Shown here: positions 1-64,000 of the stretch, one piece after another
Layout of the letters: every line of letters begins with the position of its first letter
Numbering within the stretch: position 1 is the stretch's first letter
IMG/VR virus record: IMGVR_UViG_3300028558_000791
Location: 1 to 64,000 of that record
Reading direction: 5' to 3' (one strand)
Length of the DNA: 64,000 nucleotides
Made by a program: the position numbers and the translations under genes
Notes under the pieces: generated by a model
Database searches by the model: none
Told to the model about the DNA's origin: nothing
Seen by the model: only the letters and a program-made list of their open reading frames with translations

Positions 1-882
1 ATGTCAACAGAAAAGAAATCGAAGGTTGGACTCTGGGCTTTGTTTGCTAAACTTGGCACCAAACTCTCCGGCGTTCTCGCTAAGCTTTTGAAGGGTCTCA
101 AACTAACTAAGGTTGGTTTGGCTGCCCTTTCTTTGGCTGGATACGCAGCAGTTTTCAATTGGAAATTCGGATTGCTTCTAATGGCAGCAATCGGTTTCCA
201 TGAGAGCGGGCACGTCTGGGCTATGAAGAAAATGGGAATCAAAACCAAAGGATTCTACTTCTTGCCCTTTATCGGAGGCGCTGCAATTGCCGAAGAGCAA
301 TACAAAACCTATGGGGAGAACGCTTACATTGCAATCATGGGTCCTGTCTGGGGCGCATTGATGGCGTGGTGTTCTGGTATTCTCTATTGGGTAACTGGTA
401 ATCCAATGTGGGCTGCGGCCGGTGCTTGGATGGCCACACTCAATCTGTTTAACCTCTTGCCCATTACTCCATTGGATGGTGGGCAGTTGATGCGAGCCAT
501 TGCATTCTCTGTTCACAAAAATCTTGGCGTGGTATTCTTAGCAATTTCTTTGCTAGGTGCCGGGATTATTATGTGGAAATTGCACATCGGATTGTTCGTA
601 CTAATTCTGGCAATTGGCGCCGCAGAACTATTCCTAGAAGTTCGTTACCGTCTTAGGATGGCTAGAGTGCGAGCAGGTACTCTTGACAAATGGAAACTAC
701 CTCAGAGTCATCTAGACTATGATCAACCGGATGGCCTGAAACGTTATCCTGATTCGATGAATAAAAAACAATTGGCGCTGACAGCCGTTGCATATGCTGG
801 AACAATCGCTGTGCTCATTGCACTGCTATTCCTGATGCAGGGAGTACCTGGATCTGATCTAGCGAAACAGTTCCTCGAATGA
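1..882 (+). CDS. Site-2 protease (peptidase M50) family membrane metalloprotease
   Basis: HESGH (HExxH) and NLLPITPLDGG (NxxPxxxLDG) motifs; multiple TM segments. Confidence 0.9.
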   Translation: MSTEKKSKVGLWALFAKLGTKLSGVLAKLLKGLKLTKVGLAALSLAGYAAVFNWKFGLLLMAAIGFHESGHVWAMKKMGIKTKGFYFLPFIGGAAIAEEQYKTYGENAYIAIMGPVWGALMAWCSGILYWVTGNPMWAAAGAWMATLNLFNLLPITPLDGGQLMRAIAFSVHKNLGVVFLAISLLGAGIIMWKLHIGLFVLILAIGAAELFLEVRYRLRMARVRAGTLDKWKLPQSHLDYDQPDGLKRYPDSMNKKQLALTAVAYAGTIAVLIALLFLMQGVPGSDLAKQFLE

Positions 883-1121
883 TCGATCATTAATCCTGAT
901 CAATAACAGGGTACGTACGATCAACTATTACATAACTCCCCCTATAGATCCCCCACGCGTTTGTCGAGATCGAGTTCAAAAAGATCCGGAATACGCGGCA
1001 CAGATGTGTCGGGACTCCAAAAGAGAATTACTAGATAATCAATATCTTACGAATTTTCTTGGGAGTCCTTATGGTAGGATGCGGGTACCAACCCGTGTAG
1101 TTCGATATAAATTACTGAACA

Positions 1122-1150
1122 TTGACCGGAGCCTCCGCTCCGGTTATAGT
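1122..1150 (+). promoter_or_regulatory. sigma70-like promoter
   Basis: TTGACC-N17-TATAGT upstream of a gene run. Confidence 0.6.
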
Positions 1151-1186
1151 TGTTCATGAACAGTAGAAATTGAATACGAGTAAGCA

Positions 1187-1381
1187 ATGAGTAACAAACT
1201 CTCAATGAAGCCGTGCCCTATTTGTCAAACCCAGATGTGGGTAATTGGTACGGATGCCAAAGGCAAGAAGATTACTTCTTGCGGTCACAAGTTTAAGTTC
1301 AAGAAAACCCGTTCCCAAAAAGAGATGGATCGGAAGTATGTCAGCACTCCCGATGGTGGTCTTGAATTAGTAAAGGAATAA
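1187..1381 (+). CDS. Small zinc-ribbon protein
   Basis: CPIC...SCGH. Confidence 0.5.
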   Translation: MSNKLSMKPCPICQTQMWVIGTDAKGKKITSCGHKFKFKKTRSQKEMDRKYVSTPDGGLELVKE

Positions 1382-1384
1382 GTT

Positions 1385-1840
1385 ATGGCCAATATTCAAG
1401 ATGATATTTCCAAACTTCAAAAGGAAGCTGCTACGGCTGTAGTAGAGGTAGAGCGTCTTGCCAAGATGGCAGCAGCTATTCCGGATCTTAAGAAGTACAC
1501 GGGTCGTTGGAACAAAGTAGCATATTACTCTGCCTCTCATAACGAGAAGGTTTCAGATTATGATATGCGTCATAACTGTGGCTGTTGTAATGATAGTCCA
1601 TTAGAAATCTGGCCGTATGTTGAGACTGAGTATGGCAAGATTTATTCAGACCCTCCCTGTTTTACAGTTGGTGAACGTCATTGGATTAGCGGAGATAAAC
1701 CTTATGATGGTTGGGAAAAGAAGTTGAAAGATGCTCATATCCCAGAGGCTATTATTGAAAAGATAGCTTATCATTTTCAGTCTGATAAGGAAGATAGAAT
1801 TGCTTCTGTTTTAGAGGAAGAAACAGATAATGGCGATTAA
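1385..1840 (+). CDS. Hypothetical phage protein
   Basis: Tightly packed ORF; HNCGCC motif. Confidence 0.6.
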   Translation: MANIQDDISKLQKEAATAVVEVERLAKMAAAIPDLKKYTGRWNKVAYYSASHNEKVSDYDMRHNCGCCNDSPLEIWPYVETEYGKIYSDPPCFTVGERHWISGDKPYDGWEKKLKDAHIPEAIIEKIAYHFQSDKEDRIASVLEEETDNGD

Positions 1841-2108
1841 TCAAAAGGTACTAGAAAAGATAGCTCAAGAACAATCAGACACAGAGTTTATGTGTCCGAA
1901 ATGTGGCAGTCGTCATTTTGAACGTAACATTCAGACGGGTATCTATCTCTGTCATGATGAGTATGAGAGGGGCTGTCACTGGTCCGGTTTGGGTGATGAG
2001 CACCAGGAAATTACTAGAGCTGGCATCGCTAAAGAATTACTCGAAGCCCGTCAGATAATAGCTACTCTCAATAGTGAAATTGCTGCCATGAAATATGGCT
2101 GGAAATAA
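1830..2108 (+). CDS. Hypothetical zinc-finger protein
   Basis: CPKC...CH...C; overlaps upstream stop. Confidence 0.55.
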   Translation: MAINQKVLEKIAQEQSDTEFMCPKCGSRHFERNIQTGIYLCHDEYERGCHWSGLGDEHQEITRAGIAKELLEARQIIATLNSEIAAMKYGWK

Positions 2109-2119
2109 GAAGGAACATA

Positions 2120-3193
2120 ATGTCAATTACTTTCAATATTAACGAGAAGGCTCTGCGCTCTCTGGGCGAGAAACCAATGGATGCAATCTCCCTTCAGCAA
2201 GCGTTCAAGCAGCGTAGCAAAGGGGAAATCGAAGCCTGTGGAGCTAGTCACCAACAGTTGATTGGTGGGCTGGACTCTCATGCATTCGTGGGCTCCATCC
2301 ACCTGAGTTACTCTCGTCACTACCCATTGATCCTTTCTCCCGATACTGTATGGTTGACCATTGCTCAAGGCTTCGGTAACCATGTCAATGCTAATGCAGA
2401 GAAGCTGCGCAAGCGTTTCGTCCAGCACGAAGGCAAGAAAATGATCTTGATTGAGAAAGATTCCTTTGTCAAAGGTAGTCCTGATAATGATTGGCAAAGT
2501 ACCTTCGGTAAGTTCTCCGAGGAGATTGCGAAGGATATCGGAAAGAAGCGTGACCTCGTAGTCAATGACTTCTCTACCACGGGTATCGTTGAGCGGGCTG
2601 CTTCTGAACTGGTACTGATGGATAGTATGAAGTCTTACTATAAGTATGCGGTCCGAACGCTGTGTGGAATTCCCAACATTACTTTGACCGGAACGGTTGA
2701 GGATTGGAAAAATATTCGCACCCGAGCCGAGAATCTTGCAGAATTTGATTTGGATTGGTGGGTCAATTCATTGATCCCAACTCTAGATCATTTCGTTAGC
2801 GCGGCTGAAGGTAAGGCTAACCTCAAGTTCTGGGACGAGATGTATAAGAACAGTGGTGGCTCTGGTGGTCCGTACATCAGTGGTTGGGTCAACACTTTGA
2901 TGCCATACCTTGAGGATTACAAAGGTAATTTGATCAAGAACAAGTACGCTGAGAAGTGGGATGATAAGAAGGGTTGGGGTGGTGGTCCGACTATGGATAA
3001 GTATCCAAGCTCTTTATGCAAGGTTCCATTTAAGTGGGAGTATCTCGGTAATACTTTCGACATGGAGTTCTTGGGAGGTACCGTTGGAGTACATCAGAAC
3101 GAGAATCTATCCATTGAACCAACTATCGGTTGGGCAGTGCGCGATGCTGGCAAGATGACTCCTGGCCCCATTAACGAAAAAGAAGATTGGTAA
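2120..3193 (+). CDS. DUF4419 family protein
   Basis: YSRHYPLILSPDTVWLTIAQG, CGIPNITLTGTVEDW and GGPYISGW motifs; RBS AAGGA. Confidence 0.75.
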   Translation: MSITFNINEKALRSLGEKPMDAISLQQAFKQRSKGEIEACGASHQQLIGGLDSHAFVGSIHLSYSRHYPLILSPDTVWLTIAQGFGNHVNANAEKLRKRFVQHEGKKMILIEKDSFVKGSPDNDWQSTFGKFSEEIAKDIGKKRDLVVNDFSTTGIVERAASELVLMDSMKSYYKYAVRTLCGIPNITLTGTVEDWKNIRTRAENLAEFDLDWWVNSLIPTLDHFVSAAEGKANLKFWDEMYKNSGGSGGPYISGWVNTLMPYLEDYKGNLIKNKYAEKWDDKKGWGGGPTMDKYPSSLCKVPFKWEYLGNTFDMEFLGGTVGVHQNENLSIEPTIGWAVRDAGKMTPGPINEKEDW

Positions 3194-3281
3194 TGATATT
3201 GGGCGGGTGGGATGTAGGTGCGCATCCCACCTTGACACGCCAATTTTCGTGATTAAATTGTAGGGGAATAAGGAGAACATC

Positions 3282-3755
3282 GTGAGTACACATTGTGGCA
3301 TTTGTTTTGGCCAAGGGCATACTGAAATTTCATGTGACAGCAAGCCACGAGTACGTGAAGATGACAGTAACCCAATGCATAAGATTGGGTATGGTCGAGG
3401 TGATGATAACACAGTACCTCAGTCACGAAAGACTCAGGCTTATTCTTTCATTAACCCACAAAGGGTTGTCAACGTAGGAGAAAAGAAGATGGACCCGACA
3501 GTCCCCATGCAGGCAGTAGAGAATCTTACCATCAAGGAGATCGTTCATCGTTTGATTGAGCGTAACCTTCAAGCATGGAAGGCTCTCCCTGAAAAGATTC
3601 GAGATGCTATGATGGAACGTCCGCAGGAGTTCCAGCTCATTCCTACCAAGAATCCCAAGGCAGATGACTTCGACTACAGTATCCTTTACAACGGAACTGT
3701 CTGGCGTTACCATCCTACTCAGTTGAGCTGGATCATTGCCGACATCGTACGATGA
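3282..3755 (+). CDS. Hypothetical protein
   Basis: AGGAG RBS before GTG; promoter TTGACA-N16-TAAATT at 3232. Confidence 0.5.
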   Translation: MSTHCGICFGQGHTEISCDSKPRVREDDSNPMHKIGYGRGDDNTVPQSRKTQAYSFINPQRVVNVGEKKMDPTVPMQAVENLTIKEIVHRLIERNLQAWKALPEKIRDAMMERPQEFQLIPTKNPKADDFDYSILYNGTVWRYHPTQLSWIIADIVR

Positions 3756-4039
3756 ATCCGTATCGAGTATCCGCAGTACCTACTCCCGAACCTAAAGGGA
3801 AACCTAGAAGCCGCGCAAAGACTCTATGGTGGAAGCTTCAGATTCGTGTGAGAGGTACCTGGAAACAACGCTATCATAGATGCGATCAGTGTTTGAAAGT
3901 TTTCAAAAGAGTGAGTGGCGACTACATAGATGCAGAGCCTATGTTCCATAGGATACAGCACTATGCTTTAGAACAACATGCGGCAGCAGCACGCCGTAGT
4001 CCAATCATTCCTCCCGACCCAGTGATGATTGAAGAATGA
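3752..4039 (+). CDS. Hypothetical protein
   Basis: ATGA coupling on both sides; N-terminal NPYR. Confidence 0.5.
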   Translation: MNPYRVSAVPTPEPKGKPRSRAKTLWWKLQIRVRGTWKQRYHRCDQCLKVFKRVSGDYIDAEPMFHRIQHYALEQHAAAARRSPIIPPDPVMIEE

Positions 4040-4542
4040 AAATCATATTTCTTGACATAGATGGAGTGCTAAACTCAGAAGATTACGGGCGGTCAGAGTT
4101 CTATTTAATTTCTACTGCCGGCTTATCTGATGCTGAGATTATGTTGACATTCCATCATCATCACCTGGACCCTAAAGCTATTGTCATACTCAATGATTTG
4201 GTCAAACGTTCAGGCGCTGAAGTAGTTCTTTCTTCTACTTGGAGGGGAAGGTACTCTCCAGAAGAGATGACAGCGATGCTCAAGGATCGTGGTGGTGAGA
4301 TCACTATCACGGCAGCAACTCCCGTTCTGCATGGTAAGATTAACTCTTCTCGTATCCCTCGTGGTAAAGAGATTGCAGCTTATCTTAAGACATTACCCGA
4401 GCAACCAGAGTCATTTGTAATTCTGGATGACCATAACGATATGGCACACTTGCTGCCATTCTTAGTTCTAACTGATATGGAACACGGACTGACAGCGGAT
4501 GACGTAGATAAAGCTCTCAAAATTCTAAACCCGGAGAAGTAA
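4036..4542 (+). CDS. HAD-superfamily phosphatase (Swiss-Army-Knife RNA-repair HAD type)
   Basis: IFLDIDGVLN, LSSTWR, RGKEI and FVILDD motifs. Confidence 0.85.
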   Translation: MKIIFLDIDGVLNSEDYGRSEFYLISTAGLSDAEIMLTFHHHHLDPKAIVILNDLVKRSGAEVVLSSTWRGRYSPEEMTAMLKDRGGEITITAATPVLHGKINSSRIPRGKEIAAYLKTLPEQPESFVILDDHNDMAHLLPFLVLTDMEHGLTADDVDKALKILNPEK

Positions 4543-4543
4543 A

Positions 4544-5038
4544 ATGCATTGGTGTATGGATGAGACTCTGGCGGTTTTAGCGATGCTCCCATTCATCGGC
4601 TATTTCTTCCGCAAGTTACACGCATGGTATCATAAGAAGATGGGACATACCTGTCATGAGAAGCATTGTGATGACATTCATGTAGAGCATGAGGAGCATG
4701 AATTTTCCCCTTATCATATGGATGCTTCTTGTCGAGGTAAGATGCAACGAGTATCTGAAGCGGATATGGAATACCTTCGTGGCACTCCGGCCCCTCTACA
4801 TATTACGGTTCCAATTACTATTTGGGATCCTCTTTCCCAAGATGATGTGAGTGAGCGTTATGGGAATGACCTTGTTGTCTTCCTGTATAAAGAGCTGGCT
4901 GATATTGGTATCCTAGATATCTCTGAAGAGGAAGTTCATTGGTATGTGAATGATAAAGCTGAGCTTTGGGTTCAAGTTCGTAATAAGAACTTCTTCCATG
5001 ACAGCGAAACCTGTGAACATGGCTGGAGAATAGCGTGA
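4544..5038 (+). CDS. Hypothetical protein
   Basis: Packed ORF, N-terminal TM, His-rich. Confidence 0.5.
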   Translation: MHWCMDETLAVLAMLPFIGYFFRKLHAWYHKKMGHTCHEKHCDDIHVEHEEHEFSPYHMDASCRGKMQRVSEADMEYLRGTPAPLHITVPITIWDPLSQDDVSERYGNDLVVFLYKELADIGILDISEEEVHWYVNDKAELWVQVRNKNFFHDSETCEHGWRIA

Positions 5039-5140
5039 ATACTTATTCAAAGGCAGACCTAATGGTCGCGCTTGAAAGAATTGAAAAAGAATATCCTGCT
5101 GTATTCAGGCATTTCTTTCTAGCAGAATTGGAGAAGCGTA

Positions 5141-5434
5141 ATGATTCCCGAACAAGTGATCCAGGATTGGGTCAAGAACAAGAGACGTATCAAGGATAGA
5201 CTCAACCGTATCAAGAAGCGTCTCAAGAAGTTGCAGAAGCAAGAGAAACATTTTGAAATGCGTGTAAGGGCGATTCAGAAACATGAAAAAGAAAATCGTA
5301 AAGAAAATCGTAAAGAAGAAGCCTCAAAAGATTCGGCACGAAATCCAGACAGATTATCTGGGCAAAGTGTACGGGATGGAGTTTCTGAAGTTGGTTCCCA
5401 GGACAGTCAAGAAGGTCCGGGCAATCAAACGTAA
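5141..5434 (+). CDS. Hypothetical basic coiled-coil protein
   Basis: GGAG RBS; overlaps the next gene. Confidence 0.4.
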   Translation: MIPEQVIQDWVKNKRRIKDRLNRIKKRLKKLQKQEKHFEMRVRAIQKHEKENRKENRKEEASKDSARNPDRLSGQSVRDGVSEVGSQDSQEGPGNQT

Positions 5435-5768
5435 GTATCCCTTTGATGCCATTGCATTTACTGGATCAAGCGGAGCGGCTTTAGCCTATCCGCTTTCTTA
5501 TTTGCTTAAGCTACCTCTCATTCATGTTCGGAAGGGCAGCAGCCATTATGGTCAGGGAAAGATAGAAGGAACCATTTCTTCTAGGCGGTATCTTATCATA
5601 GATGACTTCATCGATACTGGTGCTTCGATACGGCGTATTGTCAAGGCAGTTGATTCTGAGCTTGATGGAGCGAAGCCGGTGGCTATCTGTCTTTATAGCT
5701 CTGACCGACAATCCTATTTCGAACACAAAGATACAAACATCCCCGTCTTCAACGTACCCAAGAAGTGA
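5283..5768 (+). CDS. Type I phosphoribosyltransferase
   Basis: PRPP-binding loop YLIIDDFIDTGAS. Confidence 0.85.
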   Translation: MKKKIVKKIVKKKPQKIRHEIQTDYLGKVYGMEFLKLVPRTVKKVRAIKRKYPFDAIAFTGSSGAALAYPLSYLLKLPLIHVRKGSSHYGQGKIEGTISSRRYLIIDDFIDTGASIRRIVKAVDSELDGAKPVAICLYSSDRQSYFEHKDTNIPVFNVPKK

Positions 5769-6130
5769 ATTCAATGAAGCCCTATATGCACGCTAAGAAC
5801 AGCGCCAAGAAGCACGGTGGTAAACCTGAAGATTATCAGAAGGTCCACGACTTCATTGACTCTACCAAGGCAGCTATGCCTGATATGAGGCATCGAGCTA
5901 TTCTACATTCGGCATTTGGTATCTTCATGGTTGAGCAGGTCTTCGGTACAAATATTACCAACTCAGAAGGTAAGAAGGTTTCTACTCGTGACTTGGCAGA
6001 AGACCATGTCATTGAGGACTTGGGATTCATTCCGACCATGGAGCACTGGCTGAAGAACATGACTATGCAAAATTGGATGTTTGGTGGTCGACGTAAAGAA
6101 GTGAAAGAACGTTTCATCAAGATTGATTGA
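5765..6130 (+). CDS. Conserved phage protein (DUF6915-like)
   Basis: HAKNSAKKHGG...HDFID...RHRAILH...AEDHVIEDLG pattern. Confidence 0.65.
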   Translation: MNSMKPYMHAKNSAKKHGGKPEDYQKVHDFIDSTKAAMPDMRHRAILHSAFGIFMVEQVFGTNITNSEGKKVSTRDLAEDHVIEDLGFIPTMEHWLKNMTMQNWMFGGRRKEVKERFIKID

Positions 6131-6133
6131 GCT

Positions 6134-6460
6134 ATGTCTACCAAAGGAATGTGGGAAATCCTAGTACCGACTGTACGTAGAGATGTACCAGGGAAGTATT
6201 ATACCACAAGGTATCACCGTGTTTGGGATGCAAAAGTTAGAGAGATTACTGGCGGACTAACGGTTATGGTTCCAGCTATTGGGCAATGGGTTAATCCTAC
6301 TACGAGAGAACTCTTTAAAGAAAGAATGATTCCAGTTAGGATTATGGCTACCAGAGTCGAGATAGAAGAAATTGTAGACTTTACTCTTAAGTATTATGAT
6401 CAGCTTGCCATCCTATGTTACAAGATTAGTGATGAAGTGATCTTAAAGTATCGGGAGTAA
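6134..6460 (+). CDS. Hypothetical phage protein
   Basis: Packed ORF. Confidence 0.6.
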   Translation: MSTKGMWEILVPTVRRDVPGKYYTTRYHRVWDAKVREITGGLTVMVPAIGQWVNPTTRELFKERMIPVRIMATRVEIEEIVDFTLKYYDQLAILCYKISDEVILKYRE

Positions 6461-6463
6461 GTT

Positions 6464-6949
6464 ATGTTTTTGCCGCTCGGCCCTGTTCTCTGGGTAAAAG
6501 AAATCATTCGCCTTTGGTTTTTAACTAAAGAGATTATCTCTAAAGAAGGTGTAGTTCATTTCAGACGCTATCGTTTGTTAAGCACGCCTTGGTTTAACAT
6601 CTATATTCACAATATTCTCAAGTCTGATGAGGATGCTCATCCGCATGATCATCCTTGGCACTTCTTATCTTTCATCCTATGGGGTGGATACACGGAAGAA
6701 TGGCGTCCAGCCTATGAGGATCGGATGTACCGAAATGGATTTAGCTTGTATATTTCTAAGAGATATCCAGCTACCATGGTCTACCACCACGCCAAAGACT
6801 TCCATAAGATTACTCTACTCAAGAAGAGTGCATGGACCTTGGTGTTTACTTTTGGTAAGCGCCGCCCATCTTGGGGATATCAAACGCCGCAAGGGTGGAT
6901 TGATTTCAAAGACTATCGAGATTTGAAGAACGAAGGAAAGTTACAATGA
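6464..6949 (+). CDS. Cupin-like phage protein
   Basis: HDHPW...GGYTEE...FHKI motif. Confidence 0.6.
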   Translation: MFLPLGPVLWVKEIIRLWFLTKEIISKEGVVHFRRYRLLSTPWFNIYIHNILKSDEDAHPHDHPWHFLSFILWGGYTEEWRPAYEDRMYRNGFSLYISKRYPATMVYHHAKDFHKITLLKKSAWTLVFTFGKRRPSWGYQTPQGWIDFKDYRDLKNEGKLQ

Positions 6950-7410
6950 AGAAGAGTGAAGCGAAACCTGGTGTTAAAGTTCTAGCCTCGTACGCTGGCG
7001 CGTACGATGAGTATACCGATGAGATGATCATTCCCTATCGTTATGATGGAGATGGTGAGGACTATGGTTCTCTTGTGGGTGTAGTCCGTACCAAGGAAGC
7101 ATCTGCTGGAAAAGTTTGGGTCAAGTGGATTGAAGGGCAGTACCTAGATTCTCTTGATGAGGATGAATCGGAAATTGATCTCAAACTGCTTACCCTGGAA
7201 TCTGAACGTAGTTCTATCGAACAAGATTTCAAAAAGGTTAGCAAGGAAATCAAAGAGAAGATGAAAGAGGCTGGCAAGCTAGTCAAGGAAGCTAATGACT
7301 TAGCTGTAAAGGCAAGACTCGGGAACCTGGCCGCTCTATATGAAGCCTCGGGTCCATTGGTTGATGCTATGGATAATGCCGGTTGGCGCAGTTCTTCATG
7401 GGGATGTTAA
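6946..7410 (+). CDS. Hypothetical protein (paralog of 17687-17995)
   Basis: Shared EAN-LA-KA segment and C-terminal AM--xGW--SS--C. Confidence 0.6.
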   Translation: MKKSEAKPGVKVLASYAGAYDEYTDEMIIPYRYDGDGEDYGSLVGVVRTKEASAGKVWVKWIEGQYLDSLDEDESEIDLKLLTLESERSSIEQDFKKVSKEIKEKMKEAGKLVKEANDLAVKARLGNLAALYEASGPLVDAMDNAGWRSSSWGC

Positions 7411-7411
7411 G

Positions 7412-7867
7412 ATGGCAAAGCTATTTGATGAGTTGAAGGCGCTCAAAGAAGCCTACGATACGAAGCTGGCCGAAGAAGGCGAAGATGCTATCAAGGAACT
7501 TTTCAAAGAGTTTTTTGATAAGTACCCAAGGGCTGAATCTATTGCCTGGCGCCAGTATACTCCTTACTTCAATGATGGAGACCCATGCTACTTCAGTGTT
7601 CATGAGATGACTCTTGAAATGAATGAAGATGAAGAGGAGTCTGACGAAGACGAAGACGAAGACGAAGATGAGGATGACTATGATGATGAGGGCTATGATA
7701 GCTATAGCCTCCGCCATTCCGATGACCCCGCACTAAAACAAATGGGCGAAGACTTCATGTATCTTGAAGATATCCCTGATGATGTTATGGAACATGTGTT
7801 CGGAGATCATGTCAAAGTTACTGCAACTCGTGAAGGTTTCGATGTCGCTGAATACAACCACGACTGA
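7412..7867 (+). CDS. Acidic hypothetical phage protein
   Basis: WRQYTPYFNDGDPCYF motif, poly-D/E tract; start reassigned to ATG 7412. Confidence 0.65.
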   Translation: MAKLFDELKALKEAYDTKLAEEGEDAIKELFKEFFDKYPRAESIAWRQYTPYFNDGDPCYFSVHEMTLEMNEDEEESDEDEDEDEDEDDYDDEGYDSYSLRHSDDPALKQMGEDFMYLEDIPDDVMEHVFGDHVKVTATREGFDVAEYNHD

Positions 7868-7881
7868 GATAAGGAAGAACA

Positions 7882-9033
7882 ATGTTACAACTTCAAATTG
7901 CTGATGCAAACATCAGTAGCGGCAGCGTTGCAGTCTCATGGTGTCTTGACCACGAGCTTCTCAAGGTGCTTGCCGAAAAAGGACTGCACGATCCTCAAGT
8001 AGTAGTCGTAGTAGCTCCTGATAACAACTATCACACCTCGAAGGAATCCCGAAAGGTAGTTCCACTTAAAGACCTGATGACCTACATTGAGTGTAGGGCC
8101 GCGGGCAAGAGTAAGATTTATGGATTGATTTCTTTCCGTAAACCCAAGGAAGCTCGTGAACACTATCTCTCTAGAGAAGATGGCGCTTATCGAAATAACG
8201 TTTTAGACTATGATGGTGAGACCTATTCTTCCAACCTTCTTGGTCAGGAGGAGTACGAGGACCGGCAAAACAAAACCTATAAGTTTCTCAGTCAGCCTCT
8301 AGAAATTGATGTGCCCAAGGTGGTCTTTGCGCCTGATCCGCCCAAGTGGGAAAAGCCCTGGGTCAATCACTATTTCCGACAGAAGGTTGTAGACCAGTGC
8401 CATTACCGTAGGCGCCGTCTGTTTGCCTATTTAGTTCAGCCATTCATCGTACTCTTTTTCAGTATCGTCAAGACACTGATTCTAATCGCCGGATTGTTGA
8501 CCGGAGCTAGGGCTTGGTCTATGAAGTATCTACATCCGTTGACTTACGGATTGAAAGACACTTTTGAAATCTGGGAGAAGGGAAGTTTGTTCATTAAACA
8601 TCTTCCAGAAGATGAAGAAGAAAGTACGGACCTGAAATTTTTGACTCCGAGCTATGCTTGGCGTAGTTTCTGGGCGTTACTTTTCATGCCACTGTTCTCT
8701 TTTCCAATTATCTTCTTGATGATTTACCATCATCCAGTGATTGCAGGATTGATTGCTTTTGCCCCAGTCTTTATCATTGGAGTATTCTGCCTTATGGCCC
8801 ACCTCGTCTCACGAGGAAATGCCAGCAAGCTTCTTAAAGGAGCTTGGGAAGGTCTTCATAATTTGCTTACTAGTGATAAGCTGTGGTATATGGAGCAAGA
8901 AGATATTCAACTTATCACTTGCACTGGGGATAAAGGTCCCTTAACTTACAAAAATCTTCCTGCTAAACATAAGACGATTCGCTTAAGATTCCAGAACCTC
9001 AAGACCAAAGTTTGTAAGCCGTTTTCTGTTTGA
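7882..9033 (+). CDS. Hypothetical membrane protein
   Basis: About 3 hydrophobic segments; RBS AAGGA. Confidence 0.6.
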   Translation: MLQLQIADANISSGSVAVSWCLDHELLKVLAEKGLHDPQVVVVVAPDNNYHTSKESRKVVPLKDLMTYIECRAAGKSKIYGLISFRKPKEAREHYLSREDGAYRNNVLDYDGETYSSNLLGQEEYEDRQNKTYKFLSQPLEIDVPKVVFAPDPPKWEKPWVNHYFRQKVVDQCHYRRRRLFAYLVQPFIVLFFSIVKTLILIAGLLTGARAWSMKYLHPLTYGLKDTFEIWEKGSLFIKHLPEDEEESTDLKFLTPSYAWRSFWALLFMPLFSFPIIFLMIYHHPVIAGLIAFAPVFIIGVFCLMAHLVSRGNASKLLKGAWEGLHNLLTSDKLWYMEQEDIQLITCTGDKGPLTYKNLPAKHKTIRLRFQNLKTKVCKPFSV

Positions 9034-9037
9034 GGGC

Positions 9038-9050
9038 GGCTCCCATTCAC
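9038..9050 (+). promoter_or_regulatory. Repeated GGCTCCCATTCA motif (copy 1 of 4)
   Basis: Same 12-mer at 17348, 22734 and 38111. Confidence 0.5.
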
Positions 9051-9193
9051 ACGCCGTTAGCATGTGCATAATAGGTGATATAGTAATGAGGTACCTGCGT
9101 ACCAAAAATTTGGGATAGGCTGTTTACAAAACTAAGGTATTTCCCCTCCTTTCTGCCTTGGTTATATTTCGCTAAACAGCCTTACTCCCATTT

Positions 9194-9275
9194 GCTGAGA
9201 TGGTGGAATGGCAGACACAGAAGTCTCAAAAACTTCCGGGAAACCGTGAGGGTTCAAGTCCCTCTCTCAGCACCA
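9194..9275 (+). tRNA. tRNA-Leu(CAA)
   Basis: Cloverleaf; GAAGT-CTCAAAA-ACTTC; variable arm; ACCA end. Confidence 0.95.
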
Positions 9276-9298
9276 ACATTTTTATTTGAAAGTCAAAA

Positions 9299-9628
9299 AT
9301 GAAATTCTTATTTTTAGCCAGCTTGTTGGCTCTGTGTTCTTGTGCGGTAGGCTCTACTGCTGACACTGCTGATGAGCCCACTGGAACATATTCGGCTACT
9401 CCCAAAGCTCCACAGAAAAATCCTCCTCCTTCTACTACTCCAGAGGAACCGCAAGCTGATCCACAGTGTACGGTTAATTCCTACTGGGTTGGTAATTGCT
9501 ATGTCGTTGACATTGAGTGCAAGGGTAAGGACCCGCGCGTTGAAGTGTCATGCGGTCCAGGTCGCCCATTATGGCCATGGGAAATCATTCCCGATCCTCC
9601 GTATTACGATAACAATATTAGAAAGTAA
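9299..9628 (+). CDS. Lipoprotein, Pro/Cys-rich
   Basis: Signal peptide with lipobox-like LCSC. Confidence 0.6.
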   Translation: MKFLFLASLLALCSCAVGSTADTADEPTGTYSATPKAPQKNPPPSTTPEEPQADPQCTVNSYWVGNCYVVDIECKGKDPRVEVSCGPGRPLWPWEIIPDPPYYDNNIRK

Positions 9629-9631
9629 GTT

Positions 9632-11242
9632 ATGTCTTCTGAAGAAACACTAATTCAAGTTCGCAAGGATAAGCACTTCGAACTTAATGGTGGAACTTAT
9701 CCATTGGCCAGTGAACCCAATGTTCTGCCATTCATTACGCATACTAATCTTCTAAGCATTCATCAAGCACTTTCTCTGGATGTTGCTTCTGGTAAGCTTC
9801 CAGTCAGCCTTGATCCCATAGAGTTGGGCGAGATGCGCAAGTACATTACTCGTGGCCGCATCACTGCCTTCCGTAAGTCAGGCGCTATTACTTTCATTCG
9901 ACTGACCGACTTTACTGGAACTCTTCAGGTCATTGTTAGTAAGGCTGCGTTTGATAATTACGCTAGCCTTAAGCTGTTTGATTTGGGAGACATCGTTGAG
10001 ATTGCGGGTCGCGGCTGTCTTTCTAAGACTGGAGAGATGTCATTGCTGGCTTTCCGTGTCACTCTTTTGACGAAGGCCCACCGACCTCCGCCTGAAAAGT
10101 TCCTTGGTATTGCTGATCAAGAGCTTCAGTATCGCAAGAGGTATCTTGACCTGATGTCTTCAGAAGAAACTCGCGCTCGTTTTACGGTGCGTACCTATGC
10201 TATCCGAGCTATCCGTGATTTCATGGAGAAGAATAGTTTCTTGGAAGTTGAGACTCCTACGCTCGGAGCTATTGCTAGCGGGGCAAATGCCAAGCCATTT
10301 ATTACGCATCACAATGCACTTGATATGGATATGCGTTTGAGAATTGCGCCGGAGCTTTATCTCAAGAGGCTTTTGGTTGGTGGTATGGATAGGGTGTTCG
10401 AGATTGGTCGAAACTATCGTAATGAAGGTATCGACACTCGACATAACCCCGAGTTTACTATGATGGAGAGCTACCAAGCCTATGGTAACTTTGAAGAACT
10501 CATCTCATTCACTACCAATCTTTTACAGAGCGTATCCTTATATTTAAGGGTGAATCTTCCAGCGCGAGCAATCGAATACTACAAGACGTGGGAGCAAGAA
10601 GCTACCTACGAGTTTTTCAATTTCGTACAAGTTCCCATGCTGAGTGCTGTGTTGAAGGCGGCTCTAAAGGCCGGCATCAACATTGAAATGGACGATCAGA
10701 ATCATAGTGTAGTAGTTACACATGATTTGCAGAATGCTAATGAACGACTTCAACAGATTGATGTGAAGTCTTTATGGCACGCTTTAGATCAAGCCACTAG
10801 CAATGGTGAGAGGATTGCCTCTTTGTTCGAGTATGTGGCAGAACCTTTTCTCACGGAAGATTATCGTAATGCTGATGGAACAAAGTCTGTTCCAGTTTTC
10901 ATTACGGAGTATCCAAAGGAAATTTCTCCACTAGCTAGGGCCAATGATAGTGACCCAGTTATCTGCGATCGATTCGAACTCTTTGTGGATGGAAGAGAGT
11001 TGGCCAACGCTTTCCAGGAACTCAATGATCCTGATGAGCAAGCACTTCGATTCCAAGAGCAACTGGATGCCAACAATAAGGATCCAATGGACTATGATGC
11101 TGACTATGTAGAGGCGTTGGAGCATGGCATGCCGCCCGCCATTGGGTTTGGTATTGGCATTGATCGTTTGATAATGCTTCTAACCAACACTACATCTATC
11201 AAAGATGTGATTCTATTTCCGACTCTAAAGACAGAGAAGTAA
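9632..11242 (+). CDS. lysS: Lysyl-tRNA synthetase, class II
   Basis: OB fold, YRKRYLDL, RIAPELYLKRL, YRNEGIDTRHNPEFT, GIGIDRL. Confidence 0.95.
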   Translation: MSSEETLIQVRKDKHFELNGGTYPLASEPNVLPFITHTNLLSIHQALSLDVASGKLPVSLDPIELGEMRKYITRGRITAFRKSGAITFIRLTDFTGTLQVIVSKAAFDNYASLKLFDLGDIVEIAGRGCLSKTGEMSLLAFRVTLLTKAHRPPPEKFLGIADQELQYRKRYLDLMSSEETRARFTVRTYAIRAIRDFMEKNSFLEVETPTLGAIASGANAKPFITHHNALDMDMRLRIAPELYLKRLLVGGMDRVFEIGRNYRNEGIDTRHNPEFTMMESYQAYGNFEELISFTTNLLQSVSLYLRVNLPARAIEYYKTWEQEATYEFFNFVQVPMLSAVLKAALKAGINIEMDDQNHSVVVTHDLQNANERLQQIDVKSLWHALDQATSNGERIASLFEYVAEPFLTEDYRNADGTKSVPVFITEYPKEISPLARANDSDPVICDRFELFVDGRELANAFQELNDPDEQALRFQEQLDANNKDPMDYDADYVEALEHGMPPAIGFGIGIDRLIMLLTNTTSIKDVILFPTLKTEK

Positions 11243-11243
11243 A

Positions 11244-11486
11244 ATGGATAAGAAAGAGCTACATCCCCTTGATGTTCGCAATTGGACTAAAGAGGAATCT
11301 ATGCAAAAACTTTTTAAAGCAGAGATGACTTATTTAGCATCAAGGGGCTGGCAGATGTTATGTGGTACTCGTGATAGTAGGTACTATGTATCGCCAGAGG
11401 ATGATTATAAAGCGGAGGAAACGAAGCTATATACTCACGACGAGGCCCTCCAAATCCAAAAAGAAAAAGATAGTAAAGATGTCTGA
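11244..11486 (+). CDS. Hypothetical protein
   Basis: Packed ORF. Confidence 0.5.
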   Translation: MDKKELHPLDVRNWTKEESMQKLFKAEMTYLASRGWQMLCGTRDSRYYVSPEDDYKAEETKLYTHDEALQIQKEKDSKDV

Positions 11487-12516
11487 TATCCTCCTTGCCA
11501 AACCAAAGCTGCCGCCCGACTGGATTGATGTCTCCGTAGGGGAACCATATCTTGTCAGGGATAATCTAATCAAAATCTTTCAAGTAGAAGAGGAGCTTAA
11601 GATTGCTCACCTCAAAGTGGAAGACTTGGTTTATCCGTCTCCGACCGGATATCAGCCTTTGGTTAGGCATTTGGAGGAGAAGCATGGCTCTCCGGTTATT
11701 ATTACCAATGGAGCTAAGCAAGCATTAGGTGCAGTTTTCTATGCCTTAAAAAGATTAGGGTGGGATTATTGTCAGGAGAAGAGTCCGCATTGGGCATTGA
11801 TTCCTCCGCTTGCTAAGATGCATGGTGTCGATATGATCCATGCCAATGGGCCATGTTCAGAAGATAGGTCACCCTTCCTTCTTCTCTCTCCTAATAATCC
11901 AGATGGTCATTGTGAATCTCCTGAGGAATTGCTAAAGCTTTCCAAGGAATACAAGGAAGCTAACCTTCCTCTTATTCATGATGCGGCGTATTACACCCAC
12001 ATCTATCTGCCACCAATTCACACTCTCCCTAAAATTGGAGACGTACAGATTTACTCCATCAGTAAGATGTTCGGTTTCTCTGGTCTCAGGCTGGGATATG
12101 TGGTGTGCCACAATCTAGAATTCTATAAATTGATCCAGGAGTATATGGAGGCTATGACGGTAGGGGTTTCCATTGCCTCTCAGACCTGGCTTTATGACCT
12201 ACTGGACCGTCGTATGCGCAGCTTCCCTACTCTAATGGAGAAGTTTGAGAGCGTTAGCTCGATGGGTCTGGAGGCTAACAAGAAGCTCTGTCTTCAAATT
12301 GACCCAGAGATCCTAGAGGTACCTGCTAGCTTACCATCTAACCCTGGTATGTTTGGTTGGTTTAAGACTGGGCCGAAGTTCAGTCCGGAAAAATCAAAAA
12401 TTAATTTCATTGACGGGGCCTTGTTTGGAGCGCCGGGCATGATTAGAATGAACTTGGCTTTCAATCCGGAACAAATGCAAGAGATTGTAAAAAGGCTAAA
12501 CTCCCTCAAAGAATAA
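11479..12516 (+). CDS. PLP-dependent aminotransferase class I/II
   Basis: SPNNPDG, HDAAY, SISKMFGFSGLRLGY (PLP Lys). Confidence 0.9.
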   Translation: MSDILLAKPKLPPDWIDVSVGEPYLVRDNLIKIFQVEEELKIAHLKVEDLVYPSPTGYQPLVRHLEEKHGSPVIITNGAKQALGAVFYALKRLGWDYCQEKSPHWALIPPLAKMHGVDMIHANGPCSEDRSPFLLLSPNNPDGHCESPEELLKLSKEYKEANLPLIHDAAYYTHIYLPPIHTLPKIGDVQIYSISKMFGFSGLRLGYVVCHNLEFYKLIQEYMEAMTVGVSIASQTWLYDLLDRRMRSFPTLMEKFESVSSMGLEANKKLCLQIDPEILEVPASLPSNPGMFGWFKTGPKFSPEKSKINFIDGALFGAPGMIRMNLAFNPEQMQEIVKRLNSLKE

Positions 12517-12524
12517 GAAGTACC

Positions 12525-12899
12525 ATGTATATCTACTACTGTTGGGTTACAGCACTATTACCGGACTACCAAAACGGTATCATAGCCGGCTTAGTCAAGC
12601 ACGGTTATATGGTTGGGCCAGCAGCTAAAGATGGAAAGGTAGCTTCTATTACGGCAGGCTGCCCTTCTGTATTGATTGCTCTATCTGTCTACAAAGCGGA
12701 TGAGTCTGTTACTGCAACTACTATCTATGACGATATGGTTGTTATTCTAACAGAGATGAATGCAAGATACTATTCTGTGATTGTATCTCTTTCTCATGAA
12801 GCTACATGGGTTGGATCTAATTTCTCTATACCGGCCAAGAAGAAGGCCGAGCCACCACCAGTACCATCTGCGCCTGGTAAAAAGAACGAAGTTAACTAA
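12525..12899 (+). CDS. Hypothetical protein
   Basis: Packed ORF. Confidence 0.55.
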   Translation: MYIYYCWVTALLPDYQNGIIAGLVKHGYMVGPAAKDGKVASITAGCPSVLIALSVYKADESVTATTIYDDMVVILTEMNARYYSVIVSLSHEATWVGSNFSIPAKKKAEPPPVPSAPGKKNEVN

Positions 12900-13501
12900 T
12901 GTTTAGTAAGAAAGTTGCTTGTGGGGAGTTTGTCAAACGACAGACTCCAGAGTCAGGCTATTCACATTTCGAAGGAACTTGGGAACAATTAGAAGAACTT
13001 GTTACTAAACAAATGGAAGTTGACCCAACTAGAATTCATCCAGGTTATAAAGACGGGGTTGTTCTAGTTGATTTGGTTTCTTATGGTTTTCGTTCTGCTA
13101 TCGTAAAGCTGAATGAAGAATCAAAAATGATTGCTAGCTACGCTCCACGAAGATTGGGCGAAGCGCCTTTCATTAGAGTTTCGGCTAAGTCTGAAAAACA
13201 AAAAGCCAAGTATGCATCAGTTGTGTTATATCGACATGACGTGTTAGCGGAGAACAACGAACGCGAAACAGATGCAGAGTGGGAAATCGTGGCTATCAAA
13301 GCACGAACGACAGAGGAAGAGGAGCCAATGGATCCATATACAATGGCTCGCAACTTCCTGCACCTGAAGGGTGGAACCAAGGGTGATTTCACGGCCGAGC
13401 AATTCGCCAAATCAATTGTGTATTGGAACAGCCACTGTATGACTACTGGTAAGCCAAAGTGGTATAAGAAGATGATGAATTTCTTTCGAGGTGATAAGTG
13501 A
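12899..13501 (+). CDS. DUF3228 family protein
   Basis: VVLYRHDVL, PMDPYTMARN, GGT...SIVYW pattern. Confidence 0.65.
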   Translation: MFSKKVACGEFVKRQTPESGYSHFEGTWEQLEELVTKQMEVDPTRIHPGYKDGVVLVDLVSYGFRSAIVKLNEESKMIASYAPRRLGEAPFIRVSAKSEKQKAKYASVVLYRHDVLAENNERETDAEWEIVAIKARTTEEEEPMDPYTMARNFLHLKGGTKGDFTAEQFAKSIVYWNSHCMTTGKPKWYKKMMNFFRGDK

Positions 13502-13803
13502 GTCCGTATCGTCAGGCCGATGAGGCTTCTCAAGAAGAGCTATATGAGCTAGAAAAACAAGAGCAGTTAGCTATGTTTGGTATGCGGCAGACTCCTGATG
13601 GAGAGTGGAAGCCAATCCTTGAGAGGGTAAAGGTTAATCAATGTAGGGACTGTCGGGGATATGGAACCCATGGCAACCCGCTTTGTGGAGCGGTGTATAA
13701 CTGCGAACGTTGTGAAGGATGGGGATACGATCCTGATCCGATAGTCCCGCCAGAACCTGAAAAAAGTTTTTGGCAGAAGATTGTAAAGTTTTTTAAGGAA
13801 TAA
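13498..13803 (+). CDS. Small protein with DnaJ-type CxxCxGxG zinc finger
   Basis: CRDCRGYG...CERCEGWG. Confidence 0.55.
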   Translation: MSPYRQADEASQEELYELEKQEQLAMFGMRQTPDGEWKPILERVKVNQCRDCRGYGTHGNPLCGAVYNCERCEGWGYDPDPIVPPEPEKSFWQKIVKFFKE

Positions 13804-13807
13804 AATA

Positions 13808-15352
13808 ATGAGTAACATTGCGATTAAGACTGATGTACTGAAGGCCGTTATCAAGGATTTCGGTAAGACTGTACCATTTACTATTGGTACGGATAAGAAG
13901 ACGACAATCCCATTCTCTGATGAGAACAAGGATCTCTTGGAGTTTTTGCAGGAGAATATCTCTCTTACTCAAGCGCAGCAAAATGCGTTGAGCAAGTGGT
14001 TGTTTCCGCAGATGAGTGCCGACCAGAAGCTTGGGGATGTAACCTCTAGCTCCGTCAATGATTTCTTCCGTAAGATTGCTTTCATGAACTCTGAAGAGGA
14101 TCCGGTTGTCGAAATCAAGATTGCTAGCAAATGGTATCCGGTGCGGGCCACTGTCTCTAAGTTCAAGAGCATGAGTGGTCATATTATTCAGTTGACCTAC
14201 TACGCCCGGTTGGGCGCATTGCAGTACAGCAAGACTCTGTATATTGGTAACTGGGACTTCACCGACAACTACGACAAGCCTTGGAAGCGAACCTTCGATG
14301 AGGTTTTTGAGAAGCGTGGTCTTCGTGCAGCCTCTAAGGAGTCTGTTGAGAAAGCTAAGAAGCTGAACGCAGAGATCATGTCGTTTGCCGATAAGACTAA
14401 CCGGGCATATGATGCTTGGGGTACCGGCATTACTTACAGTGATTGGTGGGGTTTCGATGACATCAATGTTGGTTGGAAGGACTCTCCTTCTACTGTCATC
14501 ATTGAACCGCTGCTTGAGAATCGGCATGCAGGGCGGGAAATCGATCAGGGTACTGATTGGCACTTGCCATTCGTTCGTGCTTTCTCTATGAAGCACAAGA
14601 CATACATCTATGTGGATATCGAGTCTACCAAGGAGCACGAATACTTCCGAGAGGGTAAGGACAAGATTGTTCTCCCAAAGAAGATGTTCACTGCGTTGGA
14701 TTCTATCTTCAATGCTAAGCGTGAGAATATCTTCGGTGACTTGTTCCATGGTCGCCACGGTGGTATCGTTGTTCTCGCCAATGGACCTTCGGGTGTTGGT
14801 AAGACTCTGACTGCTGAAGTTTTTGCTGAGTACCAGGAGCGTCCTTTGTACTCCATGGAGATGAGCGAGATTGGAACCTCTGTCAAGGAAGTTGAAGCCA
14901 ATCTGCAACGCATCTTTGCTCGTGCAAAGAAGTGGAATGCTGTTCTTCTCTTTGACGAGGCGGACATTTTCTTGTCAGAGCGCGAAGCTTCTGACCTGGA
15001 ACGTTCGGCTATCGTTGGTATCTTCCTGCGCTTGCTGGATTACTATGAGGGAACCTTCTTCCTCACCACTAACCGTGGAGAGGGAATTGATAAGGCATTC
15101 AAGTCCCGCGTTACTCTGTACTTGAACTATCCTGAGCTTTCGGCGGAAACTCGTCGCAAGATTTGGAGAAGCATGTTGGAGTCTGCTGGTTTGAATGTCA
15201 TCGAGGATAACGTTACTTGGTCTGATGTTTCTGACCGCCCACTCAATGGTCGTCAGATTCGTAACCAGGTTCGTCTTCTTAAGCTGATGTATCCTGACAA
15301 CAACATCAAGACTTCTGATGTGCTCGCAAGCCTTGAATTTGCTGCCACCTGA
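13808..15352 (+). CDS. AAA+ ATPase
   Basis: Walker A GPSGVGKT, Walker B LLFDEAD, FLTTNR, arginine finger. Confidence 0.9.
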   Translation: MSNIAIKTDVLKAVIKDFGKTVPFTIGTDKKTTIPFSDENKDLLEFLQENISLTQAQQNALSKWLFPQMSADQKLGDVTSSSVNDFFRKIAFMNSEEDPVVEIKIASKWYPVRATVSKFKSMSGHIIQLTYYARLGALQYSKTLYIGNWDFTDNYDKPWKRTFDEVFEKRGLRAASKESVEKAKKLNAEIMSFADKTNRAYDAWGTGITYSDWWGFDDINVGWKDSPSTVIIEPLLENRHAGREIDQGTDWHLPFVRAFSMKHKTYIYVDIESTKEHEYFREGKDKIVLPKKMFTALDSIFNAKRENIFGDLFHGRHGGIVVLANGPSGVGKTLTAEVFAEYQERPLYSMEMSEIGTSVKEVEANLQRIFARAKKWNAVLLFDEADIFLSEREASDLERSAIVGIFLRLLDYYEGTFFLTTNRGEGIDKAFKSRVTLYLNYPELSAETRRKIWRSMLESAGLNVIEDNVTWSDVSDRPLNGRQIRNQVRLLKLMYPDNNIKTSDVLASLEFAAT

Positions 15353-15412
15353 GTGGAGATAGTCTTTTTGCTTATCTTTTAGAAAGCGGTCCTATTGTGG
15401 CATACAGGGACC

Positions 15413-15874
15413 ATGACTAAAAATAAAAATAAAAAGATAAGCAAAAAGATTAAACCACGTTTTTCGAAAAAACTACCTGTAATAGCAGCTCCTGTTGTGG
15501 TTTTACCGCCAACTGATTCTGCTGTTGCTACCATTCCTGAATCAGAATTTAAAAAGATATCAGGCTTCCCTACTGTAAATGTTCCTACACAGAATATAAA
15601 TAGTACAACTACAGCCGAGCAGGATTTGCATTCTGCTGGTCAAAGAAAGATTAACTATATCTGGGAGTATACTCAGGCAGCTATTGCTTTAATAACTGTA
15701 TTGGCTAACATTATCTACATTTTCGCTATGTTATTCATACCGAATATTTCTACTGGAGCAGCAACTGCCGCAACACTTTTAGCTAATGCTTTCTTCCTTG
15801 TAATTGGTTTCTATTTCGGTAGAACTAACCACGCTCGTATGGGGGAGAATCCTAAAGACACTCTAACATCCTAA
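15413..15874 (+). CDS. Two-TM membrane protein (holin-like)
   Basis: Two TM helices ending VIGFYFG. Confidence 0.45.
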   Translation: MTKNKNKKISKKIKPRFSKKLPVIAAPVVVLPPTDSAVATIPESEFKKISGFPTVNVPTQNINSTTTAEQDLHSAGQRKINYIWEYTQAAIALITVLANIIYIFAMLFIPNISTGAATAATLLANAFFLVIGFYFGRTNHARMGENPKDTLTS

Positions 15875-15885
15875 TAAGGTTTGAA

Positions 15886-16704
15886 ATGATCATCGACTGT
15901 CACACTCATATAGGACGCAACGAACACATCAAAGCCACAGTCAAAGAGCTTCTCCAGTCCATGGACGCGGCTAAGATTGATAAAGCGATGGTGTTTGCCG
16001 GTGACCTAAATGATTGTCCCAATAACTATCTATTGTCTGAGGTGAAACCTCATCGTGACAGACTGTTAGCTGTGGCAGCCGCTCATCCTAATAAGTGGAA
16101 GAAGATGTCTGAAATCCAGCAAGATGCTGGTCGTCTTGCTGATCTCTATCAAGCCGCTGACATTGTGGCCGTCAAATTCTATACAGGATATGACCACTAT
16201 TATCCGGGTGATGCTGCTGTTGCAGAGTATCTAATGGATCTAGAAGATGTTGGTTGTCCAGCCATCTTCCATATGGGAGATTGTCTTTGTTCAATCAATC
16301 ACGCCAAACTTAAGTATGCTCAACCATTGGGCATTGATGAGGTGGCCGTAGATTATCCTGACATGAATTTCATCATTGCTCATATGGCATATCCTTGGCA
16401 GCGTGATGCGGCCGAGGTCTGCTATAAGAACAAGAATGTCTTCGCCGATATTTCTGGGTTCGTTTATAAGAACTTTGAGACGGAAGATAAGATCAAATTC
16501 AAAAAAGTATTGGATGAGTTTTTGGATATCTCCAGTAGCGATAAACTTTTGTTTGGAACTGACTGGCCCATCTCAAATCAAAACTCCTACATTGAAGCTC
16601 TGGATTGGGTTGCCACTAACACGACTAACAAGAAGGTTAGTGAGACGTTCACTCCACAGTACATGACCCAGAACACTATCAAAGCATTCAAACTCAATGT
16701 CTAA
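15886..16704 (+). CDS. Amidohydrolase_2 family metal-dependent hydrolase
   Basis: IIDCHTH, IIAHM, LLFGTDWP. Confidence 0.9.
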   Translation: MIIDCHTHIGRNEHIKATVKELLQSMDAAKIDKAMVFAGDLNDCPNNYLLSEVKPHRDRLLAVAAAHPNKWKKMSEIQQDAGRLADLYQAADIVAVKFYTGYDHYYPGDAAVAEYLMDLEDVGCPAIFHMGDCLCSINHAKLKYAQPLGIDEVAVDYPDMNFIIAHMAYPWQRDAAEVCYKNKNVFADISGFVYKNFETEDKIKFKKVLDEFLDISSSDKLLFGTDWPISNQNSYIEALDWVATNTTNKKVSETFTPQYMTQNTIKAFKLNV

Positions 16705-17311
16705 GCCGAAGGTAAGAACGCGCGGTGATATGGCAGCAATGTCTACTGGCCATCGAGAGGCCATGCAAGACCCTGAAGCTAACTACCGTGCCTGGCAACG
16801 TAATGTAACTGATCCTCTAAAGGAGAAGTCCGAAGAGGAGATCCGTCAGATCCTACAGGAAACTGCTAACCCTTTCGCTGTTTGTTTTGAGCATTGGCTC
16901 GGAGATTTCAATATGTCCACTGGTGTTAGAAATGCTAATGGATTCAATGCCAAGGAAATCTATTACATCGGTGACAAGAAGTGGGACCGGCGTGGTGCAG
17001 TTGGAGTCCATAACTATACGGAAGTACAGTGGATTCCGACTGTTGCGGACTTCGCCTTGCTGAGAGAGAAGTATACATTCGTGGGAATTGACAATGTTCC
17101 CGGCTCAGTTCCAATGGCGAATTACGAATGGCCTGAGAATACTATGATGATTTTCGGGGAAGAAGGTCCTGGTTTAACCACAGCGATGCAGGCTTGGTGC
17201 AAAGATATTGTTCATATTGAAATGTTTGGAAGTGTTAGATCATTTAATTGTGGGTCAGCTTCTGCCATTGCAATGTACGATTTCACCTCGAAATATAAGG
17301 CTCGGCAATAA
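16697..17311 (+). CDS. SpoU/TrmH-family RNA 2'-O-methyltransferase
   Basis: N...R motif 1, FGEEGPGL, IEMFGSVRSFNCGSA. Confidence 0.88.
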   Translation: MSKPKVRTRGDMAAMSTGHREAMQDPEANYRAWQRNVTDPLKEKSEEEIRQILQETANPFAVCFEHWLGDFNMSTGVRNANGFNAKEIYYIGDKKWDRRGAVGVHNYTEVQWIPTVADFALLREKYTFVGIDNVPGSVPMANYEWPENTMMIFGEEGPGLTTAMQAWCKDIVHIEMFGSVRSFNCGSASAIAMYDFTSKYKARQ

Positions 17312-17342
17312 TCATGCCAAGAATTTTTAAGAATACTGCCGC

Positions 17343-17371
17343 TTGACGGCTCCCATTCACATGCTCATACT
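17343..17371 (+). promoter_or_regulatory. sigma70-like promoter containing the GGCTCCCATTCA motif
   Basis: TTGACG-N17-CATACT. Confidence 0.6.
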
Positions 17372-17380
17372 GTGGTATGT

Positions 17381-17659
17381 AAGGGAGACGTGCAGGATAG
17401 CGTCCTGCTATTGAGATGGAAACTCAAGAATACTGGAGTCGCTACCAGAAAGCCATCCCTGCTTGGGGGTTTCGTAAGAAACAAAAGCCCGCTGTTTAGG
17501 ACAGCGATGTTTAAGTAAAACCATTACGAAAGTTGAAGAGTAAGAATCTACAATATAAGTAGTGTCCACATAGCAAAAACAAAAACGGACTACCCAGATA
17601 ACAACACAGATGTACAGACTTCGGTCTCATCGCAGAAACGGGTTAAGCCGTATCCTTTT
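17381..17659 (+). ncRNA. Candidate large structured ncRNA (family unassigned)
   Basis: No ORF in the track; ends pair (AAGGGAGACG/CGTATCCTTT); at least 7 hairpins including UUCG and GNRA loops; own promoter. Confidence 0.6.
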
Positions 17660-17686
17660 ATTCGGAATTCAAAATTGAGAAAGAAC

Positions 17687-17995
17687 ATGTCAGAATTAGA
17701 TCAAGACTTCAATAGTCTCGTGGAGCAGATCAATGCCAAGATCAAAGAGTCTGCCGCGGCATTGCAAGAAGCAAATGCTCTTGCTACTAAGGCCGGCCTC
17801 CCCACTTTGTTTTATTCTCAGTTCACTAGAGAGAACATGCAGTATGACAATCGTTATGCTGAGCCACCTCTCTCTAAAGAAGAACTCAATGAGAAGTGCC
17901 GGGAGATTGAAGACAAGCTTAATCTGATTGATGTTGGTCCACTTGAAGCCGCGATGGGTGATGGTGGTTGGTCAACCTCTTCCTCTTACTGCTGA
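17687..17995 (+). CDS. Hypothetical protein (paralog of 6946-7410)
   Basis: Shared C-terminal motif. Confidence 0.6.
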   Translation: MSELDQDFNSLVEQINAKIKESAAALQEANALATKAGLPTLFYSQFTRENMQYDNRYAEPPLSKEELNEKCREIEDKLNLIDVGPLEAAMGDGGWSTSSSYC

Positions 17996-18002
17996 GGCTC
18001 AT

Positions 18003-18431
18003 ATGAAACAAGCTGGAGTAATGCTCATCATCAAGGATGGTCTCATCCTATCTGTATCTCGCCGATATGATAAGACTATCTTCGGTCTGCCTGGTGGTAA
18101 GTTCAATTCTGAACCGCCCGACAATGATAAGGACACAAAAGATACCGCCATCCGTGAGACCCAAGAAGAGACATCGGTAACCGTTCATGAGGCTACTTTC
18201 ATCTACGAACGAGTGGAACTTGGTGGGGGTCCTAATCCTGTCGATTATTATTCTCGATGTTACTATGCAGATTCTTGGGAAGGTATTCCCCAGAACTCGG
18301 AAGAAGGGGAAGTAAAGTGGCTAACGGCCGAAGAACTTACTTCTACTAAAGCAGCGTTCGGAGTTTACAATCGTAAGACTCTTGAAGTATTCAAAACAAT
18401 GTATCCTGATGTTTACATCAAAGGTGAATGA
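18003..18431 (+). CDS. NUDIX hydrolase
   Basis: LPGG...AIRETQEET Nudix box. Confidence 0.88.
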   Translation: MKQAGVMLIIKDGLILSVSRRYDKTIFGLPGGKFNSEPPDNDKDTKDTAIRETQEETSVTVHEATFIYERVELGGGPNPVDYYSRCYYADSWEGIPQNSEEGEVKWLTAEELTSTKAAFGVYNRKTLEVFKTMYPDVYIKGE

Positions 18432-18745
18432 AAATGAAGACCGATAACCGTCGTGTGTATCCTGATGCATCTCGTCAACCCCGTCACTTGGATGCACTTC
18501 GTAAGGAAGGCGTCAGGGAACGCCAGGAAGCTTATGATAAGCTGACCTTGGATGAGAAGCTTGCAAAGCTTCCGCCTGAGCCTCATGCTGCAAAGCAGCG
18601 TGCTCGTTTGCTGGCCCTGAAGAACAAGAAGGCTCAACCGAAGCAGGAAGAACCCGCTTTGGTTCCAGGTGAACTGCAAGTCGTTATTGCAGACACTTCT
18701 CCGAAAACCAAGACACAAAAGAAGTACATGAAAGGTGCTAAGTGA
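18428..18745 (+). CDS. Hypothetical basic protein
   Basis: Coupled ORF. Confidence 0.55.
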   Translation: MKMKTDNRRVYPDASRQPRHLDALRKEGVRERQEAYDKLTLDEKLAKLPPEPHAAKQRARLLALKNKKAQPKQEEPALVPGELQVVIADTSPKTKTQKKYMKGAK

Positions 18746-18746
18746 A

Positions 18747-19472
18747 ATGAAACTGTTTAATCTTGCTATGGTCGTGATGTTGTCTGTTTCCAGTGTTGCC
18801 GTCGTTGGCTGTGATGTCAACAAGCACATGGAAGACGTTGGCTTCAAGCAGGGAGAGAATCCTGTGGAGAAGGGCACTATCAAGTATGATGGCCTGGTTG
18901 ACAGGGACGAAGCTTGCAATCGAGCATGGGCCGACTATGAAGCCAATCTGACTCGTCGTGGCCAGATGATTCCCCAGGTTGTGGCAGTTGTTCGTGCACA
19001 GTCTGCCAATGAGTCTTCGACTCTCGTTGCAATTCAACAGGCCCAGGCCAATGCAACTCGACCTGAGATCAAGCTCGATACGTCCAAGGGCGACATGGAA
19101 GACCCCGATAAGGTCAAGGCTTTCCAACAGGCTCAGGGTACTCTTGGTACTCAGTTGAGTCGCCTGATGGTTCAGGCTCCTGCTCAGTTCCCGACCCTTG
19201 GTGCAAACCAGGCGTTCCATGATTTGCAGGTACAAATCGAGGGTACTGAGAATCGATTGCTTCGTGCTCGTGAGCAGTACAACAAGACTGTCGAAGCGTT
19301 CAATACTGACCTTCGCCATGTCAGTGGTAAGATTATCAACCCTGTAACGGGTCATGAGTTCAAGCCTCGTGTCTATTTCCAGGCGGATGAGGCTGATAAG
19401 GCTGCTCCGAAGCTGGACTTCGGAACCCCTGCTGCTGCTCCGGCAGTGACGGTTGCCCCTACCCACAAGTGA
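18747..19472 (+). CDS. lemA: LemA family lipoprotein
   Basis: AW...RR...IP, FPTLGANQAF, QIEGTENR...YN; lipobox VVGC. Confidence 0.85.
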   Translation: MKLFNLAMVVMLSVSSVAVVGCDVNKHMEDVGFKQGENPVEKGTIKYDGLVDRDEACNRAWADYEANLTRRGQMIPQVVAVVRAQSANESSTLVAIQQAQANATRPEIKLDTSKGDMEDPDKVKAFQQAQGTLGTQLSRLMVQAPAQFPTLGANQAFHDLQVQIEGTENRLLRAREQYNKTVEAFNTDLRHVSGKIINPVTGHEFKPRVYFQADEADKAAPKLDFGTPAAAPAVTVAPTHK

Positions 19473-19482
19473 TTGAGGTAGA

Positions 19483-19737
19483 ATGAGTATACCAAAAAAG
19501 AAGTTACTTAAGAAACAGGTTCGTAAAATCGAAGATGAATTCGGTGTCGATTCCACTGTTGAAGATATCGTTGATGGTATCCTCAGCATTTTTGGAGATG
19601 ATGACGAAGACGATTCTGAAGATGATGGTAACCTCATTTCTGAGAGTGACGATTCAGATGATGACACCGATGACTCAGACGATGATGATTTCGGTGGCGG
19701 TGATTTCGGAGGAGGCGGCGCCTCCAGTGATTGGTAA
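19483..19737 (+). CDS. Acidic mini-protein ending FGGGDFGGGGASSDW
   Basis: GAGG RBS; TPM-type Gly tail. Confidence 0.7.
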   Translation: MSIPKKKLLKKQVRKIEDEFGVDSTVEDIVDGILSIFGDDDEDDSEDDGNLISESDDSDDDTDDSDDDDFGGGDFGGGGASSDW

Positions 19738-19741
19738 ATAA

Positions 19742-19849
19742 ATGCTAACCATAATTGTCATTATCATAGTGCTTCTAATTCTATTGGCACTAGGCTCCAA
19801 ATTTGGTGGTGGTGATTTCGGGGGCGGCGGTTCGTCTTCCGATTGGTAA
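19742..19849 (+). CDS. 35-aa single-TM peptide ending FGGGDFGGGGSSSDW (not in ORF track)
   Basis: Hand translation MLTIIVIIIVLLILLALGSKFGGGDFGGGGSSSDW*. Confidence 0.75.
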   Translation: MLTIIVIIIVLLILLALGSKFGGGDFGGGGSSSDW

Positions 19850-19872
19850 GCTCAATCTAACAAAAGGACATT

Positions 19873-20109
19873 ATGTTTACTGTTTTGTTTATTATTGTAG
19901 CGGTACTTTTTGTACTCGCCTTAGTGTGGCTAGCTGTCAAGTTTTTTGGCAGCGGTAGTAGTTCTAGTTGGAGCAGTGGTAGCAGTAGCTACTCTAGCTG
20001 GGGCAGTTCCGATTCTAGTTCTTCCAGCAGCTCGTCTAGTTCCTCTTCGGACAGCGGCTCCTTCGGTGGTGGAGATTCCGGTGGTGGTGGCGCTTCAGGT
20101 GATTGGTGA
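19873..20109 (+). CDS. Single-TM Ser-rich mini-protein ending FGGGDSGGGGASGDW
   Basis: AAGGA RBS; TM plus Ser linker plus tail. Confidence 0.75.
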   Translation: MFTVLFIIVAVLFVLALVWLAVKFFGSGSSSSWSSGSSSYSSWGSSDSSSSSSSSSSSSDSGSFGGGDSGGGGASGDW

Positions 20110-20116
20110 TCATATC

Positions 20117-21382
20117 ATGAAAAAGTATCTCTCTATGTTGGTTGCCCTTGCGGTAACCCTGTTCGCTGTCAATAGTTTCGCTTGGGATCCTCCGGCATCT
20201 CCTGCTCCTAAGAGCTGGATTTCGGATAACTCTGGCGTTCTCTCGCCTGCTGCGCATGCCCGCTTGGATGCTAAGCTGAAGATGATTAACCAAAGCTCTG
20301 CTAATGAAGTTGCAGCGCTTGTTCTTCCGACCCTTGATGGGGCTGATATTGCCGATGTTGGCGATTTGACGGCCAAGTCATGGGGTGTTGGTAAGAAGGG
20401 ATTGGACAATGGTGTTCTCGTGGTTCTCGCCATGAAGGAACATAAGAGTCGAATCTCTACGGGTAAGGGTGTTGAGGGAGACCTCCCCGACCTGAAGACC
20501 AAGGATATTTTAGATGCTGCTCGCCCTTATCTTCGTAAGGGTGATGTAGAAGGTGCGCTTGGATTCATTTTCGATAGCGCTTCCAGTTCGATTGCAAACC
20601 ACAAAGCTGAAGCTCAAGCAGCCAAAGAAGCTGCTGCTAAGGCCGGGACTCAGAACCCTGTAACTACGACCACTACAACCACGACTACTGGTAGTACCAA
20701 GTCTGGTTGCTCTGCTTCTGGTGCAGGAGTTAGTGATGGTGGTGGCTTGATGTTACTGTTTGTTGGTGGTGCAGTTCTCTTAGTGTGGTATCTGGCTCGT
20801 CAACAGATGAAGCGCCGTGCGGCTGAAGAAGCTGAACGACTTGCCGCCGCTCAAAGAGCAGATGCTCGTAGGCGTCAAGTTGAGGAACGAGAAGCAGCCC
20901 GTAGGCGTGATGCAGAAAAGGCCCGACAGTTACACTTGAGCAAGCCGACTCCGGTTGTTCCAGTTCCTGAAGTTCCTCGTCCTGCTCCGCGCTCTGTTGC
21001 ACCCCCTCCTGTGGTTCACTACCCAGTGAATGCACCTGTTACTCATCACAAGCCTGTGACTCATCCAGTTGCTACTGTTGCAGTTGCTGCAACTGCTGTA
21101 ACGGCTGCCGCTGTTCTTGCTGAGCAAGAAGCTCGCCAGCATCGTGCTGAGGCCGATCGTCTTCGTCGTGAACGTGAAGAAGAGCGTAATCGTAGGCAGC
21201 GTGAACAGGATGAAGAAGACCGTAGGCGCCGACAGCGTGAACGAGATGAGGAAGATAGCCGTTCTTCCAGTAGTTCTTCTAGCTCCTTTGATTGGGGTGG
21301 AAGCTCTAGTGGTGGAGGTTCTGACTCTGGTGGCTTCGGTGGTGGTGATTCAGGCGGTGGTGGTTCTTCCGGCGACTGGTGA
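20117..21382 (+). CDS. TPM (TLP18.3/Psb32/MOLO-1; YgcG-like) domain membrane protein
   Basis: Signal peptide, WGVGKKGLDNGVL, GKGVEGDLPD, TM, Gly tail ...SSGDW. Confidence 0.88.
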   Translation: MKKYLSMLVALAVTLFAVNSFAWDPPASPAPKSWISDNSGVLSPAAHARLDAKLKMINQSSANEVAALVLPTLDGADIADVGDLTAKSWGVGKKGLDNGVLVVLAMKEHKSRISTGKGVEGDLPDLKTKDILDAARPYLRKGDVEGALGFIFDSASSSIANHKAEAQAAKEAAAKAGTQNPVTTTTTTTTTGSTKSGCSASGAGVSDGGGLMLLFVGGAVLLVWYLARQQMKRRAAEEAERLAAAQRADARRRQVEEREAARRRDAEKARQLHLSKPTPVVPVPEVPRPAPRSVAPPPVVHYPVNAPVTHHKPVTHPVATVAVAATAVTAAAVLAEQEARQHRAEADRLRREREEERNRRQREQDEEDRRRRQRERDEEDSRSSSSSSSSFDWGGSSSGGGSDSGGFGGGDSGGGGSSGDW

Positions 21383-21422
21383 AGCCGGGTAAGTGCAAAG
21401 CCATTAAATCGCGCGTGCCCCA

Positions 21423-21454
21423 GCAACCCCTAATCTTGACTGGTTAGGGGTTGC
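21423..21454 (+). terminator. Hairpin after LemA/TPM locus
   Basis: GCAACCCCTAA/TTAGGGGTTGC inverted repeat. Confidence 0.55.
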
Positions 21455-21457
21455 CTA

Positions 21458-21826
21458 ATGTTTTTAGGTTTATACCCACTAGATAATTTTGGCCCCAAGT
21501 CCCACAATAAGGTAGGAGACTTCTTTCAATACAGATACATTGTAGAAGACTCCGAGTTTACTGAGGAATGGATAGGGCTTTGTAAGCAACGTCTCAACTA
21601 TTCTGATGTTAGATGCGGTGCCGTTATCTCATGCTATGAAGCAAAGAAGGATAACGTCCCCTACCAGCTAGCTCTGTATCATAGATACATGATGGATACC
21701 CATAAATGGTATAAGCTGGAGGATGAGATTAGGTATAACATCGAGCATACTCCTATGTATGGTGAGTATGCGCCGCAAGTTCTTCATTATATGAAGCGTA
21801 TCAATAACCTCAAAGCATTTTGGTAA
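21458..21826 (+). CDS. Hypothetical phage protein
   Basis: C-terminal RINNLKAFW resembles RIIKLKAFL of 62016-62222. Confidence 0.55.
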   Translation: MFLGLYPLDNFGPKSHNKVGDFFQYRYIVEDSEFTEEWIGLCKQRLNYSDVRCGAVISCYEAKKDNVPYQLALYHRYMMDTHKWYKLEDEIRYNIEHTPMYGEYAPQVLHYMKRINNLKAFW

Positions 21827-21831
21827 TACAA

Positions 21832-22344
21832 ATGTCTCACGAACCCGCTAGAGATTCTCATTGTTCATACTGTGGAACCAGATTCACGGAGCAAAAGGAA
21901 TGGCCCCGCAAATGTTTCCGTTGCTACAATGATTCCTATAAGAATCCACTGCCTGTAGTGGTTACTCTCTTGAATGTTTGGGAGAATGGTAAGCTCGGTA
22001 CCCTCATTCAGCAGCGTAATCATGACCCCAAGAAGGGTGAGTGGGCATTTACTGGTGGTTACATTGACCAGGATGAGACCTGGCAAGAGGCTATCGTCCG
22101 TGAAGTACGAGAAGAACTTGGACTTGAAACATCTGTAGGTGATTATCTACTGTCTGATGTTGTATCTAATACAGATAAGTCTAACCTATTAGTATTCTCT
22201 ATTTGTCTTAAAGCATTTGATATGAAGGAAATACATTTCATTCCTAATGCCGAGGTAACTGCAATCCAAATTATTCATGAACCAATCGAGTTGGCGTTCC
22301 CAACCCATACAGAAATGTTGGCTTTGAGATTCGAGAAGAAGTAA
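21832..22344 (+). CDS. NUDIX hydrolase with N-terminal zinc ribbon
   Basis: CSYC/CFRC; GGYID...REVREELG. Confidence 0.9.
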   Translation: MSHEPARDSHCSYCGTRFTEQKEWPRKCFRCYNDSYKNPLPVVVTLLNVWENGKLGTLIQQRNHDPKKGEWAFTGGYIDQDETWQEAIVREVREELGLETSVGDYLLSDVVSNTDKSNLLVFSICLKAFDMKEIHFIPNAEVTAIQIIHEPIELAFPTHTEMLALRFEKK

Positions 22345-22670
22345 TGGCTAGTACACCTGATTCAGAAAAGACCGAACGAATAGGATGGCTTTGTGTCACT
22401 ATGATGATACTCGGCCTGTTCCTTATGATTACTAAGAGTAATGCCTGTGGCTCTGTTTTTGGCTCTTGTAATGCTCCTGCTAAGACTGAGGCTTGCAAGG
22501 ATGAGTTCTTTGAGATTGGTGATAATAGTCGATACGGCAATAACCATTCTTGTACTCCAGGCGCACGCGCTGAAGTAGTCTCCTCTCCTCCCGCACCTAA
22601 GCCTGGTATCATATGCCACTGTATAAATAAGGATCAGGACGGCCAGGCTACTCAGGACGCCGGCAAGTAA
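22344..22670 (+). CDS. Membrane-anchored Cys-rich protein
   Basis: TM plus several Cys; DAG motif. Confidence 0.5.
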   Translation: MASTPDSEKTERIGWLCVTMMILGLFLMITKSNACGSVFGSCNAPAKTEACKDEFFEIGDNSRYGNNHSCTPGARAEVVSSPPAPKPGIICHCINKDQDGQATQDAGK

Positions 22671-22780
22671 GTAATTTAATAGATTAGTTTACGGGCTTGA
22701 CAATTGATTTTATAGGGTTAAGTTTATAGGGAAGGCTCCCATTCAGTGCTCCGGCACTCGTAGAGTAAGGACGAAATAAA

Positions 22781-23896
22781 ATGTCGTGGTCTGATAAACT
22801 AAAAGAAGCTGGCGTTAGTATCCATGTTATTGCGACTGGTGGTGGTGCTGGTTTACAGCAACTACTTTGGCAAGTACCTGGTAGCTCTGCTTATTTATCA
22901 GGCGCTAGTTTTCCTTACTCCCCTGAAGAACAGAGAGAGTTGCTTGGTTTCATGCCTGAGCATTTTTCTTCTGAGGAGGCAGCTATCGACCTAGCATCTG
23001 AAGCTTATATGAAGGCTTACAAGTTTGGTGGTAAGAAGCCAGTTGGACTTGGGATTGCAGCTTCAGTTGCTTCTGAGAAAATTCATCGTGGAGATCATCG
23101 AGTTTTTGCATGTATCATTACTGAAGAGCAAGTCCGTACTTGCCAGTATACCCTAGAGAAAGGTGCGGGTTCTGAGGTTAGATTGTTGGATGGTGAGACC
23201 TGTGATGACATTGGCTTCCTGCTTCTTACTGAAGCCCTGGCTTTAGATGAGGTTGAATACACTCATCCAGACCATCCGTATCAAACAAAGCGTGCAGAGG
23301 ATAAGGCCAAGGCTCGTTTCTTTGAGCGACCTTTCTTTGCAGCCAACGGCCAGCGTTTGAGTACCATGCCAAACAACAAGCATGTGGCCTTGATGCCTGG
23401 TGCTTACAATCCTCCTCATGAGGGACATTTTGGTACCGCTCAACATGTGATGGATGAGTATGGTCGCACCGTAGTGTATGAGGTAACGGCCGAACCTCCT
23501 CATAAAGAAGCGCTTCCAGTGCAGCTTTTACTACAACGAGCCAAGCTATTGCACGGCCGTGATAGACTCTTTACTCGTAAGGAGCCTTTTTACATCGATA
23601 AGGCCCGAGCATTCCCAGGTATTCCTTTAGTTCTTGGGGCAGATGCAATGGTTCGCATGTTGGATCCAAAGTGGGGAATAGAATTAACTCCTCTATTCAA
23701 GGAGTTCAAGAAGCTTGACACCAAATTATTGGTGGCAGGGCGTACTATTGGTGACAAGTTTGTTACCTTAGATGATATCTCAAAGAATTTACGCCTACAA
23801 GATCCTCATGCGTGGGGACAAACTGTAGGGGTGATGCTTCCAATCAGTGGTAGGATTGATATTTCTTCTACCGAACTGAGGGGTAAGTTGGTATAA
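22781..23896 (+). CDS. CinA/PncC-like domain fused to HIGH-type nucleotidyltransferase (NMNAT-like)
   Basis: ATGGGAG...VPGSS N-domain; PGAYNPPHEGH, LGAD, ISSTELR. Confidence 0.75.
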   Translation: MSWSDKLKEAGVSIHVIATGGGAGLQQLLWQVPGSSAYLSGASFPYSPEEQRELLGFMPEHFSSEEAAIDLASEAYMKAYKFGGKKPVGLGIAASVASEKIHRGDHRVFACIITEEQVRTCQYTLEKGAGSEVRLLDGETCDDIGFLLLTEALALDEVEYTHPDHPYQTKRAEDKAKARFFERPFFAANGQRLSTMPNNKHVALMPGAYNPPHEGHFGTAQHVMDEYGRTVVYEVTAEPPHKEALPVQLLLQRAKLLHGRDRLFTRKEPFYIDKARAFPGIPLVLGADAMVRMLDPKWGIELTPLFKEFKKLDTKLLVAGRTIGDKFVTLDDISKNLRLQDPHAWGQTVGVMLPISGRIDISSTELRGKLV

Positions 23897-23902
23897 AGAT
23901 AT

Positions 23903-24016
23903 GGAGCGGTGGCGGAATGGCGTACGCGGGTGGGAAAGGATCGTGCATGGTCCTGATCACCTATTCCAAACTAATGCAACTAGTAGGAATTGCACGTTCA
24001 ACTCGTGCCCGCTCCA
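23903..24016 (+). ncRNA. tRNA-like RNA with extended anticodon arm and long variable arm
   Basis: GGAGCGG/CCGCTCC acceptor, D arm, GCACG-TTCAACT-CGTGC T arm; no 7-nt anticodon loop. Confidence 0.75.
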
Positions 24017-24022
24017 CAATAG

Positions 24023-24415
24023 GTGACTGATATGTATAGTGTAACTCGCCGTTCACACGAGCGCTACGGCTCCGTTATCCACATCGAGAGATCGGAGAAT
24101 GGGAGGCTAATGACACCCTTCCAAGCGGTTCAATCTGCAATGAAAGAACGAAGACTTTGGATAGAATCTGGAGTAAAGAAAGTTCGAATCTTAGTAGATG
24201 ACAAGGTAATGTCAACCAAACAGGCAGAACACTGGGCTCATGAAGAGTATATCTCATTACCTAAGTGTGAAGGATGCGCCAAGATTCTTGATGGAGATAT
24301 TCATACTCATCAATTATCGGGTACTAAGTTCTTCTGTTCAAAGGTTTGTGCTGACCGGGACTATATTGAAGAAGTAGAGAGGCTGAAAGATGAAGAAGAA
24401 ATCGACTACCTCTGA
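24023..24415 (+). CDS. Hypothetical protein with C-terminal zinc finger
   Basis: CEGC...FCSKVC. Confidence 0.55.
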   Translation: MTDMYSVTRRSHERYGSVIHIERSENGRLMTPFQAVQSAMKERRLWIESGVKKVRILVDDKVMSTKQAEHWAHEEYISLPKCEGCAKILDGDIHTHQLSGTKFFCSKVCADRDYIEEVERLKDEEEIDYL

Positions 24416-24704
24416 CCATCCGACTATTGGTATGGGGGCTACAATCCATATTGGATCAGACTCTCATCCAGCAACAGTTATTCAAGTTACCAATAATGGT
24501 AAGAGGGTTGTTGTTCAAGAAGATAATGCGACTAGGACAGATAGTAATGGTATGTCTGAGTCTCAAAGTTACACATACGAACCTGATCCAAATGGTGCTA
24601 CCTATATAGCCACTTTACGTAAGGATGGAAGGTACCGAATTACTGGCGGTAAGATGCCAATTTCTATTGGATTCCGCCGTAAATATTACGATTACTCGTT
24701 CTAA
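24390..24704 (+). CDS. Conserved phage protein
   Basis: GMGAT...SD.HP.TV...YYDYSF pattern. Confidence 0.6.
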   Translation: MKKKSTTSDHPTIGMGATIHIGSDSHPATVIQVTNNGKRVVVQEDNATRTDSNGMSESQSYTYEPDPNGATYIATLRKDGRYRITGGKMPISIGFRRKYYDYSF

Positions 24705-24725
24705 ACAAATAGCTGGGGATATATA

Positions 24726-24974
24726 ATGTTTGTGTATAAAGACTGCCTCGCTTTCAAGATACTTGATGAGGAAGTAAACATCATCTCGGATGAGACGGCG
24801 TATGGCAGAAACACAGTAGTGGAGATTGATAAAGTCTATCATTATATGGGTGATGAATTTCCTGGTGTTGCCGCAGCAATTTTTGCTTGGCAAGAAGTTA
24901 AAGGTCGCGACCTAACGAACGAGGAACTGCACCAGATAATGGAAGACAATAAGTTACTCTCCAAAGCTATCTAA
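24726..24974 (+). CDS. Hypothetical protein
   Basis: ORF after GATATATA motif. Confidence 0.55.
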   Translation: MFVYKDCLAFKILDEEVNIISDETAYGRNTVVEIDKVYHYMGDEFPGVAAAIFAWQEVKGRDLTNEELHQIMEDNKLLSKAI

Positions 24975-24991
24975 ACGTTTAGGAGAACAGA

Positions 24992-25222
24992 ATGCCAGTC
25001 AAGAAAGCCGCAGCCAAAAAGGTTGCTAAGAAGCCAGTAAAGAAAGTAGTTAAGAAGCCAGCTAAAAAGACAGTCAAGAAGGCCGTCAAAAAGCCAGTAA
25101 AGAAGACTGTCCGTAAGCCCAAGACATCTCGTGACCCTGATGTTGTGGTAACTCCTGTTGTAGATTCCTCAGGTGTTGTCACTATGAATCCAGTCCCAGA
25201 TGACCTTCTTAATAAAGGCTAA
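24992..25222 (+). CDS. Histone H1-like Lys-rich DNA-binding protein
   Basis: KKxx repeats; AGGAG RBS. Confidence 0.65.
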   Translation: MPVKKAAAKKVAKKPVKKVVKKPAKKTVKKAVKKPVKKTVRKPKTSRDPDVVVTPVVDSSGVVTMNPVPDDLLNKG

Positions 25223-25289
25223 TTCATTACACATCTATTAGAACGAATGCCCAAGCTAATCCCTTGGGCATTTCTATTTGTAGGATTCA

Positions 25290-25913
25290 ATGCTAGTATT
25301 ATCCTTGTGCAGGCAGTTGTGCCCCGATAAGATTCCATACTCCACTGACATTCGCCTTGGTGACGGAGCAGATGGTGAAGTATTCTCTATCACAGATGTG
25401 CCTGACAAGGTACTTAAGCTGGGTATCTTCTATGAGCGTCATGATAAAGGGTTCGAGAAGCACTATAAACAGATTCAAAAAGTCCTAGACTATTTGATTG
25501 TTTCTCGGCCAGCCGGGTACGCACGCGTGTATGAGCATGGATATCTAGGTACCTATACTAGGAAGGCCGAACACTGGCGTAGTGGTGAACAGAAGTTCAT
25601 CATCTATTATTACACGATGGAAAAGTTGAACAAAATTTCGGAGGATGAGAAGAAAGTATTTCATACAATTCTTTCACACGAAGATCGTGGAATTGAAAAG
25701 AATTTTTCTCCAGATAAAATTCGAGAAATGTTACGGGGTATGAGCCGGGGGCTTGACTTTGATGCGGAAAAGGTTATCTTATTCTGCAACAATATCAGGA
25801 CCGCGCCCGTCTCGCACCTGGACATACACGTTCGTAATATCATGAAGAATGATGCGGGCGATTTCAAACTGATCGATTTAGATCGCATAGAACTGGAGAG
25901 AACCGATGGGTAA
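25290..25913 (+). CDS. Protein-kinase-like fold protein
   Basis: LGDGADGEV Gly loop, VLK, HLDIHVRN catalytic loop, LID. Confidence 0.75.
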   Translation: MLVLSLCRQLCPDKIPYSTDIRLGDGADGEVFSITDVPDKVLKLGIFYERHDKGFEKHYKQIQKVLDYLIVSRPAGYARVYEHGYLGTYTRKAEHWRSGEQKFIIYYYTMEKLNKISEDEKKVFHTILSHEDRGIEKNFSPDKIREMLRGMSRGLDFDAEKVILFCNNIRTAPVSHLDIHVRNIMKNDAGDFKLIDLDRIELERTDG

Positions 25914-26190
25914 AAAAGTAGACCTAGATACCATCAAAAGGTTGATGGCTGAACTAGAATCAACGCTGGCAACAGCAGAAAACATTACTACCGATGTCAA
26001 GGCTGACAAGGTTGAGTTCGTTGTTGAAATGAACAAGGCCACTGGACTAGCGGCCGGTATCATGATGGAAGCAGGACTGTTGATGGGAGATATTCAGTAC
26101 CTGATTTCAGGAGGTGGAGCACCCGCTGGCAAGTCAGACTTCTTAGAGAAGCTTATGGCAGGTTTGAAGGGGCCGGGCAACACGAATTAA
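25906..26190 (+). CDS. Hypothetical protein
   Basis: GGAG RBS. Confidence 0.55.
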   Translation: MGKKVDLDTIKRLMAELESTLATAENITTDVKADKVEFVVEMNKATGLAAGIMMEAGLLMGDIQYLISGGGAPAGKSDFLEKLMAGLKGPGNTN

Positions 26191-26274
26191 AAACAATTCG
26201 AGGCCCTTGCCACGTCAAAGATTCGTGATTATTTTTGTAGAATTCCCTCTTAGAGGAAAATTAGGAGATTGAAA

Positions 26275-26571
26275 ATGTCTAATACTAACGTTCGTAATGC
26301 AGTGAGCCAAATCGCTCAACAGATCGAGAACCTTGCTCGTCAGGTTCAGGACAAGCTTGCTCAGGGTGGGGACCTCATTCCTGTCGCCAATGAGCTGGTT
26401 CGTAACAGCAGCACCTTCACTTTTGCTTTGGGTGAATTGTTTGCTTTGGAAGAGGGCGTCAAGACCAAGAGGGTCAAGACCACTGTGGTTAGCAACCCAA
26501 GCGGTACTGCCCAGGCCCGCCCCAACTATCATAACGTCCGAGACTCCTTGGGACGTTTCCGTAGGGTCTAA
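26275..26571 (+). CDS. Hypothetical protein with C-terminal RDxxGRF motif
   Basis: AGGAG RBS; VRDSLGRF. Confidence 0.55.
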   Translation: MSNTNVRNAVSQIAQQIENLARQVQDKLAQGGDLIPVANELVRNSSTFTFALGELFALEEGVKTKRVKTTVVSNPSGTAQARPNYHNVRDSLGRFRRV

Positions 26572-26820
26572 ATGAACCTCTACGATAAGATAGCTACTGC
26601 GTTGGCTGTGATTCCTGTCATCATCATGGTGACGTTAGCTAACGTTCTTATCGCTTCAGTCATGGCCGGCATGACTTTCATACAGCTTGTGGCTGTAGCC
26701 GGCTGGTCCAAGAACGTTTCTTTGGGGGTGGCTATCCTAGTAGCCATAGTTGTTCACGCATACATCGTGTTTCAACCAAAGATTAGGAAGTACATAGACA
26801 CGAGGAGTGGAAATATATGA
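26572..26820 (+). CDS. Small membrane protein
   Basis: 2-3 TM segments. Confidence 0.55.
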   Translation: MNLYDKIATALAVIPVIIMVTLANVLIASVMAGMTFIQLVAVAGWSKNVSLGVAILVAIVVHAYIVFQPKIRKYIDTRSGNI

Positions 26821-27269
26821 GTATTCCAGTACACATTCAAGCTTACTTAGATAGTAAAGTCACCATGTTTCAGATCGTTGATGAAGTTCTCAATGACTGG
26901 ACCGGAGATGGTTGCCTTCAGTTCCCCACTTTGATGGGAACGGTAACCGCCAAGATTGGTTGGTCAGGCGAAGAAGGCGAGAAACTTGCCCGAGCTAATG
27001 AACCAATCATTCGAGACTACGTGCGTAACCATCCGGATTGGTATGTTACTCGTGGCGCTCATGGTGGGATTATGAGGGCATCCGAAAAGCAGAAGAAGGA
27101 AGATGCTAAGGCCGCGAAGGATAAGGCTAAGGCGGAACTAGCCGCTGCCATTGAAGCAACCATTGCCCGTAAGAAGGCAGAGGCTGCTGCCGCATTGGCA
27201 CAGCAACCAGTTGTATCAACTCCTACTGTTGATGGCGACGAAGACAATACCAATATTGCATCCGAGTAA
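26817..27269 (+). CDS. Hypothetical protein (paralog of 58880-59203)
   Basis: Shared YVTRGxxGGI motif. Confidence 0.6.
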   Translation: MSIPVHIQAYLDSKVTMFQIVDEVLNDWTGDGCLQFPTLMGTVTAKIGWSGEEGEKLARANEPIIRDYVRNHPDWYVTRGAHGGIMRASEKQKKEDAKAAKDKAKAELAAAIEATIARKKAEAAAALAQQPVVSTPTVDGDEDNTNIASE

Positions 27270-27286
27270 ATCGGAACAGATGCATA

Positions 27287-27318
27287 AAAGGCAGATAGGA
27301 TGAAACTTATCTGCCTTT
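27287..27318 (+). terminator. Intrinsic terminator
   Basis: AAAGGCAGATA/TATCTGCCTTT hairpin. Confidence 0.6.
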
Positions 27319-27334
27319 CTAATTAGGGGTCCCA

Positions 27335-27949
27335 ATGAATTTTGACTTCACAGATTTCAAGAACTTTTTTACAGTAAAACATATTACTGTCGTATTGTTT
27401 GTGGCAGCGTGCCTGTTCCTCATCTGTTCTCCGCATTCAGATAATAGTTCCGTCGTAGCACAAACTTGTAGTGATGCCTCATGTCCCTACCCAAAGGTAG
27501 ATGGAGGTGCTACATTATCAGTTACCGTACTAACATCAGTCTCCGATGAGAACTGGTCAATAAATTTGGTTGGCGAAGGCTGGGAGAGAATGGAAGGTTC
27601 TCGGTCAGAATTCAAAATGGTTCAACGAAATGCCGACCAACAGTGCATGGTTCTTCTTATTAAAGAACCAACCGGCCATATGTCGTTTGGTCAGTATATA
27701 CTTGAATCTATTAAAGGCTTCAGTGAGGGTGGCGCCCAAGTCACTGCTATCAAACAGGTTTCATTAAATGAACAGAAGTTTGTTTTGATGGAAAGCCACG
27801 TTGAAGGTAGCGATGTATTGATGGCTTGGAATGGAATCAAAGATGGCTTTGGTTATAGTCTCAGTTGCTTCTACCATCCCGATGTTGATGCAGGTAGCAC
27901 CCAACACGATCTCTGTGTAGAGATTGCTGAATCGCTACAGATAAAGTAA
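27335..27949 (+). CDS. Exported/membrane-anchored protein
   Basis: N-terminal TM. Confidence 0.5.
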   Translation: MNFDFTDFKNFFTVKHITVVLFVAACLFLICSPHSDNSSVVAQTCSDASCPYPKVDGGATLSVTVLTSVSDENWSINLVGEGWERMEGSRSEFKMVQRNADQQCMVLLIKEPTGHMSFGQYILESIKGFSEGGAQVTAIKQVSLNEQKFVLMESHVEGSDVLMAWNGIKDGFGYSLSCFYHPDVDAGSTQHDLCVEIAESLQIK

Positions 27950-27951
27950 AG

Positions 27952-28239
27952 ATGATCATTGCAATAGATTATGATAACACCTACACTATGGATCCTAATC
28001 TCTGGAATAATTTCGTTACAACTGCCCTGGAAATAGGGCACACTGTTGTTTGTGTTACAGCCAGACCTGAGGTTATGGGGCAAGTTGTTCTAGATTCAAT
28101 TGGTAAATTAGTGCCAGTTGTATTTGCAGGCGGTGAATGGAAACGTGAGATAGCCTTGAAAAATGGCTATAAGGTTGACGTTTGGATTGATGATATGCCA
28201 GAATACATCGGACCACAGAATATCGTAGGTCATCGGTAA
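27952..28239 (+). CDS. Small HAD-family phosphatase
   Basis: IAIDYDNT, VTAR, K, WIDD. Confidence 0.75.
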   Translation: MIIAIDYDNTYTMDPNLWNNFVTTALEIGHTVVCVTARPEVMGQVVLDSIGKLVPVVFAGGEWKREIALKNGYKVDVWIDDMPEYIGPQNIVGHR

Positions 28240-29132
28240 TGGATAAAGTATTGCTTATTGACGCTCATAATGCTATGTGGCGTGCTAGCATTGCCTTCTC
28301 TCCAAAGAAGGCGGCTGCTCCAGTATCAGATGACGGTTGGGATATGCGTGGCGAACCTACCCCTCCTCAACCAGAAAAGAAAGAGATAGACGAAAGCTTC
28401 GTTCTCATCTTTAATTTCTTTCGCAACCTGCGCCCTATCATCGAGCAGTTTGCCCCCGACAAATGCTTTTTTGTATTAGAAGGTCATCCACAGTTTAGAT
28501 ATGATTTGTTTTCTGATTACAAAGCAAATCGTATTATTAAGCAGGCTGCTAGCAAAGACAAGCTAGATTCTTTTCTTAAAAACAAAGATGAGATTGTTAG
28601 GTTGATGCAGCACTTTCCTATCACAGTAGCCCGAGCTTCTAACTACGAAGCCGACGACCTTATTGGTACGCTCTGTGAGAACATGCGCGATGAAGACTTG
28701 ACTGTTCTGAGTAACGACTCAGATTACATTCAACTTCTACAGCGTGGGTATCCTCACTGTCAGGTCTACAATCCTATCAAAAAGGTTTTTATGGAAGCCC
28801 CGGCCTATCCATATGTAGCCTGGAAGTCTTTGAACGGGGATAAATCTGACAATATTCCATCTATCCTTAAGCCTAAGAAGGCGTTGGATACTGTAAATAG
28901 TCCAGAGCTTTTCAAAAAGTTTATGGAGATAGAAGAGAACCGCGCCAACTTTAGCGTCAACCGACAGCTAATTGAATTTCGTTCGGTTCCAGTGGAAGAA
29001 ATTCTTCTACACGAAGGTATCCGTAACTTCGATATAGTCAAACAAGAGTTTGCTAGAATGGATTTCCAATCCATAATTAACGATAAATCCTGGGCCAAAT
29101 ATACAAAAACGTTTGACTGTCTGAGGTATTGA
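28239..29132 (+). CDS. 5'-3' exonuclease / flap endonuclease (T4 RNase H, T5 D15-like)
   Basis: LLID, YKANR, YEADD, SNDSD, GDKSDNIP. Confidence 0.92.
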   Translation: MDKVLLIDAHNAMWRASIAFSPKKAAAPVSDDGWDMRGEPTPPQPEKKEIDESFVLIFNFFRNLRPIIEQFAPDKCFFVLEGHPQFRYDLFSDYKANRIIKQAASKDKLDSFLKNKDEIVRLMQHFPITVARASNYEADDLIGTLCENMRDEDLTVLSNDSDYIQLLQRGYPHCQVYNPIKKVFMEAPAYPYVAWKSLNGDKSDNIPSILKPKKALDTVNSPELFKKFMEIEENRANFSVNRQLIEFRSVPVEEILLHEGIRNFDIVKQEFARMDFQSIINDKSWAKYTKTFDCLRY

Positions 29133-29929
29133 ACATGGACCACAAAGCACTAAAGTCCGACCTGACTTACGCACTCAAGAAGCTTTCTAAGGAAGGCAAG
29201 ATCATTACCTGCGAAGCTCTCGCGGATAACATGAGTCTTGTGGACGGTCAGTTTGTATTGAGCGGAGACAATGTAGACGTGCTTGAGGCCCTAGTCTTTG
29301 TCAAGGGATATGCGTGCCCCAAGATTGAACAAGGTTATTCAATTCCTCTATCAGACCTCATCTCTGAAAATGGACAGATTGCCAAGACAGACCTCTATGA
29401 TTTTATGGATGGTCTAGAGAACGTAGCTGGCAATGACAAGACTGAGTTCTACAAGGTTGGAGTTTACATTCGTGAGAAGTTTACTCCAGCCGGTGTACGC
29501 ACTGAGCTGTTGCCAAAGACAAAATACCAGTATTCTACTGCCGTAGAAACTGTTCGTAGGTTCATTGTCCATAACAGACCAATGCCAGGCTGTCGTAAAA
29601 CCGGTGCACCCTCTATCGTAGAGGTAGATTGTGAACTGTTTACTCCAGTTCTTGCTAGAGAAGGTGAGTTCGCTGCCCGCATTCTCAAGCCAGAATTCTT
29701 GTGGGAGCCTACTCGTATCCTCCAGGATGGAGTCTTGAAGGATGTAACCCTGCCTCCCGTATACGTTAGTCATGCCGTATTCGAAACTATCGAACAAGCA
29801 AGGGAAACTGCGAAGCAACAGGTTCGTGGTGGCTTTGATTTCGAAGTTCGTAAGGGTAAGATTCCTTCCTATACTGAGGAGGAGTTGAAGGCCAAATGTG
29901 ATCTAATTCAAGAAGTTATGATGTCATGA
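29129..29929 (+). CDS. Hypothetical protein
   Basis: Packed ORF. Confidence 0.6.
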   Translation: MNMDHKALKSDLTYALKKLSKEGKIITCEALADNMSLVDGQFVLSGDNVDVLEALVFVKGYACPKIEQGYSIPLSDLISENGQIAKTDLYDFMDGLENVAGNDKTEFYKVGVYIREKFTPAGVRTELLPKTKYQYSTAVETVRRFIVHNRPMPGCRKTGAPSIVEVDCELFTPVLAREGEFAARILKPEFLWEPTRILQDGVLKDVTLPPVYVSHAVFETIEQARETAKQQVRGGFDFEVRKGKIPSYTEEELKAKCDLIQEVMMS

Positions 29930-30537
29930 AAATCTTCATTATAGGTTTACCAAAGAGTGGTCGAACGACCGTATCCAAAGCCTTAGTGGAAGCTCACGGC
30001 TTTGAATACATTGACGCAACGTCATGGGTTCGATCTACCTATCGTGACCGTAAAGAGGGCGAACACCCTCACCAATATGAAGATGAATACCAGGCATACT
30101 TAACTAAAAGAATGATGGTTAATCCATGGTTTATTAGCGATCATGTTAGAGAGATGATGAAGGTTGTTGGTAAAGAGTATACAAACTTTGTCATCGATGG
30201 CATCATTAGTCCTAAAGACTTTTCTGTCTTATTCGATTATCGAGAAGACGTCGCTGTCTTTTTGAATAGAACGGATAATGAACACGAGTACAGAGACCAC
30301 GAAAACATTGGCGTCTCGGTTATCCGAGACTATTGTTTCTGGATGTCTGCTGCCGGCGTTCTATCTAAAGATAGATGGCTGGAATACAACTTCAAAATTC
30401 CTGGAGAGGATTCTGATTTTGTCAAGGCCATGGGTGCACAGAACAGTGTATTCATTACGAAGTCAATCAATAAAGTGATTGCTCATTTGATTGAACGTCT
30501 TAAAGGAAGCCCTCAAGATGGGAATCAAATTTATTGA
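29926..30537 (+). CDS. P-loop nucleotide kinase-like protein
   Basis: GLPKSGRTT Walker A variant; VIDG. Confidence 0.65.
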   Translation: MKIFIIGLPKSGRTTVSKALVEAHGFEYIDATSWVRSTYRDRKEGEHPHQYEDEYQAYLTKRMMVNPWFISDHVREMMKVVGKEYTNFVIDGIISPKDFSVLFDYREDVAVFLNRTDNEHEYRDHENIGVSVIRDYCFWMSAAGVLSKDRWLEYNFKIPGEDSDFVKAMGAQNSVFITKSINKVIAHLIERLKGSPQDGNQIY

Positions 30538-31474
30538 TTTGTTTGCTGGTATTGGGGGATTCAGAGTAGCTCTGGAAAATGCCGGGGCTACCTGCGTCTT
30601 CTCGTCTGAAATAGATAAATATGCCCTACAGGTTTATAAGGCAAATTTCAATGAAGATGCTAGTGGCGATATCACAAAAATCAAAGCGGAAGATATCCCG
30701 GCGCATGATGTTTTATGTGCTGGGTTTCCCTGTCAAGCCTTCTCTGAGTTTGGACAGAGAAAAGGGTTTAGTGATCCAAGAGGTACCCTTTTCTTTGAGA
30801 TACTTAGAGTAGCCAAACACCATAAACCTAAAGTAGTTTTACTAGAAAATGTATTGGGACTCACTTATCATAATGGTGGGGATACGTTTGAAACTATTAA
30901 GAATAGTCTAGGTGCTATGGGGTACCAAGTCCATTGGCAGCTCTTAGATGCATCTATGTTTGATCTTCCTCAAAGAAGAAAGAGAGTTTTCATAGTTGGC
31001 ATCAGAAAAGATATTAAGAAGCCCTTCAAGTTCCCAGAGGGACAATTAACAAGTAAAGGTATGAAGGACATCATAGAGTCTAATGTAGACGCTAATCACT
31101 TCATAGCTGAAGAGCGCTGGGAACATGTACTAAAGCAAAAGGCTGCTGGCAAATGTAAGCTGAGTCACTTTGTAATTGCACCAGACGAACTAGCTCACAC
31201 TCTACTTACCTCTAAATATGAGCACAACCTAGTAGTGGATCATAGTGTGCCGACTGGTACGTTTCATAATGTGAAAGCAAAAACGGCGAAAGCGGCTCGT
31301 ATCAACAAGCAACATGTCCGCCGTTTGACTCCCAAGGAATATTGTAGATTACAAGGGTTCCCAGATACATTCCAGATGCCGGTCTCTAACAAGCAATGCT
31401 ATAGATTGTTTGGTAACGCCGTAGCTGTTCCAGTAGTCGCTGCAATTTTCGAAGAGATTAAGAAAGTGTTATGA
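30518..31474 (+). CDS. DNA (cytosine-5)-methyltransferase
   Basis: FAGIGG, GFPCQ, ENV, QRRKR, RLQGFP, GNAV. Confidence 0.95.
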   Translation: MGIKFIDLFAGIGGFRVALENAGATCVFSSEIDKYALQVYKANFNEDASGDITKIKAEDIPAHDVLCAGFPCQAFSEFGQRKGFSDPRGTLFFEILRVAKHHKPKVVLLENVLGLTYHNGGDTFETIKNSLGAMGYQVHWQLLDASMFDLPQRRKRVFIVGIRKDIKKPFKFPEGQLTSKGMKDIIESNVDANHFIAEERWEHVLKQKAAGKCKLSHFVIAPDELAHTLLTSKYEHNLVVDHSVPTGTFHNVKAKTAKAARINKQHVRRLTPKEYCRLQGFPDTFQMPVSNKQCYRLFGNAVAVPVVAAIFEEIKKVL

Positions 31475-31641
31475 TTGAAGTAGCTTCTGAAGCTCTTCTT
31501 GAAACAATTGATCAAAGATATCTTGAGCCATTTTGTCAGCTTGAGCTTGGTCAATTTCTCCTGGCTGGTTGCCCACTTCTTGAGCCATCTTACGAATCTT
31601 TGCTTCTTCCATAATTTGGGAGAGAGTATCCATTCTTTTAG

Positions 31642-34134
31642 TCATTGTAATGGTCCTTGTGTTTTAACATATTCTAGATACTGAATAATAGTAGCAAGAA
31701 TTGATTTGGTTGGTTCCAGGTTTATATTTTTGAAATGCTGTGAAATTAAATCAGATAATCTAGTTGCTAGATCAATTGTACTGCTAATAAAAAATTGGTC
31801 ATTTGGCGTCAACCGATAATCATTATTAGTTGGTCCTTGCCATTTAGCAATGGTTTTTAGTGCGCCTCTTAGTTTTCTAAAATGTGGCATTAATCTAGCA
31901 AACTTAATTAAAGGCGATCTTTCATCTCTTCGTAAATGATCTGCGCTAATTTCTCTAATTTTTTGTATGGCTTCATATTTCGCTTGATTGTTTTTCTTCA
32001 CTATAGCGCTAGCTAAAGCATCAACAAATGGTTTAAATTGCGGATCGCCGCCATCTACTGGTCTAGAAACTCTTTGTTTGAGACGAGTAAAGTCTGAATT
32101 AAATCTTGTTTGAAGCTCATTAATAAGACCTAAAAATGTAGCTAGTTCAAAATCTGGCTGCATCGGATATTCTAAGTTTTTTATAGAAACACGACCGCCG
32201 CCTTTTGTTGGAGCATATTCTGGAACATCTTCTCGCATTTGCTCTCTGCCTTTTTGTTTTGTGAGCATTCTATCAGTTTCACGTTTTGACTGCTGAGGAG
32301 ACTTTTTATTTAACATATCTTCTAAAGATTGGGCAGTTGTTTCAAGGGATGGTTGTTCCTCTTGTAAAATGTTATCATAGATATATTTGACAAGAGAAGG
32401 ATAAAACTTCACTGATGTCATATAGTGTGAGCGTCCATACCTACCACCTTTTTCAGGGAAGTATTTAGTGTAGATATCATACATTCTATTAATTTGAGCA
32501 GCAGCAGTTCGTAACATATCTCTTTCACTTTCGCTCAAGTTCCAAACACCACTAGCATTTTGTTTGGATTTGATATTGTAGAGAAATTCTTCAATAGTCT
32601 TGAAGTGTGGAGCCAATCTAATAGACCAGAGGTAACCTCTTAGTGAAGCATCGCTTACTAAGGTTTCTTTGATGGCAGCTTTCAAAGCATTGATTGCTGT
32701 AAACTTAGCGGCCTGGTCTTTTCTTTTGATAGCCATAGATACGGCCTCAACATATGGCTGCATTTTATCATCACCTTTTTCTTTACCAGAACGGGCGACA
32801 TACTTCTTAGCGTCAGAGGTAATAGTATTGTTTAGTTCTCTAAAACGTTTTAGTAGGGTTGGATAAGATGCGGTATCAAAGTCTACTTGAGGTTTCTTGA
32901 TTCTACCGCCACCTCTCATTGGTGCTGCCGTAGGAGCCTCTCTACCCTCTTCCTCTCTTGTCTTTTGTACAGTACGAATTCTATCATACTGCGCCTTAGT
33001 GATTCTGTCAGTAAACTGCGCTGCCCCATTGATGGCTTCTTCCATCTTTTTAAACTGCTCGTCAGATAGATTAGGGTCAGCGGTTAGCGCATTGATTAGT
33101 CTAGTTCTTTCCTGGGCTTCTTTGCCGTAACCATACTTGCCAGACGTACGTAGCTCTTGAAGCTTGATCTTCTCTTGTAGAATGCGTCTCTCCTGCCCAC
33201 TCATTGGTGCCGTGAGTTTTCCTTGGAGTACGCCTAACTCATTCTCTTTATAGAATTTACTGAGACTACGTTTCAATAGGCGTCTCTCACGTTCACCAGC
33301 ACTAAGTTTTAAACGAATATCAGCTAACTGAGCCTCTTCTTTGGGGTGGGCGATTTCAGTTTCAATATCGATTTGGTTTTGAATTTTTAGTGCATCAATA
33401 GTTAGTTTACTAAGAACACCTAAAACTTTAATCAATGCTTCTAGATTAGCTCTGACCTTTGGATTTTGACGAGCTTGCTGGCTAGCTGGTGTTAATAAGC
33501 TAGAAGAACCATTCAAGTCTTCATTATACTTATCAGCTTCATTAGCATATAATGCGGCCCAATCTTTGAGAGAACGAGCTTTACCTACACTATAACCTCT
33601 TCCAGTTCCACTCTGAGCGGCTTCTTGGTTTACACCGCCAGTCATATCGAACTGTCCACCGCCATAACCTAGCAAGCTAGCCTCATAGGCAGAGACATCT
33701 TCTTCTTCTTCTTCAGGTTCTTCATAGGAGAATGGGCTATCTTCAGTACGTGCAGCAGAGCCGGCCATCTGGAGTTCACGCATGTCTCCAGGAGAATCAG
33801 GACGAGCAGCCCTAGCCTTAATAGAGCTGGCAATTTGATTCAAAAGGTCTTCGACTGATTCAGTCTCCTCTTCATCAGGATCCATATCTTCAACCATTCC
33901 CTGAATGGCTTTGTAGATGGTATTGAATCCACCATTCATCTCAAGCGCTTTGTTGTACATAGCAGCTAGGACACGCAAGTTATAAGACACCTCAGGGTTG
34001 AGGGTCTGTTGAGCGGCTTTCGATAATTCGGCAACTAGTTTAGTATCGTCAGCTCCCAAAGAAACTAAACTGTAATGTTCGGCAACTTTGAAAAATTCAT
34101 CTATTCTTCTGATTAGACTGGGTAAAAGCGGCAT
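31642..34134 (-). CDS. Large hypothetical protein with internally duplicated C-terminal domain
   Basis: Only credible minus-strand gene; two related helical repeats. Confidence 0.75.
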   Translation of the reverse strand: MPLLPSLIRRIDEFFKVAEHYSLVSLGADDTKLVAELSKAAQQTLNPEVSYNLRVLAAMYNKALEMNGGFNTIYKAIQGMVEDMDPDEEETESVEDLLNQIASSIKARAARPDSPGDMRELQMAGSAARTEDSPFSYEEPEEEEEDVSAYEASLLGYGGGQFDMTGGVNQEAAQSGTGRGYSVGKARSLKDWAALYANEADKYNEDLNGSSSLLTPASQQARQNPKVRANLEALIKVLGVLSKLTIDALKIQNQIDIETEIAHPKEEAQLADIRLKLSAGERERRLLKRSLSKFYKENELGVLQGKLTAPMSGQERRILQEKIKLQELRTSGKYGYGKEAQERTRLINALTADPNLSDEQFKKMEEAINGAAQFTDRITKAQYDRIRTVQKTREEEGREAPTAAPMRGGGRIKKPQVDFDTASYPTLLKRFRELNNTITSDAKKYVARSGKEKGDDKMQPYVEAVSMAIKRKDQAAKFTAINALKAAIKETLVSDASLRGYLWSIRLAPHFKTIEEFLYNIKSKQNASGVWNLSESERDMLRTAAAQINRMYDIYTKYFPEKGGRYGRSHYMTSVKFYPSLVKYIYDNILQEEQPSLETTAQSLEDMLNKKSPQQSKRETDRMLTKQKGREQMREDVPEYAPTKGGGRVSIKNLEYPMQPDFELATFLGLINELQTRFNSDFTRLKQRVSRPVDGGDPQFKPFVDALASAIVKKNNQAKYEAIQKIREISADHLRRDERSPLIKFARLMPHFRKLRGALKTIAKWQGPTNNDYRLTPNDQFFISSTIDLATRLSDLISQHFKNINLEPTKSILATIIQYLEYVKTQGPLQ

Positions 34135-34205
34135 GTGACCTTCTAAAACTTTTGGATTTGCTAGACTGTTATATATACAGCATTATGACCAAAAGGGGAT
34201 AACTA

Positions 34206-35393
34206 ATGAAAGTAGTGTATACTGGCGAGGATATGCCTGAAACGTTTACAAAATCCATCTTTTTAGCTGGACCTACGCCACGCAATAAAGATGAGCAGGA
34301 ATCCTGGCGTCCCGATGCCTTGCAGATTCTAGAAGATAAAGGATTTGATGGAGTTGTTTTCGTCCCTGAAGGACGTGATGGCCAGTTTAAACTAGATTAT
34401 GATGACCAGGTTGGCTGGGAAGAGAAGTATCTCAACGTGGCTGATTGTATCGTCTTCTGGGTTCCTCGTGACCTAGAACCAGATAGCAAAGGTTATCCTA
34501 AGATGGCAGCCTTTACTACTAATGTAGAGTTTGGAACCTGGCAGTCGAGCGGTAAGATTGTATTTGGTGCTCCGCCTGACGCGACTAAGAATGGGTATTT
34601 AAAACATTACGCCGAGAAGTATAGCGTCCCGGTAGCTGAGTCGCTGGTGGAAACGCTAGACGATGCCATGGGAATGGTAGAAGATGGTGCCGAGCGTAGT
34701 GGCGGGGAGCGATATGTTCCACTGTTCATCTGGAAACAGGATTCATTTCAGTCTTGGTATAAATCTCAGACTGATGCCGGTAATCGTTTAGAAGAAGCGC
34801 GTTTGCTTTATAGCTTTCGTCCCCGCTATAAGAGTTTTGTTTTCCTTTGGATTCTACATACTAAAATCTATGTTGAATCAGAAGATAGGGTAAAAGATAA
34901 TGAATTTGTTCTGGCCCGTCCTGATATTTCTTCTGTCTGCCTATACCACAAAGTGTCTGCTGGCTTCCCTGCGTCGTGGAAAGACATCGAAGTAGTTTTG
35001 GTTAGGGAATTTAGGGCTCCAGCCTCTACTAAAAATGGATTCATTCTGGAACTTCCAGGAGGAAGCTCAACTAAGGAAGCTAATCCAGAAGAGGTTGCTG
35101 CCGAAGAGGTGCATGAGGAGATGGGATTTTATATAGAACCATCTCGTTTGAAACTGCATGGCACTCGTCAGCTAGCTGCTACACTTTCCTCACACAAGTC
35201 TCATCTTTTTTCAGCGGAAATTACCGAAGAAGAAGCTGATTGGTTTAAGTCTCAGGAAGATATTGCTCACGGTAAAGAAGAAGATAGCGAAAGAACATTT
35301 ATTGAAGTTCACCCCATCTCTCAGTTAGTAAATGAAGAGTCAATTGACTGGACTACATTAGGACAAATTCTATCTGTAATTTCTAAAGTTTAA
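34206..35393 (+). CDS. Nucleoside 2-deoxyribosyltransferase-like domain fused to NUDIX hydrolase
   Basis: IFLAGPTPR...WE...TNVEFG; ELPGGS...AAEEVHEEMG. Confidence 0.8.
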   Translation: MKVVYTGEDMPETFTKSIFLAGPTPRNKDEQESWRPDALQILEDKGFDGVVFVPEGRDGQFKLDYDDQVGWEEKYLNVADCIVFWVPRDLEPDSKGYPKMAAFTTNVEFGTWQSSGKIVFGAPPDATKNGYLKHYAEKYSVPVAESLVETLDDAMGMVEDGAERSGGERYVPLFIWKQDSFQSWYKSQTDAGNRLEEARLLYSFRPRYKSFVFLWILHTKIYVESEDRVKDNEFVLARPDISSVCLYHKVSAGFPASWKDIEVVLVREFRAPASTKNGFILELPGGSSTKEANPEEVAAEEVHEEMGFYIEPSRLKLHGTRQLAATLSSHKSHLFSAEITEEEADWFKSQEDIAHGKEEDSERTFIEVHPISQLVNEESIDWTTLGQILSVISKV

Positions 35394-35421
35394 GAACCGG
35401 GTAATTTTGTCATATGATATT

Positions 35422-35583
35422 ATGTTCGATGACAAACTATACAAGTTTCTTTTTAAATGCGATGACTGTGCAATGATTGTCTCTATCGAGTTAGAGGAAG
35501 AAGACGAGCTAGAGAAGGTCAATGAGAATAAGTTCGTTCTCGAATGTCCTTGCGGTGGCCAGAGTCACGTACTGCGAGACTAA
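35422..35583 (+). CDS. 53-aa zinc-ribbon protein (not in ORF track)
   Basis: Hand translation: CDDC...CPCG. Confidence 0.55.
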   Translation: MFDDKLYKFLFKCDDCAMIVSIELEEEDELEKVNENKFVLECPCGGQSHVLRD

Positions 35584-35683
35584 TTTCATATACATACCTA
35601 TCAATACTGATATATAAAACGTATCGAAAGAGGGTTTCGATTTTCGGGCTACGTCCGTTTATTTTAGAAAATTATCTACGTCC

Positions 35684-35712
35684 TTGACGGCGAATGTGCA
35701 GAGTTTTACTAT
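35684..35712 (+). promoter_or_regulatory. sigma70-like promoter of Ro60 gene
   Basis: TTGACG-N17-TACTAT. Confidence 0.6.
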
Positions 35713-35787
35713 GCGCAACTCGACGACATCGGCATGTTTCGTTTCAATTTGTTGGGACTATTTCCCAAATATGGAAGGTGTATTATT

Positions 35788-37419
35788 ATGTCAAACAAGA
35801 ACTTATTCTCAAACAAGAACAAGCTAACGGTATCTGTTTCTAAGAAGGTAACTCTGCCAACCAACACGGTTAATGAGGCAGGTGGAACTGCATATAAGCT
35901 GTCCGACAAGGCTGCTTTGGCGCAGTACGCCATGACTGGTACGTTCAACGGTACATACTATGCATCCGATGCAGATCAACTTAAGAAGGTCCTTGAGTTG
36001 GCAAACAAGGTAGATCCAAAGTTCGTCGCTAAGCTGGCAGTGTACGCACGCCAGAGAGGCTTGATGAAGGATATGCCTGCCGTTCTTGCAGCCGTCATTG
36101 CTGGAAGAGACGCTGACCTATTGGCTACGATTTTCGATAGAGTAATCGACAATCCAAAGATGCTTCGTAACTTCGTTCAGATCATCCGATCTGGCGCAAC
36201 TGGCCGTAAGTCCTTGGGAACTCGCCCAAAGAAGTTGGTACAGAAGTATCTTGAGAACTTGACCGACGAGCAGTTGTTCAAGGCTGATGTTGGTAACGAT
36301 CCGTCGTTGCAGGACATCATCAAGTTGGTTCACCCAAAGCCAACTAACAAGCAGCGTTCTGCGTTGTACGGTTACTTGCTCGACAAGGAGTACAACAAGA
36401 GAGACCTCGTGTCTTTGGCACAACAGTTCGAAGCATTCAAGAAGGATATGAAGGGAGAGATCCCAGATGTTCCGTTCCAGATGTTGACGGCTCTGCCATT
36501 GACTGATACGCACTGGAAGCAGATTGCTGAGAATGCAACCTGGAACCAGATCCGTATGAACCTCAATACGTTTGCTCGTCACAACGTATTGGCTGACAAG
36601 AAGCTGGTCGATGTTTTGGCAGCAAAGCTATCGGACCCAGAGCAGGTCAAGCGTTCCAAGACGTTCCCATATCAGTTGTTCACCACTTACTTGAACGTGG
36701 ACGCCACGATTCCAAGCAAGCTGACGAACGCATTGCAAGATGCGGCTGATTCTTCTTTGGATAACATTCCTGAGTTCCCAGGAAAGGTCTTCGTAATGGT
36801 TGACACTTCTGGTTCTATGGGCTCTGCCGTCACCGGTAAGAGAGTAAATCCAAAGACTGGTAAGGAGGAATCCTTTACGACTAAGGCTCGATGCGTAGAC
36901 GTGGCAGCACTTTTCGCAGCAGCAATCTTGCGCAAGAATCCAGACACTGAGATTGTGCCATTCGACACCTCAGTACATGTTGGTCACCGATTCAATCCAC
37001 GTGATTCGATCATGACCAATGCAAAGACTCTAGCTTCATTCGGTGGTGGTGGTACCAACTGCTCCGCTGCTTTGGAGTATGTCAACAAAAAGGCTGGCAA
37101 GGGCGACCTTGTCATCTACGTGTCTGACAATGAGTCATGGGTTGATACGAAGGCATCTAACTCAGGTGTGTTCGGATACTACCGCCGTAATGGCACTGCC
37201 ACTATGGAAGAGTGGAATAAGTTCGCAGCCCGTAACAAGGGTGCAAAGCTTGTCTGTATCGACATTCAACCAAACTCCTCCACCCAAGCACACGACAGGG
37301 ATGACATCCTGAACGTGGGAGGATTCAGTGACCAGGTGTTCGATGTAATCGCAAGATTCGCCGAGCTTGGAAACAACAAGGATCTCTGGATCAAGACGAT
37401 CGAAGACGTCAAACTCTAA
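35788..37419 (+). CDS. rsr: Ro60 / TROVE domain RNA-binding protein (Rsr) with vWA domain
   Basis: NEAGGTAY, TGTFNGTYY, LVHPKP, RMNLNTFARH, MIDAS VDTSGSM, GGGTNCS, VSDNESW. Confidence 0.93.
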   Translation: MSNKNLFSNKNKLTVSVSKKVTLPTNTVNEAGGTAYKLSDKAALAQYAMTGTFNGTYYASDADQLKKVLELANKVDPKFVAKLAVYARQRGLMKDMPAVLAAVIAGRDADLLATIFDRVIDNPKMLRNFVQIIRSGATGRKSLGTRPKKLVQKYLENLTDEQLFKADVGNDPSLQDIIKLVHPKPTNKQRSALYGYLLDKEYNKRDLVSLAQQFEAFKKDMKGEIPDVPFQMLTALPLTDTHWKQIAENATWNQIRMNLNTFARHNVLADKKLVDVLAAKLSDPEQVKRSKTFPYQLFTTYLNVDATIPSKLTNALQDAADSSLDNIPEFPGKVFVMVDTSGSMGSAVTGKRVNPKTGKEESFTTKARCVDVAALFAAAILRKNPDTEIVPFDTSVHVGHRFNPRDSIMTNAKTLASFGGGGTNCSAALEYVNKKAGKGDLVIYVSDNESWVDTKASNSGVFGYYRRNGTATMEEWNKFAARNKGAKLVCIDIQPNSSTQAHDRDDILNVGGFSDQVFDVIARFAELGNNKDLWIKTIEDVKL

Positions 37420-37427
37420 TCGTCAGA

Positions 37428-37492
37428 GCCTCTAACCGAAGGGTGCCCGAGTGAAGACCGGGTTGCTGATGCAAGTTCAGCATGGAGGCCCA
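37428..37492 (+). ncRNA. Compact tRNA-like RNA directly after Ro60
   Basis: GCCTCTA/TGGAGGC plus CCA; GCTGA-TGCAAGT-TCAGC T-like arm; CCCG/CGGG arm. Confidence 0.55.
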
Positions 37493-37494
37493 TC

Positions 37495-37911
37495 ATGAAT
37501 AAGTTAGAAGATTTAGTGGCGGCAGCAAGACTAGCCGCCCAACATTCGTACAGTCCATACAGCAACTTCAAAGTTGCATCCGCCGTAGAAATGGAAGATG
37601 GAAGCATCTTTAGCGGCTCTAATGTAGAGAATGCGTCTTACGGTCTCACTATCTGTGCAGAGCGCAACGCAATCTTTCAAGCTGTGTCTAAGGGACATCG
37701 CCTAATAAAACGTATCATTGTCTACGCTCCTTCACCAACTGTTCGTACTGGCCCTTGTGGAGCCTGTAGGCAGGTAATTAAAGAATTTGCCGATGAATAT
37801 ACACTAATCATTGGCGCCTGTAACTCAGACGATATATTAACTTTTACAATGGAAGATTTGTTACCAAAGAGTTTTGGTCCCGATAATCTTCTAAAGAAAA
37901 GAAACCAATGA
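37495..37911 (+). CDS. cdd: Cytidine deaminase
   Basis: YSPYS, NVENASYGLTICAER, PCGACRQ. Confidence 0.93.
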   Translation: MNKLEDLVAAARLAAQHSYSPYSNFKVASAVEMEDGSIFSGSNVENASYGLTICAERNAIFQAVSKGHRLIKRIIVYAPSPTVRTGPCGACRQVIKEFADEYTLIIGACNSDDILTFTMEDLLPKSFGPDNLLKKRNQ

Positions 37912-38753
37912 TTAAGCGAAATGGCGTAGAGGTAATGAACGCCCGCACTAAAAACGTCTCTATTGCCAAAGAAACAATCGCTATAATCAACAACCAAAAA
38001 TACACCAATCTCAATGGAGATACAGTAGATATCTCAGTAGAAATGGATGCGGCCATAGACGGCACTCATTACTATGAGGCTGACGTTTTAGTCGGCATGC
38101 CCGCCGATCAGGCTCCCATTCACGCTACGATTGAGGTAGTAAATGAGACTACTGCTCAAGCTGCTGTTCGATTGCAAGCTAAAGGAAAAACTAATCTAGT
38201 TGCCCTTAACTTCGCTTCAGCGCGTAATCAAGGTGGAGGCTTTCTTTCTGGAGCTTTGGCTCAAGAAGAAGACTTGTGTAGGGCTTCTGGCCTATATGGT
38301 TGCCTGAAACGCAAACCATTGTTCTACAATGCAAACATCCTGTGTGACGATGCATTCTATACAAATGGAGTTCTCTACTCACCTAACGTTCCGTTCTTTA
38401 GGGATGATCATAATCTGTTTTTAGAGAAGCCTTTTCCGCTTTCTATCGTCTCAGCACCAGCTCCTAACCTTTCTAGCACCAAGTCGAACATCGACCCTAA
38501 AGTATTAACCTCTCTTATTAGAGAGCGTACTGTTAGGATTCTACAGGTGGCTCATGCCAATGGGCATAAGAACATCATTTTAGGTGCCTGGGGCTGTGGA
38601 GCCTTCGGAAATGATCCTGAAATGGTATCAAAAGCATTTATGTTGGCCCTAACTAAAGTTCCATATTTCGAGCATGTAACCTTTGCGGTATATGATACCA
38701 GAGAGCCGTACGTTTTATATGAAACGTTCAAAGAAGTCTGTAACGCTGTATAG
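37908..38753 (+). CDS. TIGR02452/DUF2263 bacterial-type poly(ADP-ribose) glycohydrolase
   Basis: LNFASA..GGGF..GALAQEEDLCRAS, LGAWGCGAFGN. Confidence 0.9.
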   Translation: MIKRNGVEVMNARTKNVSIAKETIAIINNQKYTNLNGDTVDISVEMDAAIDGTHYYEADVLVGMPADQAPIHATIEVVNETTAQAAVRLQAKGKTNLVALNFASARNQGGGFLSGALAQEEDLCRASGLYGCLKRKPLFYNANILCDDAFYTNGVLYSPNVPFFRDDHNLFLEKPFPLSIVSAPAPNLSSTKSNIDPKVLTSLIRERTVRILQVAHANGHKNIILGAWGCGAFGNDPEMVSKAFMLALTKVPYFEHVTFAVYDTREPYVLYETFKEVCNAV

Positions 38754-39315
38754 ACCAACCGGCCCAAAAGAGTTAGATTTGATTAAAAAGTCTAACTATA
38801 AGAAGTTCCCGCCCCGCTTGCCTGAACAACCAATTTTCTATCCAGTTCTTACAAAAGAGTATGCGGTAAAGATTGCACGAGATTGGAATGTAAAAGCTTC
38901 CGGAATAGGTTTTGTACTAGAATTCAAGGTCCGAAAGGATTTTCTAGACAAATATCCAGTGCAAGTAGCTGGCGGCAATTCTCATCAGGAGTATTGGATT
39001 CCAGCGGAAGAATTAGAAGACTTCAATCAAGCTCTAGTGGGCGAGATAAAGGTCACTGAGACGTACCAAGAGTGGTACATTTACATCCTAAAGTGTTCTG
39101 ATGGTACTTTGTACACAGGTATCACGAACAATCTGGGTAAACGAATCAAACAACATAACGAGGGTAAAGGCGCAAAGTACACGAAGGGTCGTGGTCCCGT
39201 TGCCCTTGTTAAGTTTTTCACCCGATTAACTAAGGGTGAAGCCCTGAAACTTGAATATCAGATCAAACAACTCTCTAAAGAAGAGAAACTGAATTACAAT
39301 GAGCAGAAGAGGTAA
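38719..39315 (+). CDS. Conserved LYRP..RLPEQPIFYPV domain fused to GIY-YIG nuclease
   Basis: C-terminal YIYILKCSDGTLYTGITNN..R..HN..GAKYT. Confidence 0.75.
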   Translation: MKRSKKSVTLYRPTGPKELDLIKKSNYKKFPPRLPEQPIFYPVLTKEYAVKIARDWNVKASGIGFVLEFKVRKDFLDKYPVQVAGGNSHQEYWIPAEELEDFNQALVGEIKVTETYQEWYIYILKCSDGTLYTGITNNLGKRIKQHNEGKGAKYTKGRGPVALVKFFTRLTKGEALKLEYQIKQLSKEEKLNYNEQKR

Positions 39316-39871
39316 AAAAAGTTTTAGTCCTCAATTTGAAAGAGACTACACTTTTTATCTGTCTAATAAAGATAACTTCACATTTGCTGGTTCAGATCTA
39401 AAATTACAATATCGTATTCAGTTTCCAGGAGAACCGGAACCAATTGGTAAGGATGAAGGGGGAAAGGACATTAATGTTCCATTCTCTATTCCTTACTCAG
39501 CAACTGGTAAAACTGCCAAGGTATGTTTCTATTCGCTAGATAGCGAAGGTAAATGTAAACCTTGTGCAGAACCGCAACTTCTAGTAGAAATTCTCACTTG
39601 TAAGGCCGCAATCAATCTACAGATTAAGATTTGGTCACAGAGTCGAGCCGAGTATACTTTATCCAAGATTGAGTTACAAGAATATCTTGATCACTATCAA
39701 GCTCCTGAATGGGTTTTCAAAGCGATTGAGAATCAAAAACTTAAGATTTTGAAGGAATGGAGCGCCGAAAAGCTTTATAAATCCGACTATTACAAGCGGG
39801 CTTATGAGCTTCATATGGGCGAATTTTTAGAAGAGATGCGTGGTTCCGGTGTTATATTAGATCCGAAATGA
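39299..39871 (+). CDS. Hypothetical protein
   Basis: Packed ORF. Confidence 0.55.
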   Translation: MSRRGKKSFSPQFERDYTFYLSNKDNFTFAGSDLKLQYRIQFPGEPEPIGKDEGGKDINVPFSIPYSATGKTAKVCFYSLDSEGKCKPCAEPQLLVEILTCKAAINLQIKIWSQSRAEYTLSKIELQEYLDHYQAPEWVFKAIENQKLKILKEWSAEKLYKSDYYKRAYELHMGEFLEEMRGSGVILDPK

Positions 39872-39893
39872 TCAAACACTGATTAGGAACATA

Positions 39894-40595
39894 ATGACCA
39901 AGGAAAACTTTACATCTATCAACGTAATCATCGACGCATCTGGCTCGATGTCTCACCTCACCCATGACACCATCGGGAACTTTAATACCTTCTTGCAAGA
40001 GCAAAAGGCATTCCCCGGTGAAGCTGTCTTCACTCTTTGTACTTTCAATACTGATTATCACTTGGTCCATGACTTCGTGAAGATTGCTGGTGTCCCTAGC
40101 TTGGATGCTAAGACCTATGTTCCACAAGGTGGAACCGCTTTGTTAGATGCTATGGGATCAACTATTGATTCTGTTGGTAAGAAGTTGGCCGCATTACCAG
40201 AAGAGGAACGTCCTTCTAAGGTTATTTTCCTCATCATCACTGATGGTCATGAAAACTCCAGTCGTCGTTTTGATGCGGCTCAAGTTAAGTCTATGGTCGA
40301 ACATCAGAAGGATACTTATAGTTGGGAGTTCGTATTCATGGGCGCTAACATTGATGCTATCTCTGCCGGCACCAACCTTGGTATCTCTATGCAGAACACT
40401 CTCAACTACGTTCCAAGTGCCGCTGGTACCGAGAATTTGTACAAGAGTATCAGTTCTAACGTAAGCAGCTATCGTGGCTCCAACTCTTCTAGAGTTGACT
40501 TTTTCAATCAGACTCAACAGGGCGTTGGCTCAGTTACTCCTCCAGTCGTAGTTACAACTACCACTACGGTAACTCCTCCAAAGACCTCAAAGTAA
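39894..40595 (+). CDS. von Willebrand factor A domain protein
   Basis: IIDASGSM, GGTALLDA, ITDGHENSS. Confidence 0.88.
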   Translation: MTKENFTSINVIIDASGSMSHLTHDTIGNFNTFLQEQKAFPGEAVFTLCTFNTDYHLVHDFVKIAGVPSLDAKTYVPQGGTALLDAMGSTIDSVGKKLAALPEEERPSKVIFLIITDGHENSSRRFDAAQVKSMVEHQKDTYSWEFVFMGANIDAISAGTNLGISMQNTLNYVPSAAGTENLYKSISSNVSSYRGSNSSRVDFFNQTQQGVGSVTPPVVVTTTTTVTPPKTSK

Positions 40596-40599
40596 TATC

Positions 40600-40806
40600 A
40601 TGTGTGCCGTTTCAGTTATCTATGACATGTTTGGTGGACAACCAGACGATTGGTATACGCTGGAACGTATTGATCTTTTCAAACGTATGGTGGCTGATGC
40701 TCGACTCTTCGATGAGGAGTCGGGCCAGCCCGATTGCGAAGACCCTGAAAAAACTAAAGTTACTGAACGCATTGAAAAAATCGAAGAAGAACTAGAGCAG
40801 AAGTAA
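40600..40806 (+). CDS. Hypothetical phage protein
   Basis: MCAVSVIYD...QPDCEDPEK. Confidence 0.55.
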   Translation: MCAVSVIYDMFGGQPDDWYTLERIDLFKRMVADARLFDEESGQPDCEDPEKTKVTERIEKIEEELEQK

Positions 40807-40807
40807 A

Positions 40808-41416
40808 ATGACTAAAGCATTATATGTTGGTAGTTTCGACCCTATCACCAACGGTCATATTGATATTATGAAGCGTAGCTTACAGTTCTGTAAGCAACTG
40901 GTGATTGGGATAGGTATCAATCCTAACAAGACTACTATGTTTGATGAGCGGGAGAGGAACTCCATGATTTTTCAAACGATAGTGAAGGAGTTTGACTTCC
41001 TTCATTCAACCAATACTTCGGTTGCTTCTTTTCAGGGACTTACAGTAGAGTATGCTAAAGAAATTGGTGCAACGATTCTAATTCGCGGAATTAGATCCGT
41101 TTCTGATTTCGAATATGAAATTAATTTGGCCAACATCAACAAGGTTCTGGCCCCATCAATTGAAACAATTTTCCTGCCCACCAGTCCTGATCTGGCGGTT
41201 GTCTCCTCTTCAATGGTAAAAGAAATTGCAAAGTTGAACGGAGATATTTCAAGATTCGTACCCAGCTATATTGCCGAGAGGATTCATTCAAAATTCGGTT
41301 TCTTCAAGCATGGCAAGACAGAGATTGGCACTGATACTATCAATAGATTACGAGAAGCTACAGTAGCTATTGAGAAAGAATTGGGAATCAAACCAAAAGA
41401 TGAGGGCGAAAAATAA
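40808..41416 (+). CDS. coaD: Phosphopantetheine adenylyltransferase
   Basis: GSFDPITNGH, IRGIRSVSDFEYE, VSSSMVKEIA. Confidence 0.92.
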   Translation: MTKALYVGSFDPITNGHIDIMKRSLQFCKQLVIGIGINPNKTTMFDERERNSMIFQTIVKEFDFLHSTNTSVASFQGLTVEYAKEIGATILIRGIRSVSDFEYEINLANINKVLAPSIETIFLPTSPDLAVVSSSMVKEIAKLNGDISRFVPSYIAERIHSKFGFFKHGKTEIGTDTINRLREATVAIEKELGIKPKDEGEK

Positions 41417-41430
41417 AAATTAGCGACGGG

Positions 41431-41458
41431 TTGACGAGCTAATTTTTAAGACTACAAT
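41431..41458 (+). promoter_or_regulatory. sigma70-like promoter of the RNA cluster
   Basis: TTGACG-N16-TACAAT. Confidence 0.55.
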
Positions 41459-41561
41459 GTTCGTTACTTCGGAGGCGCAAACCAAAGAATAATCAAAAAA
41501 GAATAGTGTGATAAAAATCTAGGCATAGCGTGATATAATACATACGATTCACCATTTTCAT

Positions 41562-41644
41562 GGGGGAGTAGCTCAGCGAAAGAGCGCAAGGATACCGTAA
41601 GGAAAACCTTGAGGTCCCTGGTTCAATTCCAGGCTCCCCCACCA
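41562..41644 (+). ncRNA. tRNA-like RNA with 15-nt anticodon loop
   Basis: Intact acceptor, D and T arms plus ACCA; CAAGG-ATACCGTAAGGAAAA-CCTTG. Confidence 0.85.
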
Positions 41645-41708
41645 TTTCAGTAGTTGTCTGAAAGTTTACCAAAGCATTAGCCTGGTATTACAATCAAAAC
41701 AACATTAT

Positions 41709-41784
41709 GGGACTGTAGCTCAGTGTTAGAGCGTCGGATTAAAAACCCGAAGGTCGCAGGTTCAACTCCTCGCCAGTCCCACCA
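41709..41784 (+). tRNA. Atypical tRNA, anticodon AAA (Phe)
   Basis: GGGACTG/CAGTCCC plus ACCA; loop TTAAAAA; bulged T stem. Confidence 0.7.
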
Positions 41785-41790
41785 TCTAAT

Positions 41791-41877
41791 CCCTCGTAAT
41801 TGGATCCGTGGGAGGATCTCCGGTCTGTAAAACCGGCGCCAATGTGCTAGGTAGTTCGATTCTACTGCGGGGGACCA
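41791..41877 (+). tRNA. 8/4-fold tRNA (allo-tRNA/Sec-like), anticodon GTA
   Basis: 8-bp acceptor CCCTCGTA/TGCGGGGG, 4-bp T stem, 6-bp D stem, CCGGT-CTGTAAA-ACCGG. Confidence 0.75.
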
Positions 41878-41967
41878 AACTGTAAGAGGAGCTTCGGCTC
41901 CAGTATTTATGCGGTACAAACCAACTAAGTATTTACAGTCTGTTCAATGACAACTTAATATTTGTTT

Positions 41968-42044
41968 CGGGGACTGGCTCAACCTGGTAGAGCGTCTGTT
42001 TTGGGTACAGAAGGTTGCGAGTTCAAATCTCGCGTCCCCGACCA
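41968..42044 (+). tRNA. tRNA-Pro(TGG)
   Basis: Canonical cloverleaf, C1-G72, A73. Confidence 0.95.
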
Positions 42045-42047
42045 TAT

Positions 42048-42081
42048 CCTTCTTTTTGGGTTAAACCGAAGAGAGGGGCCA
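42048..42081 (+). ncRNA. Minihelix: 12-bp hairpin plus G-CCA
   Basis: CCTTCTTTTTGG-GTTAAA-CCGAAGAGAGGG-G-CCA. Confidence 0.6.
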
Positions 42082-42084
42082 TAA

Positions 42085-42159
42085 GCCTCTGTAGCTCAAG
42101 AAACAGAGCGTCGTCCGTTGAGGACGATGATGTAGGTGTAAAGCCTACTGGAGGCTCCA
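42085..42159 (+). tRNA. Atypical tRNA (loop CG-TTG-AG, T-loop TGTAAAG)
   Basis: All four stems pair; G33; T-CCA end. Confidence 0.7.
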
Positions 42160-42168
42160 TGTTACTAT

Positions 42169-42245
42169 GCCACTACTAGCTCAATTGGTTAGAGCACTGG
42201 ATTGTGGATCCGGGGGTTTCGGTTCGATTCCGAAGTTTGGTACCA
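42169..42245 (+). tRNA. tRNA-His(GTG)-like, imperfect acceptor
   Basis: CTGGA-TTGTGGA-TCCGG; lacks C73. Confidence 0.75.
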
Positions 42246-42353
42246 TGACGAATGTCCGAGTAGGATTACATTTTTATGCAAAAAAACCGATGGGGTTCGA
42301 TTCCCCTTTAGGGCTGGCGCCAGGCAAAACATCTTATTCATTTCTTGTCGTCA
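42246..42353 (+). ncRNA. Y RNA-like 1 (T-arm cargo)
   Basis: TGACGA-ATG..GAGTAGGAT-TACA / ATCTTATTC..TTG-TCGTCA; internal GGGG-TTCGATT-CCCC. Confidence 0.8.
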
Positions 42354-42355
42354 AT

Positions 42356-42432
42356 CAGAGAATGTTGTTTAATGGTTAGCATCCGTGCCCTGGAAGCATG
42401 TGGTCCCGGTTCGAATCCGGGTTCTCTGACCA
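42356..42432 (+). tRNA. tRNA-Pro(TGG), atypical loop
   Basis: CAGAGAA/TTCTCTG plus ACCA; CGTGC-CCTGGAA-GCATG. Confidence 0.75.
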
Positions 42433-42503
42433 ATGCCAGTATATCTGGAAACTAATGAAGAACATTATTGGTAGTTCTGTTCTCGATGAAGTTTCTTGCT
42501 GGT

Positions 42504-42619
42504 CATACCGAATGAGCTTTAAGAGCTACTCAGTCTTAATAAATAAGTGCATGGGATAGCTACCTTAAAAATAACCGTTATAGTTAAGGCTCATAAGGAA
42601 ACACAATTTTGTCGGTATG
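42504..42619 (+). ncRNA. Y RNA-like 2 (divergent)
   Basis: CATACCGA-ATG / TTTTG-TCGGTATG; second helix GAGCTTTAA/TTAAGGCTC; lacks GGATTACA. Confidence 0.6.
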
Positions 42620-42623
42620 TTTT

Positions 42624-42724
42624 TGGGATACATTAAGTTGGTAATCATTACGATTCTGGTTCGAGTGGTAGGAACACAAATCGGAAACGTAAGTGAGAAG
42701 GTTCGAATCCTTCTGTCCTGACCA
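42624..42724 (+). ncRNA. tRNA-like RNA with long replaced anticodon arm
   Basis: TGGGATA/TGTCCTG plus ACCA; GAAGG-TTCGAAT-CCTTC; arm TTAC-GATT..AATC..GTAA. Confidence 0.7.
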
Positions 42725-42727
42725 AAT

Positions 42728-42801
42728 GACTTTGTGGACAAATTATTAAGTCACTCCCGTTAGAGGGAGAGATGTAAGTGCAAGGCTTGCCAAGGTCACC
42801 A
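42728..42801 (+). ncRNA. tRNA-like RNA with 6-nt anticodon loop (GTTAGA)
   Basis: GACTTTG/CAAGGTC plus ACCA; CTCCC/GGGAG; T-loop TGCAAGG. Confidence 0.7.
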
Positions 42802-42802
42802 T

Positions 42803-43019
42803 GTAACAAATGCCCCGAGAGGATTACATTCATTAGGAGAACGAGGTCGTGGGTCCGAGTCCCACCACTGCTACCATCCCAAAGCACGTCATTAAATTGA
42901 AGGGACACTCGAAAGAGTGATGTTGCCTGACTTACTTAGCGAAAGCTATCTAAGTCCTCATAGCAGTGTAGCTCAGTTGGCAGAGCGCGAAAAACATCTT
43001 TTCAAATTTTTGTTGTTAC
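42803..43019 (+). ncRNA. Y RNA-like 3 containing a circularly permuted tRNA with internal CCA
   Basis: GTAACAA-ATG..GAGAGGAT-TACA / ATCTTTTC..TTG-TTGTTAC; T arm plus CACTGCT-A-CCA precedes AGCAGTG plus D arm. Confidence 0.85.
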
Positions 43020-43022
43020 TAT

Positions 43023-43056
43023 CTCCGCTGTAGGGTCAAACCTAAAGCGGGGACCA
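43023..43056 (+). ncRNA. Minihelix: 12-position hairpin plus A-CCA
   Basis: CTCCGCTGTAGG-GTCAAA-CCTAAAGCGGGG-A-CCA. Confidence 0.6.
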
Positions 43057-43348
43057 AAAGACCAATCGTATCGGTCTTTATGAGAGAGATACATTCCTCT
43101 CAAAAGCATCTAGTGGTCGTCCGTTATCACTGGAGCTAAATAGTTAGCGGGCAGTATTCAGGGTTTGCTCCAGCCGAATTATGAATACTATTATTGAGAT
43201 TAAATTTGTTGGGGGCGTATTCGGTTGCGCTTGATATTCCGAAACTCTAATGGGAGTGAATATAGTTCCATTGTAACACTCAGCTATAACGATTAAGTAA
43301 CTCAGAGTGTTGCGCTTTACTAGCAATAACAATGCATAGTATATGTAT

Positions 43349-43422
43349 TCCGAGGTCGTTCAACGGTAGGACGGGTCGCTGTTAACGACTCTATATTGGT
43401 TCGATTCCAGTCCTCGGAGCCA
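43349..43422 (+). tRNA. tRNA-Asn(GTT)
   Basis: Canonical; G73-CCA. Confidence 0.95.
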
Positions 43423-43428
43423 GAATAT

Positions 43429-43515
43429 TCTGTGGTAGCCTAATGGTAAGGCAGGTGGCTGTTAACCACCCGGTGGTAAAACACTTTCTAGGTTCGAGTC
43501 CTAGCTGCAGAGCCA
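43429..43515 (+). tRNA. tRNA-Asn(GTT) with long variable arm
   Basis: GGTGG-CTGTTAA-CCACC; V-arm GGTG-GTAAAA-CACT. Confidence 0.85.
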
Positions 43516-43624
43516 AATAATACGGGGATTGATTAGACCGAAATGATCCGTATTAGCTGTTATGTTTGGTCAATTCTGCATAACGACAGAAGCTATGTCC
43601 AGTAAAATGGAGTCGTCTTCTGAA

Positions 43625-43880
43625 GATGAATGCCGATAAGGATTACACTAATACAACCGAGCCTCACGCCGTAGAATGCCCGCAAGGATTTCATTCCACA
43701 AATACCGGGTGGCTCACATCTCCCACTACATTACAAGAGATGATGAAAATTAAACTGAGATGTCTGACAAGCCTGCCTACCAGTTAGAGTAACAGGCTCA
43801 GTGGTGTAACTGATAATACACTGTGATTACTTGTTTACTTGTAAACAAAATAATTGCTATCTTTATCAACTTTAGTCATC
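43625..43880 (+). ncRNA. Y RNA-like 4 (large unknown cargo)
   Basis: GATGA-ATG..GATAAGGAT-TACA / ATCTTTATC..TAG-TCATC. Confidence 0.7.
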
Positions 43881-43887
43881 AAAATAT

Positions 43888-43962
43888 TCTGCTCTAGTGT
43901 AATTAGCACGGCGATCTCTTTGTAGGTCGAGGGTCATGGTTTAAGTCCATGGGGCGGAGCCA
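43888..43962 (+). ncRNA. tRNA-like RNA (Gln-like T1-A72, G73) with irregular anticodon arm
   Basis: TCTGCTC/GGGCGGA plus GCCA; CGATCT-CTTTGT-AGGTCG. Confidence 0.65.
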
Positions 43963-43982
43963 AAGCAAATCATGAGAAAGCA

Positions 43983-44411
43983 ATGTTTACTTCAACCGGA
44001 ATCCTTCAATATGATCCTGGTCAGGGTCTAAAACATTTCGATCCATGGTGGGCTCTTCTAGCCTGTGACGATGAAGTATCTAGGTATTATGCCTGGTTAC
44101 TAAAGAGACACGGAGTAGAAGTCTACCCTAACGATAAAGGGTTGTGGGGAACACACGTTTCAGTTTTGAAAGGTGCCGTCCCTCCCAATCAAGATAAGTG
44201 GGGCAAGTATCAAGACTTCGAAGTAGAAATCCATCTCAATCATCTTGTCCGTTATGATAACGGGAAACATGCTTGGGTAGATGTATACTCAGAAGATTTA
44301 TCAGCAATCCGACAGGAGTTAGGCTTCGATGCCAAGCCCTGGTACCATCTGACAATTGGTAGGTTGGTGAGACCATTTGATGTGGACTTTACCAAATATG
44401 GCATAACCTGA
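43983..44411 (+). CDS. 2H phosphoesterase family protein
   Basis: Two HxS/T motifs (THVSV, YHLTI) about 65 aa apart. Confidence 0.7.
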   Translation: MFTSTGILQYDPGQGLKHFDPWWALLACDDEVSRYYAWLLKRHGVEVYPNDKGLWGTHVSVLKGAVPPNQDKWGKYQDFEVEIHLNHLVRYDNGKHAWVDVYSEDLSAIRQELGFDAKPWYHLTIGRLVRPFDVDFTKYGIT

Positions 44412-44427
44412 TATATAATCAGCACAT

Positions 44428-44502
44428 ACCCTCGTACGCATCGGGTGAGGCGGGAAGCTTGTCAAGCTTTTGAGGGCGGTTCGAGTCCGCTCGGGGGTGC
44501 CA
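44428..44502 (+). tRNA. tRNA-Asp(GTC)
   Basis: GAAGC-TTGTCAA-GCTTT; G73-CCA. Confidence 0.85.
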
Positions 44503-44569
44503 AAGTCAAATGCCTTGATAGGATTACATTTTACCAAAAGAAAACATCTTATCTACTTTTTGTTGACTT
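44503..44569 (+). ncRNA. Y RNA-like 5 (minimal, stem only)
   Basis: AAGTCAA-ATG..GATAGGAT-TACA / AAAC-ATCTTATC..TTG-TTGACTT. Confidence 0.8.
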
Positions 44570-44572
44570 TTT

Positions 44573-44666
44573 CGATCACGCGTAGCTGGTTGCTCGGGCG
44601 AGACTTATAATCTTGCAAGGACTGATATTCCGTAACGGCAGGGTTCGATTCCCTGGTGATCGACCA
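44573..44666 (+). tRNA. Atypical tRNA-Ile(TAT), 6-bp anticodon stem, long variable region
   Basis: CGATCAC/GTGATCG plus ACCA; GCGAGA-CTTATAA-TCTTGC. Confidence 0.75.
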
Positions 44667-44669
44667 TAT

Positions 44670-44746
44670 GGCACTGTAGCCCAAAGGCAGGAGGCACCTG
44701 ACTTAAAATCAGTTCAGTGTGGGTTCAAATCCCACCAGTGCTACCA
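44670..44746 (+). tRNA. tRNA-Leu(TAA) with short variable loop
   Basis: CTGA-CTTAAAA-TCAG; no type II arm. Confidence 0.85.
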
Positions 44747-44765
44747 ATAAAGATATAGTTAATAT

Positions 44766-44841
44766 GGAACTTGAGCAAGTATGGTTATTGCATCGGTCTG
44801 AAAAGCCGACAAACGGGGTTCGATCCCCCGAGGTTCCACCA
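44766..44841 (+). tRNA. tRNA-Phe(GAA)
   Basis: TCGGT-CTGAAAA-GCCGA; ACCA. Confidence 0.9.
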
Positions 44842-44842
44842 A

Positions 44843-45193
44843 ATGAGAATTGTTCAAAAGCCTTGGGGCCATGAAGAAATCTGGGCAGAAACTCCCAACT
44901 ATGTTGGAAAAGTTCTCTCAATCAATCCTGGTCACAGACTCTCAAGACAATATCATAATCTCAAAGAAGAAACATTCAGAGTTCTTTTTGGGACGTTGAC
45001 GCTAGAAATAGGTGAGGGTGACGATATAGTTACTCACGTATTAACGGCAGGTCAAACTTTTCACTGTCCTCCAAAGACAGTTCATAGAATGATTTGCCAA
45101 CGAGTTATCAACTATGCACCAGTAAATGTATTGGAAGTATCAACCAATCATTTAGATGATGTAGTAAGATTAGAAGACGATTATAAAAGATAA
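44843..45193 (+). CDS. Cupin domain protein (mannose-6-phosphate isomerase C-terminal-like)
   Basis: KPWG, LSRQYH..KEE, HR, DDVVRLEDDY. Confidence 0.85.
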   Translation: MRIVQKPWGHEEIWAETPNYVGKVLSINPGHRLSRQYHNLKEETFRVLFGTLTLEIGEGDDIVTHVLTAGQTFHCPPKTVHRMICQRVINYAPVNVLEVSTNHLDDVVRLEDDYKR

Positions 45194-45270
45194 CGTGCTA
45201 TAGCTCAGTTGGTTAGAGTGCCTCTCTGATAAGGAGGAAGTCCCAGGTTCGAATCCCGGTAGCACGACCA
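45194..45270 (+). tRNA. tRNA-Ile(GAT)
   Basis: Canonical cloverleaf. Confidence 0.92.
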
Positions 45271-45481
45271 GTAACGAATGCAGTTAGGATTACATCCATA
45301 ACGACCTTAAAGTAGTTGACAGAGCCGCGAGGCGCTGAATCGATGGCAACAAAACGATCACCAGGTAATGCTGAGGTCCATCAGACTCTTGAGTCGAAGT
45401 TGCGGGGCGAACGGGAAGTATCTCGAAAGAGACTTTCAATGTGCCGGTCACACCCAGTATCTTAGCAATTTTTGTCGTTAT
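45271..45481 (+). ncRNA. Y RNA-like 6 (large unknown cargo)
   Basis: GTAACGA-ATG..GTTAGGAT-TACA / ATCTTAGC..TTG-TCGTTAT. Confidence 0.78.
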
Positions 45482-45485
45482 ACAT

Positions 45486-45561
45486 GGGACGGTAGCTCAG
45501 TGGTTAGAGCGCAACGCTGATAACGTTGAAGTCGATGGTTCGATTCCATCTCGTCCTACCA
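45486..45561 (+). tRNA. tRNA-Ile(GAT)
   Basis: Canonical cloverleaf. Confidence 0.95.
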
Positions 45562-45697
45562 ATGGCAAGCCATTAAAGCCCTTCCTTCTATAATTAATTG
45601 ATAAAACAGGACTTTTGCTTTCTTGCCAGATGATATTACATTTATGGCCCCACGCTTTAGTGGGTCACCATAAATAATAAATGAAGGTCGCACCTTC

Positions 45698-45786
45698 AGC
45701 CTGCCCACATGGATGGAAACTGTGGCGTCACCTTGGTAAACCAAGTAGTAAAGTGACAAGCCTGCCCACATGGTTGGAAACTGTGG
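45698..45786 (+). repeat. 28-nt direct repeat x2 with 33-nt hairpin spacer
   Basis: AGCCTGCCCACATGGWTGGAAACTGTGG at 45698 and 45759. Confidence 0.85.
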
Positions 45787-45789
45787 AAA

Positions 45790-45866
45790 GAATCGTTTAG
45801 CTCAATGGTAGAGCGTGGTCACTAGTGACGACTAAGATGCGGGTTCGATTCCCGTAATGATTCCCA
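45790..45866 (+). ncRNA. His-like tRNA (G-1:C73) with 9-nt anticodon loop
   Basis: GAATCGTT/AATGATTC-CCA; TGGTC-ACTAGTGAC-GACTA. Confidence 0.75.
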
Positions 45867-45894
45867 AGGGGACAACATTGTTGCTCCCTCAATC

Positions 45895-46048
45895 GAGGCA
45901 AATGCACCGAAGGTTTACATTTGGAATAATCATATCGTCGTAAGACGGTCGCAGGTTCGAATCCTGCAACTTCCGAAAGGAAGTTTGGCTGAGTGGTCTA
46001 AAGCAATGATGCTGAAAAGCATGCTAACTTTCAAATTTTTGTTGCTTC
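45895..46048 (+). ncRNA. yrlA: Y RNA-like 7, classical YrlA architecture
   Basis: GAGGCAA-ATG / TTG-TTGCTTC; T arm GCAGG-TTCGAAT-CCTGC, acceptor AACTTCC-GAAA-GGAAGTT, then D arm. Confidence 0.85.
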
Positions 46049-46050
46049 AT

Positions 46051-46179
46051 CTCCCGCTAGTTTAAAACGAAACACTTGTTATAGAGGACGTATACTTAAT
46101 CTATGATGAGCAAGTAGTAGAGCAAAACACCTCCACGCTAAGGAGGAGATTGCGAGTGCAAGTCTCGCAAGGGAGACCA
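46051..46179 (+). ncRNA. tRNA-like RNA with ~50-nt hairpin inserted in the D loop
   Basis: CTCCC/GGGAG plus ACCA; CCTCC-ACGCTAA-GGAGG; GCGAG-TGCAAGT-CTCGC. Confidence 0.7.
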
Positions 46180-46184
46180 AGGGT

Positions 46185-46511
46185 ATGAACCAAGACAAGC
46201 CGACAATGAAGGACCTGAAAGAAGGTCCGCCATTACTTTGTCCTATCTGTGATAGACCAAACTACTTCCCTTCAGACCATCACATGGTTCCGAAGTCAAG
46301 AGGCGGCAAGTCTACTGAAACGATCTGTGAAGATTGCCACAAAGCAATCCATGCACACTTCACCAATAAAGAATTGGAAGAAACGTATCATACGCCAGAA
46401 GCTTTGTTAGCTCATGAAGGTTTTGCCAAACAGATTAAATTTCTATCGAAACAAGATCCCGGCGGCAGATCGAAAACTAAAAAGAATAAAGATCGTCTAA
46501 GACGAGAATAA
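46185..46511 (+). CDS. HNH endonuclease
   Basis: CPIC, DHHMVPKSRGG, CEDCHKAIH. Confidence 0.85.
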   Translation: MNQDKPTMKDLKEGPPLLCPICDRPNYFPSDHHMVPKSRGGKSTETICEDCHKAIHAHFTNKELEETYHTPEALLAHEGFAKQIKFLSKQDPGGRSKTKKNKDRLRRE

Positions 46512-46516
46512 ATTGT

Positions 46517-46595
46517 GGTGCTATCGTATTTGTGGCCTTCAAGACTGCCCGCTGAAAACGGGACAAAATGAGTTCGATTCTCATTGGCACCACCA
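46517..46595 (+). tRNA. tRNA-Phe(GAA), weak D arm
   Basis: CCCG-CTGAAAA-CGGG; GGTGCTA/TGGCACC plus ACCA. Confidence 0.8.
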
Positions 46596-46664
46596 GCTAA
46601 TCGCGTGATATATCCTGTGTAACCAAGCGTGAGCCCCCGAGGCCACGATCGAAAAGGCGGTAAT

Positions 46665-47276
46665 ATGGGACAAGTAATTCTAGCGAAATGCGTTGTAACA
46701 ACAGAAGAAGATTGGGTTCCAGTTGTATTAGAGGATGACCTCGAAACCTTAGCTGTACAGCAAGGTATTCTACAAGAGAATCAATCTAAAGCGCGAAGAC
46801 TAAACGATAGAGCAATCAATAAAGATCCCGAAGCTAGTCTTAGGAACACGATCTTTTCTAAGCGCTCTGAGTATGCAGTACATCAGTACTTCGATAAAGT
46901 TCCCCGAGTTACTTTACCCGGAGAGTTTCATGACTGGCCAGATGTTGGTCAGGCGAATGTTAGATTCATCGGTGATGCAGCCGATGGCTTAATGATACAA
47001 GATAGAGACCAGGGCGAACTGCCCATGATACTAACTACAACCAAGGACTTGACATTTCAAGACCGAACGATATGGTTAATCGGTTGGGGTCTCACAGATC
47101 AATTACGACGTAATTTTTATCTAATCAACCAGTTCCGAGAGAATAAGAATTGGGGTAGAATGGGCGGAGACTTTGAGGACCATGAGCAATTCATTTATCC
47201 TCGCTCGATGCTGACTCCGATGAAATGGTTTAGCAAAGAAACCATGAACGTACCATATATCAATAAAAAGAAATAA
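46665..47276 (+). CDS. Hypothetical protein, related to 50396-50908 (possible PD-(D/E)xK-like fold)
   Basis: E-x-A..., DVG..VR..L....D pattern shared. Confidence 0.5.
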   Translation: MGQVILAKCVVTTEEDWVPVVLEDDLETLAVQQGILQENQSKARRLNDRAINKDPEASLRNTIFSKRSEYAVHQYFDKVPRVTLPGEFHDWPDVGQANVRFIGDAADGLMIQDRDQGELPMILTTTKDLTFQDRTIWLIGWGLTDQLRRNFYLINQFRENKNWGRMGGDFEDHEQFIYPRSMLTPMKWFSKETMNVPYINKKK

Positions 47277-47323
47277 TACTTAGTGGTGCAACCTCAGCCA
47301 CTCTAATTAGCGATGAGGTTCAT

Positions 47324-47398
47324 GGGGCTATGATGTTAATGGTAGCATAGTTGACTCTTAATCAATCCGTCTGAGTTCGATCCTCAGTGGCCCTACCA
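47324..47398 (+). tRNA. tRNA-Lys(CTT)
   Basis: GTTGA-CTCTTAA-TCAAT; ACCA. Confidence 0.92.
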
Positions 47399-47399
47399 A

Positions 47400-47654
47400 A
47401 TGAAAAGATGCAGTGTTTGCAAAAGAAGCGACGTAGAATTCGGCAAGAATAAGAATAAAAAAGATGGCCTACAAGTTCAATGTAAGATTTGTCAGGCACA
47501 AACTTCTGCAAAACATTATCTTTGTAATAAAGAAAAACAGTTAGAAAGAATTTACGAACGCCGTAATCAGTTAAGGCAATCAATCTTTGATTATTTCAAA
47601 GAGCATCCTTGTGTTGATTGTGGCGAGACTGATCCAATAGTTTTAGAGTATAAT
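47400..47654 (+). pseudogene. Truncated HNH endonuclease
   Basis: CSVC..CKIC..CVDCGETDPIVLE, then runs into a tRNA where the catalytic DH is expected. Confidence 0.6.
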
Positions 47655-47731
47655 GGGTCCATAGTGTTAGCGGAGAGCACCACGGTCTTTTAAACCGTCT
47701 AGGCTGGGTTCGAATCCCAGTGGACCTACCA
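47655..47731 (+). tRNA. tRNA-Lys(TTT)
   Basis: ACGGT-CTTTTAA-ACCGT; ACCA. Confidence 0.92.
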
Positions 47732-47734
47732 CAT

Positions 47735-47899
47735 ATGAGCAAGCTTATTGAGGGTGAGGACTTCTACTACGATGAAAGTGGTAAGATGGTTCTCACCCAA
47801 GCTTTTTTATTGAGGCGTGGTTACTGCTGTAACTACAGGTGCAAACATTGTCCGTATAAGAAGGTCCCCGATGGAAAAGATAAAGACCACGATAATTAA
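47735..47899 (+). CDS. DUF5522-like Cys-rich small protein (not in ORF track)
   Basis: Hand translation: EGEDFYY...LLRRGYCCNYRCKHCPY. Confidence 0.75.
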   Translation: MSKLIEGEDFYYDESGKMVLTQAFLLRRGYCCNYRCKHCPYKKVPDGKDKDHDN

Positions 47900-48428
47900 C
47901 CTGTACGGCGGGCCTGGTGCTGGTAAATCTACCTCAGCCGCTTATTTGTATTATCTATTGAAGTGTCAACAAGAAAATGTTGAACTTGTTCGTGAGTATG
48001 TCAAGAACTGGGCCTGGGAAGGTCGAGCGTTCAATGTCTACGATGAACTTTACTTCTTAGGTAAACAGGTTCGACATGAGAGTATGTTGTTCGGCAAAGT
48101 GAAATATATCGTGACTGATGCTCCCGTCTATATGACAGCTTATTATGCCGGCATCTATTGCAGTCAAGGTCTTGCGCAAGGCGTTGAGAAAGCTGCTACG
48201 GCGTTCTATCAGCAAGCCAAGGACGATGGCCACAATCACCTCCACGTCTATTTAAAGCGTCACAGGCCCTATCAGGCTGAGGGGCGTTACCAGTCCGAGA
48301 CTGAAGCGTTGTCCGTTGACTCTGGTGTCTTGGAAATGTTATCTAGACTAGATGTTCCAGTTCTTCATGCCTCACCTGAAGAGGAAGACATGAAGCGAGT
48401 GCTGGAGTTGATTCAGAAAGACGCATAA
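47871..48428 (+). CDS. P-loop ATPase/kinase (NadR/AAA_28-like)
   Basis: INLYGGPGAGKST, ELVREYVK..AWE, IVTD, GRYQ. Confidence 0.8.
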   Translation: MEKIKTTIINLYGGPGAGKSTSAAYLYYLLKCQQENVELVREYVKNWAWEGRAFNVYDELYFLGKQVRHESMLFGKVKYIVTDAPVYMTAYYAGIYCSQGLAQGVEKAATAFYQQAKDDGHNHLHVYLKRHRPYQAEGRYQSETEALSVDSGVLEMLSRLDVPVLHASPEEEDMKRVLELIQKDA

Positions 48429-48429
48429 C

Positions 48430-48843
48430 ATGATTGAAACATTCAAAGACCTTGTGGGTGATGACGCAAAGACGCCCGAAGATATCGATGCAAAACTCAA
48501 AGAGAAGCTTGGTATCGGACTAGATGCAATGGCTGGTGCCCTATGTGACTCTCTCAAGAATAAAGCGGAAGAGGTTGCCGAAGATTGTTTTAGTATTGCT
48601 CCCTACGGAGACTATTCTAAAATGATTGAAGACAAAGCAGAGATGGTTAAGTTCCTCCGAGAGGAGGCGTCTAAGCCAGAACATTGGAAGCTAGACTTCT
48701 TGGAAGTCAAGAAGAAGGAAGATAAACTAATCGAGTTCATCTTCGTAAATTCATCCGTTGATGATGGAGACATTCTCAAAGGATTCGTCTTCGTTGGATT
48801 CAGCGGCATTATCCGTCATGCCTTCGCCCAAATTCACACATGA
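48430..48843 (+). CDS. Hypothetical protein
   Basis: Packed ORF. Confidence 0.55.
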   Translation: MIETFKDLVGDDAKTPEDIDAKLKEKLGIGLDAMAGALCDSLKNKAEEVAEDCFSIAPYGDYSKMIEDKAEMVKFLREEASKPEHWKLDFLEVKKKEDKLIEFIFVNSSVDDGDILKGFVFVGFSGIIRHAFAQIHT

Positions 48844-49070
48844 AAATAATTCTATTATGTTTATGCCTCGTTGGTTGTAACGAGGAATCTAGAGAGGGTT
48901 TTAGGAAAGAAGTTTTCCCAACTGTTCATGAAGAGGCCCAGCGCATTACCTATGTGAAGGATACGAGAACAAATCTATGCTTCGTAAGGAATTCAGTACT
49001 TACGGATGTCAATAGTGTTGTTTTCACCAATGTTCCTTGTACGCCAGAGGTAGAGAAATTGATTAGATGA
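48840..49070 (+). CDS. Small lipoprotein
   Basis: LVGC lipobox. Confidence 0.6.
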   Translation: MKIILLCLCLVGCNEESREGFRKEVFPTVHEEAQRITYVKDTRTNLCFVRNSVLTDVNSVVFTNVPCTPEVEKLIR

Positions 49071-49082
49071 ATTGGAGAATGT

Positions 49083-49172
49083 ATGATTTTATTGGGTGTT
49101 TCCGCACTAGTCCTTACAGGATTTGCATTCTCTTTGACCTTTGAGTTTGTTTACAAGCTAGTCATTAAATGA
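49083..49172 (+). CDS. 29-aa hydrophobic peptide
   Basis: GGAGA RBS; single TM. Confidence 0.45.
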   Translation: MILLGVSALVLTGFAFSLTFEFVYKLVIK

Positions 49173-49212
49173 CATCTAAGGGTAAGTTTCAATTTTAACC
49201 TGGAGACATATT

Positions 49213-49314
49213 ATGCTTTCTACTTTGACTTTCGTTATGGTAGCATGCTTGTTTGCAGACTTCTGCTACGAAAAAGGTGGCATGTTGGTTGCACTCGTAA
49301 AGAGCAAGCTCTAA
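49213..49314 (+). CDS. 33-aa hydrophobic peptide
   Basis: GGAGA RBS; hydrophobic N-terminus. Confidence 0.45.
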   Translation: MLSTLTFVMVACLFADFCYEKGGMLVALVKSKL

Positions 49315-49419
49315 TTAACTCAATAGAAAGCGCTCTTGATTGGGCACTTTCTATCTAAACTAAAAAAAATATCAGGGTTGACACCTGGCAATAAAGCGTT
49401 ATATTATGTGACAGGTTAT

Positions 49420-49495
49420 GGGGCATTAGCTCATCTGGGAGAGCGTCTGCTTTGCACGCAGAAGGCGATCGGTTCAAGTCCGATATGCTCCACCA
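49420..49495 (+). tRNA. tRNA-Ala(TGC)
   Basis: Canonical, G3-U70; TTGACA promoter at 49378. Confidence 0.95.
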
Positions 49496-49639
49496 TAACT
49501 GACTGGTCAAGTACGAAACAGAATTCAATTCGCGAATGTTTCAATAGTTACTTGAACCAGCCTCAGTAAAATTTTGAGTCTCACCCAAGAGATTCTACAA
49601 GTCCTGGACATGACTTGGATTCGGAAACTGTCCGGTAAT

Positions 49640-49713
49640 GGGAACATGGTGTAATATAAACACGAGGCCGTAACTGGCTTAGTTCCAGGTGAAACTCCTG
49701 GTGTCATCCACCA
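49640..49713 (+). ncRNA. tRNA-like RNA with 6-nt anticodon loop
   Basis: AGGCC-GTAACT-GGCTT; CCAGG-TGAAACT-CCTGG; ACCA end. Confidence 0.65.
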
Positions 49714-49844
49714 TCGAGCTGGCATATCCAGCAGAACTGAAGTCTGCGGAAGCTTCAGCGAAGATTAACAAAAAGCGCAACCAAACACTATACATCAGCG
49801 TAGTGTAATCCTAAAAGAGTAATATGCAATTAGGAAGCTGATAT

Positions 49845-49920
49845 GGGGCCTTAGCTCAATTGGGAGAGCGTCACGCTGGCAGTGTGAAGGTCGCGGGTTC
49901 GACCCCCGCAGGCTCCACCA
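49845..49920 (+). tRNA. tRNA-Ala(GGC)
   Basis: Canonical, G3-U70. Confidence 0.95.
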
Positions 49921-50072
49921 TCAAGTTTGTTTGAACATCTCCGTCTAACGGAGTGAACGTTGTCAGCGGCTGGTATGATAGCTCCAGCAACAAATTTGAT
50001 TGGTAGTTGCATTGTAACAGATGCTCTGGGTCCTTGGGAAAATGACCCGGTGAAAATAAACTGTCCCTAGTT

Positions 50073-50149
50073 GGGTCTTTTGATGTAAAGGCTGGCCTCT
50101 AGACTTTAGTGCTAGAGGACATCGGGTTCGACTCCCGAATGATCCGCCA
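50073..50149 (+). ncRNA. tRNA-like RNA, no D stem, loop CT-TTA-GT
   Basis: GGGTC/GATCC plus GCCA; CCTCTAG/CTAGAGG; TCGGG-TTCGACT-CCCGA. Confidence 0.65.
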
Positions 50150-50271
50150 ATGCTTTAGTGGCACTACGTTTGTGGATTTTGTAATGGAATCCCGCAGAAA
50201 CTTGGTGTATTACGTTACCAAGTAGCAAACCATCGCAAGGTGTAAGGCTAGGTCATTACGGCGTGTTTTAT

Positions 50272-50374
50272 GCTTCGCAATTCGAAATAATCTCTGCTGG
50301 CTGTCTTCCGCGGCTGCAAACAAAGAATACTGGCACGGACAGAGAACATGGTGAAATTCCATGGCGAAGCACCA
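50272..50374 (+). ncRNA. tRNA-like RNA with tmRNA-TLD-like layout
   Basis: GCTTCGC/GCGAAGC plus ACCA; CTCTG/CAGAG enclosing about 43 nt; CATGG-TGAAATT-CCATG. Confidence 0.7.
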
Positions 50375-50395
50375 TTAGTTGTTATAGGTAGCTCA

Positions 50396-50908
50396 ATGAA
50401 TCACGATCCGATTACAGTTAAGCTAACCGCCATTGAAAAAAGAGTTGCCATTCTAGTTGGAGATACTAGAACATCAGTATCTAAAGATGATGATGATCGT
50501 CCTGATGCTCATGGTTTAGAGGCTACCAGAGAAGAGGGTCAGAAGATCGATAGACAGGGAGCTACTGCGGAATCAGCTTTCGCCAAGCATCTCAATGTAT
50601 ATTGGTGTGGCTCTGTCAATACTTTCAAGAGCGAGAAGGATGTAGGATCTGTTTTTGAAGTAAGATCCATCGATTCTTTCAAAAAGTCCTTGATTGTTAG
50701 GGCTGATGATGCAGATGATGCGTATTTCGTTTGTGTTGCAGTTCTTGATGATGCCTGTTATATTATGGGCTACCTTCTTGGTAAAGACGCTAAGAAGGGC
50801 AAGTGGTTACGAGATGTCAATGGCCGAGAGCCATCCTTCTTTGTCCCCGTAGATTTTTTGAGAGATCCGCGAGAACTGAAAGATTTGTACTTAAAGATAA
50901 AGAAATAA
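50396..50908 (+). CDS. Hypothetical phage protein (possible PD-(D/E)xK-like fold)
   Basis: GATAESAFAK, DVG..FEVRS; start moved past the RNA gene. Confidence 0.55.
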   Translation: MNHDPITVKLTAIEKRVAILVGDTRTSVSKDDDDRPDAHGLEATREEGQKIDRQGATAESAFAKHLNVYWCGSVNTFKSEKDVGSVFEVRSIDSFKKSLIVRADDADDAYFVCVAVLDDACYIMGYLLGKDAKKGKWLRDVNGREPSFFVPVDFLRDPRELKDLYLKIKK

Positions 50909-51051
50909 TCAAATAAACTACGCAAATGCTTGTATAGGGTTACAAACCCTATCCTCTATGGAGAACGGAGGGCTCATCATGAGCGGTAAAAGTAGAAAAG
51001 GTAACAGAGAATCCTAAGAAAGATACGCTGTCACAGCGTCTATCAGACCAT

Positions 51052-51405
51052 ATGGCCAAGGTATTTAGAACCTGGGCCTTCGTAGCCACTCAAATAGCTT
51101 TTGTAGCCTCTTGGTTTGGCGCACACCACTTCTTCCCACTGCAAGTATCTTTTGATGTCTTGCAGATTTTGCTTCTTACAGAAGGGTGTTGTATCGGTTC
51201 GGTTTTTCTAATGCATCAACACAATGAGCATTCTCTAGATCGTCGCATTGCTCTCAACGATTACATCGTTGATTGTCAGATTCGAAAAGATGTAAAAGAG
51301 TTACTCAAGGACGCAGAAAAGAAAAACAATTTCTGGTGTAATGGATGCGGGGAACCACGATATAAATGTTGCTGCAATGAGCGCTCCCAAGCTCATCAAA
51401 GCTAA
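51052..51405 (+). CDS. DUF1003-like membrane protein
   Basis: Two TMs; (RLSD)HMA..TWAFV..LMHQ..DR pattern. Confidence 0.5.
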   Translation: MAKVFRTWAFVATQIAFVASWFGAHHFFPLQVSFDVLQILLLTEGCCIGSVFLMHQHNEHSLDRRIALNDYIVDCQIRKDVKELLKDAEKKNNFWCNGCGEPRYKCCCNERSQAHQS

Positions 51406-51442
51406 GGGTTTCTATGTATATTGATATATACTTGTTACCTAT

Positions 51443-51516
51443 TCAGGAATCGTCTAATGGTAGGACGCGGGCCTTTGACTCCCGATATGCTGGTTCGAAT
51501 CCAGACTCCTGAGCCA
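51443..51516 (+). tRNA. tRNA-Gln(TTG)
   Basis: Loop CTTTGAC; T1-A72, G73. Confidence 0.9.
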
Positions 51517-51523
51517 GAACCAT

Positions 51524-51597
51524 TCAGGGTTCGTCTAATGGTAGGACAGCAGACTCTGACTCTGCTTATCGAGGTTCGAATCCTTGCCCCTGAGCCA
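51524..51597 (+). tRNA. tRNA-Gln(CTG)
   Basis: GCAGA-CTCTGAC-TCTGC. Confidence 0.93.
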
Positions 51598-51603
51598 GTT
51601 TAT

Positions 51604-51677
51604 TCGGGATTCGTCCAATGGCAGGACAACGGTCTCTGAAGCCGCTAATAGGAGTTCGAATCTCTTATCCCGAACCA
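51604..51677 (+). tRNA. tRNA-Gln(CTG)
   Basis: CGGT-CTCTGAA-GCCG; ACCA. Confidence 0.88.
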
Positions 51678-51698
51678 GTAACAATAGTTACATAATAT

Positions 51699-51776
51699 AG
51701 CAGTATAGAGCAGTCCGGTAGCTCGTCAGGTTCATACCCTGAAGGTCACGTGGTTCAAATCCCGTTACTGCAACCA
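51699..51776 (+). tRNA. tRNA-Met(CAT), initiator-like
   Basis: 1:72 mismatch, GAGC/GCTC D stem, loop TTCATAC. Confidence 0.85.
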
Positions 51777-51778
51777 TA

Positions 51779-51855
51779 TGCGGAAGAGTGAAACGGCTTC
51801 CACGCAGGTCTCATAAGCCAGCAACACCAGGTTCGACTCCTGTGTTCCGCACCCA
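51779..51855 (+). tRNA. tRNA with CAT anticodon (Met)
   Basis: TGCGGAA/TTCCGCA; loop CTCATAA. Confidence 0.78.
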
Positions 51856-51877
51856 CTCAAACAGATATTAAGTTGTC

Positions 51878-52288
51878 TTGGATCCTTTAGCAAAACTTAT
51901 ACTCAACGCCCTTAAGTGTCCCATCTGTCAGTCTAGATTAGACTTACTCGATTGGAAAGACCACATACCAGGACCCAAGTATAATTTCACTTGCTCTTCT
52001 AATTGGGAGCACTATCGTATCTTCTTTGTACATTGGGAACCAGTGTGCAGAGTTGAATACGAAACAGTAATTGTTTACGAAGGTAAACACCAATATCGAA
52101 TAACTCAGTATGGTATGCCTGACCGTACTGAGATTTTTATTCATGATGTCGATGCCGAAAATCGAATCATTGATAACCGTAGTAAAACCAATAATAAGTT
52201 TTCCTATGAGAAAAAGCTTTTTGATTTCGCAAATACTACTCGCGAAAAAGTTGTGAATAGAGTTAGAACCATTCTGGTTTTCTCGTAA
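51878..52288 (+). CDS. Hypothetical protein
   Basis: CPIC motif. Confidence 0.5.
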   Translation: MDPLAKLILNALKCPICQSRLDLLDWKDHIPGPKYNFTCSSNWEHYRIFFVHWEPVCRVEYETVIVYEGKHQYRITQYGMPDRTEIFIHDVDAENRIIDNRSKTNNKFSYEKKLFDFANTTREKVVNRVRTILVFS

Positions 52289-52309
52289 TTTGTCTCCTCG
52301 GAGAATGCT

Positions 52310-53233
52310 ATGTCCACTAAGAATCTCGCCCGTACCGTCATTGAAGGCGGTCGTCATAAGGGCAACAAATGGGATCGTCACTACTCAAACGCAGAAGAAC
52401 GCGCCCATCTCAGAAACTATATGCAGGAAGTTCGTCAAGACCCTGACAACTATGATGCTTACGATATTGAACCTCGTCAGCACGTTTACAAAGGTTTCGA
52501 TGATAAACTTGGCCCTATCTATCGTTGGTTAGACCGTCAGGTTGGTCGTCCTTGGGATGAAGTTCGTTCCGACGTTACCAAAACTTTTGACACTCGTACC
52601 ACGGCTGGCCGTCACATTGTCTACGATCATATGCTACAATCTGTTGAGGTAACTCCAGATGTCAGGCGCCGATATTATTCCAATCCAGATGATCCAACAA
52701 CCTCTTATTCTAAGCATGATTTCTATGTAGATGATGATGGGTTCTTACAGAAAAAGCGTTACCTTGGCCGCCGCTATGCTCGCGAAAAGGTACCACCATT
52801 TGATATTAACCAGATTTCCAATTGGCTCAACGGCAAAATCGTTGGCAAGGTTGGCAACAAATTCTTCTGGTTTGTCCCCGCCACCAAGAGCAAGAAGGGT
52901 GGTTACAGCCACATCTGGGCTACTGAATGGCACCGTGGCAGCTACTATGCTCCAACTGGTCCTCAGTTCTTATACCTCTCTTATGAGCCTGTGCACAAGA
53001 CAGACTCGGCTGGTCGGGCCATTATTGGTGAAGATGGTAAGATGATTGTCATTGGCCGCACTGCTAAGTGGGTTCGTGCCAGTACCCCAACTCTTCGTCA
53101 GGATCGCAAGCTTAATCCAAAAGAATTGGATTACTGGAACTCTTTGCCAGAGTATTATCAGACTAAAATCCTTCAGCTTTCGCCGGGTTATCCAAAGCCT
53201 CCGAAGAGAGATTCTTGGGGATATTACTACTAA
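52310..53233 (+). CDS. Hypothetical phage protein
   Basis: GGAG RBS; QVGRPWDEVRS motif. Confidence 0.65.
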   Translation: MSTKNLARTVIEGGRHKGNKWDRHYSNAEERAHLRNYMQEVRQDPDNYDAYDIEPRQHVYKGFDDKLGPIYRWLDRQVGRPWDEVRSDVTKTFDTRTTAGRHIVYDHMLQSVEVTPDVRRRYYSNPDDPTTSYSKHDFYVDDDGFLQKKRYLGRRYAREKVPPFDINQISNWLNGKIVGKVGNKFFWFVPATKSKKGGYSHIWATEWHRGSYYAPTGPQFLYLSYEPVHKTDSAGRAIIGEDGKMIVIGRTAKWVRASTPTLRQDRKLNPKELDYWNSLPEYYQTKILQLSPGYPKPPKRDSWGYYY

Positions 53234-53248
53234 TTTCACATCTTCTTT

Positions 53249-53770
53249 ATGAAGGTGCATGGTCCTTACAAGAGAAAAGATGGTCGTCAAATTGTTATCG
53301 TCATAGAAGATGACGGAACAAAACGTACTATTTCATATCCAAAATGGCTTCTAGAATTGCAATTAGGCCGCAGGCTTGACCCAAATCTAGAAACCGTTGA
53401 CCATATTGATTCTAATTTCGATAATAATAATTTCGAGAATCTAAGAATCATGCCGCGTAATGAACACTCTCGTGAAGATACTAGGCGTGTCAAGCATGTG
53501 AAGTTTGATTGTGCCTGGTGTAAAAAGGAATTCGAACGTAGCCCACGTCTCATTAGAGATAAAGCACGTAAGAATAAGGCAGGCCCATTCTGTTCTAGAC
53601 AGTGTGCCGGCAAGTACAGTCGAAAGTTACAACTTAAATTGATTGACAAATTCGACACCCAGCCGGTCATTGATTCGGAATATTATAAGAAGAAATACGT
53701 GAAAGCGTTTTCTTCGATCATTGACAGCGACTCTCTAATTGATTATCTTTGTGACGTTTGGGAAGAATAA
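53249..53770 (+). CDS. HNH homing endonuclease
   Basis: ETVDHIDSNFDNNNFENL; CAWC..FCSRQC. Confidence 0.85.
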   Translation: MKVHGPYKRKDGRQIVIVIEDDGTKRTISYPKWLLELQLGRRLDPNLETVDHIDSNFDNNNFENLRIMPRNEHSREDTRRVKHVKFDCAWCKKEFERSPRLIRDKARKNKAGPFCSRQCAGKYSRKLQLKLIDKFDTQPVIDSEYYKKKYVKAFSSIIDSDSLIDYLCDVWEE

Positions 53771-53852
53771 AGATCTTCATTTGACATTTGATAAGTGCCG
53801 ACATATGTTGTGCGATGGTTGTTATGACCTACAACAAAAGGAAGCAAAATCA

Positions 53853-54890
53853 ATGAAGAAATTTTTGAAAGTATTTAGTGCTGCTCTATTGGGGGCAGGA
53901 TTATTTGCATTACCTTCTTTGGCGCATGCCCAAGAAGTTACTCTTAGAGTAGAGCCTGGTGTAGCTATTCCGCTCACTAACCCGCAAGCTCAGCGATTCG
54001 ATGTTGGTGGCGCAGTTGCCGTCAAGCCAGAGATTGGTATTGGACCCTATTTTAGTGTGGGTCCCCAGTTAACCTATATGGTTTTACCCTCTTCCGTTTC
54101 CGGCGTTGATGCCGGAACTGCATTAAGCCTTGGTGCTTTTGCACGTGTAAAGAGACCACATGATTACGCACATAACCCTGGCACTGGTTTCGATGCAGTC
54201 TCTCCTTGGATTGACGGCGATGCAGGATATGTTCGCACAGATTCTCTAGATCGTTTTAACTGGTCTGTTGCTGTTGGAGCTTCTGTTCCAACCAGTGATA
54301 GTCGATGGTTATGGGTTGGTCCATTCGCACGCTTCAATGATATTCATGAGGCATACGATAAGGCTGGCACTAATACCAATAATGCCAAGACTTTGATTCT
54401 TGGACTGAGCTTTGAACTTGGCGCGGCTGCAAAGCGTGTTGAAGAGCCAAAGCCAGTTGCTCCGCCGCCTCCTGCACCTCCACCAATTGTAGAACAACCA
54501 AAGAAGGTTGAACCACTTCCTCCACCACCTCCGGTTGAGATTGTCAAGTTCAAGCCTCGTATTCAGTTCGCTTGGGACTCTGCAATTCTAGATTCAACAC
54601 AGACCACTGCATTAGCCGGTGTTGTCAAGTCTCTCTTAGCCGACAAGACTTATAATGTCAAAATTGAAGGCCATGCGTCTTCTGAAGGGCAAGTAGAGCA
54701 TAACAACAAGTTAGCTCAAAAGAGAGCTGATGCAGTTCGTAACTTCCTTATTGCCAATGGTGTCGATGGGAAGCGTTTGACCGCAACGGGATTCGGGTCT
54801 AAGGTTCCAGTTGCCGATAACAAGACTGAAGCTGGACGTATTCAAAATCGTCGAGTTGAGTTTGATGTTTCATTCGTAGTGGTAAAGTAA
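53853..54890 (+). CDS. OmpA family outer-membrane protein
   Basis: Signal peptide, beta-barrel, Pro linker, IEGHAS..N..LAQKRA..NRRVEF. Confidence 0.9.
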   Translation: MKKFLKVFSAALLGAGLFALPSLAHAQEVTLRVEPGVAIPLTNPQAQRFDVGGAVAVKPEIGIGPYFSVGPQLTYMVLPSSVSGVDAGTALSLGAFARVKRPHDYAHNPGTGFDAVSPWIDGDAGYVRTDSLDRFNWSVAVGASVPTSDSRWLWVGPFARFNDIHEAYDKAGTNTNNAKTLILGLSFELGAAAKRVEEPKPVAPPPPAPPPIVEQPKKVEPLPPPPPVEIVKFKPRIQFAWDSAILDSTQTTALAGVVKSLLADKTYNVKIEGHASSEGQVEHNNKLAQKRADAVRNFLIANGVDGKRLTATGFGSKVPVADNKTEAGRIQNRRVEFDVSFVVVK

Positions 54891-54903
54891 AGAGGTTAAA
54901 GCA

Positions 54904-55710
54904 ATGAAGAAATTTTTTCTTGTATTATCGCTTCTTGCAGTAGGTATCTTCGCCGGCTGTGGTTCTCAATTAGTTGAGTTCCCAGAAGACGGGGCGGCCA
55001 CCGCAGATAGCGGCGTTCCAGTAGACGACGGCTCTACTGATAACGATGTAAATGTAACACCACCTGATAGTGGTGTATGCGTGGATCAAAATTGTCCTTT
55101 GGGACAAGCATGTCAAAATGGCGTTTGTACTCCTGTCGATCCTTGCTCCGGCGTTACCTGCCCTGATGGTGACGTTTGCAAAGATGGAACCTGTACTCCA
55201 GTTGACCCATGCGTTGGTGTAACTTGCCCTGATGGCAGCGTATGTAAAGACGGCATTTGCACTCCAGTTGATCCTTGTGCTGGCGTAACTTGCCCTAAAG
55301 GTGTTCAGTGTGTGAATGGCACTTGCCCAACTCCACCTGATGCTGGCTTGCCTGATTCCGGTCCACCAAAGGATCCATGTGATGGTGTCTGCTGTCCCAA
55401 GAATGATGTCTGCAAAGACGGAGCTTGTGTACCAGTTGATCCTTGTGCAGGCGTGAAGTGCTGTGTTGGTAAGGTCTGTAAGGAAGGTGCTTGTGTCCCA
55501 GTTGACCCATGTGCTGGAGTACAGTGCCCAGAAAGCAGGGTCTGTAAGAATGGCTCATGTGTATGTGATGGTGATAATGATGATGACAACCACGGTTGCA
55601 AGAGCGGTCAAGACCGTGTCTGTAGCTGGAGTCATGGACAGAAACATCACCACTGTGTTGATCATGACAAGACCTCTTGTCATCAGAAGCATGGTGATAA
55701 AAAAGAGTAA
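54904..55710 (+). CDS. Cys-rich repeat lipoprotein
   Basis: FAGC lipobox; about 6 PVDPCxGVxCPxxxVCKDGxC repeats. Confidence 0.8.
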   Translation: MKKFFLVLSLLAVGIFAGCGSQLVEFPEDGAATADSGVPVDDGSTDNDVNVTPPDSGVCVDQNCPLGQACQNGVCTPVDPCSGVTCPDGDVCKDGTCTPVDPCVGVTCPDGSVCKDGICTPVDPCAGVTCPKGVQCVNGTCPTPPDAGLPDSGPPKDPCDGVCCPKNDVCKDGACVPVDPCAGVKCCVGKVCKEGACVPVDPCAGVQCPESRVCKNGSCVCDGDNDDDNHGCKSGQDRVCSWSHGQKHHHCVDHDKTSCHQKHGDKKE

Positions 55711-55733
55711 TTAACCTCACTCTAACTTCAGAT

Positions 55734-55761
55734 AGCCTATACTGTAACAGGTATAGGCTTT
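55734..55761 (+). terminator. Intrinsic terminator
   Basis: AGCCTATAC/GTATAGGCT plus T tract. Confidence 0.6.
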
Positions 55762-55843
55762 CCTATTTTTACAAATGATCACGCCTTGACACGGGATAAT
55801 TCCGTGAATATCTTGGGGCGTGTAACCAAGGAAAACAATTACG

Positions 55844-56566
55844 ATGCAAGCTACTACCGTTGCCGCTCAAGGCACTGCTGAGACGAAGTTCAATCAAGTG
55901 ACGTTTAGCGTTCATTTGACTGAAGAAGCGCAGACCGTTCCTAATGCCAAGAACAAATTGGGATTGGCAATACTTGGGCTCAATGAAGCTCTTGATGAAG
56001 TGAAGAAGGAATTAGGATTGGAGTTTGTAAAGAACTCAGTCCGTACATCATCCAGTACCCAAGAGAACTGGGAGTACGTTGGTAAGAACAATACTCGCGA
56101 ACTCAAAGGATATACGATGAGTTATTCTCTGGCGTTCAGTATTAGTGATTTGGATAAGGTTTCTAAGGTCTATGATGCTTTAACTTCTATTCCAAAGGTC
56201 AGGGTGTTACCGCCAGCATTTAGTCTCAAGAATCATGACCGTCTCAACAAGCGTGCTCTCAAAGCTGCTCAGAAGAAAGTCGAAGAACGTTTCGCTATGG
56301 AGTGTGAGATTTTGGGTCTTGTCCCAGCAGATTTCGAAATTGCCAGTTGGGAAACTAGTTACAGCGATTCTCAACGCTCTGATCGAGTTGCTAAGATGTC
56401 AATGCGTTCTGTCGCTCCTATGGCAGGAGCACAGAATTATTCGTCTACTGACATCAATATTATTGAATCAGCAGCAGCACCACATGAACCTGCAATTGGA
56501 TTCACCGTTGGCTTAGCCAGCGTTACCGTCAATCTTGAAATAGGATATGTTCGTAAGGCGCGTTGA
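55844..56566 (+). CDS. SIMPL (DUF541) domain protein
   Basis: V.A.G.A, P.F.L, AL..A pattern; TTGACA-N17-TATCTT promoter at 55786. Confidence 0.7.
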   Translation: MQATTVAAQGTAETKFNQVTFSVHLTEEAQTVPNAKNKLGLAILGLNEALDEVKKELGLEFVKNSVRTSSSTQENWEYVGKNNTRELKGYTMSYSLAFSISDLDKVSKVYDALTSIPKVRVLPPAFSLKNHDRLNKRALKAAQKKVEERFAMECEILGLVPADFEIASWETSYSDSQRSDRVAKMSMRSVAPMAGAQNYSSTDINIIESAAAPHEPAIGFTVGLASVTVNLEIGYVRKAR

Positions 56567-56898
56567 ACATGAGCTTAGCTTGGTCAAAGGATATGGAATT
56601 GGATCCTGGTACGTTTGGAGGTTCTCCGGCATGCCATGTTTTAGTAGATATGATGAATCACAATGTTATTCCTATTATAGAGAAGCATCGTGTTTTATCA
56701 TTCATCAATGATGCTATCTATCAATTCAAGTGGTTATCCACTGTGAAGGAGTATGGCGTCAAGGAGAGGTCTATGGTTCTGATGAGGGACGATATTCTAT
56801 CTAGGGTGGATCATATGCCATATCCTGCCAAGTTTAATTCACATCTGAAGAACGTGATAACTCACCACTTCAGACGATACTTGAAAGAAGAGACCTAG
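56563..56898 (+). CDS. Hypothetical protein
   Basis: Packed ORF. Confidence 0.5.
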   Translation: MNMSLAWSKDMELDPGTFGGSPACHVLVDMMNHNVIPIIEKHRVLSFINDAIYQFKWLSTVKEYGVKERSMVLMRDDILSRVDHMPYPAKFNSHLKNVITHHFRRYLKEET

Positions 56899-57250
56899 AC
56901 AATCGCTCCCGTAAGGAGAGGAAAGTCGGAGCTACGTAGGGCAATTTGCTGGCTAACGGCCAGGCGCAGTGATGCGACAGATAGTGCAACAGAAAAGAAA
57001 CCGCCATGAATCCGCCAGGCCCGAAAGGGAGCAACGGTAGATGGTAAGGGTGAAATGGTGGGGTAAGAGCCCACCGCACCTATAGTGATATAGGTGGCAA
57101 GGTAAACCTCAGATGTAGCAAGCTAAATAGAGAGTGACTTGTCCGGTCAATACTCTCGGGTTAGTGCTGGAGCCATTAGGTAACTAACGGCCAAGATTAA
57201 TGATTGTCTCGATTTATAGACAGGACTCCGCTTATAGGGTGTCTTCTTTC
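56883..57250 (+). ncRNA. rnpB: RNase P RNA, bacterial type A
   Basis: GAGGAAAGTCGGAG, AGTGCAACAGAAA, GGGTGAAA..GGTAAGAG, GGTAAACC, ACAGGACTCCGCTTA; P1 GAAAGAAGA/TCTTCTTTC. Confidence 0.93.
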
Positions 57251-57276
57251 AGGTTCTATTTTTACAAGGATACACA

Positions 57277-57966
57277 ATGACAAACAAAGTTACTACCGTG
57301 TCGGCTCGTGGATGTGTCGTGACAGATTACGATACTGCCACTTTTACCCTTTCCTTCAACGAATTCGCCCCTAAAGCGAAGGAAGCAAAGTTGAAGTTAA
57401 AGAAGGGTGCGTCTAAAATTACTGCCGCCCTTGATGAACTCAAGAAGAGGGGCTTGGAGTTTTTGACCAACAACTACCGCTCTAACATTTCGGTTGCTCC
57501 GAATTATGTTTATGACCGTACCAATGGTGTAAACCGAATGGAAGGCCAAAAGGCTACCTATTCCGTTACTTTCCAGACTCCCACATTGGAGATGGTCAAT
57601 GAAGCATATGATGTGCTTTCTGAGTTGGAAGTAAATGAATACACGGTTAACTCCCCAACCTACTCTGTTAGGGCTGAGGCGCAATTCAAACAACAGGCAT
57701 TGGAAGATGCTTGGAAGGTAGCGCAAGTATTGTTTGCTCACCAGTGCAAAACGCTTGGGTTTGAAGCAGACAAGTTCTCTGTGGATAGCTGGCAGGTAAA
57801 CTACAGCGGTCGTGACCATGGTGGTTTCTCTAAGGGAGCTAACTATACTAACGGTCTCGCTGGTGGTAGCGCAGGCGGTAGTGAAGATGACGCCATCGAG
57901 TTGAATGCTGGTCGTGCAGCTATCGATGTCATCCTTACTGTAGATTACGTTCGTACCGGATCATGA
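57277..57966 (+). CDS. SIMPL (DUF541) domain protein
   Basis: Paralog of 55844-56566; ALEDA, PNYVY. Confidence 0.7.
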   Translation: MTNKVTTVSARGCVVTDYDTATFTLSFNEFAPKAKEAKLKLKKGASKITAALDELKKRGLEFLTNNYRSNISVAPNYVYDRTNGVNRMEGQKATYSVTFQTPTLEMVNEAYDVLSELEVNEYTVNSPTYSVRAEAQFKQQALEDAWKVAQVLFAHQCKTLGFEADKFSVDSWQVNYSGRDHGGFSKGANYTNGLAGGSAGGSEDDAIELNAGRAAIDVILTVDYVRTGS

Positions 57967-58607
57967 AAATCAAACTTGCCTACCCCAAGATTCCCGATAC
58001 ACTAGACTGTCCACTCAAGCAGTGTATTGCATTTGAGAAGTATGATGGAACCAATATCCATTGGACTTTCATGCCGGGTGAGGGGTGGCAAGACTACGGT
58101 GCTCGACGTGACAGATATGCCATCAATACAACTGGTGTTAGAGCCTTTGAGGAAGCGCATCCAGAGTTGAAGGGTGTCCATACTCTATGGGATCAAAAGG
58201 ATCTTCTAAATGATTTCCTTAATGAGAATCCTAAATACAATACTGCTAAAGAAATTATTGTATTCACTGAGTATCTTGGACCCCATTCTTTTGCAGGTCA
58301 ACATGACCCGAAAGATGTTATCAAGCAATTAATTATATTTGATGTCCAAGTTGATGGGAGCTTAATTCCTCCTGAACAATTTGTAGAAGACTTCAAACAA
58401 TTCAATATTGCGAGAGTTGTCTTCCAAGGAAAGTTTTCTGGCCAACTCTTCGTAGATGTTCGAAAAGGCAAGTACGATGTCAAAGAAGGGGTAGTAGTTA
58501 AGGGCATTTACAACAATCAAATCTATATGGCTAAGATTAAGACTGAAGCCTATATGGAACGATTGAAGAACGAATTCAAAGATAATTGGAAAGAATATTG
58601 GGAATGA
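57963..58607 (+). CDS. RNA ligase (Rnl2-like adenylation domain)
   Basis: Motif I EKYDGTN, FTEYLG, IFDV, EGVVVK, AKIK. Confidence 0.8.
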   Translation: MKIKLAYPKIPDTLDCPLKQCIAFEKYDGTNIHWTFMPGEGWQDYGARRDRYAINTTGVRAFEEAHPELKGVHTLWDQKDLLNDFLNENPKYNTAKEIIVFTEYLGPHSFAGQHDPKDVIKQLIIFDVQVDGSLIPPEQFVEDFKQFNIARVVFQGKFSGQLFVDVRKGKYDVKEGVVVKGIYNNQIYMAKIKTEAYMERLKNEFKDNWKEYWE

Positions 58608-58807
58608 TGCGGCATTTCTTCGTGGAGAACGAAGATCAACCGTGTCAGGCTTCTTGGTTTGCCGTAAGCTATGAAACCACCTTTTTTACGGTTTCTGGTG
58701 GTGGATGCAACGCTTCAGGGCTTGGCCCTGGGGTCGGTGACCAGGGAGTTTCCACACCAATCCTATAATTTGAATTAGACGATCTTATTATTTTTCTTTT
58801 GATCTCG

Positions 58808-58835
58808 TTGACAGTGTTGAAAGCGTGCATATAGT
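58808..58835 (+). promoter_or_regulatory. sigma70-like promoter
   Basis: TTGACA-N16-TATAGT. Confidence 0.6.
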
Positions 58836-58879
58836 TATGAATATACACGAGGCACGTCCTCGAATTTTGGAGAATTACA

Positions 58880-59203
58880 ATGAGTTCAAAAGATGTTGAG
58901 CGTATGACCGCTTTTTCACAACAGTGCTATGAAGCCGCTGAGCATGCTCTTGAAGCGATGCAAGATGGCGAACGCATTCAAATCAAACAGTTAGCCCAAG
59001 TAGTTGGTCTAGCAGTTGCCAAGGACCCAAAAGAAGTTCTAGGTTTTGTCAATCACTACGCACATGATAACAGTCTTGCTTACGTCACCCGAGGTAAGAA
59101 TGGCGGCATTATCAAGGGCCTAAAACCAGCAAAAGTTGTCAAGGCCAGCAAGCGCCAGAAAAAGGCTGATGCTGACGTTGCCACATCTACTGACGCAACC
59201 TAA
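58880..59203 (+). CDS. Hypothetical protein (paralog of 26817-27269; possible winged helix)
   Basis: YVTRGKNGGI; GGAG RBS. Confidence 0.6.
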   Translation: MSSKDVERMTAFSQQCYEAAEHALEAMQDGERIQIKQLAQVVGLAVAKDPKEVLGFVNHYAHDNSLAYVTRGKNGGIIKGLKPAKVVKASKRQKKADADVATSTDAT

Positions 59204-59212
59204 GAGGGTTAT

Positions 59213-59545
59213 GTGTCAAAAGATAGAGATACCCTTGCTCAGCTTCTAAAGAACTGGGCTCAAGACCATGACCACAATTTCATAATTGCATCACCTGAAC
59301 CTGGTGATGATGGCCTTACTCAGACCGGATCTTTCCTCTCATACGTTCTTCGGCAAGAAGGAGCTAGTGTTGATCTAGTTGGATTACTAGACCGCATAGA
59401 ACTCTACGTTGATAGAATCAGAGGTAAGGTCGGCCTGGATGGTATGTTCTGTCGTAAGTGTAAGTCCTTCTACAAGTATGCTGAAGGCAACCAGCCCGAC
59501 GGCTCTTTATTGTGTTATTCGTGTCGAAGTAGTCCATATACCTAA
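59213..59545 (+). CDS. Zinc-finger protein
   Basis: CRKC...CYSC. Confidence 0.6.
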   Translation: MSKDRDTLAQLLKNWAQDHDHNFIIASPEPGDDGLTQTGSFLSYVLRQEGASVDLVGLLDRIELYVDRIRGKVGLDGMFCRKCKSFYKYAEGNQPDGSLLCYSCRSSPYT

Positions 59546-59554
59546 GAGGATGTC

Positions 59555-60910
59555 ATGAAGAACTTTGTAGTCATTGGTGGCGGTACAGTCTCCCATGTTC
59601 GTAATCATTTGGCCCTATGTGCCCCAGCTTACGGAACTACTGCAAAGAAAATGTTTACCATGCTCTACCATAAGCTAGGAGTGAGTGGTGCTGAAGCTAG
59701 CCTCCGAGAGTATGGTTACTGGCCTTCTAGACAAGAATTTGACGTCCAACTCTATCTAACTAAGATGGCTGGACATGATGAGTATGCTCAGCCTTCCAAT
59801 CTAGAAACCAATGAAGACGTTTCCAAACTGGTTGACGAGCTAATTGCAGACCCTAATACTAAAGCCATCATCTTCAACCCAGCTTTGGTAGATTTTGAGG
59901 GTGGAATCGAAAAAGAGCCTCATCTAGAAGATAAAACTAAAGACTATTTTGAATTTAGCACAGTTACCTCTAGTGGTAAATATGAGCCTCGTCTAAAAAC
60001 TTCTGAAGGCGAACAAACGATGTTGTTGTGGCCTGCGGAGAAATTAGTAAAGAAAATTCGCAAAGAACGCAAGGATATTTTCTTGGTCGCTTTCAAGACA
60101 ACTTGTGGGGCAACCGAGGATGAGCAGTTTTTAACTGGCCTGCACTTACTCAAATCTAACTCCTGTAACCTAGTCCTAGCTAACGATACTAAGACTCGCG
60201 TCAACATGATCATCACACCCGAGCAAGCTCGTCACTGTGTCACTACTGACCGTGACATTGCTCTGGACATGTTGATGGAGATGACCATCTCTCGTTCCAA
60301 GGGTACCTTCACTAGGTCTAAAGTAGTCACTGGTAGGGGTGTTCCATGGGGTCATGAGCTGGTTCCAAGCTCTCTTAGAGCGGTAGTTGACCACTGTGTC
60401 AAGGCAGGGGCCTATAAGCCCTTCCAAGGTTCAACAGTTGGTCACTTTGCCGTCAAGGTAGATGACAACAAGTTCCTCACCTCTATGCGTAAGACCAACT
60501 ACAACCAGCTAGAGGAGCTGGCATTGGTCCATGCCAATGGTGATAATGAGGTTTGGAGTCAGGGAGGTAAGCCTTCGGTGGGTGGTCAGTCACAACGTAT
60601 CGTCTTCCGCGAGCATCCAGGCATGGACTGTATCGTTCACTTTCACTGCCCTCCCAAGCCTGGAGCAAAGCTTTCTGTTAGAGACCAGGCGCCCTATGAA
60701 TGTGGTAGCCATGAGTGCGGCAAGAACACCAGTGCAGGTCTTAGAGAGGAAGAAACGGGTATCAAGTGTGTCTATTTGGACAACCATGGCCCCAATATTG
60801 TCTTCAATCGTAATGTCGACCCTGAGAGGGTTATCAAGTTTATCGAAGAGAACTTCGACCTCACCAAGTCTACTGACGGGGTGGATAGGACAAAAGTAGC
60901 GGTGGTATAA
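59555..60910 (+). CDS. CoaB/DFP-like domain fused to class II aldolase/adducin-like domain
   Basis: GGGT..VR, ALVDF, LVAFK, LVLAND; C-terminal PS, IVHFH, NHG. Confidence 0.7.
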   Translation: MKNFVVIGGGTVSHVRNHLALCAPAYGTTAKKMFTMLYHKLGVSGAEASLREYGYWPSRQEFDVQLYLTKMAGHDEYAQPSNLETNEDVSKLVDELIADPNTKAIIFNPALVDFEGGIEKEPHLEDKTKDYFEFSTVTSSGKYEPRLKTSEGEQTMLLWPAEKLVKKIRKERKDIFLVAFKTTCGATEDEQFLTGLHLLKSNSCNLVLANDTKTRVNMIITPEQARHCVTTDRDIALDMLMEMTISRSKGTFTRSKVVTGRGVPWGHELVPSSLRAVVDHCVKAGAYKPFQGSTVGHFAVKVDDNKFLTSMRKTNYNQLEELALVHANGDNEVWSQGGKPSVGGQSQRIVFREHPGMDCIVHFHCPPKPGAKLSVRDQAPYECGSHECGKNTSAGLREEETGIKCVYLDNHGPNIVFNRNVDPERVIKFIEENFDLTKSTDGVDRTKVAVV

Positions 60911-61233
60911 TGTTCATTCACTATGATAAACAGATTCTCAACTCTGACACTATTAGATGGATTGAGTGCTATAATTTGGTCAATGGAGGCTATATCCGCC
61001 TCTATCTTCAGGATGGTTCATCTGAATTGGTAGAGGGGCCAGCCGCATTCGATATAGTGATGCGGCTGTGTCCTGATGCACTAGAGGGTGAGCGGGCCAA
61101 GTATAAGCGCCATGCATGGGCGATTCATAATTTAATTGGTCACCCCTTGATGCAGGTTTTTTCGTGGTTAGGTTTAACAAAGTTAGGGCTGAAAATTCAT
61201 GACATTACTGTCCCCAATCCTATCACTAAGTAG
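60910..61233 (+). CDS. Hypothetical phage protein
   Basis: WAIHNLIGHPL..IHD motif. Confidence 0.55.
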   Translation: MFIHYDKQILNSDTIRWIECYNLVNGGYIRLYLQDGSSELVEGPAAFDIVMRLCPDALEGERAKYKRHAWAIHNLIGHPLMQVFSWLGLTKLGLKIHDITVPNPITK

Positions 61234-61243
61234 GTAAGCAAGC

Positions 61244-61783
61244 ATGGGAACTAAACTGGAAATCGAGCGAAAGTACTTGGTCAAGCTTCCAACATCTTGG
61301 GCGGCTCTCGCAGAACTTTTTGATGGCATAGTAGATGTCAAGCGCATTTCACAGACGTATCTGGTGGCAGAAAAGGGTGAACAGTCATCCAGGGTTAGAA
61401 AAACCATAGAAGGGCTGAGCGGTGACACTGAAACTGTATACCATCATAACCAGAAGAAGCCAACGGGCGATACTGGAGTCCATGAAGAAACCGAGTCAGA
61501 GATTAATGAAAAAGAGTATAACAAGGCCCTCAAGGGAGCAAGACCTGATAAGTGCGCTGTTGAAAAGACCCGCTTCGTCTTCGAGTGGCACGATCAAATT
61601 TTTGAGCTTGACCTGTTCAAAGGGCACCTCAAGGGGCTGGCTATATTGGAGATTGAGTTAGAAGACAAAGACGATACTGTAGAGTTACCGCCCTTTCTCA
61701 AAATTGTCAAAGAGGTAACTAAGGACAAGAAGTTTACTAATTTCAGTCTAGCTGATAAAAAATTAAAAGAGAAATGTGAGTAA
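61244..61783 (+). CDS. CYTH domain protein
   Basis: EIERKYL (ExExK), RVRK, KTR, ELD, EIE. Confidence 0.88.
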   Translation: MGTKLEIERKYLVKLPTSWAALAELFDGIVDVKRISQTYLVAEKGEQSSRVRKTIEGLSGDTETVYHHNQKKPTGDTGVHEETESEINEKEYNKALKGARPDKCAVEKTRFVFEWHDQIFELDLFKGHLKGLAILEIELEDKDDTVELPPFLKIVKEVTKDKKFTNFSLADKKLKEKCE

Positions 61784-62015
61784 GACTATGGCAAGTTTGA
61801 AAGACCTATCATCCAAAATCACTGCTGCTTTGGATAAAATCCTCCCAGAAGAGGTTCGTTGCGCCTTCGTTATGATTGATATCAAGGAGAAGGAAGTCTC
61901 GACAGTTTCCAATATGAGCGACGAAAGTACCATCGCTTTGCTGGAAGAGGCTATCAAAGGGCTGCAAGATCCTGAAGTTGTTGTAAGTGATGTGGATGAA
62001 TTGAAAATCAACTGA
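61776..62015 (+). CDS. Hypothetical protein
   Basis: Packed ORF. Confidence 0.5.
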   Translation: MSKTMASLKDLSSKITAALDKILPEEVRCAFVMIDIKEKEVSTVSNMSDESTIALLEEAIKGLQDPEVVVSDVDELKIN

Positions 62016-62222
62016 ATGCATCCTGAGATTAGGAAATTCTGGGAAGATGCTGGCCATGTTGTACATGGCCCTTCCATTATAGATACATATGAGATATACA
62101 TTGGTCCTGGTCCAGCTAGACTAATTGAAACAATTGCTCACGGCAACAAGTACCGATTTAATAAACAATGGTATTCGGAAGAGGAAGCGCTAAGGATTAT
62201 CAAGCTAAAAGCTTTTCTTTAA
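62016..62222 (+). CDS. Hypothetical phage protein
   Basis: C-terminal LKAFL. Confidence 0.5.
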   Translation: MHPEIRKFWEDAGHVVHGPSIIDTYEIYIGPGPARLIETIAHGNKYRFNKQWYSEEEALRIIKLKAFL

Positions 62223-62259
62223 CCTATCAATAGGTGGATATATAAGATACGCTATTTAA

Positions 62260-62335
62260 GTCGTCGTACCCAAATGGTTAAGGGACGGAGCTGCAACCTC
62301 CGTATGTGTCCGTTCGAATCGGACCGACGACTCCA
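62260..62335 (+). tRNA. tRNA-Cys(GCA)
   Basis: CGGAG-CTGCAAC-CTCCG; U73. Confidence 0.93.
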
Positions 62336-62344
62336 TACCACTAA

Positions 62345-62434
62345 GGAGATTTGCGTGAGTGGTTGAAACGGTCACCCTGGAAAGGTGAAGGGGTCGCAAG
62401 GCTCCCATGGGTTCGAATCCCATAGTCTCCTCCA
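62345..62434 (+). tRNA. tRNA-Ser(GGA)
   Basis: Type II cloverleaf. Confidence 0.93.
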
Positions 62435-62440
62435 AAACAA

Positions 62441-62638
62441 ATGTGCTATCTATGTTTACAAGACAATCCATTTAATATCCAGGATTTATCTAAAGAAAAG
62501 ATAGATATTAAGAGGAATAGAGCTAAGTTAGTTAAAGAGCTATTAGAGTTTTATTATAAAGAAGTTGTTTGTGATGATGGTAAGTTGGAGATAATAAAAC
62601 TAAAAGAAGAGCAGTATAAATTATCCCGAGAGATGTAA
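62441..62638 (+). CDS. Small hypothetical protein
   Basis: ORF filling the gap between tRNAs. Confidence 0.45.
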   Translation: MCYLCLQDNPFNIQDLSKEKIDIKRNRAKLVKELLEFYYKEVVCDDGKLEIIKLKEEQYKLSREM

Positions 62639-62643
62639 TATAT

Positions 62644-62733
62644 GGAAACTTGGCCGAGTGGTTTAAGGCGCTAGTCTTGAAAACTAGAGATCTCGAAAGG
62701 GGTCCGGGGGTTCGAATCCCTCAGTTTCCGCCA
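62644..62733 (+). tRNA. tRNA-Ser(TGA)
   Basis: Type II cloverleaf. Confidence 0.95.
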
Positions 62734-62755
62734 GATTCATTATTGAAAGATTAGA

Positions 62756-63676
62756 ATGAATAAGATTGCAACATTAGTAGGATGTGCCATTGGAGATGCT
62801 CTTGGCAATCCATTTGAGATGTGGAGTGTCCATGAGCCCAAGCTTAAAGAGTGGGATGGTCAGTTCAAAGCTGGCGGTACTTTCTGGGTAGGAGAGGCCG
62901 GACAATATACCGATGATACCCTAATGAGCCTTGCTTTGTCATATTCTTTGCTTGAGAAGAGCGGATTCGATCAAGAGCACGTAGGTCTTCAGTACTTGGC
63001 TTGGATGGAGTCTGGTAACACTCGCGGTATTGGCGGGACTACTCACAGAGCTTTGACACGAATGAAGAACGGAGCATCCGCTCTTGAGAGTGGTGTTACC
63101 CATAACGATGGCAAGCCTGCCTCTGGTAATGGAACTGCTATGAGAGCCACACCAATTGGCCTCTGGTACCGTAAAGATATCGGCAAGTTGATTGAGGTTG
63201 CAATGGCGGACGCATCCATCACTCATAATTCATTTGAACCCAAGATGGGTTCTGTGGCGGTTGCACTAGGTACTGCATTGATTGCTAATGGTGCAACTGA
63301 CATGATTGAGGTCTTAGAAGAGGTAGCTGAGGTAATCTCTGAATCTATTGTCAAAGAGAAGTTAGTATTGGCCTTAACCCATCTAAAACTGGGTACCGAA
63401 CATTTTGAGGCCCTTGCGCAGATCGGCGTCAATGGCTATGTTCCAGAGACGGTTGGCGCGGCATTCTATTGTTTAGGGGCCAACGCAAACTATAGAGATA
63501 CTGTAGTGTTAGCTGTCAAGGCTGGCGGAGATACTGATACCACTGCGGCGATTGCTGGTGGCATGGCTGGTACTTTATACGGACTTGATGGTATTCCATT
63601 AGAATATAAGGATAAAGTAGAGAATTTCGAGTTATTGCAATCATTGACTGATGAACTTGTCAATAATGAGATATAA
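62756..63676 (+). CDS. ADP-ribosylglycohydrolase (DraG/ARH family)
   Basis: GDALG, YTDDT, GNGTAMR, GGDTDT. Confidence 0.93.
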   Translation: MNKIATLVGCAIGDALGNPFEMWSVHEPKLKEWDGQFKAGGTFWVGEAGQYTDDTLMSLALSYSLLEKSGFDQEHVGLQYLAWMESGNTRGIGGTTHRALTRMKNGASALESGVTHNDGKPASGNGTAMRATPIGLWYRKDIGKLIEVAMADASITHNSFEPKMGSVAVALGTALIANGATDMIEVLEEVAEVISESIVKEKLVLALTHLKLGTEHFEALAQIGVNGYVPETVGAAFYCLGANANYRDTVVLAVKAGGDTDTTAAIAGGMAGTLYGLDGIPLEYKDKVENFELLQSLTDELVNNEI

Positions 63677-63691
63677 TAGTTAGCATAACAC

Positions 63692-63781
63692 GGAGAGTTG
63701 TCCGAGTGGTCTATGGTGAGAGTTTGCTAAACTCTTGGGGTCGAAAGGCCCCCACAGGTTCGAATCCTGTACTCTCCGCCA
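63692..63781 (+). tRNA. tRNA-Ser(GCT)
   Basis: Type II cloverleaf. Confidence 0.93.
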
Positions 63782-63792
63782 CACTGTGTTAA

Positions 63793-63883
63793 GGAATAGT
63801 GCGTGAGTCCGGCTGAAACGGTCTGTCTCGAAAACAGAAGCTCCTTATGGGAGCCAGGGGTTCAAATCCCTTCTATTCCTCCA
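63793..63883 (+). tRNA. tRNA-Ser(CGA)
   Basis: Type II cloverleaf. Confidence 0.93.
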
Positions 63884-63890
63884 ACAATAC

Positions 63891-63961
63891 AGGGTCGAGT
63901 ATAGGATACAACGGAGCCTCCAAAACTCCGGAAGAGGGTTCAATTCCCTCCGGCCCTGCCA
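63891..63961 (+). tRNA. tRNA-Trp(CCA) with shrunken D arm
   Basis: AGGGTCG/CGGCCCT plus GCCA; loop CTCCAAA. Confidence 0.8.
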
Positions 63962-64000
63962 ACTATTATAGAATTGGTTATTACATGAAAAGGTGCGCTG

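What the first reader, a model, noticed from the sequence alone, without database searches (positions are those of the whole stretch)
17343..17659. Unassigned ~280-nt structured RNA with its own promoter next to the TrmH gene
Seen: an ORF-free gap in otherwise packed DNA, a -35/-10 pair 9 nt upstream, and paired ends. Hairpins include GCAGGA/TCCTGC, TTGAG/CTCAA, CTGG/CCAG, GTTTC-GTAA-GAAAC, CGCTGT/ACAGCG, GTCC/GGAC and AGAC-TTCG-GTCT, joined by A-rich linkers. I cannot assign a family.
Basis: seen in the sequence. Interest (0 to 1): 0.7.

Follow-up and report, generated by a model that had tools for sequence, protein, structure and literature searches.

The report
New structured RNA in huge phages
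The gap holds a real, previously unclassified ~280-nt folded RNA with its own promoter, conserved in a group of soil "huge" phages; it matters as a new large phage RNA whose job is still unknown.

Summary
Window 17312-17686 is a non-coding gap in a 480,838-bp huge-phage genome. It lies between a SpoU/TrmH-family methyltransferase gene and a small ORF followed by a NUDIX gene.

I found 13 further distinct homologues: 4 IMG/VR huge-phage records and 9 soil or rhizosphere metagenome contigs. All sit in the same gene block, and all that are intact at the 5' end follow a conserved TTGAC-N17-TATAAT-type promoter.

On a covariance-model alignment, 95% of cells pair and 29 of 54 pairs show compensatory changes (0 of 500 shuffles reach this). 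The RNA is more conserved at nucleotide level than nearly all flanking genes compared.

A sixth (AGAC-TTCG-GTCT) recurs as a variable hairpin. One (GTCC/GGAC) is refuted.

No Rfam family matches, even at E<=10. It is not the tmRNA, which lies at 170 kb. It does not meet Y RNA criteria, although the phage encodes Ro60.

My best reading is a new family of independently transcribed structured RNA, probably a free-standing RNA rather than a leader. The function is not established.

The parts
17343..17371 (+). Sigma-70-type promoter: -35 TTGACG (17343-48), 17-nt spacer, -10 CATACT (17366-71). The start site is inferred at about 17378-17380.
   Evidence: 9/12 match. It is conserved in 12 homologues and closer to consensus there. 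The same TTGAC-N17-TAnAAT style sits in front of this phage's tRNA clusters.
17379..17663 (+). The structured RNA. The covariance model matches 17379-17672; the conserved core is about 17383-17657.
   Evidence: (329.5 bits).
17392..17408 (+). H1 hairpin GCAGGA-UAGCG-UCCUGC.
   Evidence: 4 of 6 pairs show compensatory changes.
17411..17427 (+). H2 hairpin UUGAG-AUGGAAA-CUCAA: a 5-bp stem with a 7-nt loop.
   Evidence: 2 of 5 pairs are compensatory and 100% of cells are canonical.
17433..17448 (+). H3 hairpin CUGG-AGUCGCUA-CCAG. Its loop (17440-44) pairs with the H1 loop (17398-17402) as a kissing loop.
   Evidence: L122 has CGGG/CCCG. The loop-loop complementarity occurs in three sequence versions: UAGCG/CGCUA, GGUA/UACC and UGAU/AUCA. 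Each has a chance probability of 0.004-0.036.
17457..17488 (+). CCC/GGG (17457-59 with 17465-67), or alternatively GCUU/AAGC (17461-64 with 17485-88), enclosing the variable hairpin GUUUC-GUAA-GAAAC (17469-82).
   Evidence: The hairpin is deleted in L002 and L003 and has a different sequence in the other homologues.
17490..17506 (+). Pf hairpin CGCUGU-UUAGG-ACAGCG. Loop/stem-end AGGA (17498-17501) pairs with 3'-tail UCCU (17653-56) as a pseudoknot.
   Evidence: 3 of 6 stem pairs are compensatory. In the pseudoknot, L004 has AAGA/UCUU and L122 has a 6-bp AUAGGA/UCCUAU pairing.
17522..17564 (+). Pg, a long central hairpin. It has a conserved internal loop GAAA/AUAA and an apical AGA-GUAAGAA-UCU.
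   Evidence: This is the best-supported helix: 5 of 7 outer pairs and 3 of 3 inner pairs are compensatory.
17566..17584 (+). A-rich linker (CCACAUAGCAAAAACAAAA).
   Evidence: Read directly from the sequence. It is unpaired in all models.
17585..17651 (+). 3' domain. ACGG/CCGU (17585-88 with 17648-51); ACCC/GGGU (17592-95 with 17640-43); GAUG/CAUC (17609-12 with 17628-31); variable apical hairpin AGAC-UUCG-GUCU (17616-27). The internal loops AGAUAACAACACA and GCAGAAAC are conserved.
17652..17663 (+). 3' tail AUCCUUUUAUUC. It is the pseudoknot partner. There is no conserved intrinsic terminator.
16697..17311 (+). Upstream neighbour: SpoU/TrmH-family RNA 2'-O-methyltransferase gene.
   Evidence: Pfam PF00588, E = 6.6e-18. 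It scores far below all NCBIfam equivalog cut-offs.
17687..17995 (+). Downstream neighbour: 102-aa ORF of unknown function (family 'c1') with an invariant C-terminal GWSTSSSYC.
17928..18431 (+). NUDIX hydrolase gene. In every homologous locus that extends far enough downstream it lies 0-2 small ORFs after the RNA.

Best explanation
Window 17379 to about 17660 (+ strand) encodes a member of a previously unclassified family of ~280-nt structured non-coding RNAs. The family is carried by a clade of soil and rhizosphere huge phages.

Shown:
- It has a conserved sigma-70-type promoter directly upstream.
- It is not protein-coding.
- It folds into about eleven helices: three short 5' hairpins, a variable hairpin, a hairpin whose loop pairs with the 3' tail, a long central hairpin, and a long irregular 3' hairpin domain.
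- The loops of the first and third 5' hairpins kiss.

Inferred:
- It works as an RNA in its own right. It would be a stable molecule, free-standing or cut out of the transcript, that scaffolds or decoys a protein partner involved in RNA or translation takeover. It would not be merely a regulatory leader.
- The 57-nt 5' domain (17392-17448) has the order, spacing and size of a tRNA core without an acceptor stem. H1 is 6 bp with a 5-nt loop, then a 2-nt spacer. H2 is 5 bp with a 7-nt loop, then a 5-nt spacer. H3 is 4 bp with an 8-nt loop. The first and third loops touch. It may therefore be read by tRNA-binding proteins, such as the adjacent SpoU-type methyltransferase. This last step is speculative.
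For: Real and selected:
- There are 13 further distinct homologues, one per genome or contig.
- Nucleotide identity of the RNA to the window copy is 70-92%. Flanking genes score 61-82%, and the RNA is higher in all but one comparison.

Structure:
- 95.0% of cells are canonical against 84.0% in shuffles.
- 29 of 54 pairs are compensatory against 14.2 +/- 2.1 in shuffles.
- The covariation score is 0.366 against 0.158, with 0 of 500 shuffles reaching it.
- Slid controls give 36-44% pairing and 7-8 compensatory pairs.
- The kissing loop occurs in three sequence versions.

Strand:
- 29 G-U cells against 13 A-C cells.
- The promoter and all neighbouring genes are on the + strand.

Not coding: non-triplet indels and unconserved frames.

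Own transcription unit:
- The promoter is conserved.
- L091 has an alpha/beta-hydrolase gene, and L122 a LAGLIDADG endonuclease gene, on the opposite strand between the methyltransferase gene and the RNA.
- Two complete relatives (433 kb and 452 kb) keep the SpoU ... NUDIX-LemA-TPM block without the RNA or its promoter. The RNA therefore behaves as an inserted gene.

Free-standing rather than leader:
- The gene immediately downstream varies: c1, c19, a 61-aa ORF, or NUDIX directly.
- Loops and linkers, not only a pocket, are nearly invariant.
- The genome is rich in stable RNA genes behind the same promoter style: 57 tRNAs, a tmRNA and RNase P RNA.
- In soil metatranscriptome X16 the contig carrying the RNA has word depth 71, against 14-36 for contigs of the neighbouring genes of the same relative.
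- Parts of the RNA are held by at least 20 RNA-seq libraries from soil, peat, wood, wastewater and water.
Against: - No discrete transcript is shown. Metatranscriptome contigs run into the promoter and into both flanking genes, so DNA carry-over or polycistronic RNA is not excluded. Contig depth is a poor measure of expression.
- There is no conserved intrinsic terminator after the RNA. The next ORF starts 18-30 nt downstream on the same strand in every locus. Physically the RNA is a 5' leader unless it is processed.
- No protein partner, target or catalytic activity is identified. An antisense search of the phage genome found nothing.
- The tRNA-core analogy rests on dimensions only. There is no acceptor stem and no T-loop or D-loop consensus, and the H2 loop is not conserved as an anticodon (AUGGAAA, AUAUAAA, AAGGAACA).
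- The alignment used for the covariation counts was fitted to the model, and only about 10 sequences are independent.
Confidence: 0.55

Rival explanations
1. It is a cis-acting 5' leader for the downstream small ORF and NUDIX operon. It could be a riboswitch-like sensor, a glmS-like ribozyme, or a processive-antitermination or stabilising element. The structure would control transcription read-through, translation or stability of the mRNA it heads.
For: - It always lies on the same strand, 18-30 nt upstream of the next start codon, with no conserved terminator.
- A NUDIX gene follows within 0-2 small ORFs in every locus that extends far enough, and directly in L004 and L122.
- The conserved promoter would serve the operon.
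- The AGGA/UCCU pairing looks like a Shine-Dalgarno/anti-Shine-Dalgarno pair.
- Metatranscriptome contigs join the RNA to the downstream gene.
Against: - No alternative terminator/antiterminator or start-site-sequestering helices were found. The AGGA lies about 185 nt upstream of the start codon and is not the gene's ribosome-binding site.
- The first downstream gene differs among members.
- Complete relatives express the same block without the RNA.
- At 280 nt with about eleven helices and near-invariant loops, it is larger and more uniformly conserved than known aptamers.
- No riboswitch or leader family in Rfam matches, even weakly.
Confidence: 0.3
2. It is the Y-RNA-like partner of the phage's own Ro60 (TROVE plus Ro60-vWA) protein. 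It would tether Ro60 to an effector such as host PNPase.
For: - The window encodes a Ro60 orthologue at 35734-37419. Relatives G001 and G002, which carry the RNA, also have one.
- Bacterial and phage Y RNAs contain tRNA-like modules (PMC4201824).
- A phage Ro60 binds phage-encoded Y-like RNAs and host PNPase (PMC12135203).
- This RNA has a tRNA-core-sized 5' domain and possible 5'/3'-end pairing.
Against: - Characterised Y RNAs are 80-130 nt and are encoded next to Ro60, usually just upstream (PMC4201824, PMC12135203). This RNA is ~280 nt and lies 18, 17 and 11 kb from the Ro60 gene in the three genomes.
- There is no T-arm consensus and no Y RNA family hit in Rfam.
- The end pairing conflicts with better-supported helices.
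- Co-occurrence is uninformative because these phages share most genes.
- A separate conserved 150-nt non-coding stretch with a CGAA motif lies directly upstream of the Ro60 gene and is the more obvious Y RNA candidate.
Confidence: 0.07
3. It is a divergent copy of a known housekeeping or mobile RNA that the models miss: tmRNA, 6S RNA, SRP RNA, RNase P RNA or a group I intron.
For: Huge phages carry such RNAs, and this genome has a tmRNA and an RNase P RNA. L122 has homing-endonuclease genes next to the RNA.
Against: - No Rfam hit at E<=10 in the window or at E<=5 in four divergent homologues.
- ARAGORN finds no tmRNA here, and a canonical tmRNA lies at 170047-170403.
- RNase P RNA is at 56887-57250.
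- No conserved tag reading frame exists.
- The element is intergenic and interrupts no gene. Relatives that lack it show no uninterrupted host gene at the site.
Confidence: 0.02
4. It is a small protein-coding gene (the 48-aa GTG ORF at 17372-17518, or another), or merely a conserved spacer with promoter and regulatory sites and no RNA structure.
For: ORFs of 48 aa (+) and 53 aa (-) exist in the window copy. The single-sequence folding z-score is only -2.16.
Against: - A 13-14-nt deletion and other non-triplet indels fall inside these ORFs in homologues. The longest open stretches change frame from member to member.
- 29 of 54 helix pairs show compensatory changes.
Confidence: 0.03

Closest known systems
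Large 'ornate' bacterial and phage non-coding RNAs of unknown function (GOLLD, ROOL, also raiA and OLE)
   Same: It is a long, multi-helix RNA with very high sequence conservation in loops and linkers. It is carried by phage genomes that also carry many tRNA genes, has no known function, and was recognised only by comparative analysis. GOLLD and ROOL use loop-loop contacts to build assemblies (bioRxiv 10.1101/2024.12.08.627333).
   Different: There is no sequence or structure homology: no Rfam match. It is much smaller (~280 nt). It is restricted so far to one clade of soil huge phages. Multimerisation was not tested.
Bacterial and phage Y RNAs (YrlA, Yrn1, phiLo Yrl1/2) with Ro60
   Same: The phage encodes Ro60. 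The RNA has a module with tRNA-like dimensions and possible terminal pairing.
   Different: It is two to three times longer than Y RNAs. It is not adjacent to the Ro60 gene. It lacks a T-arm consensus, and the loop contact is 4-5 Watson-Crick pairs rather than a T-loop/D-loop contact.
tmRNA
   Same: It is a phage-borne, pseudoknotted RNA of ~300 nt in a translation-oriented gene set, with some 5'/3'-end complementarity.
   Different: It has no acceptor/T-arm/CCA module and no conserved tag ORF. ARAGORN and Rfam are both negative. The genome has a canonical tmRNA elsewhere, with tag ANDNAFAMAA.
Large cis-acting leaders (T-box, cobalamin riboswitch, glmS ribozyme, HK022 put RNA)
   Same: It sits between a promoter and the first gene of a same-strand gene block. 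It contains a kissing loop and a pseudoknot, as cobalamin and glmS RNAs do.
   Different: No expression platform was found. The first downstream gene varies. Relatives run the operon without it. No family match was found.

Membership tests
Any Rfam 15 family (4227 models) | Covariance-model score at or near the family's gathering threshold | tested here: not met
   There is no hit in 17200-17800 even at E<=10 and none at gathering thresholds across the window. There is none at E<=5 in the RNA regions of L122, L004, L099 and L097.
tmRNA | tRNA-like domain: acceptor stem from the 5'/3' ends, a T-arm, and a 3' CCA or discriminator | tested here: not met
   ARAGORN finds none here. The 3' end reads ...GCCGUAUCCUUUUAUUC, with no T-loop. 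A canonical tmRNA is at genome position 170047-170403.
tmRNA | Conserved tag-peptide reading frame ending in a stop codon | tested here: not met
   Candidate frames are broken by a 13-14-nt indel in L002 and L003 and are not conserved.
Y RNA / YrlA | Length of about 80-130 nt (PMC4201824) | tested here: not met
   The conserved core is about 275-295 nt in all members.
Y RNA / YrlA | Encoded adjacent to the Ro60/Rsr gene (PMC4201824, PMC12135203) | tested here: not met
   The distance to the TROVE gene is 18 kb in G000, 17 kb in G001 and 11 kb in G002.
Y RNA / YrlA | T-arm-like stem-loop with tRNA T-loop consensus | tested here: not met
   The H3 loop is AGUCGCUA, UUUUACCC or CAUCAUCC. None is a T-loop.
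Y RNA / YrlA | Terminal stem from the 5' and 3' ends that binds Ro60 | tested here: inconclusive
   GAGACG/CGUAUC is 85% canonical but overlaps the better-supported ACGG/CCGU and AGGA/UCCU pairings. Binding is not testable with these tools.
Riboswitch or cis-regulatory leader | Location in the 5' untranslated region of the regulated gene | tested here: met
   The next start codon is 18-30 nt downstream on the same strand in all loci.
Riboswitch or cis-regulatory leader | Expression platform: mutually exclusive terminator/antiterminator or start-site-sequestering helices | tested here: not met
   There is no terminator-like site on the + strand after the RNA. The U-run is absent in L099 and L090. 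No pairing with the downstream ribosome-binding site was found.
Riboswitch or cis-regulatory leader | Consistent functional class of the downstream gene | tested here: inconclusive
   NUDIX is always within 0-2 ORFs, but the first gene varies. Relatives G003 and G004 keep the operon without the RNA.
GOLLD / ROOL-type ornate phage RNAs | Homology to the family models | tested here: not met
   No Rfam hit.
GOLLD / ROOL-type ornate phage RNAs | Homo-oligomeric assembly | not testable with these tools
   This needs native gels, mass photometry or cryo-EM.
Group I intron | Interrupts a host gene and has a P3-P7 core | tested here: not met
   The element is intergenic. Relatives without it have small ORFs at the site, not a rejoined gene. 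There is no Rfam intron hit.
tRNA | Cloverleaf with acceptor stem and conserved D and T loops | tested here: not met
   ARAGORN and the Rfam tRNA model do not call it. Only the dimensions of the three 5' hairpins resemble a tRNA core.

The most novel reading that the evidence does not exclude
This is a new class of phage-encoded functional RNA, either a ribonucleoprotein scaffold or a ribozyme. Its 5' domain copies the size and layout of a tRNA body, with loop-loop pairs in place of the tRNA elbow. Huge phages would use it, together with the neighbouring SpoU-type 2'-O-methyltransferase and NUDIX hydrolase, to manipulate host tRNA or translation, or to decoy tRNA-targeting defence nucleases.
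Probability: 0.2. Interest if true: 0.85.

Novelty: categorically new. Interest (0 to 1): 0.68.

Why it matters
Huge phages carry large sets of translation-related genes; this one has 57 tRNAs, a tmRNA, RNase P RNA and Ro60. Almost nothing is known about RNAs unique to them.

This is a well-supported new RNA family with an elaborate fold, an own promoter and traces in many environmental RNA libraries. It can go straight to structure probing, cryo-EM and partner pull-downs.

If it proves to be a tRNA-body mimic or a new ribonucleoprotein, it would add a new way for phages to take over or protect the translation apparatus. If it proves to be a leader, it would be an unusually large new cis-regulator tied to a NUDIX operon.

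Tried and rejected
- Rfam at gathering thresholds and at E<=10 or E<=5 on the window and four homologues gave nothing. ARAGORN gave nothing here.
- BLAST of the gap and of 8 kb around it against 50,697 deposited phage genomes found no match.
- The IMG/VR pattern CGCTG..GACAGCGATGT was too loose: 80 mostly chance loci.
- The genome-contig scan returned only 3 chance matches, so there is no evidence for copies in bacterial genomes.
- No paralogue exists in the phage's own genome.
- tmRNA idea: a frame GCC AUC CCU ... GUU UAG, ending in the Pf hairpin loop, looked tag-like. It is destroyed by the 13-nt deletion in L002 and L003, and the real tmRNA is elsewhere. No SmpB gene was found.
- Y RNA idea: Ro60 is present but never adjacent to the RNA, and the RNA is too long. 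No RtcB gene was found.
- An antisense-target search of the phage genome gave only chance-level matches, E>=0.4.
- Rejected or unresolved pairings:
  - The local ACGG-GTTAAG-CCGT hairpin is rejected.
  - RNAalifold's GAAUA/UAUUC helix is weak: 85% canonical and broken in L099, L090 and L122.
  - GCGAUG/CAUCGC and H3-loop/AGCGAU show conservation only.
  - The terminal GAGACG/CGUAUC helix is unresolved.
- Metatranscriptome contigs show presence but not transcript ends.
- PHROGs, Pfam and NCBIfam gave no function for c1, c19, c4 or c5.
- I did not run complex prediction. It gives no verdict for RNA, and I claim no specific binding.

Full report
**Context.** The window is the first 64 kb of a 480,838-bp IMG/VR virus record, a huge phage. 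The whole genome carries 57 tRNA genes and a canonical tmRNA. The window holds a class-A RNase P RNA (272.5 bits). The finding lies between a SpoU/TrmH-family methyltransferase gene (16697-17311; PF00588, E = 6.6e-18) and a 102-aa ORF (ATG 17687), which is followed by a NUDIX gene. The methyltransferase scores far below every NCBIfam equivalog cut-off.

**Observation.** The gap 17312-17686 has no conserved ORF. The promoter TTGACG-N17-CATACT at 17343-17371 is picked up by the consensus scan. The window copy alone folds only modestly better than shuffles (z = -2.16). I therefore looked for relatives.

**Relatives.**
- The methyltransferase protein led to three IMG/VR huge-phage contigs of 267-354 kb. 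All three hold a homologue of the gap sequence.
- A conserved-block pattern found ten more copies in soil, rhizosphere and other JGI metagenome contigs. One of these (L101) is identical to the window.
- A profile of the methyltransferase found three further huge phages. One of them, L122, carries a much more divergent copy (124.8 bits).
- Deposited phage genomes and 185,579 prokaryote species genomes gave nothing.
- Each genome has a single copy.
- Gene order around the RNA is conserved and all on one strand: amidohydrolase, SpoU, (0-2 small or inserted ORFs), RNA, (0-2 small ORFs), NUDIX, c4, LemA, TPM.

**Not coding, but selected.**
- L002 and L003 lack 13-14 nt inside the only sizeable ORF. 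Other indels are not multiples of three, and the longest open stretch changes frame from member to member.
- The RNA is nevertheless more conserved at nucleotide level than nearly every flanking gene compared. Examples are 86% against 64-82% for L002, 92% against 61-82% for L096, and 84% against 67-73% for L088.

**Structure.**
- RNAalifold, my own helix search and two covariance models agree on the secondary structure.
- On the 12-sequence model alignment, 95.0% of cells are standard pairs against 84.0 +/- 0.8% in shuffles. Compensatory changes occur in 29 of 54 pairs against 14.2 +/- 2.1. The covariation score is 0.366 against 0.158. None of 500 shuffles reaches any of these values. Partners slid by 1-3 columns give 36-44% pairing and 7-8 compensatory pairs. 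The 13-sequence version gives the same picture. The caveat is that the alignment is fitted to the model and only about ten lineages are independent.
- Supported helices, in window coordinates:
  - H1: 17392-97 with 17403-08.
  - H2: 17411-15 with 17423-27.
  - H3: 17433-36 with 17445-48. It was invariant until L122 showed CGGG/CCCG.
  - A variable hairpin at 17469-82, which is missing in L002 and L003.
  - Pf: 17490-95 with 17501-06.
  - The long central hairpin Pg (17522-27 with 17559-64, plus inner stems), whose outer stem has a different sequence in almost every lineage.
  - Ph: 17585-88 with 17648-51.
  - Pi: 17592-95 with 17640-43.
  - Pj: 17609-12 with 17628-31.
  - A variable apical hairpin at 17616-27.
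- Two tertiary pairings emerge.
  - The H1 loop is complementary to the H3 loop in three different sequence versions: UAGCG/CGCUA in most members, GGUA/UACC in L004 and UGAU/AUCA in L122. The chance probabilities are 0.004, 0.033 and 0.036.
  - The Pf loop AGGA pairs with the 3' tail UCCU. L004 has AAGA/UCUU and L122 has a 6-bp AUAGGA/UCCUAU pairing.
The local 3' hairpin ACGG/CCGT is broken in five members.
- A terminal helix GAGACG/CGUAUC is possible (85% canonical). It overlaps Ph and the pseudoknot, so I leave it unresolved.
- G-U cells outnumber A-C cells 29 to 13. With the promoter, this puts the RNA on the + strand.

**Own promoter.**
- The -35 and -10 hexamers and the GGUAUGUAA-like start region are conserved, out to L122.
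- In L091 an alpha/beta-hydrolase gene lies on the opposite strand between the methyltransferase gene and the RNA. In L122 a LAGLIDADG endonuclease gene does the same. Read-through from upstream cannot supply the RNA in those phages.
- The same promoter style precedes this phage's tRNA clusters at 41431, 49378, 122927 and 169036.
- Two complete relatives (433 kb and 452 kb) keep the SpoU ... NUDIX-LemA-TPM block but have no copy of the RNA anywhere. Small ORFs fill the site. The RNA with its promoter therefore behaves as an accessory gene gained by one sub-clade.

**Expression.**
- Parts of the RNA occur in at least 20 RNA-seq libraries from soil, rhizosphere, peat, decaying wood, wastewater, wetland, sludge and water.
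- In soil metatranscriptome X16 a relative's whole gene block is present. The contig carrying the RNA has word depth 71, against 14-36 for the other contigs of the block.
- Some contigs include the promoter or run into both flanking genes. DNA carry-over or polycistronic RNA cannot be excluded, and no transcript ends are defined.

**Identity.**
- No Rfam family matches, even at E<=10 in the window or E<=5 in four divergent homologues.
- It is not the tmRNA. ARAGORN is negative, there is no conserved tag frame, and a canonical tmRNA lies at 170 kb.
- The phage does encode a Ro60 orthologue (35734-37419; TROVE plus Ro60-vWA). The RNA still fails the published Y RNA criteria of 80-130 nt length, adjacency to the Ro60 gene and a T-arm (PMC4201824, PMC12135203). 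It is ~280 nt and lies 11-18 kb away in three genomes.
- It is not an intron, because it interrupts nothing.
- The nearest known kind is the group of large ornate bacterial and phage RNAs of unknown function (GOLLD, ROOL; bioRxiv 10.1101/2024.12.08.627333). There is no homology to them.

**Mechanism.**
- Shown: it is a conserved, non-coding, intricately folded element behind its own promoter.
- Inferred: it acts as an RNA in its own right (confidence about 0.55). The reasons are these:
  - Its size and uniformly conserved loops and linkers.
  - The variable first downstream gene.
  - Its dispensability for the operon in relatives.
  - The company of other stable RNA genes behind similar promoters.
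  - The higher metatranscriptome depth.
- The 57-nt 5' domain has the order, spacing and size of a tRNA core. It has a 6-bp hairpin, a 2-nt spacer, a 5-bp hairpin with a 7-nt loop, a 5-nt spacer and a 4-bp hairpin, with the first and third loops touching. This suggests, but does not show, recognition by tRNA-binding proteins.
- The main rival (about 0.3) is a cis-acting leader of the NUDIX operon. There is no conserved terminator, and the next start codon is 18-30 nt away in every locus. However, I found no expression platform.

**Verdict.** This is a new structured RNA family of unknown function in soil huge phages.

Noticed in passing
window 56887-57250 (+): A full-length bacterial class-A RNase P RNA (272.5 bits, E = 7.6e-88) is encoded in this phage genome. 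That is unusual for a virus.
   Followed up: no
window 9194-63883; genome 72855-477394: The window has 29 tRNA genes and the genome has 57. A canonical tmRNA lies at genome 170047-170403 (tag ANDNAFAMAA), and no SmpB gene was found.
   Followed up: partly
window 50073-50149; genome 172924-172997 and 173183-173255: There are suppressor-like tRNAs: one with anticodon UUA (reads UAA) and two with CUA (read UAG). This may hint at stop-codon reassignment or read-through. I did not test the genetic code.
   Followed up: no
window 35734-37419 (+): A Ro60 orthologue is present (TROVE plus Ro60-vWA domains). Relatives G001 and G002 also have one.
   Followed up: partly
window 35584-35733 (+): A conserved ~150-nt non-coding stretch lies directly upstream of the Ro60 gene. 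It reads ...UAUCGAAAGAGGGUUUCGAUUUUCGGGCUACGUCCGUUUAUUUU, with a CGAA motif and a U-run, and is a possible small Y-like RNA. It is conserved in G001, but that is a close relative, so structure is untested. A small Cys-rich ORF precedes it (about 35414-35583).
   Followed up: partly
window 17687-17995 (+) and homologues (alignment A7): The small ORF right after the RNA has a variable helical/acidic body and an invariant extreme C-terminus, GWSTSSSYC. It looks like a leader plus core peptide or a modification site. No Pfam, PHROGs or NCBIfam match was found.
   Followed up: partly
window 34206-35393, 37495-37911, 37908-38753: A cluster of nucleotide and ADP-ribose genes lies here: a nucleoside 2-deoxyribosyltransferase-NUDIX fusion, a dCMP/cytidine deaminase and a microbial PARG.
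   Followed up: no
L122:4109-5359 (-) and L122:5841-5900 (+): A LAGLIDADG homing-endonuclease gene is inserted between the SpoU gene and the RNA. The ORF after the RNA starts with MWYLYKITNTVNNKLYVGIT, a GIY-YIG-like motif, fused upstream of the NUDIX homology.
   Followed up: partly
L119 and L120 (records of 432,844 and 451,956 bp): These complete related huge phages keep the SpoU ... NUDIX-LemA-TPM block but lack the RNA and its promoter. Unrelated small ORFs of 85, 67 and 115 aa occupy the site.
   Followed up: yes
window 42728-42801 and 44573-44666: ARAGORN calls an odd tRNA with a 2-nt anticodon and a 94-nt tRNA-Ile(UAU), which may carry an intron or a long arm.
   Followed up: no
window 17489-17507 (- strand): Read on the minus strand, the Pf hairpin plus the A-rich linker looks like an intrinsic terminator (TCGCTGTCCTAAACAGCGG followed by GCTTTTGTTT). 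It is probably incidental, since G-U pairs and the promoter put the RNA on the + strand.
   Followed up: partly

What the first reader, a model, noticed from the sequence alone, without database searches (positions are those of the whole stretch)
18747..21382. LemA-TPM locus with four adjacent genes sharing one C-terminal FGGGD(F/S)GGGGxSxDW tail
Seen: after lemA come an acidic soluble 84-aa protein, a 35-aa TM peptide missing from the ORF track (19742-19849), a 78-aa TM plus Ser-linker protein and the TPM protein. All four end in the same ~15-aa motif with terminal DW, encoded with different codons. Known: lemA next to TPM (YgcG-like) genes with a Gly-rich W-ending tail is a common bacterial arrangement of unclear function. 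Inference: the tail is an autonomous ligand or sorting signal, and the phage makes tail-only variants with different anchors and linker lengths as decoys or modulators of an envelope complex.
Basis: partly seen in the sequence, partly recalled or inferred. Interest (0 to 1): 0.8.

Follow-up and report, generated by a model that had tools for sequence, protein, structure and literature searches.

The report
Megaphage LemA–TPM operon with tail-only genes
A giant phage carries a membrane-protein operon in which four neighbouring genes, three of them tiny, end in the same 15-residue glycine-rich tail; the tiny genes are real and conserved, and the tail behaves like a portable docking tag of unknown partner that many bacteria and phages share.

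Summary
Window 18747-21382 holds lemA, three mini-genes (84, 35 and 78 aa) and a TPM (YgcG-type) membrane protein. All four non-LemA products end in FGGGD[F/S]GGGG[A/S]S[S/G]DW. There are 4 matches in 64 kb against 0 in 100 shuffles, and the copies differ mostly at third codon positions.

The window belongs to a ~480-kb rhizosphere megaphage contig. In 16 of 16 related megaphage lemA+TPM loci, 1-3 tail-only genes lie in the operon. Against the nearest syntenic relatives, synonymous sites are saturated and dN/dS is 0.10-0.40, so these are genes, not decayed duplications.

The tail is tied to the C-terminus: 40 of 118 core matches lie exactly 5 residues before the stop. It ends 115 of 120 TPM homologues that were found through the TPM domain alone. 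It also ends many unrelated phage proteins.

A profile of the small TM minis also matches the last ~60 residues of bacterial TPM proteins, so the minis are TPM-less copies of that membrane-plus-tail module.

Charge distribution and the soluble carriers place the tail in the cytoplasm, while LemA (invariant lipobox) and the TPM domain are periplasmic.

The function is inferred only: a C-terminal docking motif displayed at several tether lengths. The partner is unknown. The "sorting signal" and "bacteriocin" readings are not supported.

The parts
17928..18431 (+). NUDIX hydrolase gene; conserved upstream neighbour in the syntenic block (context, same tightly packed gene string)
   Evidence: Pfam NUDIX E 2.8e-10. 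Conserved upstream of lemA in L021, L006, L007, L254-L257, L259, L260, L266, L268.
18428..18745 (+). p105, a basic protein of unknown function. It overlaps the NUDIX stop and ends 1 nt before lemA. Conserved in relatives.
   Evidence: No Pfam, NCBIfam or PHROG family. tblastn finds homologues in L006, L007, L015, L021.
18747..19472 (+). lemA: LemA-family protein with an N-terminal lipoprotein signal (lipobox VVGC, Cys22), predicted to be periplasmic
   Evidence: Pfam PF04011 E 7.2e-33. PDB 2ETD E 4.5e-14. G21-C22 invariant in six phage LemAs (A2).
19483..19737 (+). p84: soluble tail carrier. Basic helix (5-20), acidic amphipathic helix (24-37), acidic disordered spacer, then tail FGGGDFGGGGASSDW.
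   Evidence: 17 database homologues of 73-86 aa with invariant N-terminal and tail positions. dN/dS 0.10 against L021. AF2 gives two helices then disorder, mean pLDDT 59. GAGGT Shine-Dalgarno 5-9 nt upstream.
19742..19849 (+). p35: minimal carrier, one TM helix (1-19), G-S-K, then tail FGGGDFGGGGSSSDW. Its ATG lies 1 nt after the p84 stop, which suggests translational coupling.
   Evidence: Orthologues in L021/L147, L008 and L257/L258, 63-83% identical among the orthologues, dN/dS 0.14-0.22 with pS 0.37-0.64. Aligns as an internally deleted form of the 56-76 aa TM-helix2-tail family (A4).
19873..20109 (+). p78: TM helix (4-22), Lys, Ser-rich spacer of about 40 residues with interspersed W/Y, then tail FGGGDSGGGGASGDW
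   Evidence: Orthologues of 61-146 aa with variable spacer length in L008, L021, L257/258, L146, L254, L260, L262, L145, L268. dN/dS 0.18-0.40. Sub-threshold Pfam PF25184 YxzE hit (19.5 bits, GA 40).
20117..21382 (+). TPM (YgcG-type) membrane protein. Signal peptide, periplasmic TPM domain (35-148), Thr-rich linker, TM 209-227, Arg-rich and Pro-rich cytoplasmic region, Ser/Gly spacer, then tail FGGGDSGGGGSSGDW.
   Evidence: Pfam PF04536 E 8.5e-29. PDB 7TBR, 2KW7, 5ANP. Hydropathy and charge analysis. 115 of 120 homologues found via the TPM domain end in the tail.
19690..19734 (+). tail copy 1 (p84)
19802..19846 (+). tail copy 2 (p35)
20062..20106 (+). tail copy 3 (p78)
21335..21379 (+). tail copy 4 (TPM)
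21423..21454 (+). intrinsic-terminator-like hairpin (13-bp stem, 7 G-C pairs, then a T run) that closes the operon 41 nt after the TPM stop

Best explanation
SHOWN. This is a conserved megaphage operon: (NUDIX, p105), lipoprotein LemA, three tail-only mini-proteins, TPM membrane protein, terminator. The shared tail is a short linear motif fixed at the C-terminus, consensus [S/G]GG-F-GGG-D-[S/F]-GGGG-[S/A]-S-[S/G]-D-[W>Y,F]-COOH. It is the same motif that ends bacterial YgcG-type TPM proteins encoded next to lemA. The minis are protein-coding genes under purifying selection. The small TM minis (p35 and its 56-76 aa relatives) are homologous to the C-terminal membrane-plus-tail module of TPM proteins, that is, they are TPM-less copies of it.

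INFERRED, topology. LemA and the TPM domain face the periplasm. All tails face the cytoplasm at the end of disordered spacers of graded length: about 0 residues in p35, about 40 in p78, about 190 after the membrane anchor in TPM (about 70 if the doubtful third hydrophobic segment is counted), plus a non-membrane carrier, p84.

INFERRED, mechanism. The tail, with its free terminal aromatic carboxylate, docks onto a conserved cytoplasmic partner. This would work like the SSB C-terminal tip or the chemoreceptor NWETF pentapeptide, which sit at the ends of flexible tethers. By co-expressing several tail carriers with the TPM protein, the phage would create a dense, multi-reach array of this docking motif under the membrane. 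That array would either over-recruit the host factor that normally engages the host's own YgcG tails, or compete for it, and so retune an envelope-maintenance or envelope-stress module during a long infection. The partner and the direction of the effect (recruit or titrate) are not known.
For: Motif and chance: 4 matches against 0 expected; none elsewhere in the six frames.

Conservation of the minis: the L021 locus is syntenic, with all four tail genes at 60-75% aa identity. pS is 0.64-0.74 and pN 0.17-0.25, giving dN/dS of 0.10 for p84, 0.14-0.22 for p35 and 0.18-0.40 for p78, against 0.07 for lemA and 0.10-0.16 for TPM. All 16 megaphage lemA+TPM loci examined carry 1-3 tail-only genes. Among 120 bacterial loci with the same tail, at most 3 have a genuine tail-only neighbour.

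C-terminal anchoring: of 118 in-frame core matches in viral contigs, 40 lie exactly 5 residues before the stop, and no other distance occurs more than 3 times. The last residue is W29/F7/Y4 and the penultimate is D in 34 of 40.

Unbiased logo: 115 of 120 homologues found through TPM residues 25-200 end in the tail; F-15 in 111/115, D-11 in 103, D-2 in 95, and an aromatic last residue in all 115.

Portability: the tail sits on unrelated soluble phage proteins (Zn-ribbon proteins, proteins of 96-275 aa) behind Ser/Asp-rich spacers and on non-TPM bacterial proteins.

Origin of the minis: the A4 profile hits about 60 proteins of 56-76 aa, and also the last ~60 residues of about 20 proteins of 228-333 aa.

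Topology: K/R directly follows the TM in every TM carrier (R/K in 40 of 59 in A5). Most TPM homologues have a net positive flank after the anchor. The p84 family and other carriers have no signal peptide. The lipobox is invariant in phage LemA.

Disorder of the tail: AF2 pLDDT is 52-61.

Operon features: Shine-Dalgarno sites or coupling, tight spacing, and a terminator.

Partial within-genome matching of the terminal aromatic: L268 Y/Y/Y, L148 F/F, L267 F/F.

Context from papers: a TPM membrane protein (B. subtilis SamH/YdjH), together with SamG, recruits a cytosolic SPFH protein and PspA (PMC13713150, PMC8581546). yxzE belongs to the sigmaW envelope-stress regulon (PMC3498285). lemA and a TPM gene are induced in an sppA mutant (PMC13236525).
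Against: No partner was identified, and no experiment or multimer model links the tail to any protein. No RNA run was listed, so neither transcription nor translation is directly shown. Topology is inferred from charge rules only. The window's TPM has a third moderately hydrophobic Ala/Val/Thr stretch (317-335); if it spanned the membrane, that tail would be periplasmic. 27 of 120 homologues have such a third segment. Terminal-residue matching within genomes has exceptions (L150, L151, L266). Two other huge phages with lemA-TPM have no minis, so the minis are not required for LemA-TPM function as such. L008 keeps p35, a p78-like mini and TPM without lemA, and L261 keeps TPM alone.
Confidence: 0.5

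Rival explanations
1. Self-assembly model. The tails and their Ser/Gly spacers, dotted with W/Y/F and D, act as stickers and spacers that bind each other. The minis would then be stoichiometric subunits of one LemA-TPM membrane assembly or membrane-tethered condensate, with no separate cytoplasmic partner.
For: The genes sit in one tightly packed, partly translationally coupled operon. The spacers are low-complexity Ser/Gly with periodic aromatics, for example SSSSWSSGSSSYSSWGSS in p78 and SSYDSGSSYDSG in relatives. The TM minis derive from the TPM protein's own membrane module and could pack with it. The terminal aromatic partly co-varies within genomes.
Against: Generic sticker-spacer cohesion does not explain near-invariant sequence at a fixed distance from the C-terminus across phyla. 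Most bacteria have a single tail-bearing protein per locus. Many unrelated soluble phage proteins carry the tail with no LemA/TPM within the 5-10 kb flanks that were fetched.
Confidence: 0.22
2. Degron model. The tail is a C-terminal recognition tag for a cytoplasmic or membrane protease (FtsH, Lon or Clp type) that sets TPM turnover. The tail-only minis would saturate that protease, or would themselves be short-lived regulators.
For: The motif depends on the free C-terminus with a terminal aromatic preceded by a disordered stretch, as C-terminal degrons are. An AAA+ ATPase gene (13808-15352) is conserved about 4 kb upstream in the same syntenic block.
Against: The tail does not resemble known bacterial C-terminal degrons, which are nonpolar (ssrA-like LAA); this rests on established knowledge and was not tested. 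The upstream AAA protein has no protease domain in Pfam. This is really a special case of the docking model, with the protease as partner.
Confidence: 0.1
3. Export, sorting-signal or bacteriocin model. The tail directs secretion or surface sorting, or the small peptides are secreted antimicrobial peptides, as the Pfam name 'YxzE-like putative bacteriocin' suggests.
For: Weak Pfam PF25184 matches: p78 at 19.5 bits and L118-90aa at 34.7 bits, both below the gathering score of 40. LemA and the TPM domain are extracytoplasmic.
Against: The 'bacteriocin' label rests only on a BAGEL context score (PMC1538908). There is no double-glycine leader, and no ABC-transporter or immunity genes are present. 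The tail lacks the hydrophobic helix plus basic cluster of known C-terminal sorting signals. K/R follows the TM anchors, and p84-type carriers have no signal peptide.
Confidence: 0.05
4. The mini-ORFs are non-functional remnants of duplications of the 3' end of the TPM gene.
For: They share the tail with TPM, are short and low-complexity, and p35 is missed by gene callers.
Against: The frames are intact in every relative. Synonymous sites are saturated while dN/dS is 0.10-0.40. Each ortholog group keeps its own features: the p84 N-terminus, the DF versus DS tail variant, and K after the TM. Profile searching finds about 60 clusters (at 50% identity) of full-length minis.
Confidence: 0.02

Closest known systems
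Bacterial LemA / YgcG-type TPM (often plus a second TPM) operons, e.g. Bizionia argentinensis BA41/BA42 and the Acinetobacter lemA-ygcG-DUF477 locus
   Same: LemA is followed by a TPM protein with signal peptide, TPM domain, TM anchor and a Gly-rich tail ending in W. The tail motif is identical in many Acidobacteriota, Bacteroidota, Novosphingobium and Cyanobacteria.
   Different: The phage operon lacks the signal-peptide-less second TPM protein seen in L118. It inserts 1-3 TPM-less tail carriers, its LemA is a lipoprotein with an extra linker, and its TPM has a long charged/Pro-rich cytoplasmic spacer. The function of the bacterial system is itself unknown.
Pfam PF25184, 'YxzE-like putative bacteriocin' (B. 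subtilis yxzE, sigmaW regulon)
   Same: Small proteins of about 65 aa with an N-terminal TM. The last ~25 profile positions match the tail (L219 residues 141-170 against profile 41-65). The three database homologues of p78, and two TPM proteins, carry this Pfam hit.
   Different: None of the window's minis reaches the gathering score (p78 19.5 bits; p35 and p84 have no hit). I could not inspect the YxzE sequence itself. The family is Bacillota-centred, and nothing links it to LemA/TPM in the papers searched.
B. subtilis PspA-SamGHI (YdjGHI) envelope-stress module
   Same: A membrane protein with an extracellular TPM domain (SamH), together with SamG, brings a soluble cytoplasmic protein (the SPFH protein SamI, then PspA) to the membrane (PMC13713150, PMC8581546). 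This is the kind of trans-membrane link proposed here.
   Different: That operon has no LemA. Whether SamH has this tail, or uses it, is not stated in the papers read. No SPFH or PspA gene is near the phage operon.
C-terminal tethered docking motifs: the SSB C-terminal tip (DDDIPF) and the chemoreceptor NWETF pentapeptide (mechanistic analogues, from established knowledge)
   Same: A short conserved peptide at the extreme C-terminus, with an aromatic last residue and neighbouring acidic residues, at the end of a disordered, often Gly-rich tether.
   Different: The sequences are unrelated, and a partner is known for those motifs but not for this one. The resemblance is functional analogy only.
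MamQ (magnetosome LemA-family protein)
   Same: The LemA domain matches NCBIfam MamQ at E 2.6e-12.
   Different: The score is far below the equivalog cut-off (46.7 against 250 bits), and there is no magnetosome context.

Membership tests
LemA family (PF04011) | LemA domain above the Pfam gathering score | tested here: met
   114 bits against GA 26.2, E 7.2e-33, full profile 1-149. PDB 2ETD 'lemA protein' E 4.5e-14.
LemA family (PF04011) | N-terminal membrane anchor | tested here: met
   Hydrophobic segment 6-24 ending in lipobox VVGC. G21-C22 is invariant in six phage homologues. 19 of 92 bacterial LemAs also have a lipobox.
TPM domain / YgcG-type membrane protein (PF04536, COG1512) | TPM domain above the gathering score | tested here: met
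   100.5 bits against GA 22.1. PDB 7TBR E 1.2e-19, 2KW7, 5ANP.
TPM domain / YgcG-type membrane protein (PF04536, COG1512) | Architecture: signal peptide, TPM domain, TM anchor, Gly-rich tail ending in an aromatic residue | tested here: met
   Segments 5-23 and 209-227 plus the tail. The same architecture is seen in bacterial loci L022, L118 and L263.
TPM domain (phosphatase/ATPase activity) | Catalytic activity of the TPM domain | not testable with these tools
   Activities are reported for AtTLP18.3, Rv2345 and BA41 (PMC13456599).
YxzE-like (PF25184), for p35, p78 and p84 | Score above the Pfam gathering threshold (40 bits) | tested here: not met
   p78 scores 19.5 bits (E 0.002); p35 and p84 have no hit. 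The best related mini, L118-90aa, scores 34.7 bits.
YxzE-like (PF25184), for p35, p78 and p84 | Small protein with an N-terminal TM and the C-terminal Gly-rich tail | tested here: met
   This holds for p35 and p78 but not for p84, which has no TM. The profile's C-terminal end aligns to the tail.
DUF7206 (PF23836, viral), for p84 | Pfam match | tested here: not met
   p84 has no hit. There is only a weak Atlas feature neighbour (score 0.65) and a 0.003 hit for L011-73aa.
Class II bacteriocin / microcin precursor | N-terminal double-glycine leader, with a dedicated ABC exporter or immunity gene nearby | tested here: not met
   The N-termini are TM helices or a basic helix. The neighbours are NUDIX, LemA, TPM, AAA, SpoU and amidohydrolase genes.
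C-terminal sorting signals (LPXTG, PEP-CTERM, GlyGly-CTERM) | Motif followed by a hydrophobic helix and a basic cluster at the C-terminus | tested here: not met
   The tail ends ...S-S-G-D-W-COOH with nothing after it.
C-terminal docking SLiM (functional class, as SSB-Ct / NWETF) | Fixed position at the extreme C-terminus, disordered context, conserved aromatic terminal residue | tested here: met
C-terminal docking SLiM (functional class, as SSB-Ct / NWETF) | A defined binding partner | not testable with these tools
   No multimer prediction or interaction data were available.

The most novel reading that the evidence does not exclude
The FGGGD-x-GGGG-xxx-D-W-COOH tail is an unrecognised, widely distributed C-terminal docking motif that defines a hub on the cytoplasmic face of the bacterial inner membrane, namely the partner of YgcG-type TPM proteins. 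Phages would exploit it by motif mimicry. Megaphages would do so with arrays of TPM-less tail carriers of graded tether length, and many smaller phages by tagging unrelated soluble proteins with the same tail. This would be the bacterial counterpart of viral SLiM mimicry in eukaryotes.
Probability: 0.3. Interest if true: 0.8.

Novelty: new variant of a known kind. Interest (0 to 1): 0.6.

Why it matters
LemA and YgcG-type TPM proteins are among the commonest bacterial envelope proteins with no known function. The Gly-rich tail has been noticed only in passing: one preprint sentence, COG-based 'YgcG' labels on tail-only proteins, and a Pfam family misnamed as a bacteriocin.

This work shows that the tail is a C-terminus-anchored motif, portable and under strong selection. 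It also shows that a whole clade of 0.2-0.5 Mb phages has split it from the TPM domain and multiplied it. That gives a concrete handle on the problem: a 15-residue peptide that can be used as bait to find the missing cytoplasmic partner.

It also adds three small-protein families that gene callers partly miss (the p84 family, the p35/hairpin family and the TM-Ser-spacer family) to the catalogue of phage auxiliary genes. If the mimicry reading holds, it would be a clear case of short-linear-motif mimicry by phages.

Tried and rejected
Searches that gave nothing:
- blastn of the locus against GenBank phages, near and distant modes: no match.
- NCBIfam and PHROGs for the three minis: no meaningful family.
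- RNA sequencing runs: none was listed. Read laying on DNA runs only showed the same sequence in a second rhizosphere sample, plus fragments in a pond sample, with no informative polymorphism.
- ESM Atlas look-alikes: all scores were 0.72 or lower, so they are leads only (YxzE, 'YgcG fragment', DUF7206).
- Literature: nine searches found no paper on the tail or on LemA-TPM function. The only mention is one sentence that non-photosynthetic TPM homologues carry a Gly-rich C-terminal extension (10.1101/2025.05.08.652833). Scholz 2021 says nothing about the YdjH tail.

Ideas considered and rejected:
- Read-through by the suppressor-like tRNA(UUA). TAA is the commonest stop in the window (31 of 57 long ORFs) and ends 26 of 43 tail genes in relatives, so there is no recoding.
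- RTX-like Ca2+ motif. The register of G and D does not fit GGxGxD (by inspection).
- LemA as the tail's receptor. LemA is predicted to be periplasmic (lipobox, or an N-in anchor), while the tails are predicted to be cytoplasmic.
- The cytoplasmic second TPM protein (BA42-like, L118 4895-5341) as a universal receptor. It is absent from the Acidobacterial locus inspected (L022) and from the phage operon.
- The seven 'multi-tail' bacterial loci from the first count. Three of them were spurious GC-rich ORFs.


Full report
1. THE OBSERVATION

On the + strand the window encodes:
- lemA, 18747-19472
- an 84-aa ORF, 19483-19737 (p84)
- a 35-aa ORF, 19742-19849 (p35)
- a 78-aa ORF, 19873-20109 (p78)
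- a TPM-domain protein, 20117-21382

Pfam confirms LemA (E 7e-33) and TPM (E 8.5e-29); the three small proteins have no family above threshold. All four non-LemA proteins end in FGGGD[F/S]GGGG[A/S]S[S/G]DW followed by a stop.

A six-frame regex finds this tail four times in 64 kb and nowhere else. The degenerate DNA pattern gives 4 matches against 0.00 in 100 shuffles. In the DNA alignment of the four tails, 29 of 45 positions are invariant, and 10 of the 16 variable positions are pure third-position synonymous changes.

One correction is needed. The mechanical ORF 19946-21382 (478 aa), which a public gene call also uses (P0021), starts at a TTG inside p78. Homologues start at the signal peptide MKK..., so the TPM gene starts at ATG 20117.

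2. WHAT THE WINDOW IS

The window is part of IMG/VR contig IMGVR_UViG_3300028558_000791, 480,838 bp; L020 is identical to window 14863-24437. It comes from a rhizosphere metagenome. It has 29 tRNA genes in 64 kb, almost all genes on one strand, PHROG hits to phage families and no nucleotide match to GenBank phages. It is a megaphage.

The genes from p106 (17675) to TPM are tightly packed or overlapping:
- lemA, p84, p78 and TPM have Shine-Dalgarno-like sequences.
- p35 has none, but its ATG lies 1 nt after the p84 stop.
- A 13-bp-stem terminator follows TPM at 21423-21454.

3. ARE THE MINI-ORFS GENES?

Related megaphage contigs were collected in four ways: by tail pattern, by LemA profile, by p84 homologues, and by TPM and mini homologues. 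Contig L021/L147 (267 kb) has the whole block: p106, NUDIX, p105, lemA, p84h(81), p35, p78h(76), TPM, NUDIX, NMNAT. It is 60-75% identical at the protein level.

Nei-Gojobori counts give:

| Gene | dN/dS |
|---|---|
| p84 | 0.10 |
| p35 | 0.14-0.22 |
| p78 | 0.18-0.40 |
| lemA | 0.07 |
| TPM | 0.10-0.16 |

In the comparisons between the window and L021, pS is 0.64-0.74 (saturated) and pN is 0.17-0.25. The minis are therefore as constrained as the flanking known genes.

Ortholog-specific features persist:
- The p84 family (19 sequences, A3) keeps an invariant N-terminus (M..PK.K...K..R..E), a VEDIVDGILSIF helix, and the 'DF' form of the tail.
- The p78 family keeps a Lys right after the TM, while its Ser-rich spacer varies from about 16 to 78 residues.

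All 16 megaphage loci of this group that have lemA and TPM (window, L145-L151, L254, L255, L257, L259, L260, L262, L266, L268) carry 1-3 tail-only genes. L008 keeps p35, a p78-like mini and TPM without lemA. L261 has TPM only. Direct expression evidence is lacking: no RNA run was listed.

4. WHAT THE TAIL IS

(a) It is tied to the C-terminus. I scanned viral contigs for the core FGGGD.GGGG without requiring a stop. This gave 118 non-redundant in-frame matches. Forty have exactly five more residues and then a stop; no other distance occurs more than three times. In those 40, the last residue is W29/F7/Y4 and the penultimate is D in 34. Where the tail is extended (L007/L145 138-aa protein, P0131), the extension again ends in SSSDW.

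(b) It is the normal end of this type of TPM protein. Of 120 homologues retrieved using only TPM residues 25-200, 115 end in the tail. The logo is [S/G]GG-F(111/115)-GGG-D(103)-[S86/F25]-GGGG-[S/A]-S-[S/G]-D(95)-[W99/Y10/F6].

(c) It is widespread in bacteria and linked to LemA. Of these, 93 have lemA and 106 have a TPM domain within 8 kb. The Acinetobacter-type YgcG ends in the variant ...FGGGGASGSW.

(d) It is portable. It ends many unrelated phage proteins: Zn-ribbon proteins, a 96-108 aa family, and proteins of 166-275 aa. In these it usually sits behind a Ser/Asp-rich spacer and often after a short hydrophobic or amphipathic helix. It also ends some non-TPM bacterial proteins.

(e) It is predicted to be disordered on its own: AF2 pLDDT is 52-61.

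5. ORIGIN OF THE MINIS

Most relatives have, in place of p35, a 56-76 aa protein built as TM1, R/K, Gly, a 13-residue second helix with a conserved D/E, a Gly/Ser spacer, and the tail. p35 aligns to it as an internal deletion that removes helix 2 and the spacer (A4). The two forms are mutually exclusive among loci.

A profile of A4 was searched against 1.84 billion representative proteins and gave 91 hits. About 60 are full-length minis. About 20 are proteins of 228-333 aa in which the match covers the last ~60 residues, namely the TM, second helix and tail of ordinary bacterial TPM proteins. The small TM minis are therefore TPM-less copies of the TPM protein's C-terminal membrane module.

Three sampled minis all lie in NUDIX-lemA-mini-TPM phage contexts. 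In bacteria, genuine tail-only neighbours are rare: L118 (90 aa), L107 (157 aa) and perhaps L129, out of 120 loci. Pfam's PF25184 ('YxzE-like putative bacteriocin') captures the same kind of protein in Bacillota:
- Its last ~25 profile positions align to the tail.
- The database homologues of p78, and two TPM proteins, carry it.
- The window's minis are below its gathering score.
- The 'bacteriocin' name rests only on a BAGEL context score (PMC1538908).
- yxzE belongs to the sigmaW envelope-stress regulon (PMC3498285).

6. TOPOLOGY (INFERRED)

Phage LemA has an invariant lipobox (G21-C22 in six sequences). Bacterial LemAs start MK followed by a hydrophobic stretch, and 19 of 92 have a lipobox. 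The LemA domain is therefore periplasmic in these systems, as is the TPM domain, which follows a signal peptide.

Four observations point to a cytoplasmic location for the tails:
- Every TM carrier has K/R immediately after the TM and none before it.
- Most TPM homologues have a positively charged flank after the anchor.
- The TPM spacer is Arg-rich.
- The p84 family and many other carriers have no signal peptide.

If all tails share one partner, it is cytoplasmic. There is a caveat: a third, weakly hydrophobic Ala/Val/Thr segment lies at TPM residues 317-335, and 27 of 120 homologues have one.

7. MECHANISM

Shown: a conserved C-terminal motif on disordered tethers of graded length, co-encoded with a periplasmic LemA/TPM pair. 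The tether is about 0 residues in p35, about 40 in p78, and about 190 after the membrane anchor in TPM (about 70 if the doubtful third hydrophobic segment is counted), plus the non-membrane carrier p84.

Inferred: the tail docks a conserved cytoplasmic partner through its terminal Asp-aromatic carboxylate. This is analogous to SSB-Ct or the chemoreceptor NWETF pentapeptide. The phage would multiply the motif to over-recruit or to titrate the factor that host YgcG tails engage.

Supporting context from papers:
- B. subtilis SamH (a TPM membrane protein), together with SamG, brings the soluble SPFH protein SamI, and through it PspA, to the membrane (PMC13713150, PMC8581546).
- lemA and TPM genes respond to membrane stress in Flavobacterium (PMC13236525).

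Partial within-genome matching of the last residue (L268 Y/Y/Y, L148 F/F, L267 F/F, with exceptions L150, L151 and L266) fits either a shared partner or tail-tail contacts. The rivals are self-assembly, a degron, export or bacteriocin, and pseudogenes; they are weighed in their own sections.

8. COMPARISON AND NOVELTY

LemA and TPM membership are met. The LemA-YgcG pairing and the existence of a Gly-rich extension are known (10.1101/2025.05.08.652833 and COG-based labels).

As far as the searched literature shows, the following are new:
- the definition of the tail as a C-terminus-anchored motif;
- its portability onto unrelated phage proteins;
- the demonstration that a megaphage clade has split the membrane-plus-tail module from the TPM domain and keeps 1-3 such genes, plus a soluble carrier family, under selection.

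Two other huge phages (LR745206, LR745208) have lemA-TPM without minis, so the minis are a clade-specific elaboration. I rate this a new variant of a known kind, with interest 0.6. The mechanism remains a hypothesis that a peptide pull-down could test directly.

Noticed in passing
window 50073-50149 (also 42728-42801): ARAGORN calls a tRNA with anticodon UUA (ochre-suppressor-like) and one with an abnormal anticodon loop, among 29 tRNA genes. TAA is nevertheless the commonest stop codon of long ORFs (31 of 57), so the genome is not TAA-recoded. The role of this tRNA is open.
   Followed up: partly
window 19946-21382 versus 19873-20109: The public gene call for the TPM protein (P0021, 478 aa) starts at TTG 19946 and overlaps p78 by 164 nt in another frame. 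Homologues show the true start is ATG 20117. In relatives L257 and L258 the gene callers missed p35 and the p78 homologue and instead called a spurious minus-strand ORF.
   Followed up: yes
window 12899-17311 and 21820-23896: A conserved syntenic block surrounds the operon: DUF3228, AAA+ ATPase (13808-15352), amidohydrolase, SpoU methylase, then after TPM a Zn-ribbon NUDIX (21820-22344) and a CinA-like/nucleotidyltransferase protein (22781-23896). In relative L261 the TPM gene sits between a PARG-like gene and NMNAT-NUDIX and NAMPT genes. This suggests an NAD / ADP-ribose metabolism neighbourhood.
   Followed up: partly
L260:2826-3155: A 109-aa tail carrier in a 462-kb relative has a Cys/His-rich N-terminus, a short hydrophobic helix and a run of about 37 consecutive Asp residues before the tail. 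This is an extreme version of p84's acidic spacer on a non-homologous N-terminus.
   Followed up: no
A5 alignment (60 minis), columns 32 and 45; e.g. L149:4647-4844: The 56-76 aa minis have a conserved R/K after TM1 (40 of 59) and a conserved D/E in the middle of the short second hydrophobic helix (44 of 58). These may form an intramembrane or interfacial charge pair. The same helix occurs in bacterial TPM C-termini. Its role is unexplained.
   Followed up: partly
window 21065-21121 (TPM residues 317-335): An Ala/Val/Thr-rich stretch (PVATVAVAATAVTAAAVLA, KD 1.96) lies inside the otherwise charged cytoplasmic spacer of TPM. 27 of 120 homologues have a third hydrophobic segment. It is unclear whether it spans or touches the membrane.
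   Followed up: partly
L263 (CAKLQH020000003.1 156259-162774, 'Acinetobacter phage MD-2021a'): This record in the phage collection carries gltB, gltD, lemA, ygcG, DUF477, a pilin gene and an O-antigen ligase. It looks like bacterial chromosome filed as phage.
   Followed up: no
L118:4895-5341: In a Bacteroidota locus, lemA is followed by a 148-aa TPM protein without a signal peptide (BA42-like, cytoplasmic), then the secreted TPM protein with TM and tail, then a 90-aa TM-plus-tail protein. TPM domains therefore appear to sit on both sides of the membrane.
   Followed up: partly
L164, L177, L185, L200, L201 (viral contigs): In some phage proteins the core FGGGDFGGGG is followed not by xxxDW-stop but by a long Ser/Tyr/Asp repeat (SSYDSGSSYDSG...) that again ends in an aromatic residue. 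This is a FUS-like low-complexity extension of the tail.
   Followed up: no
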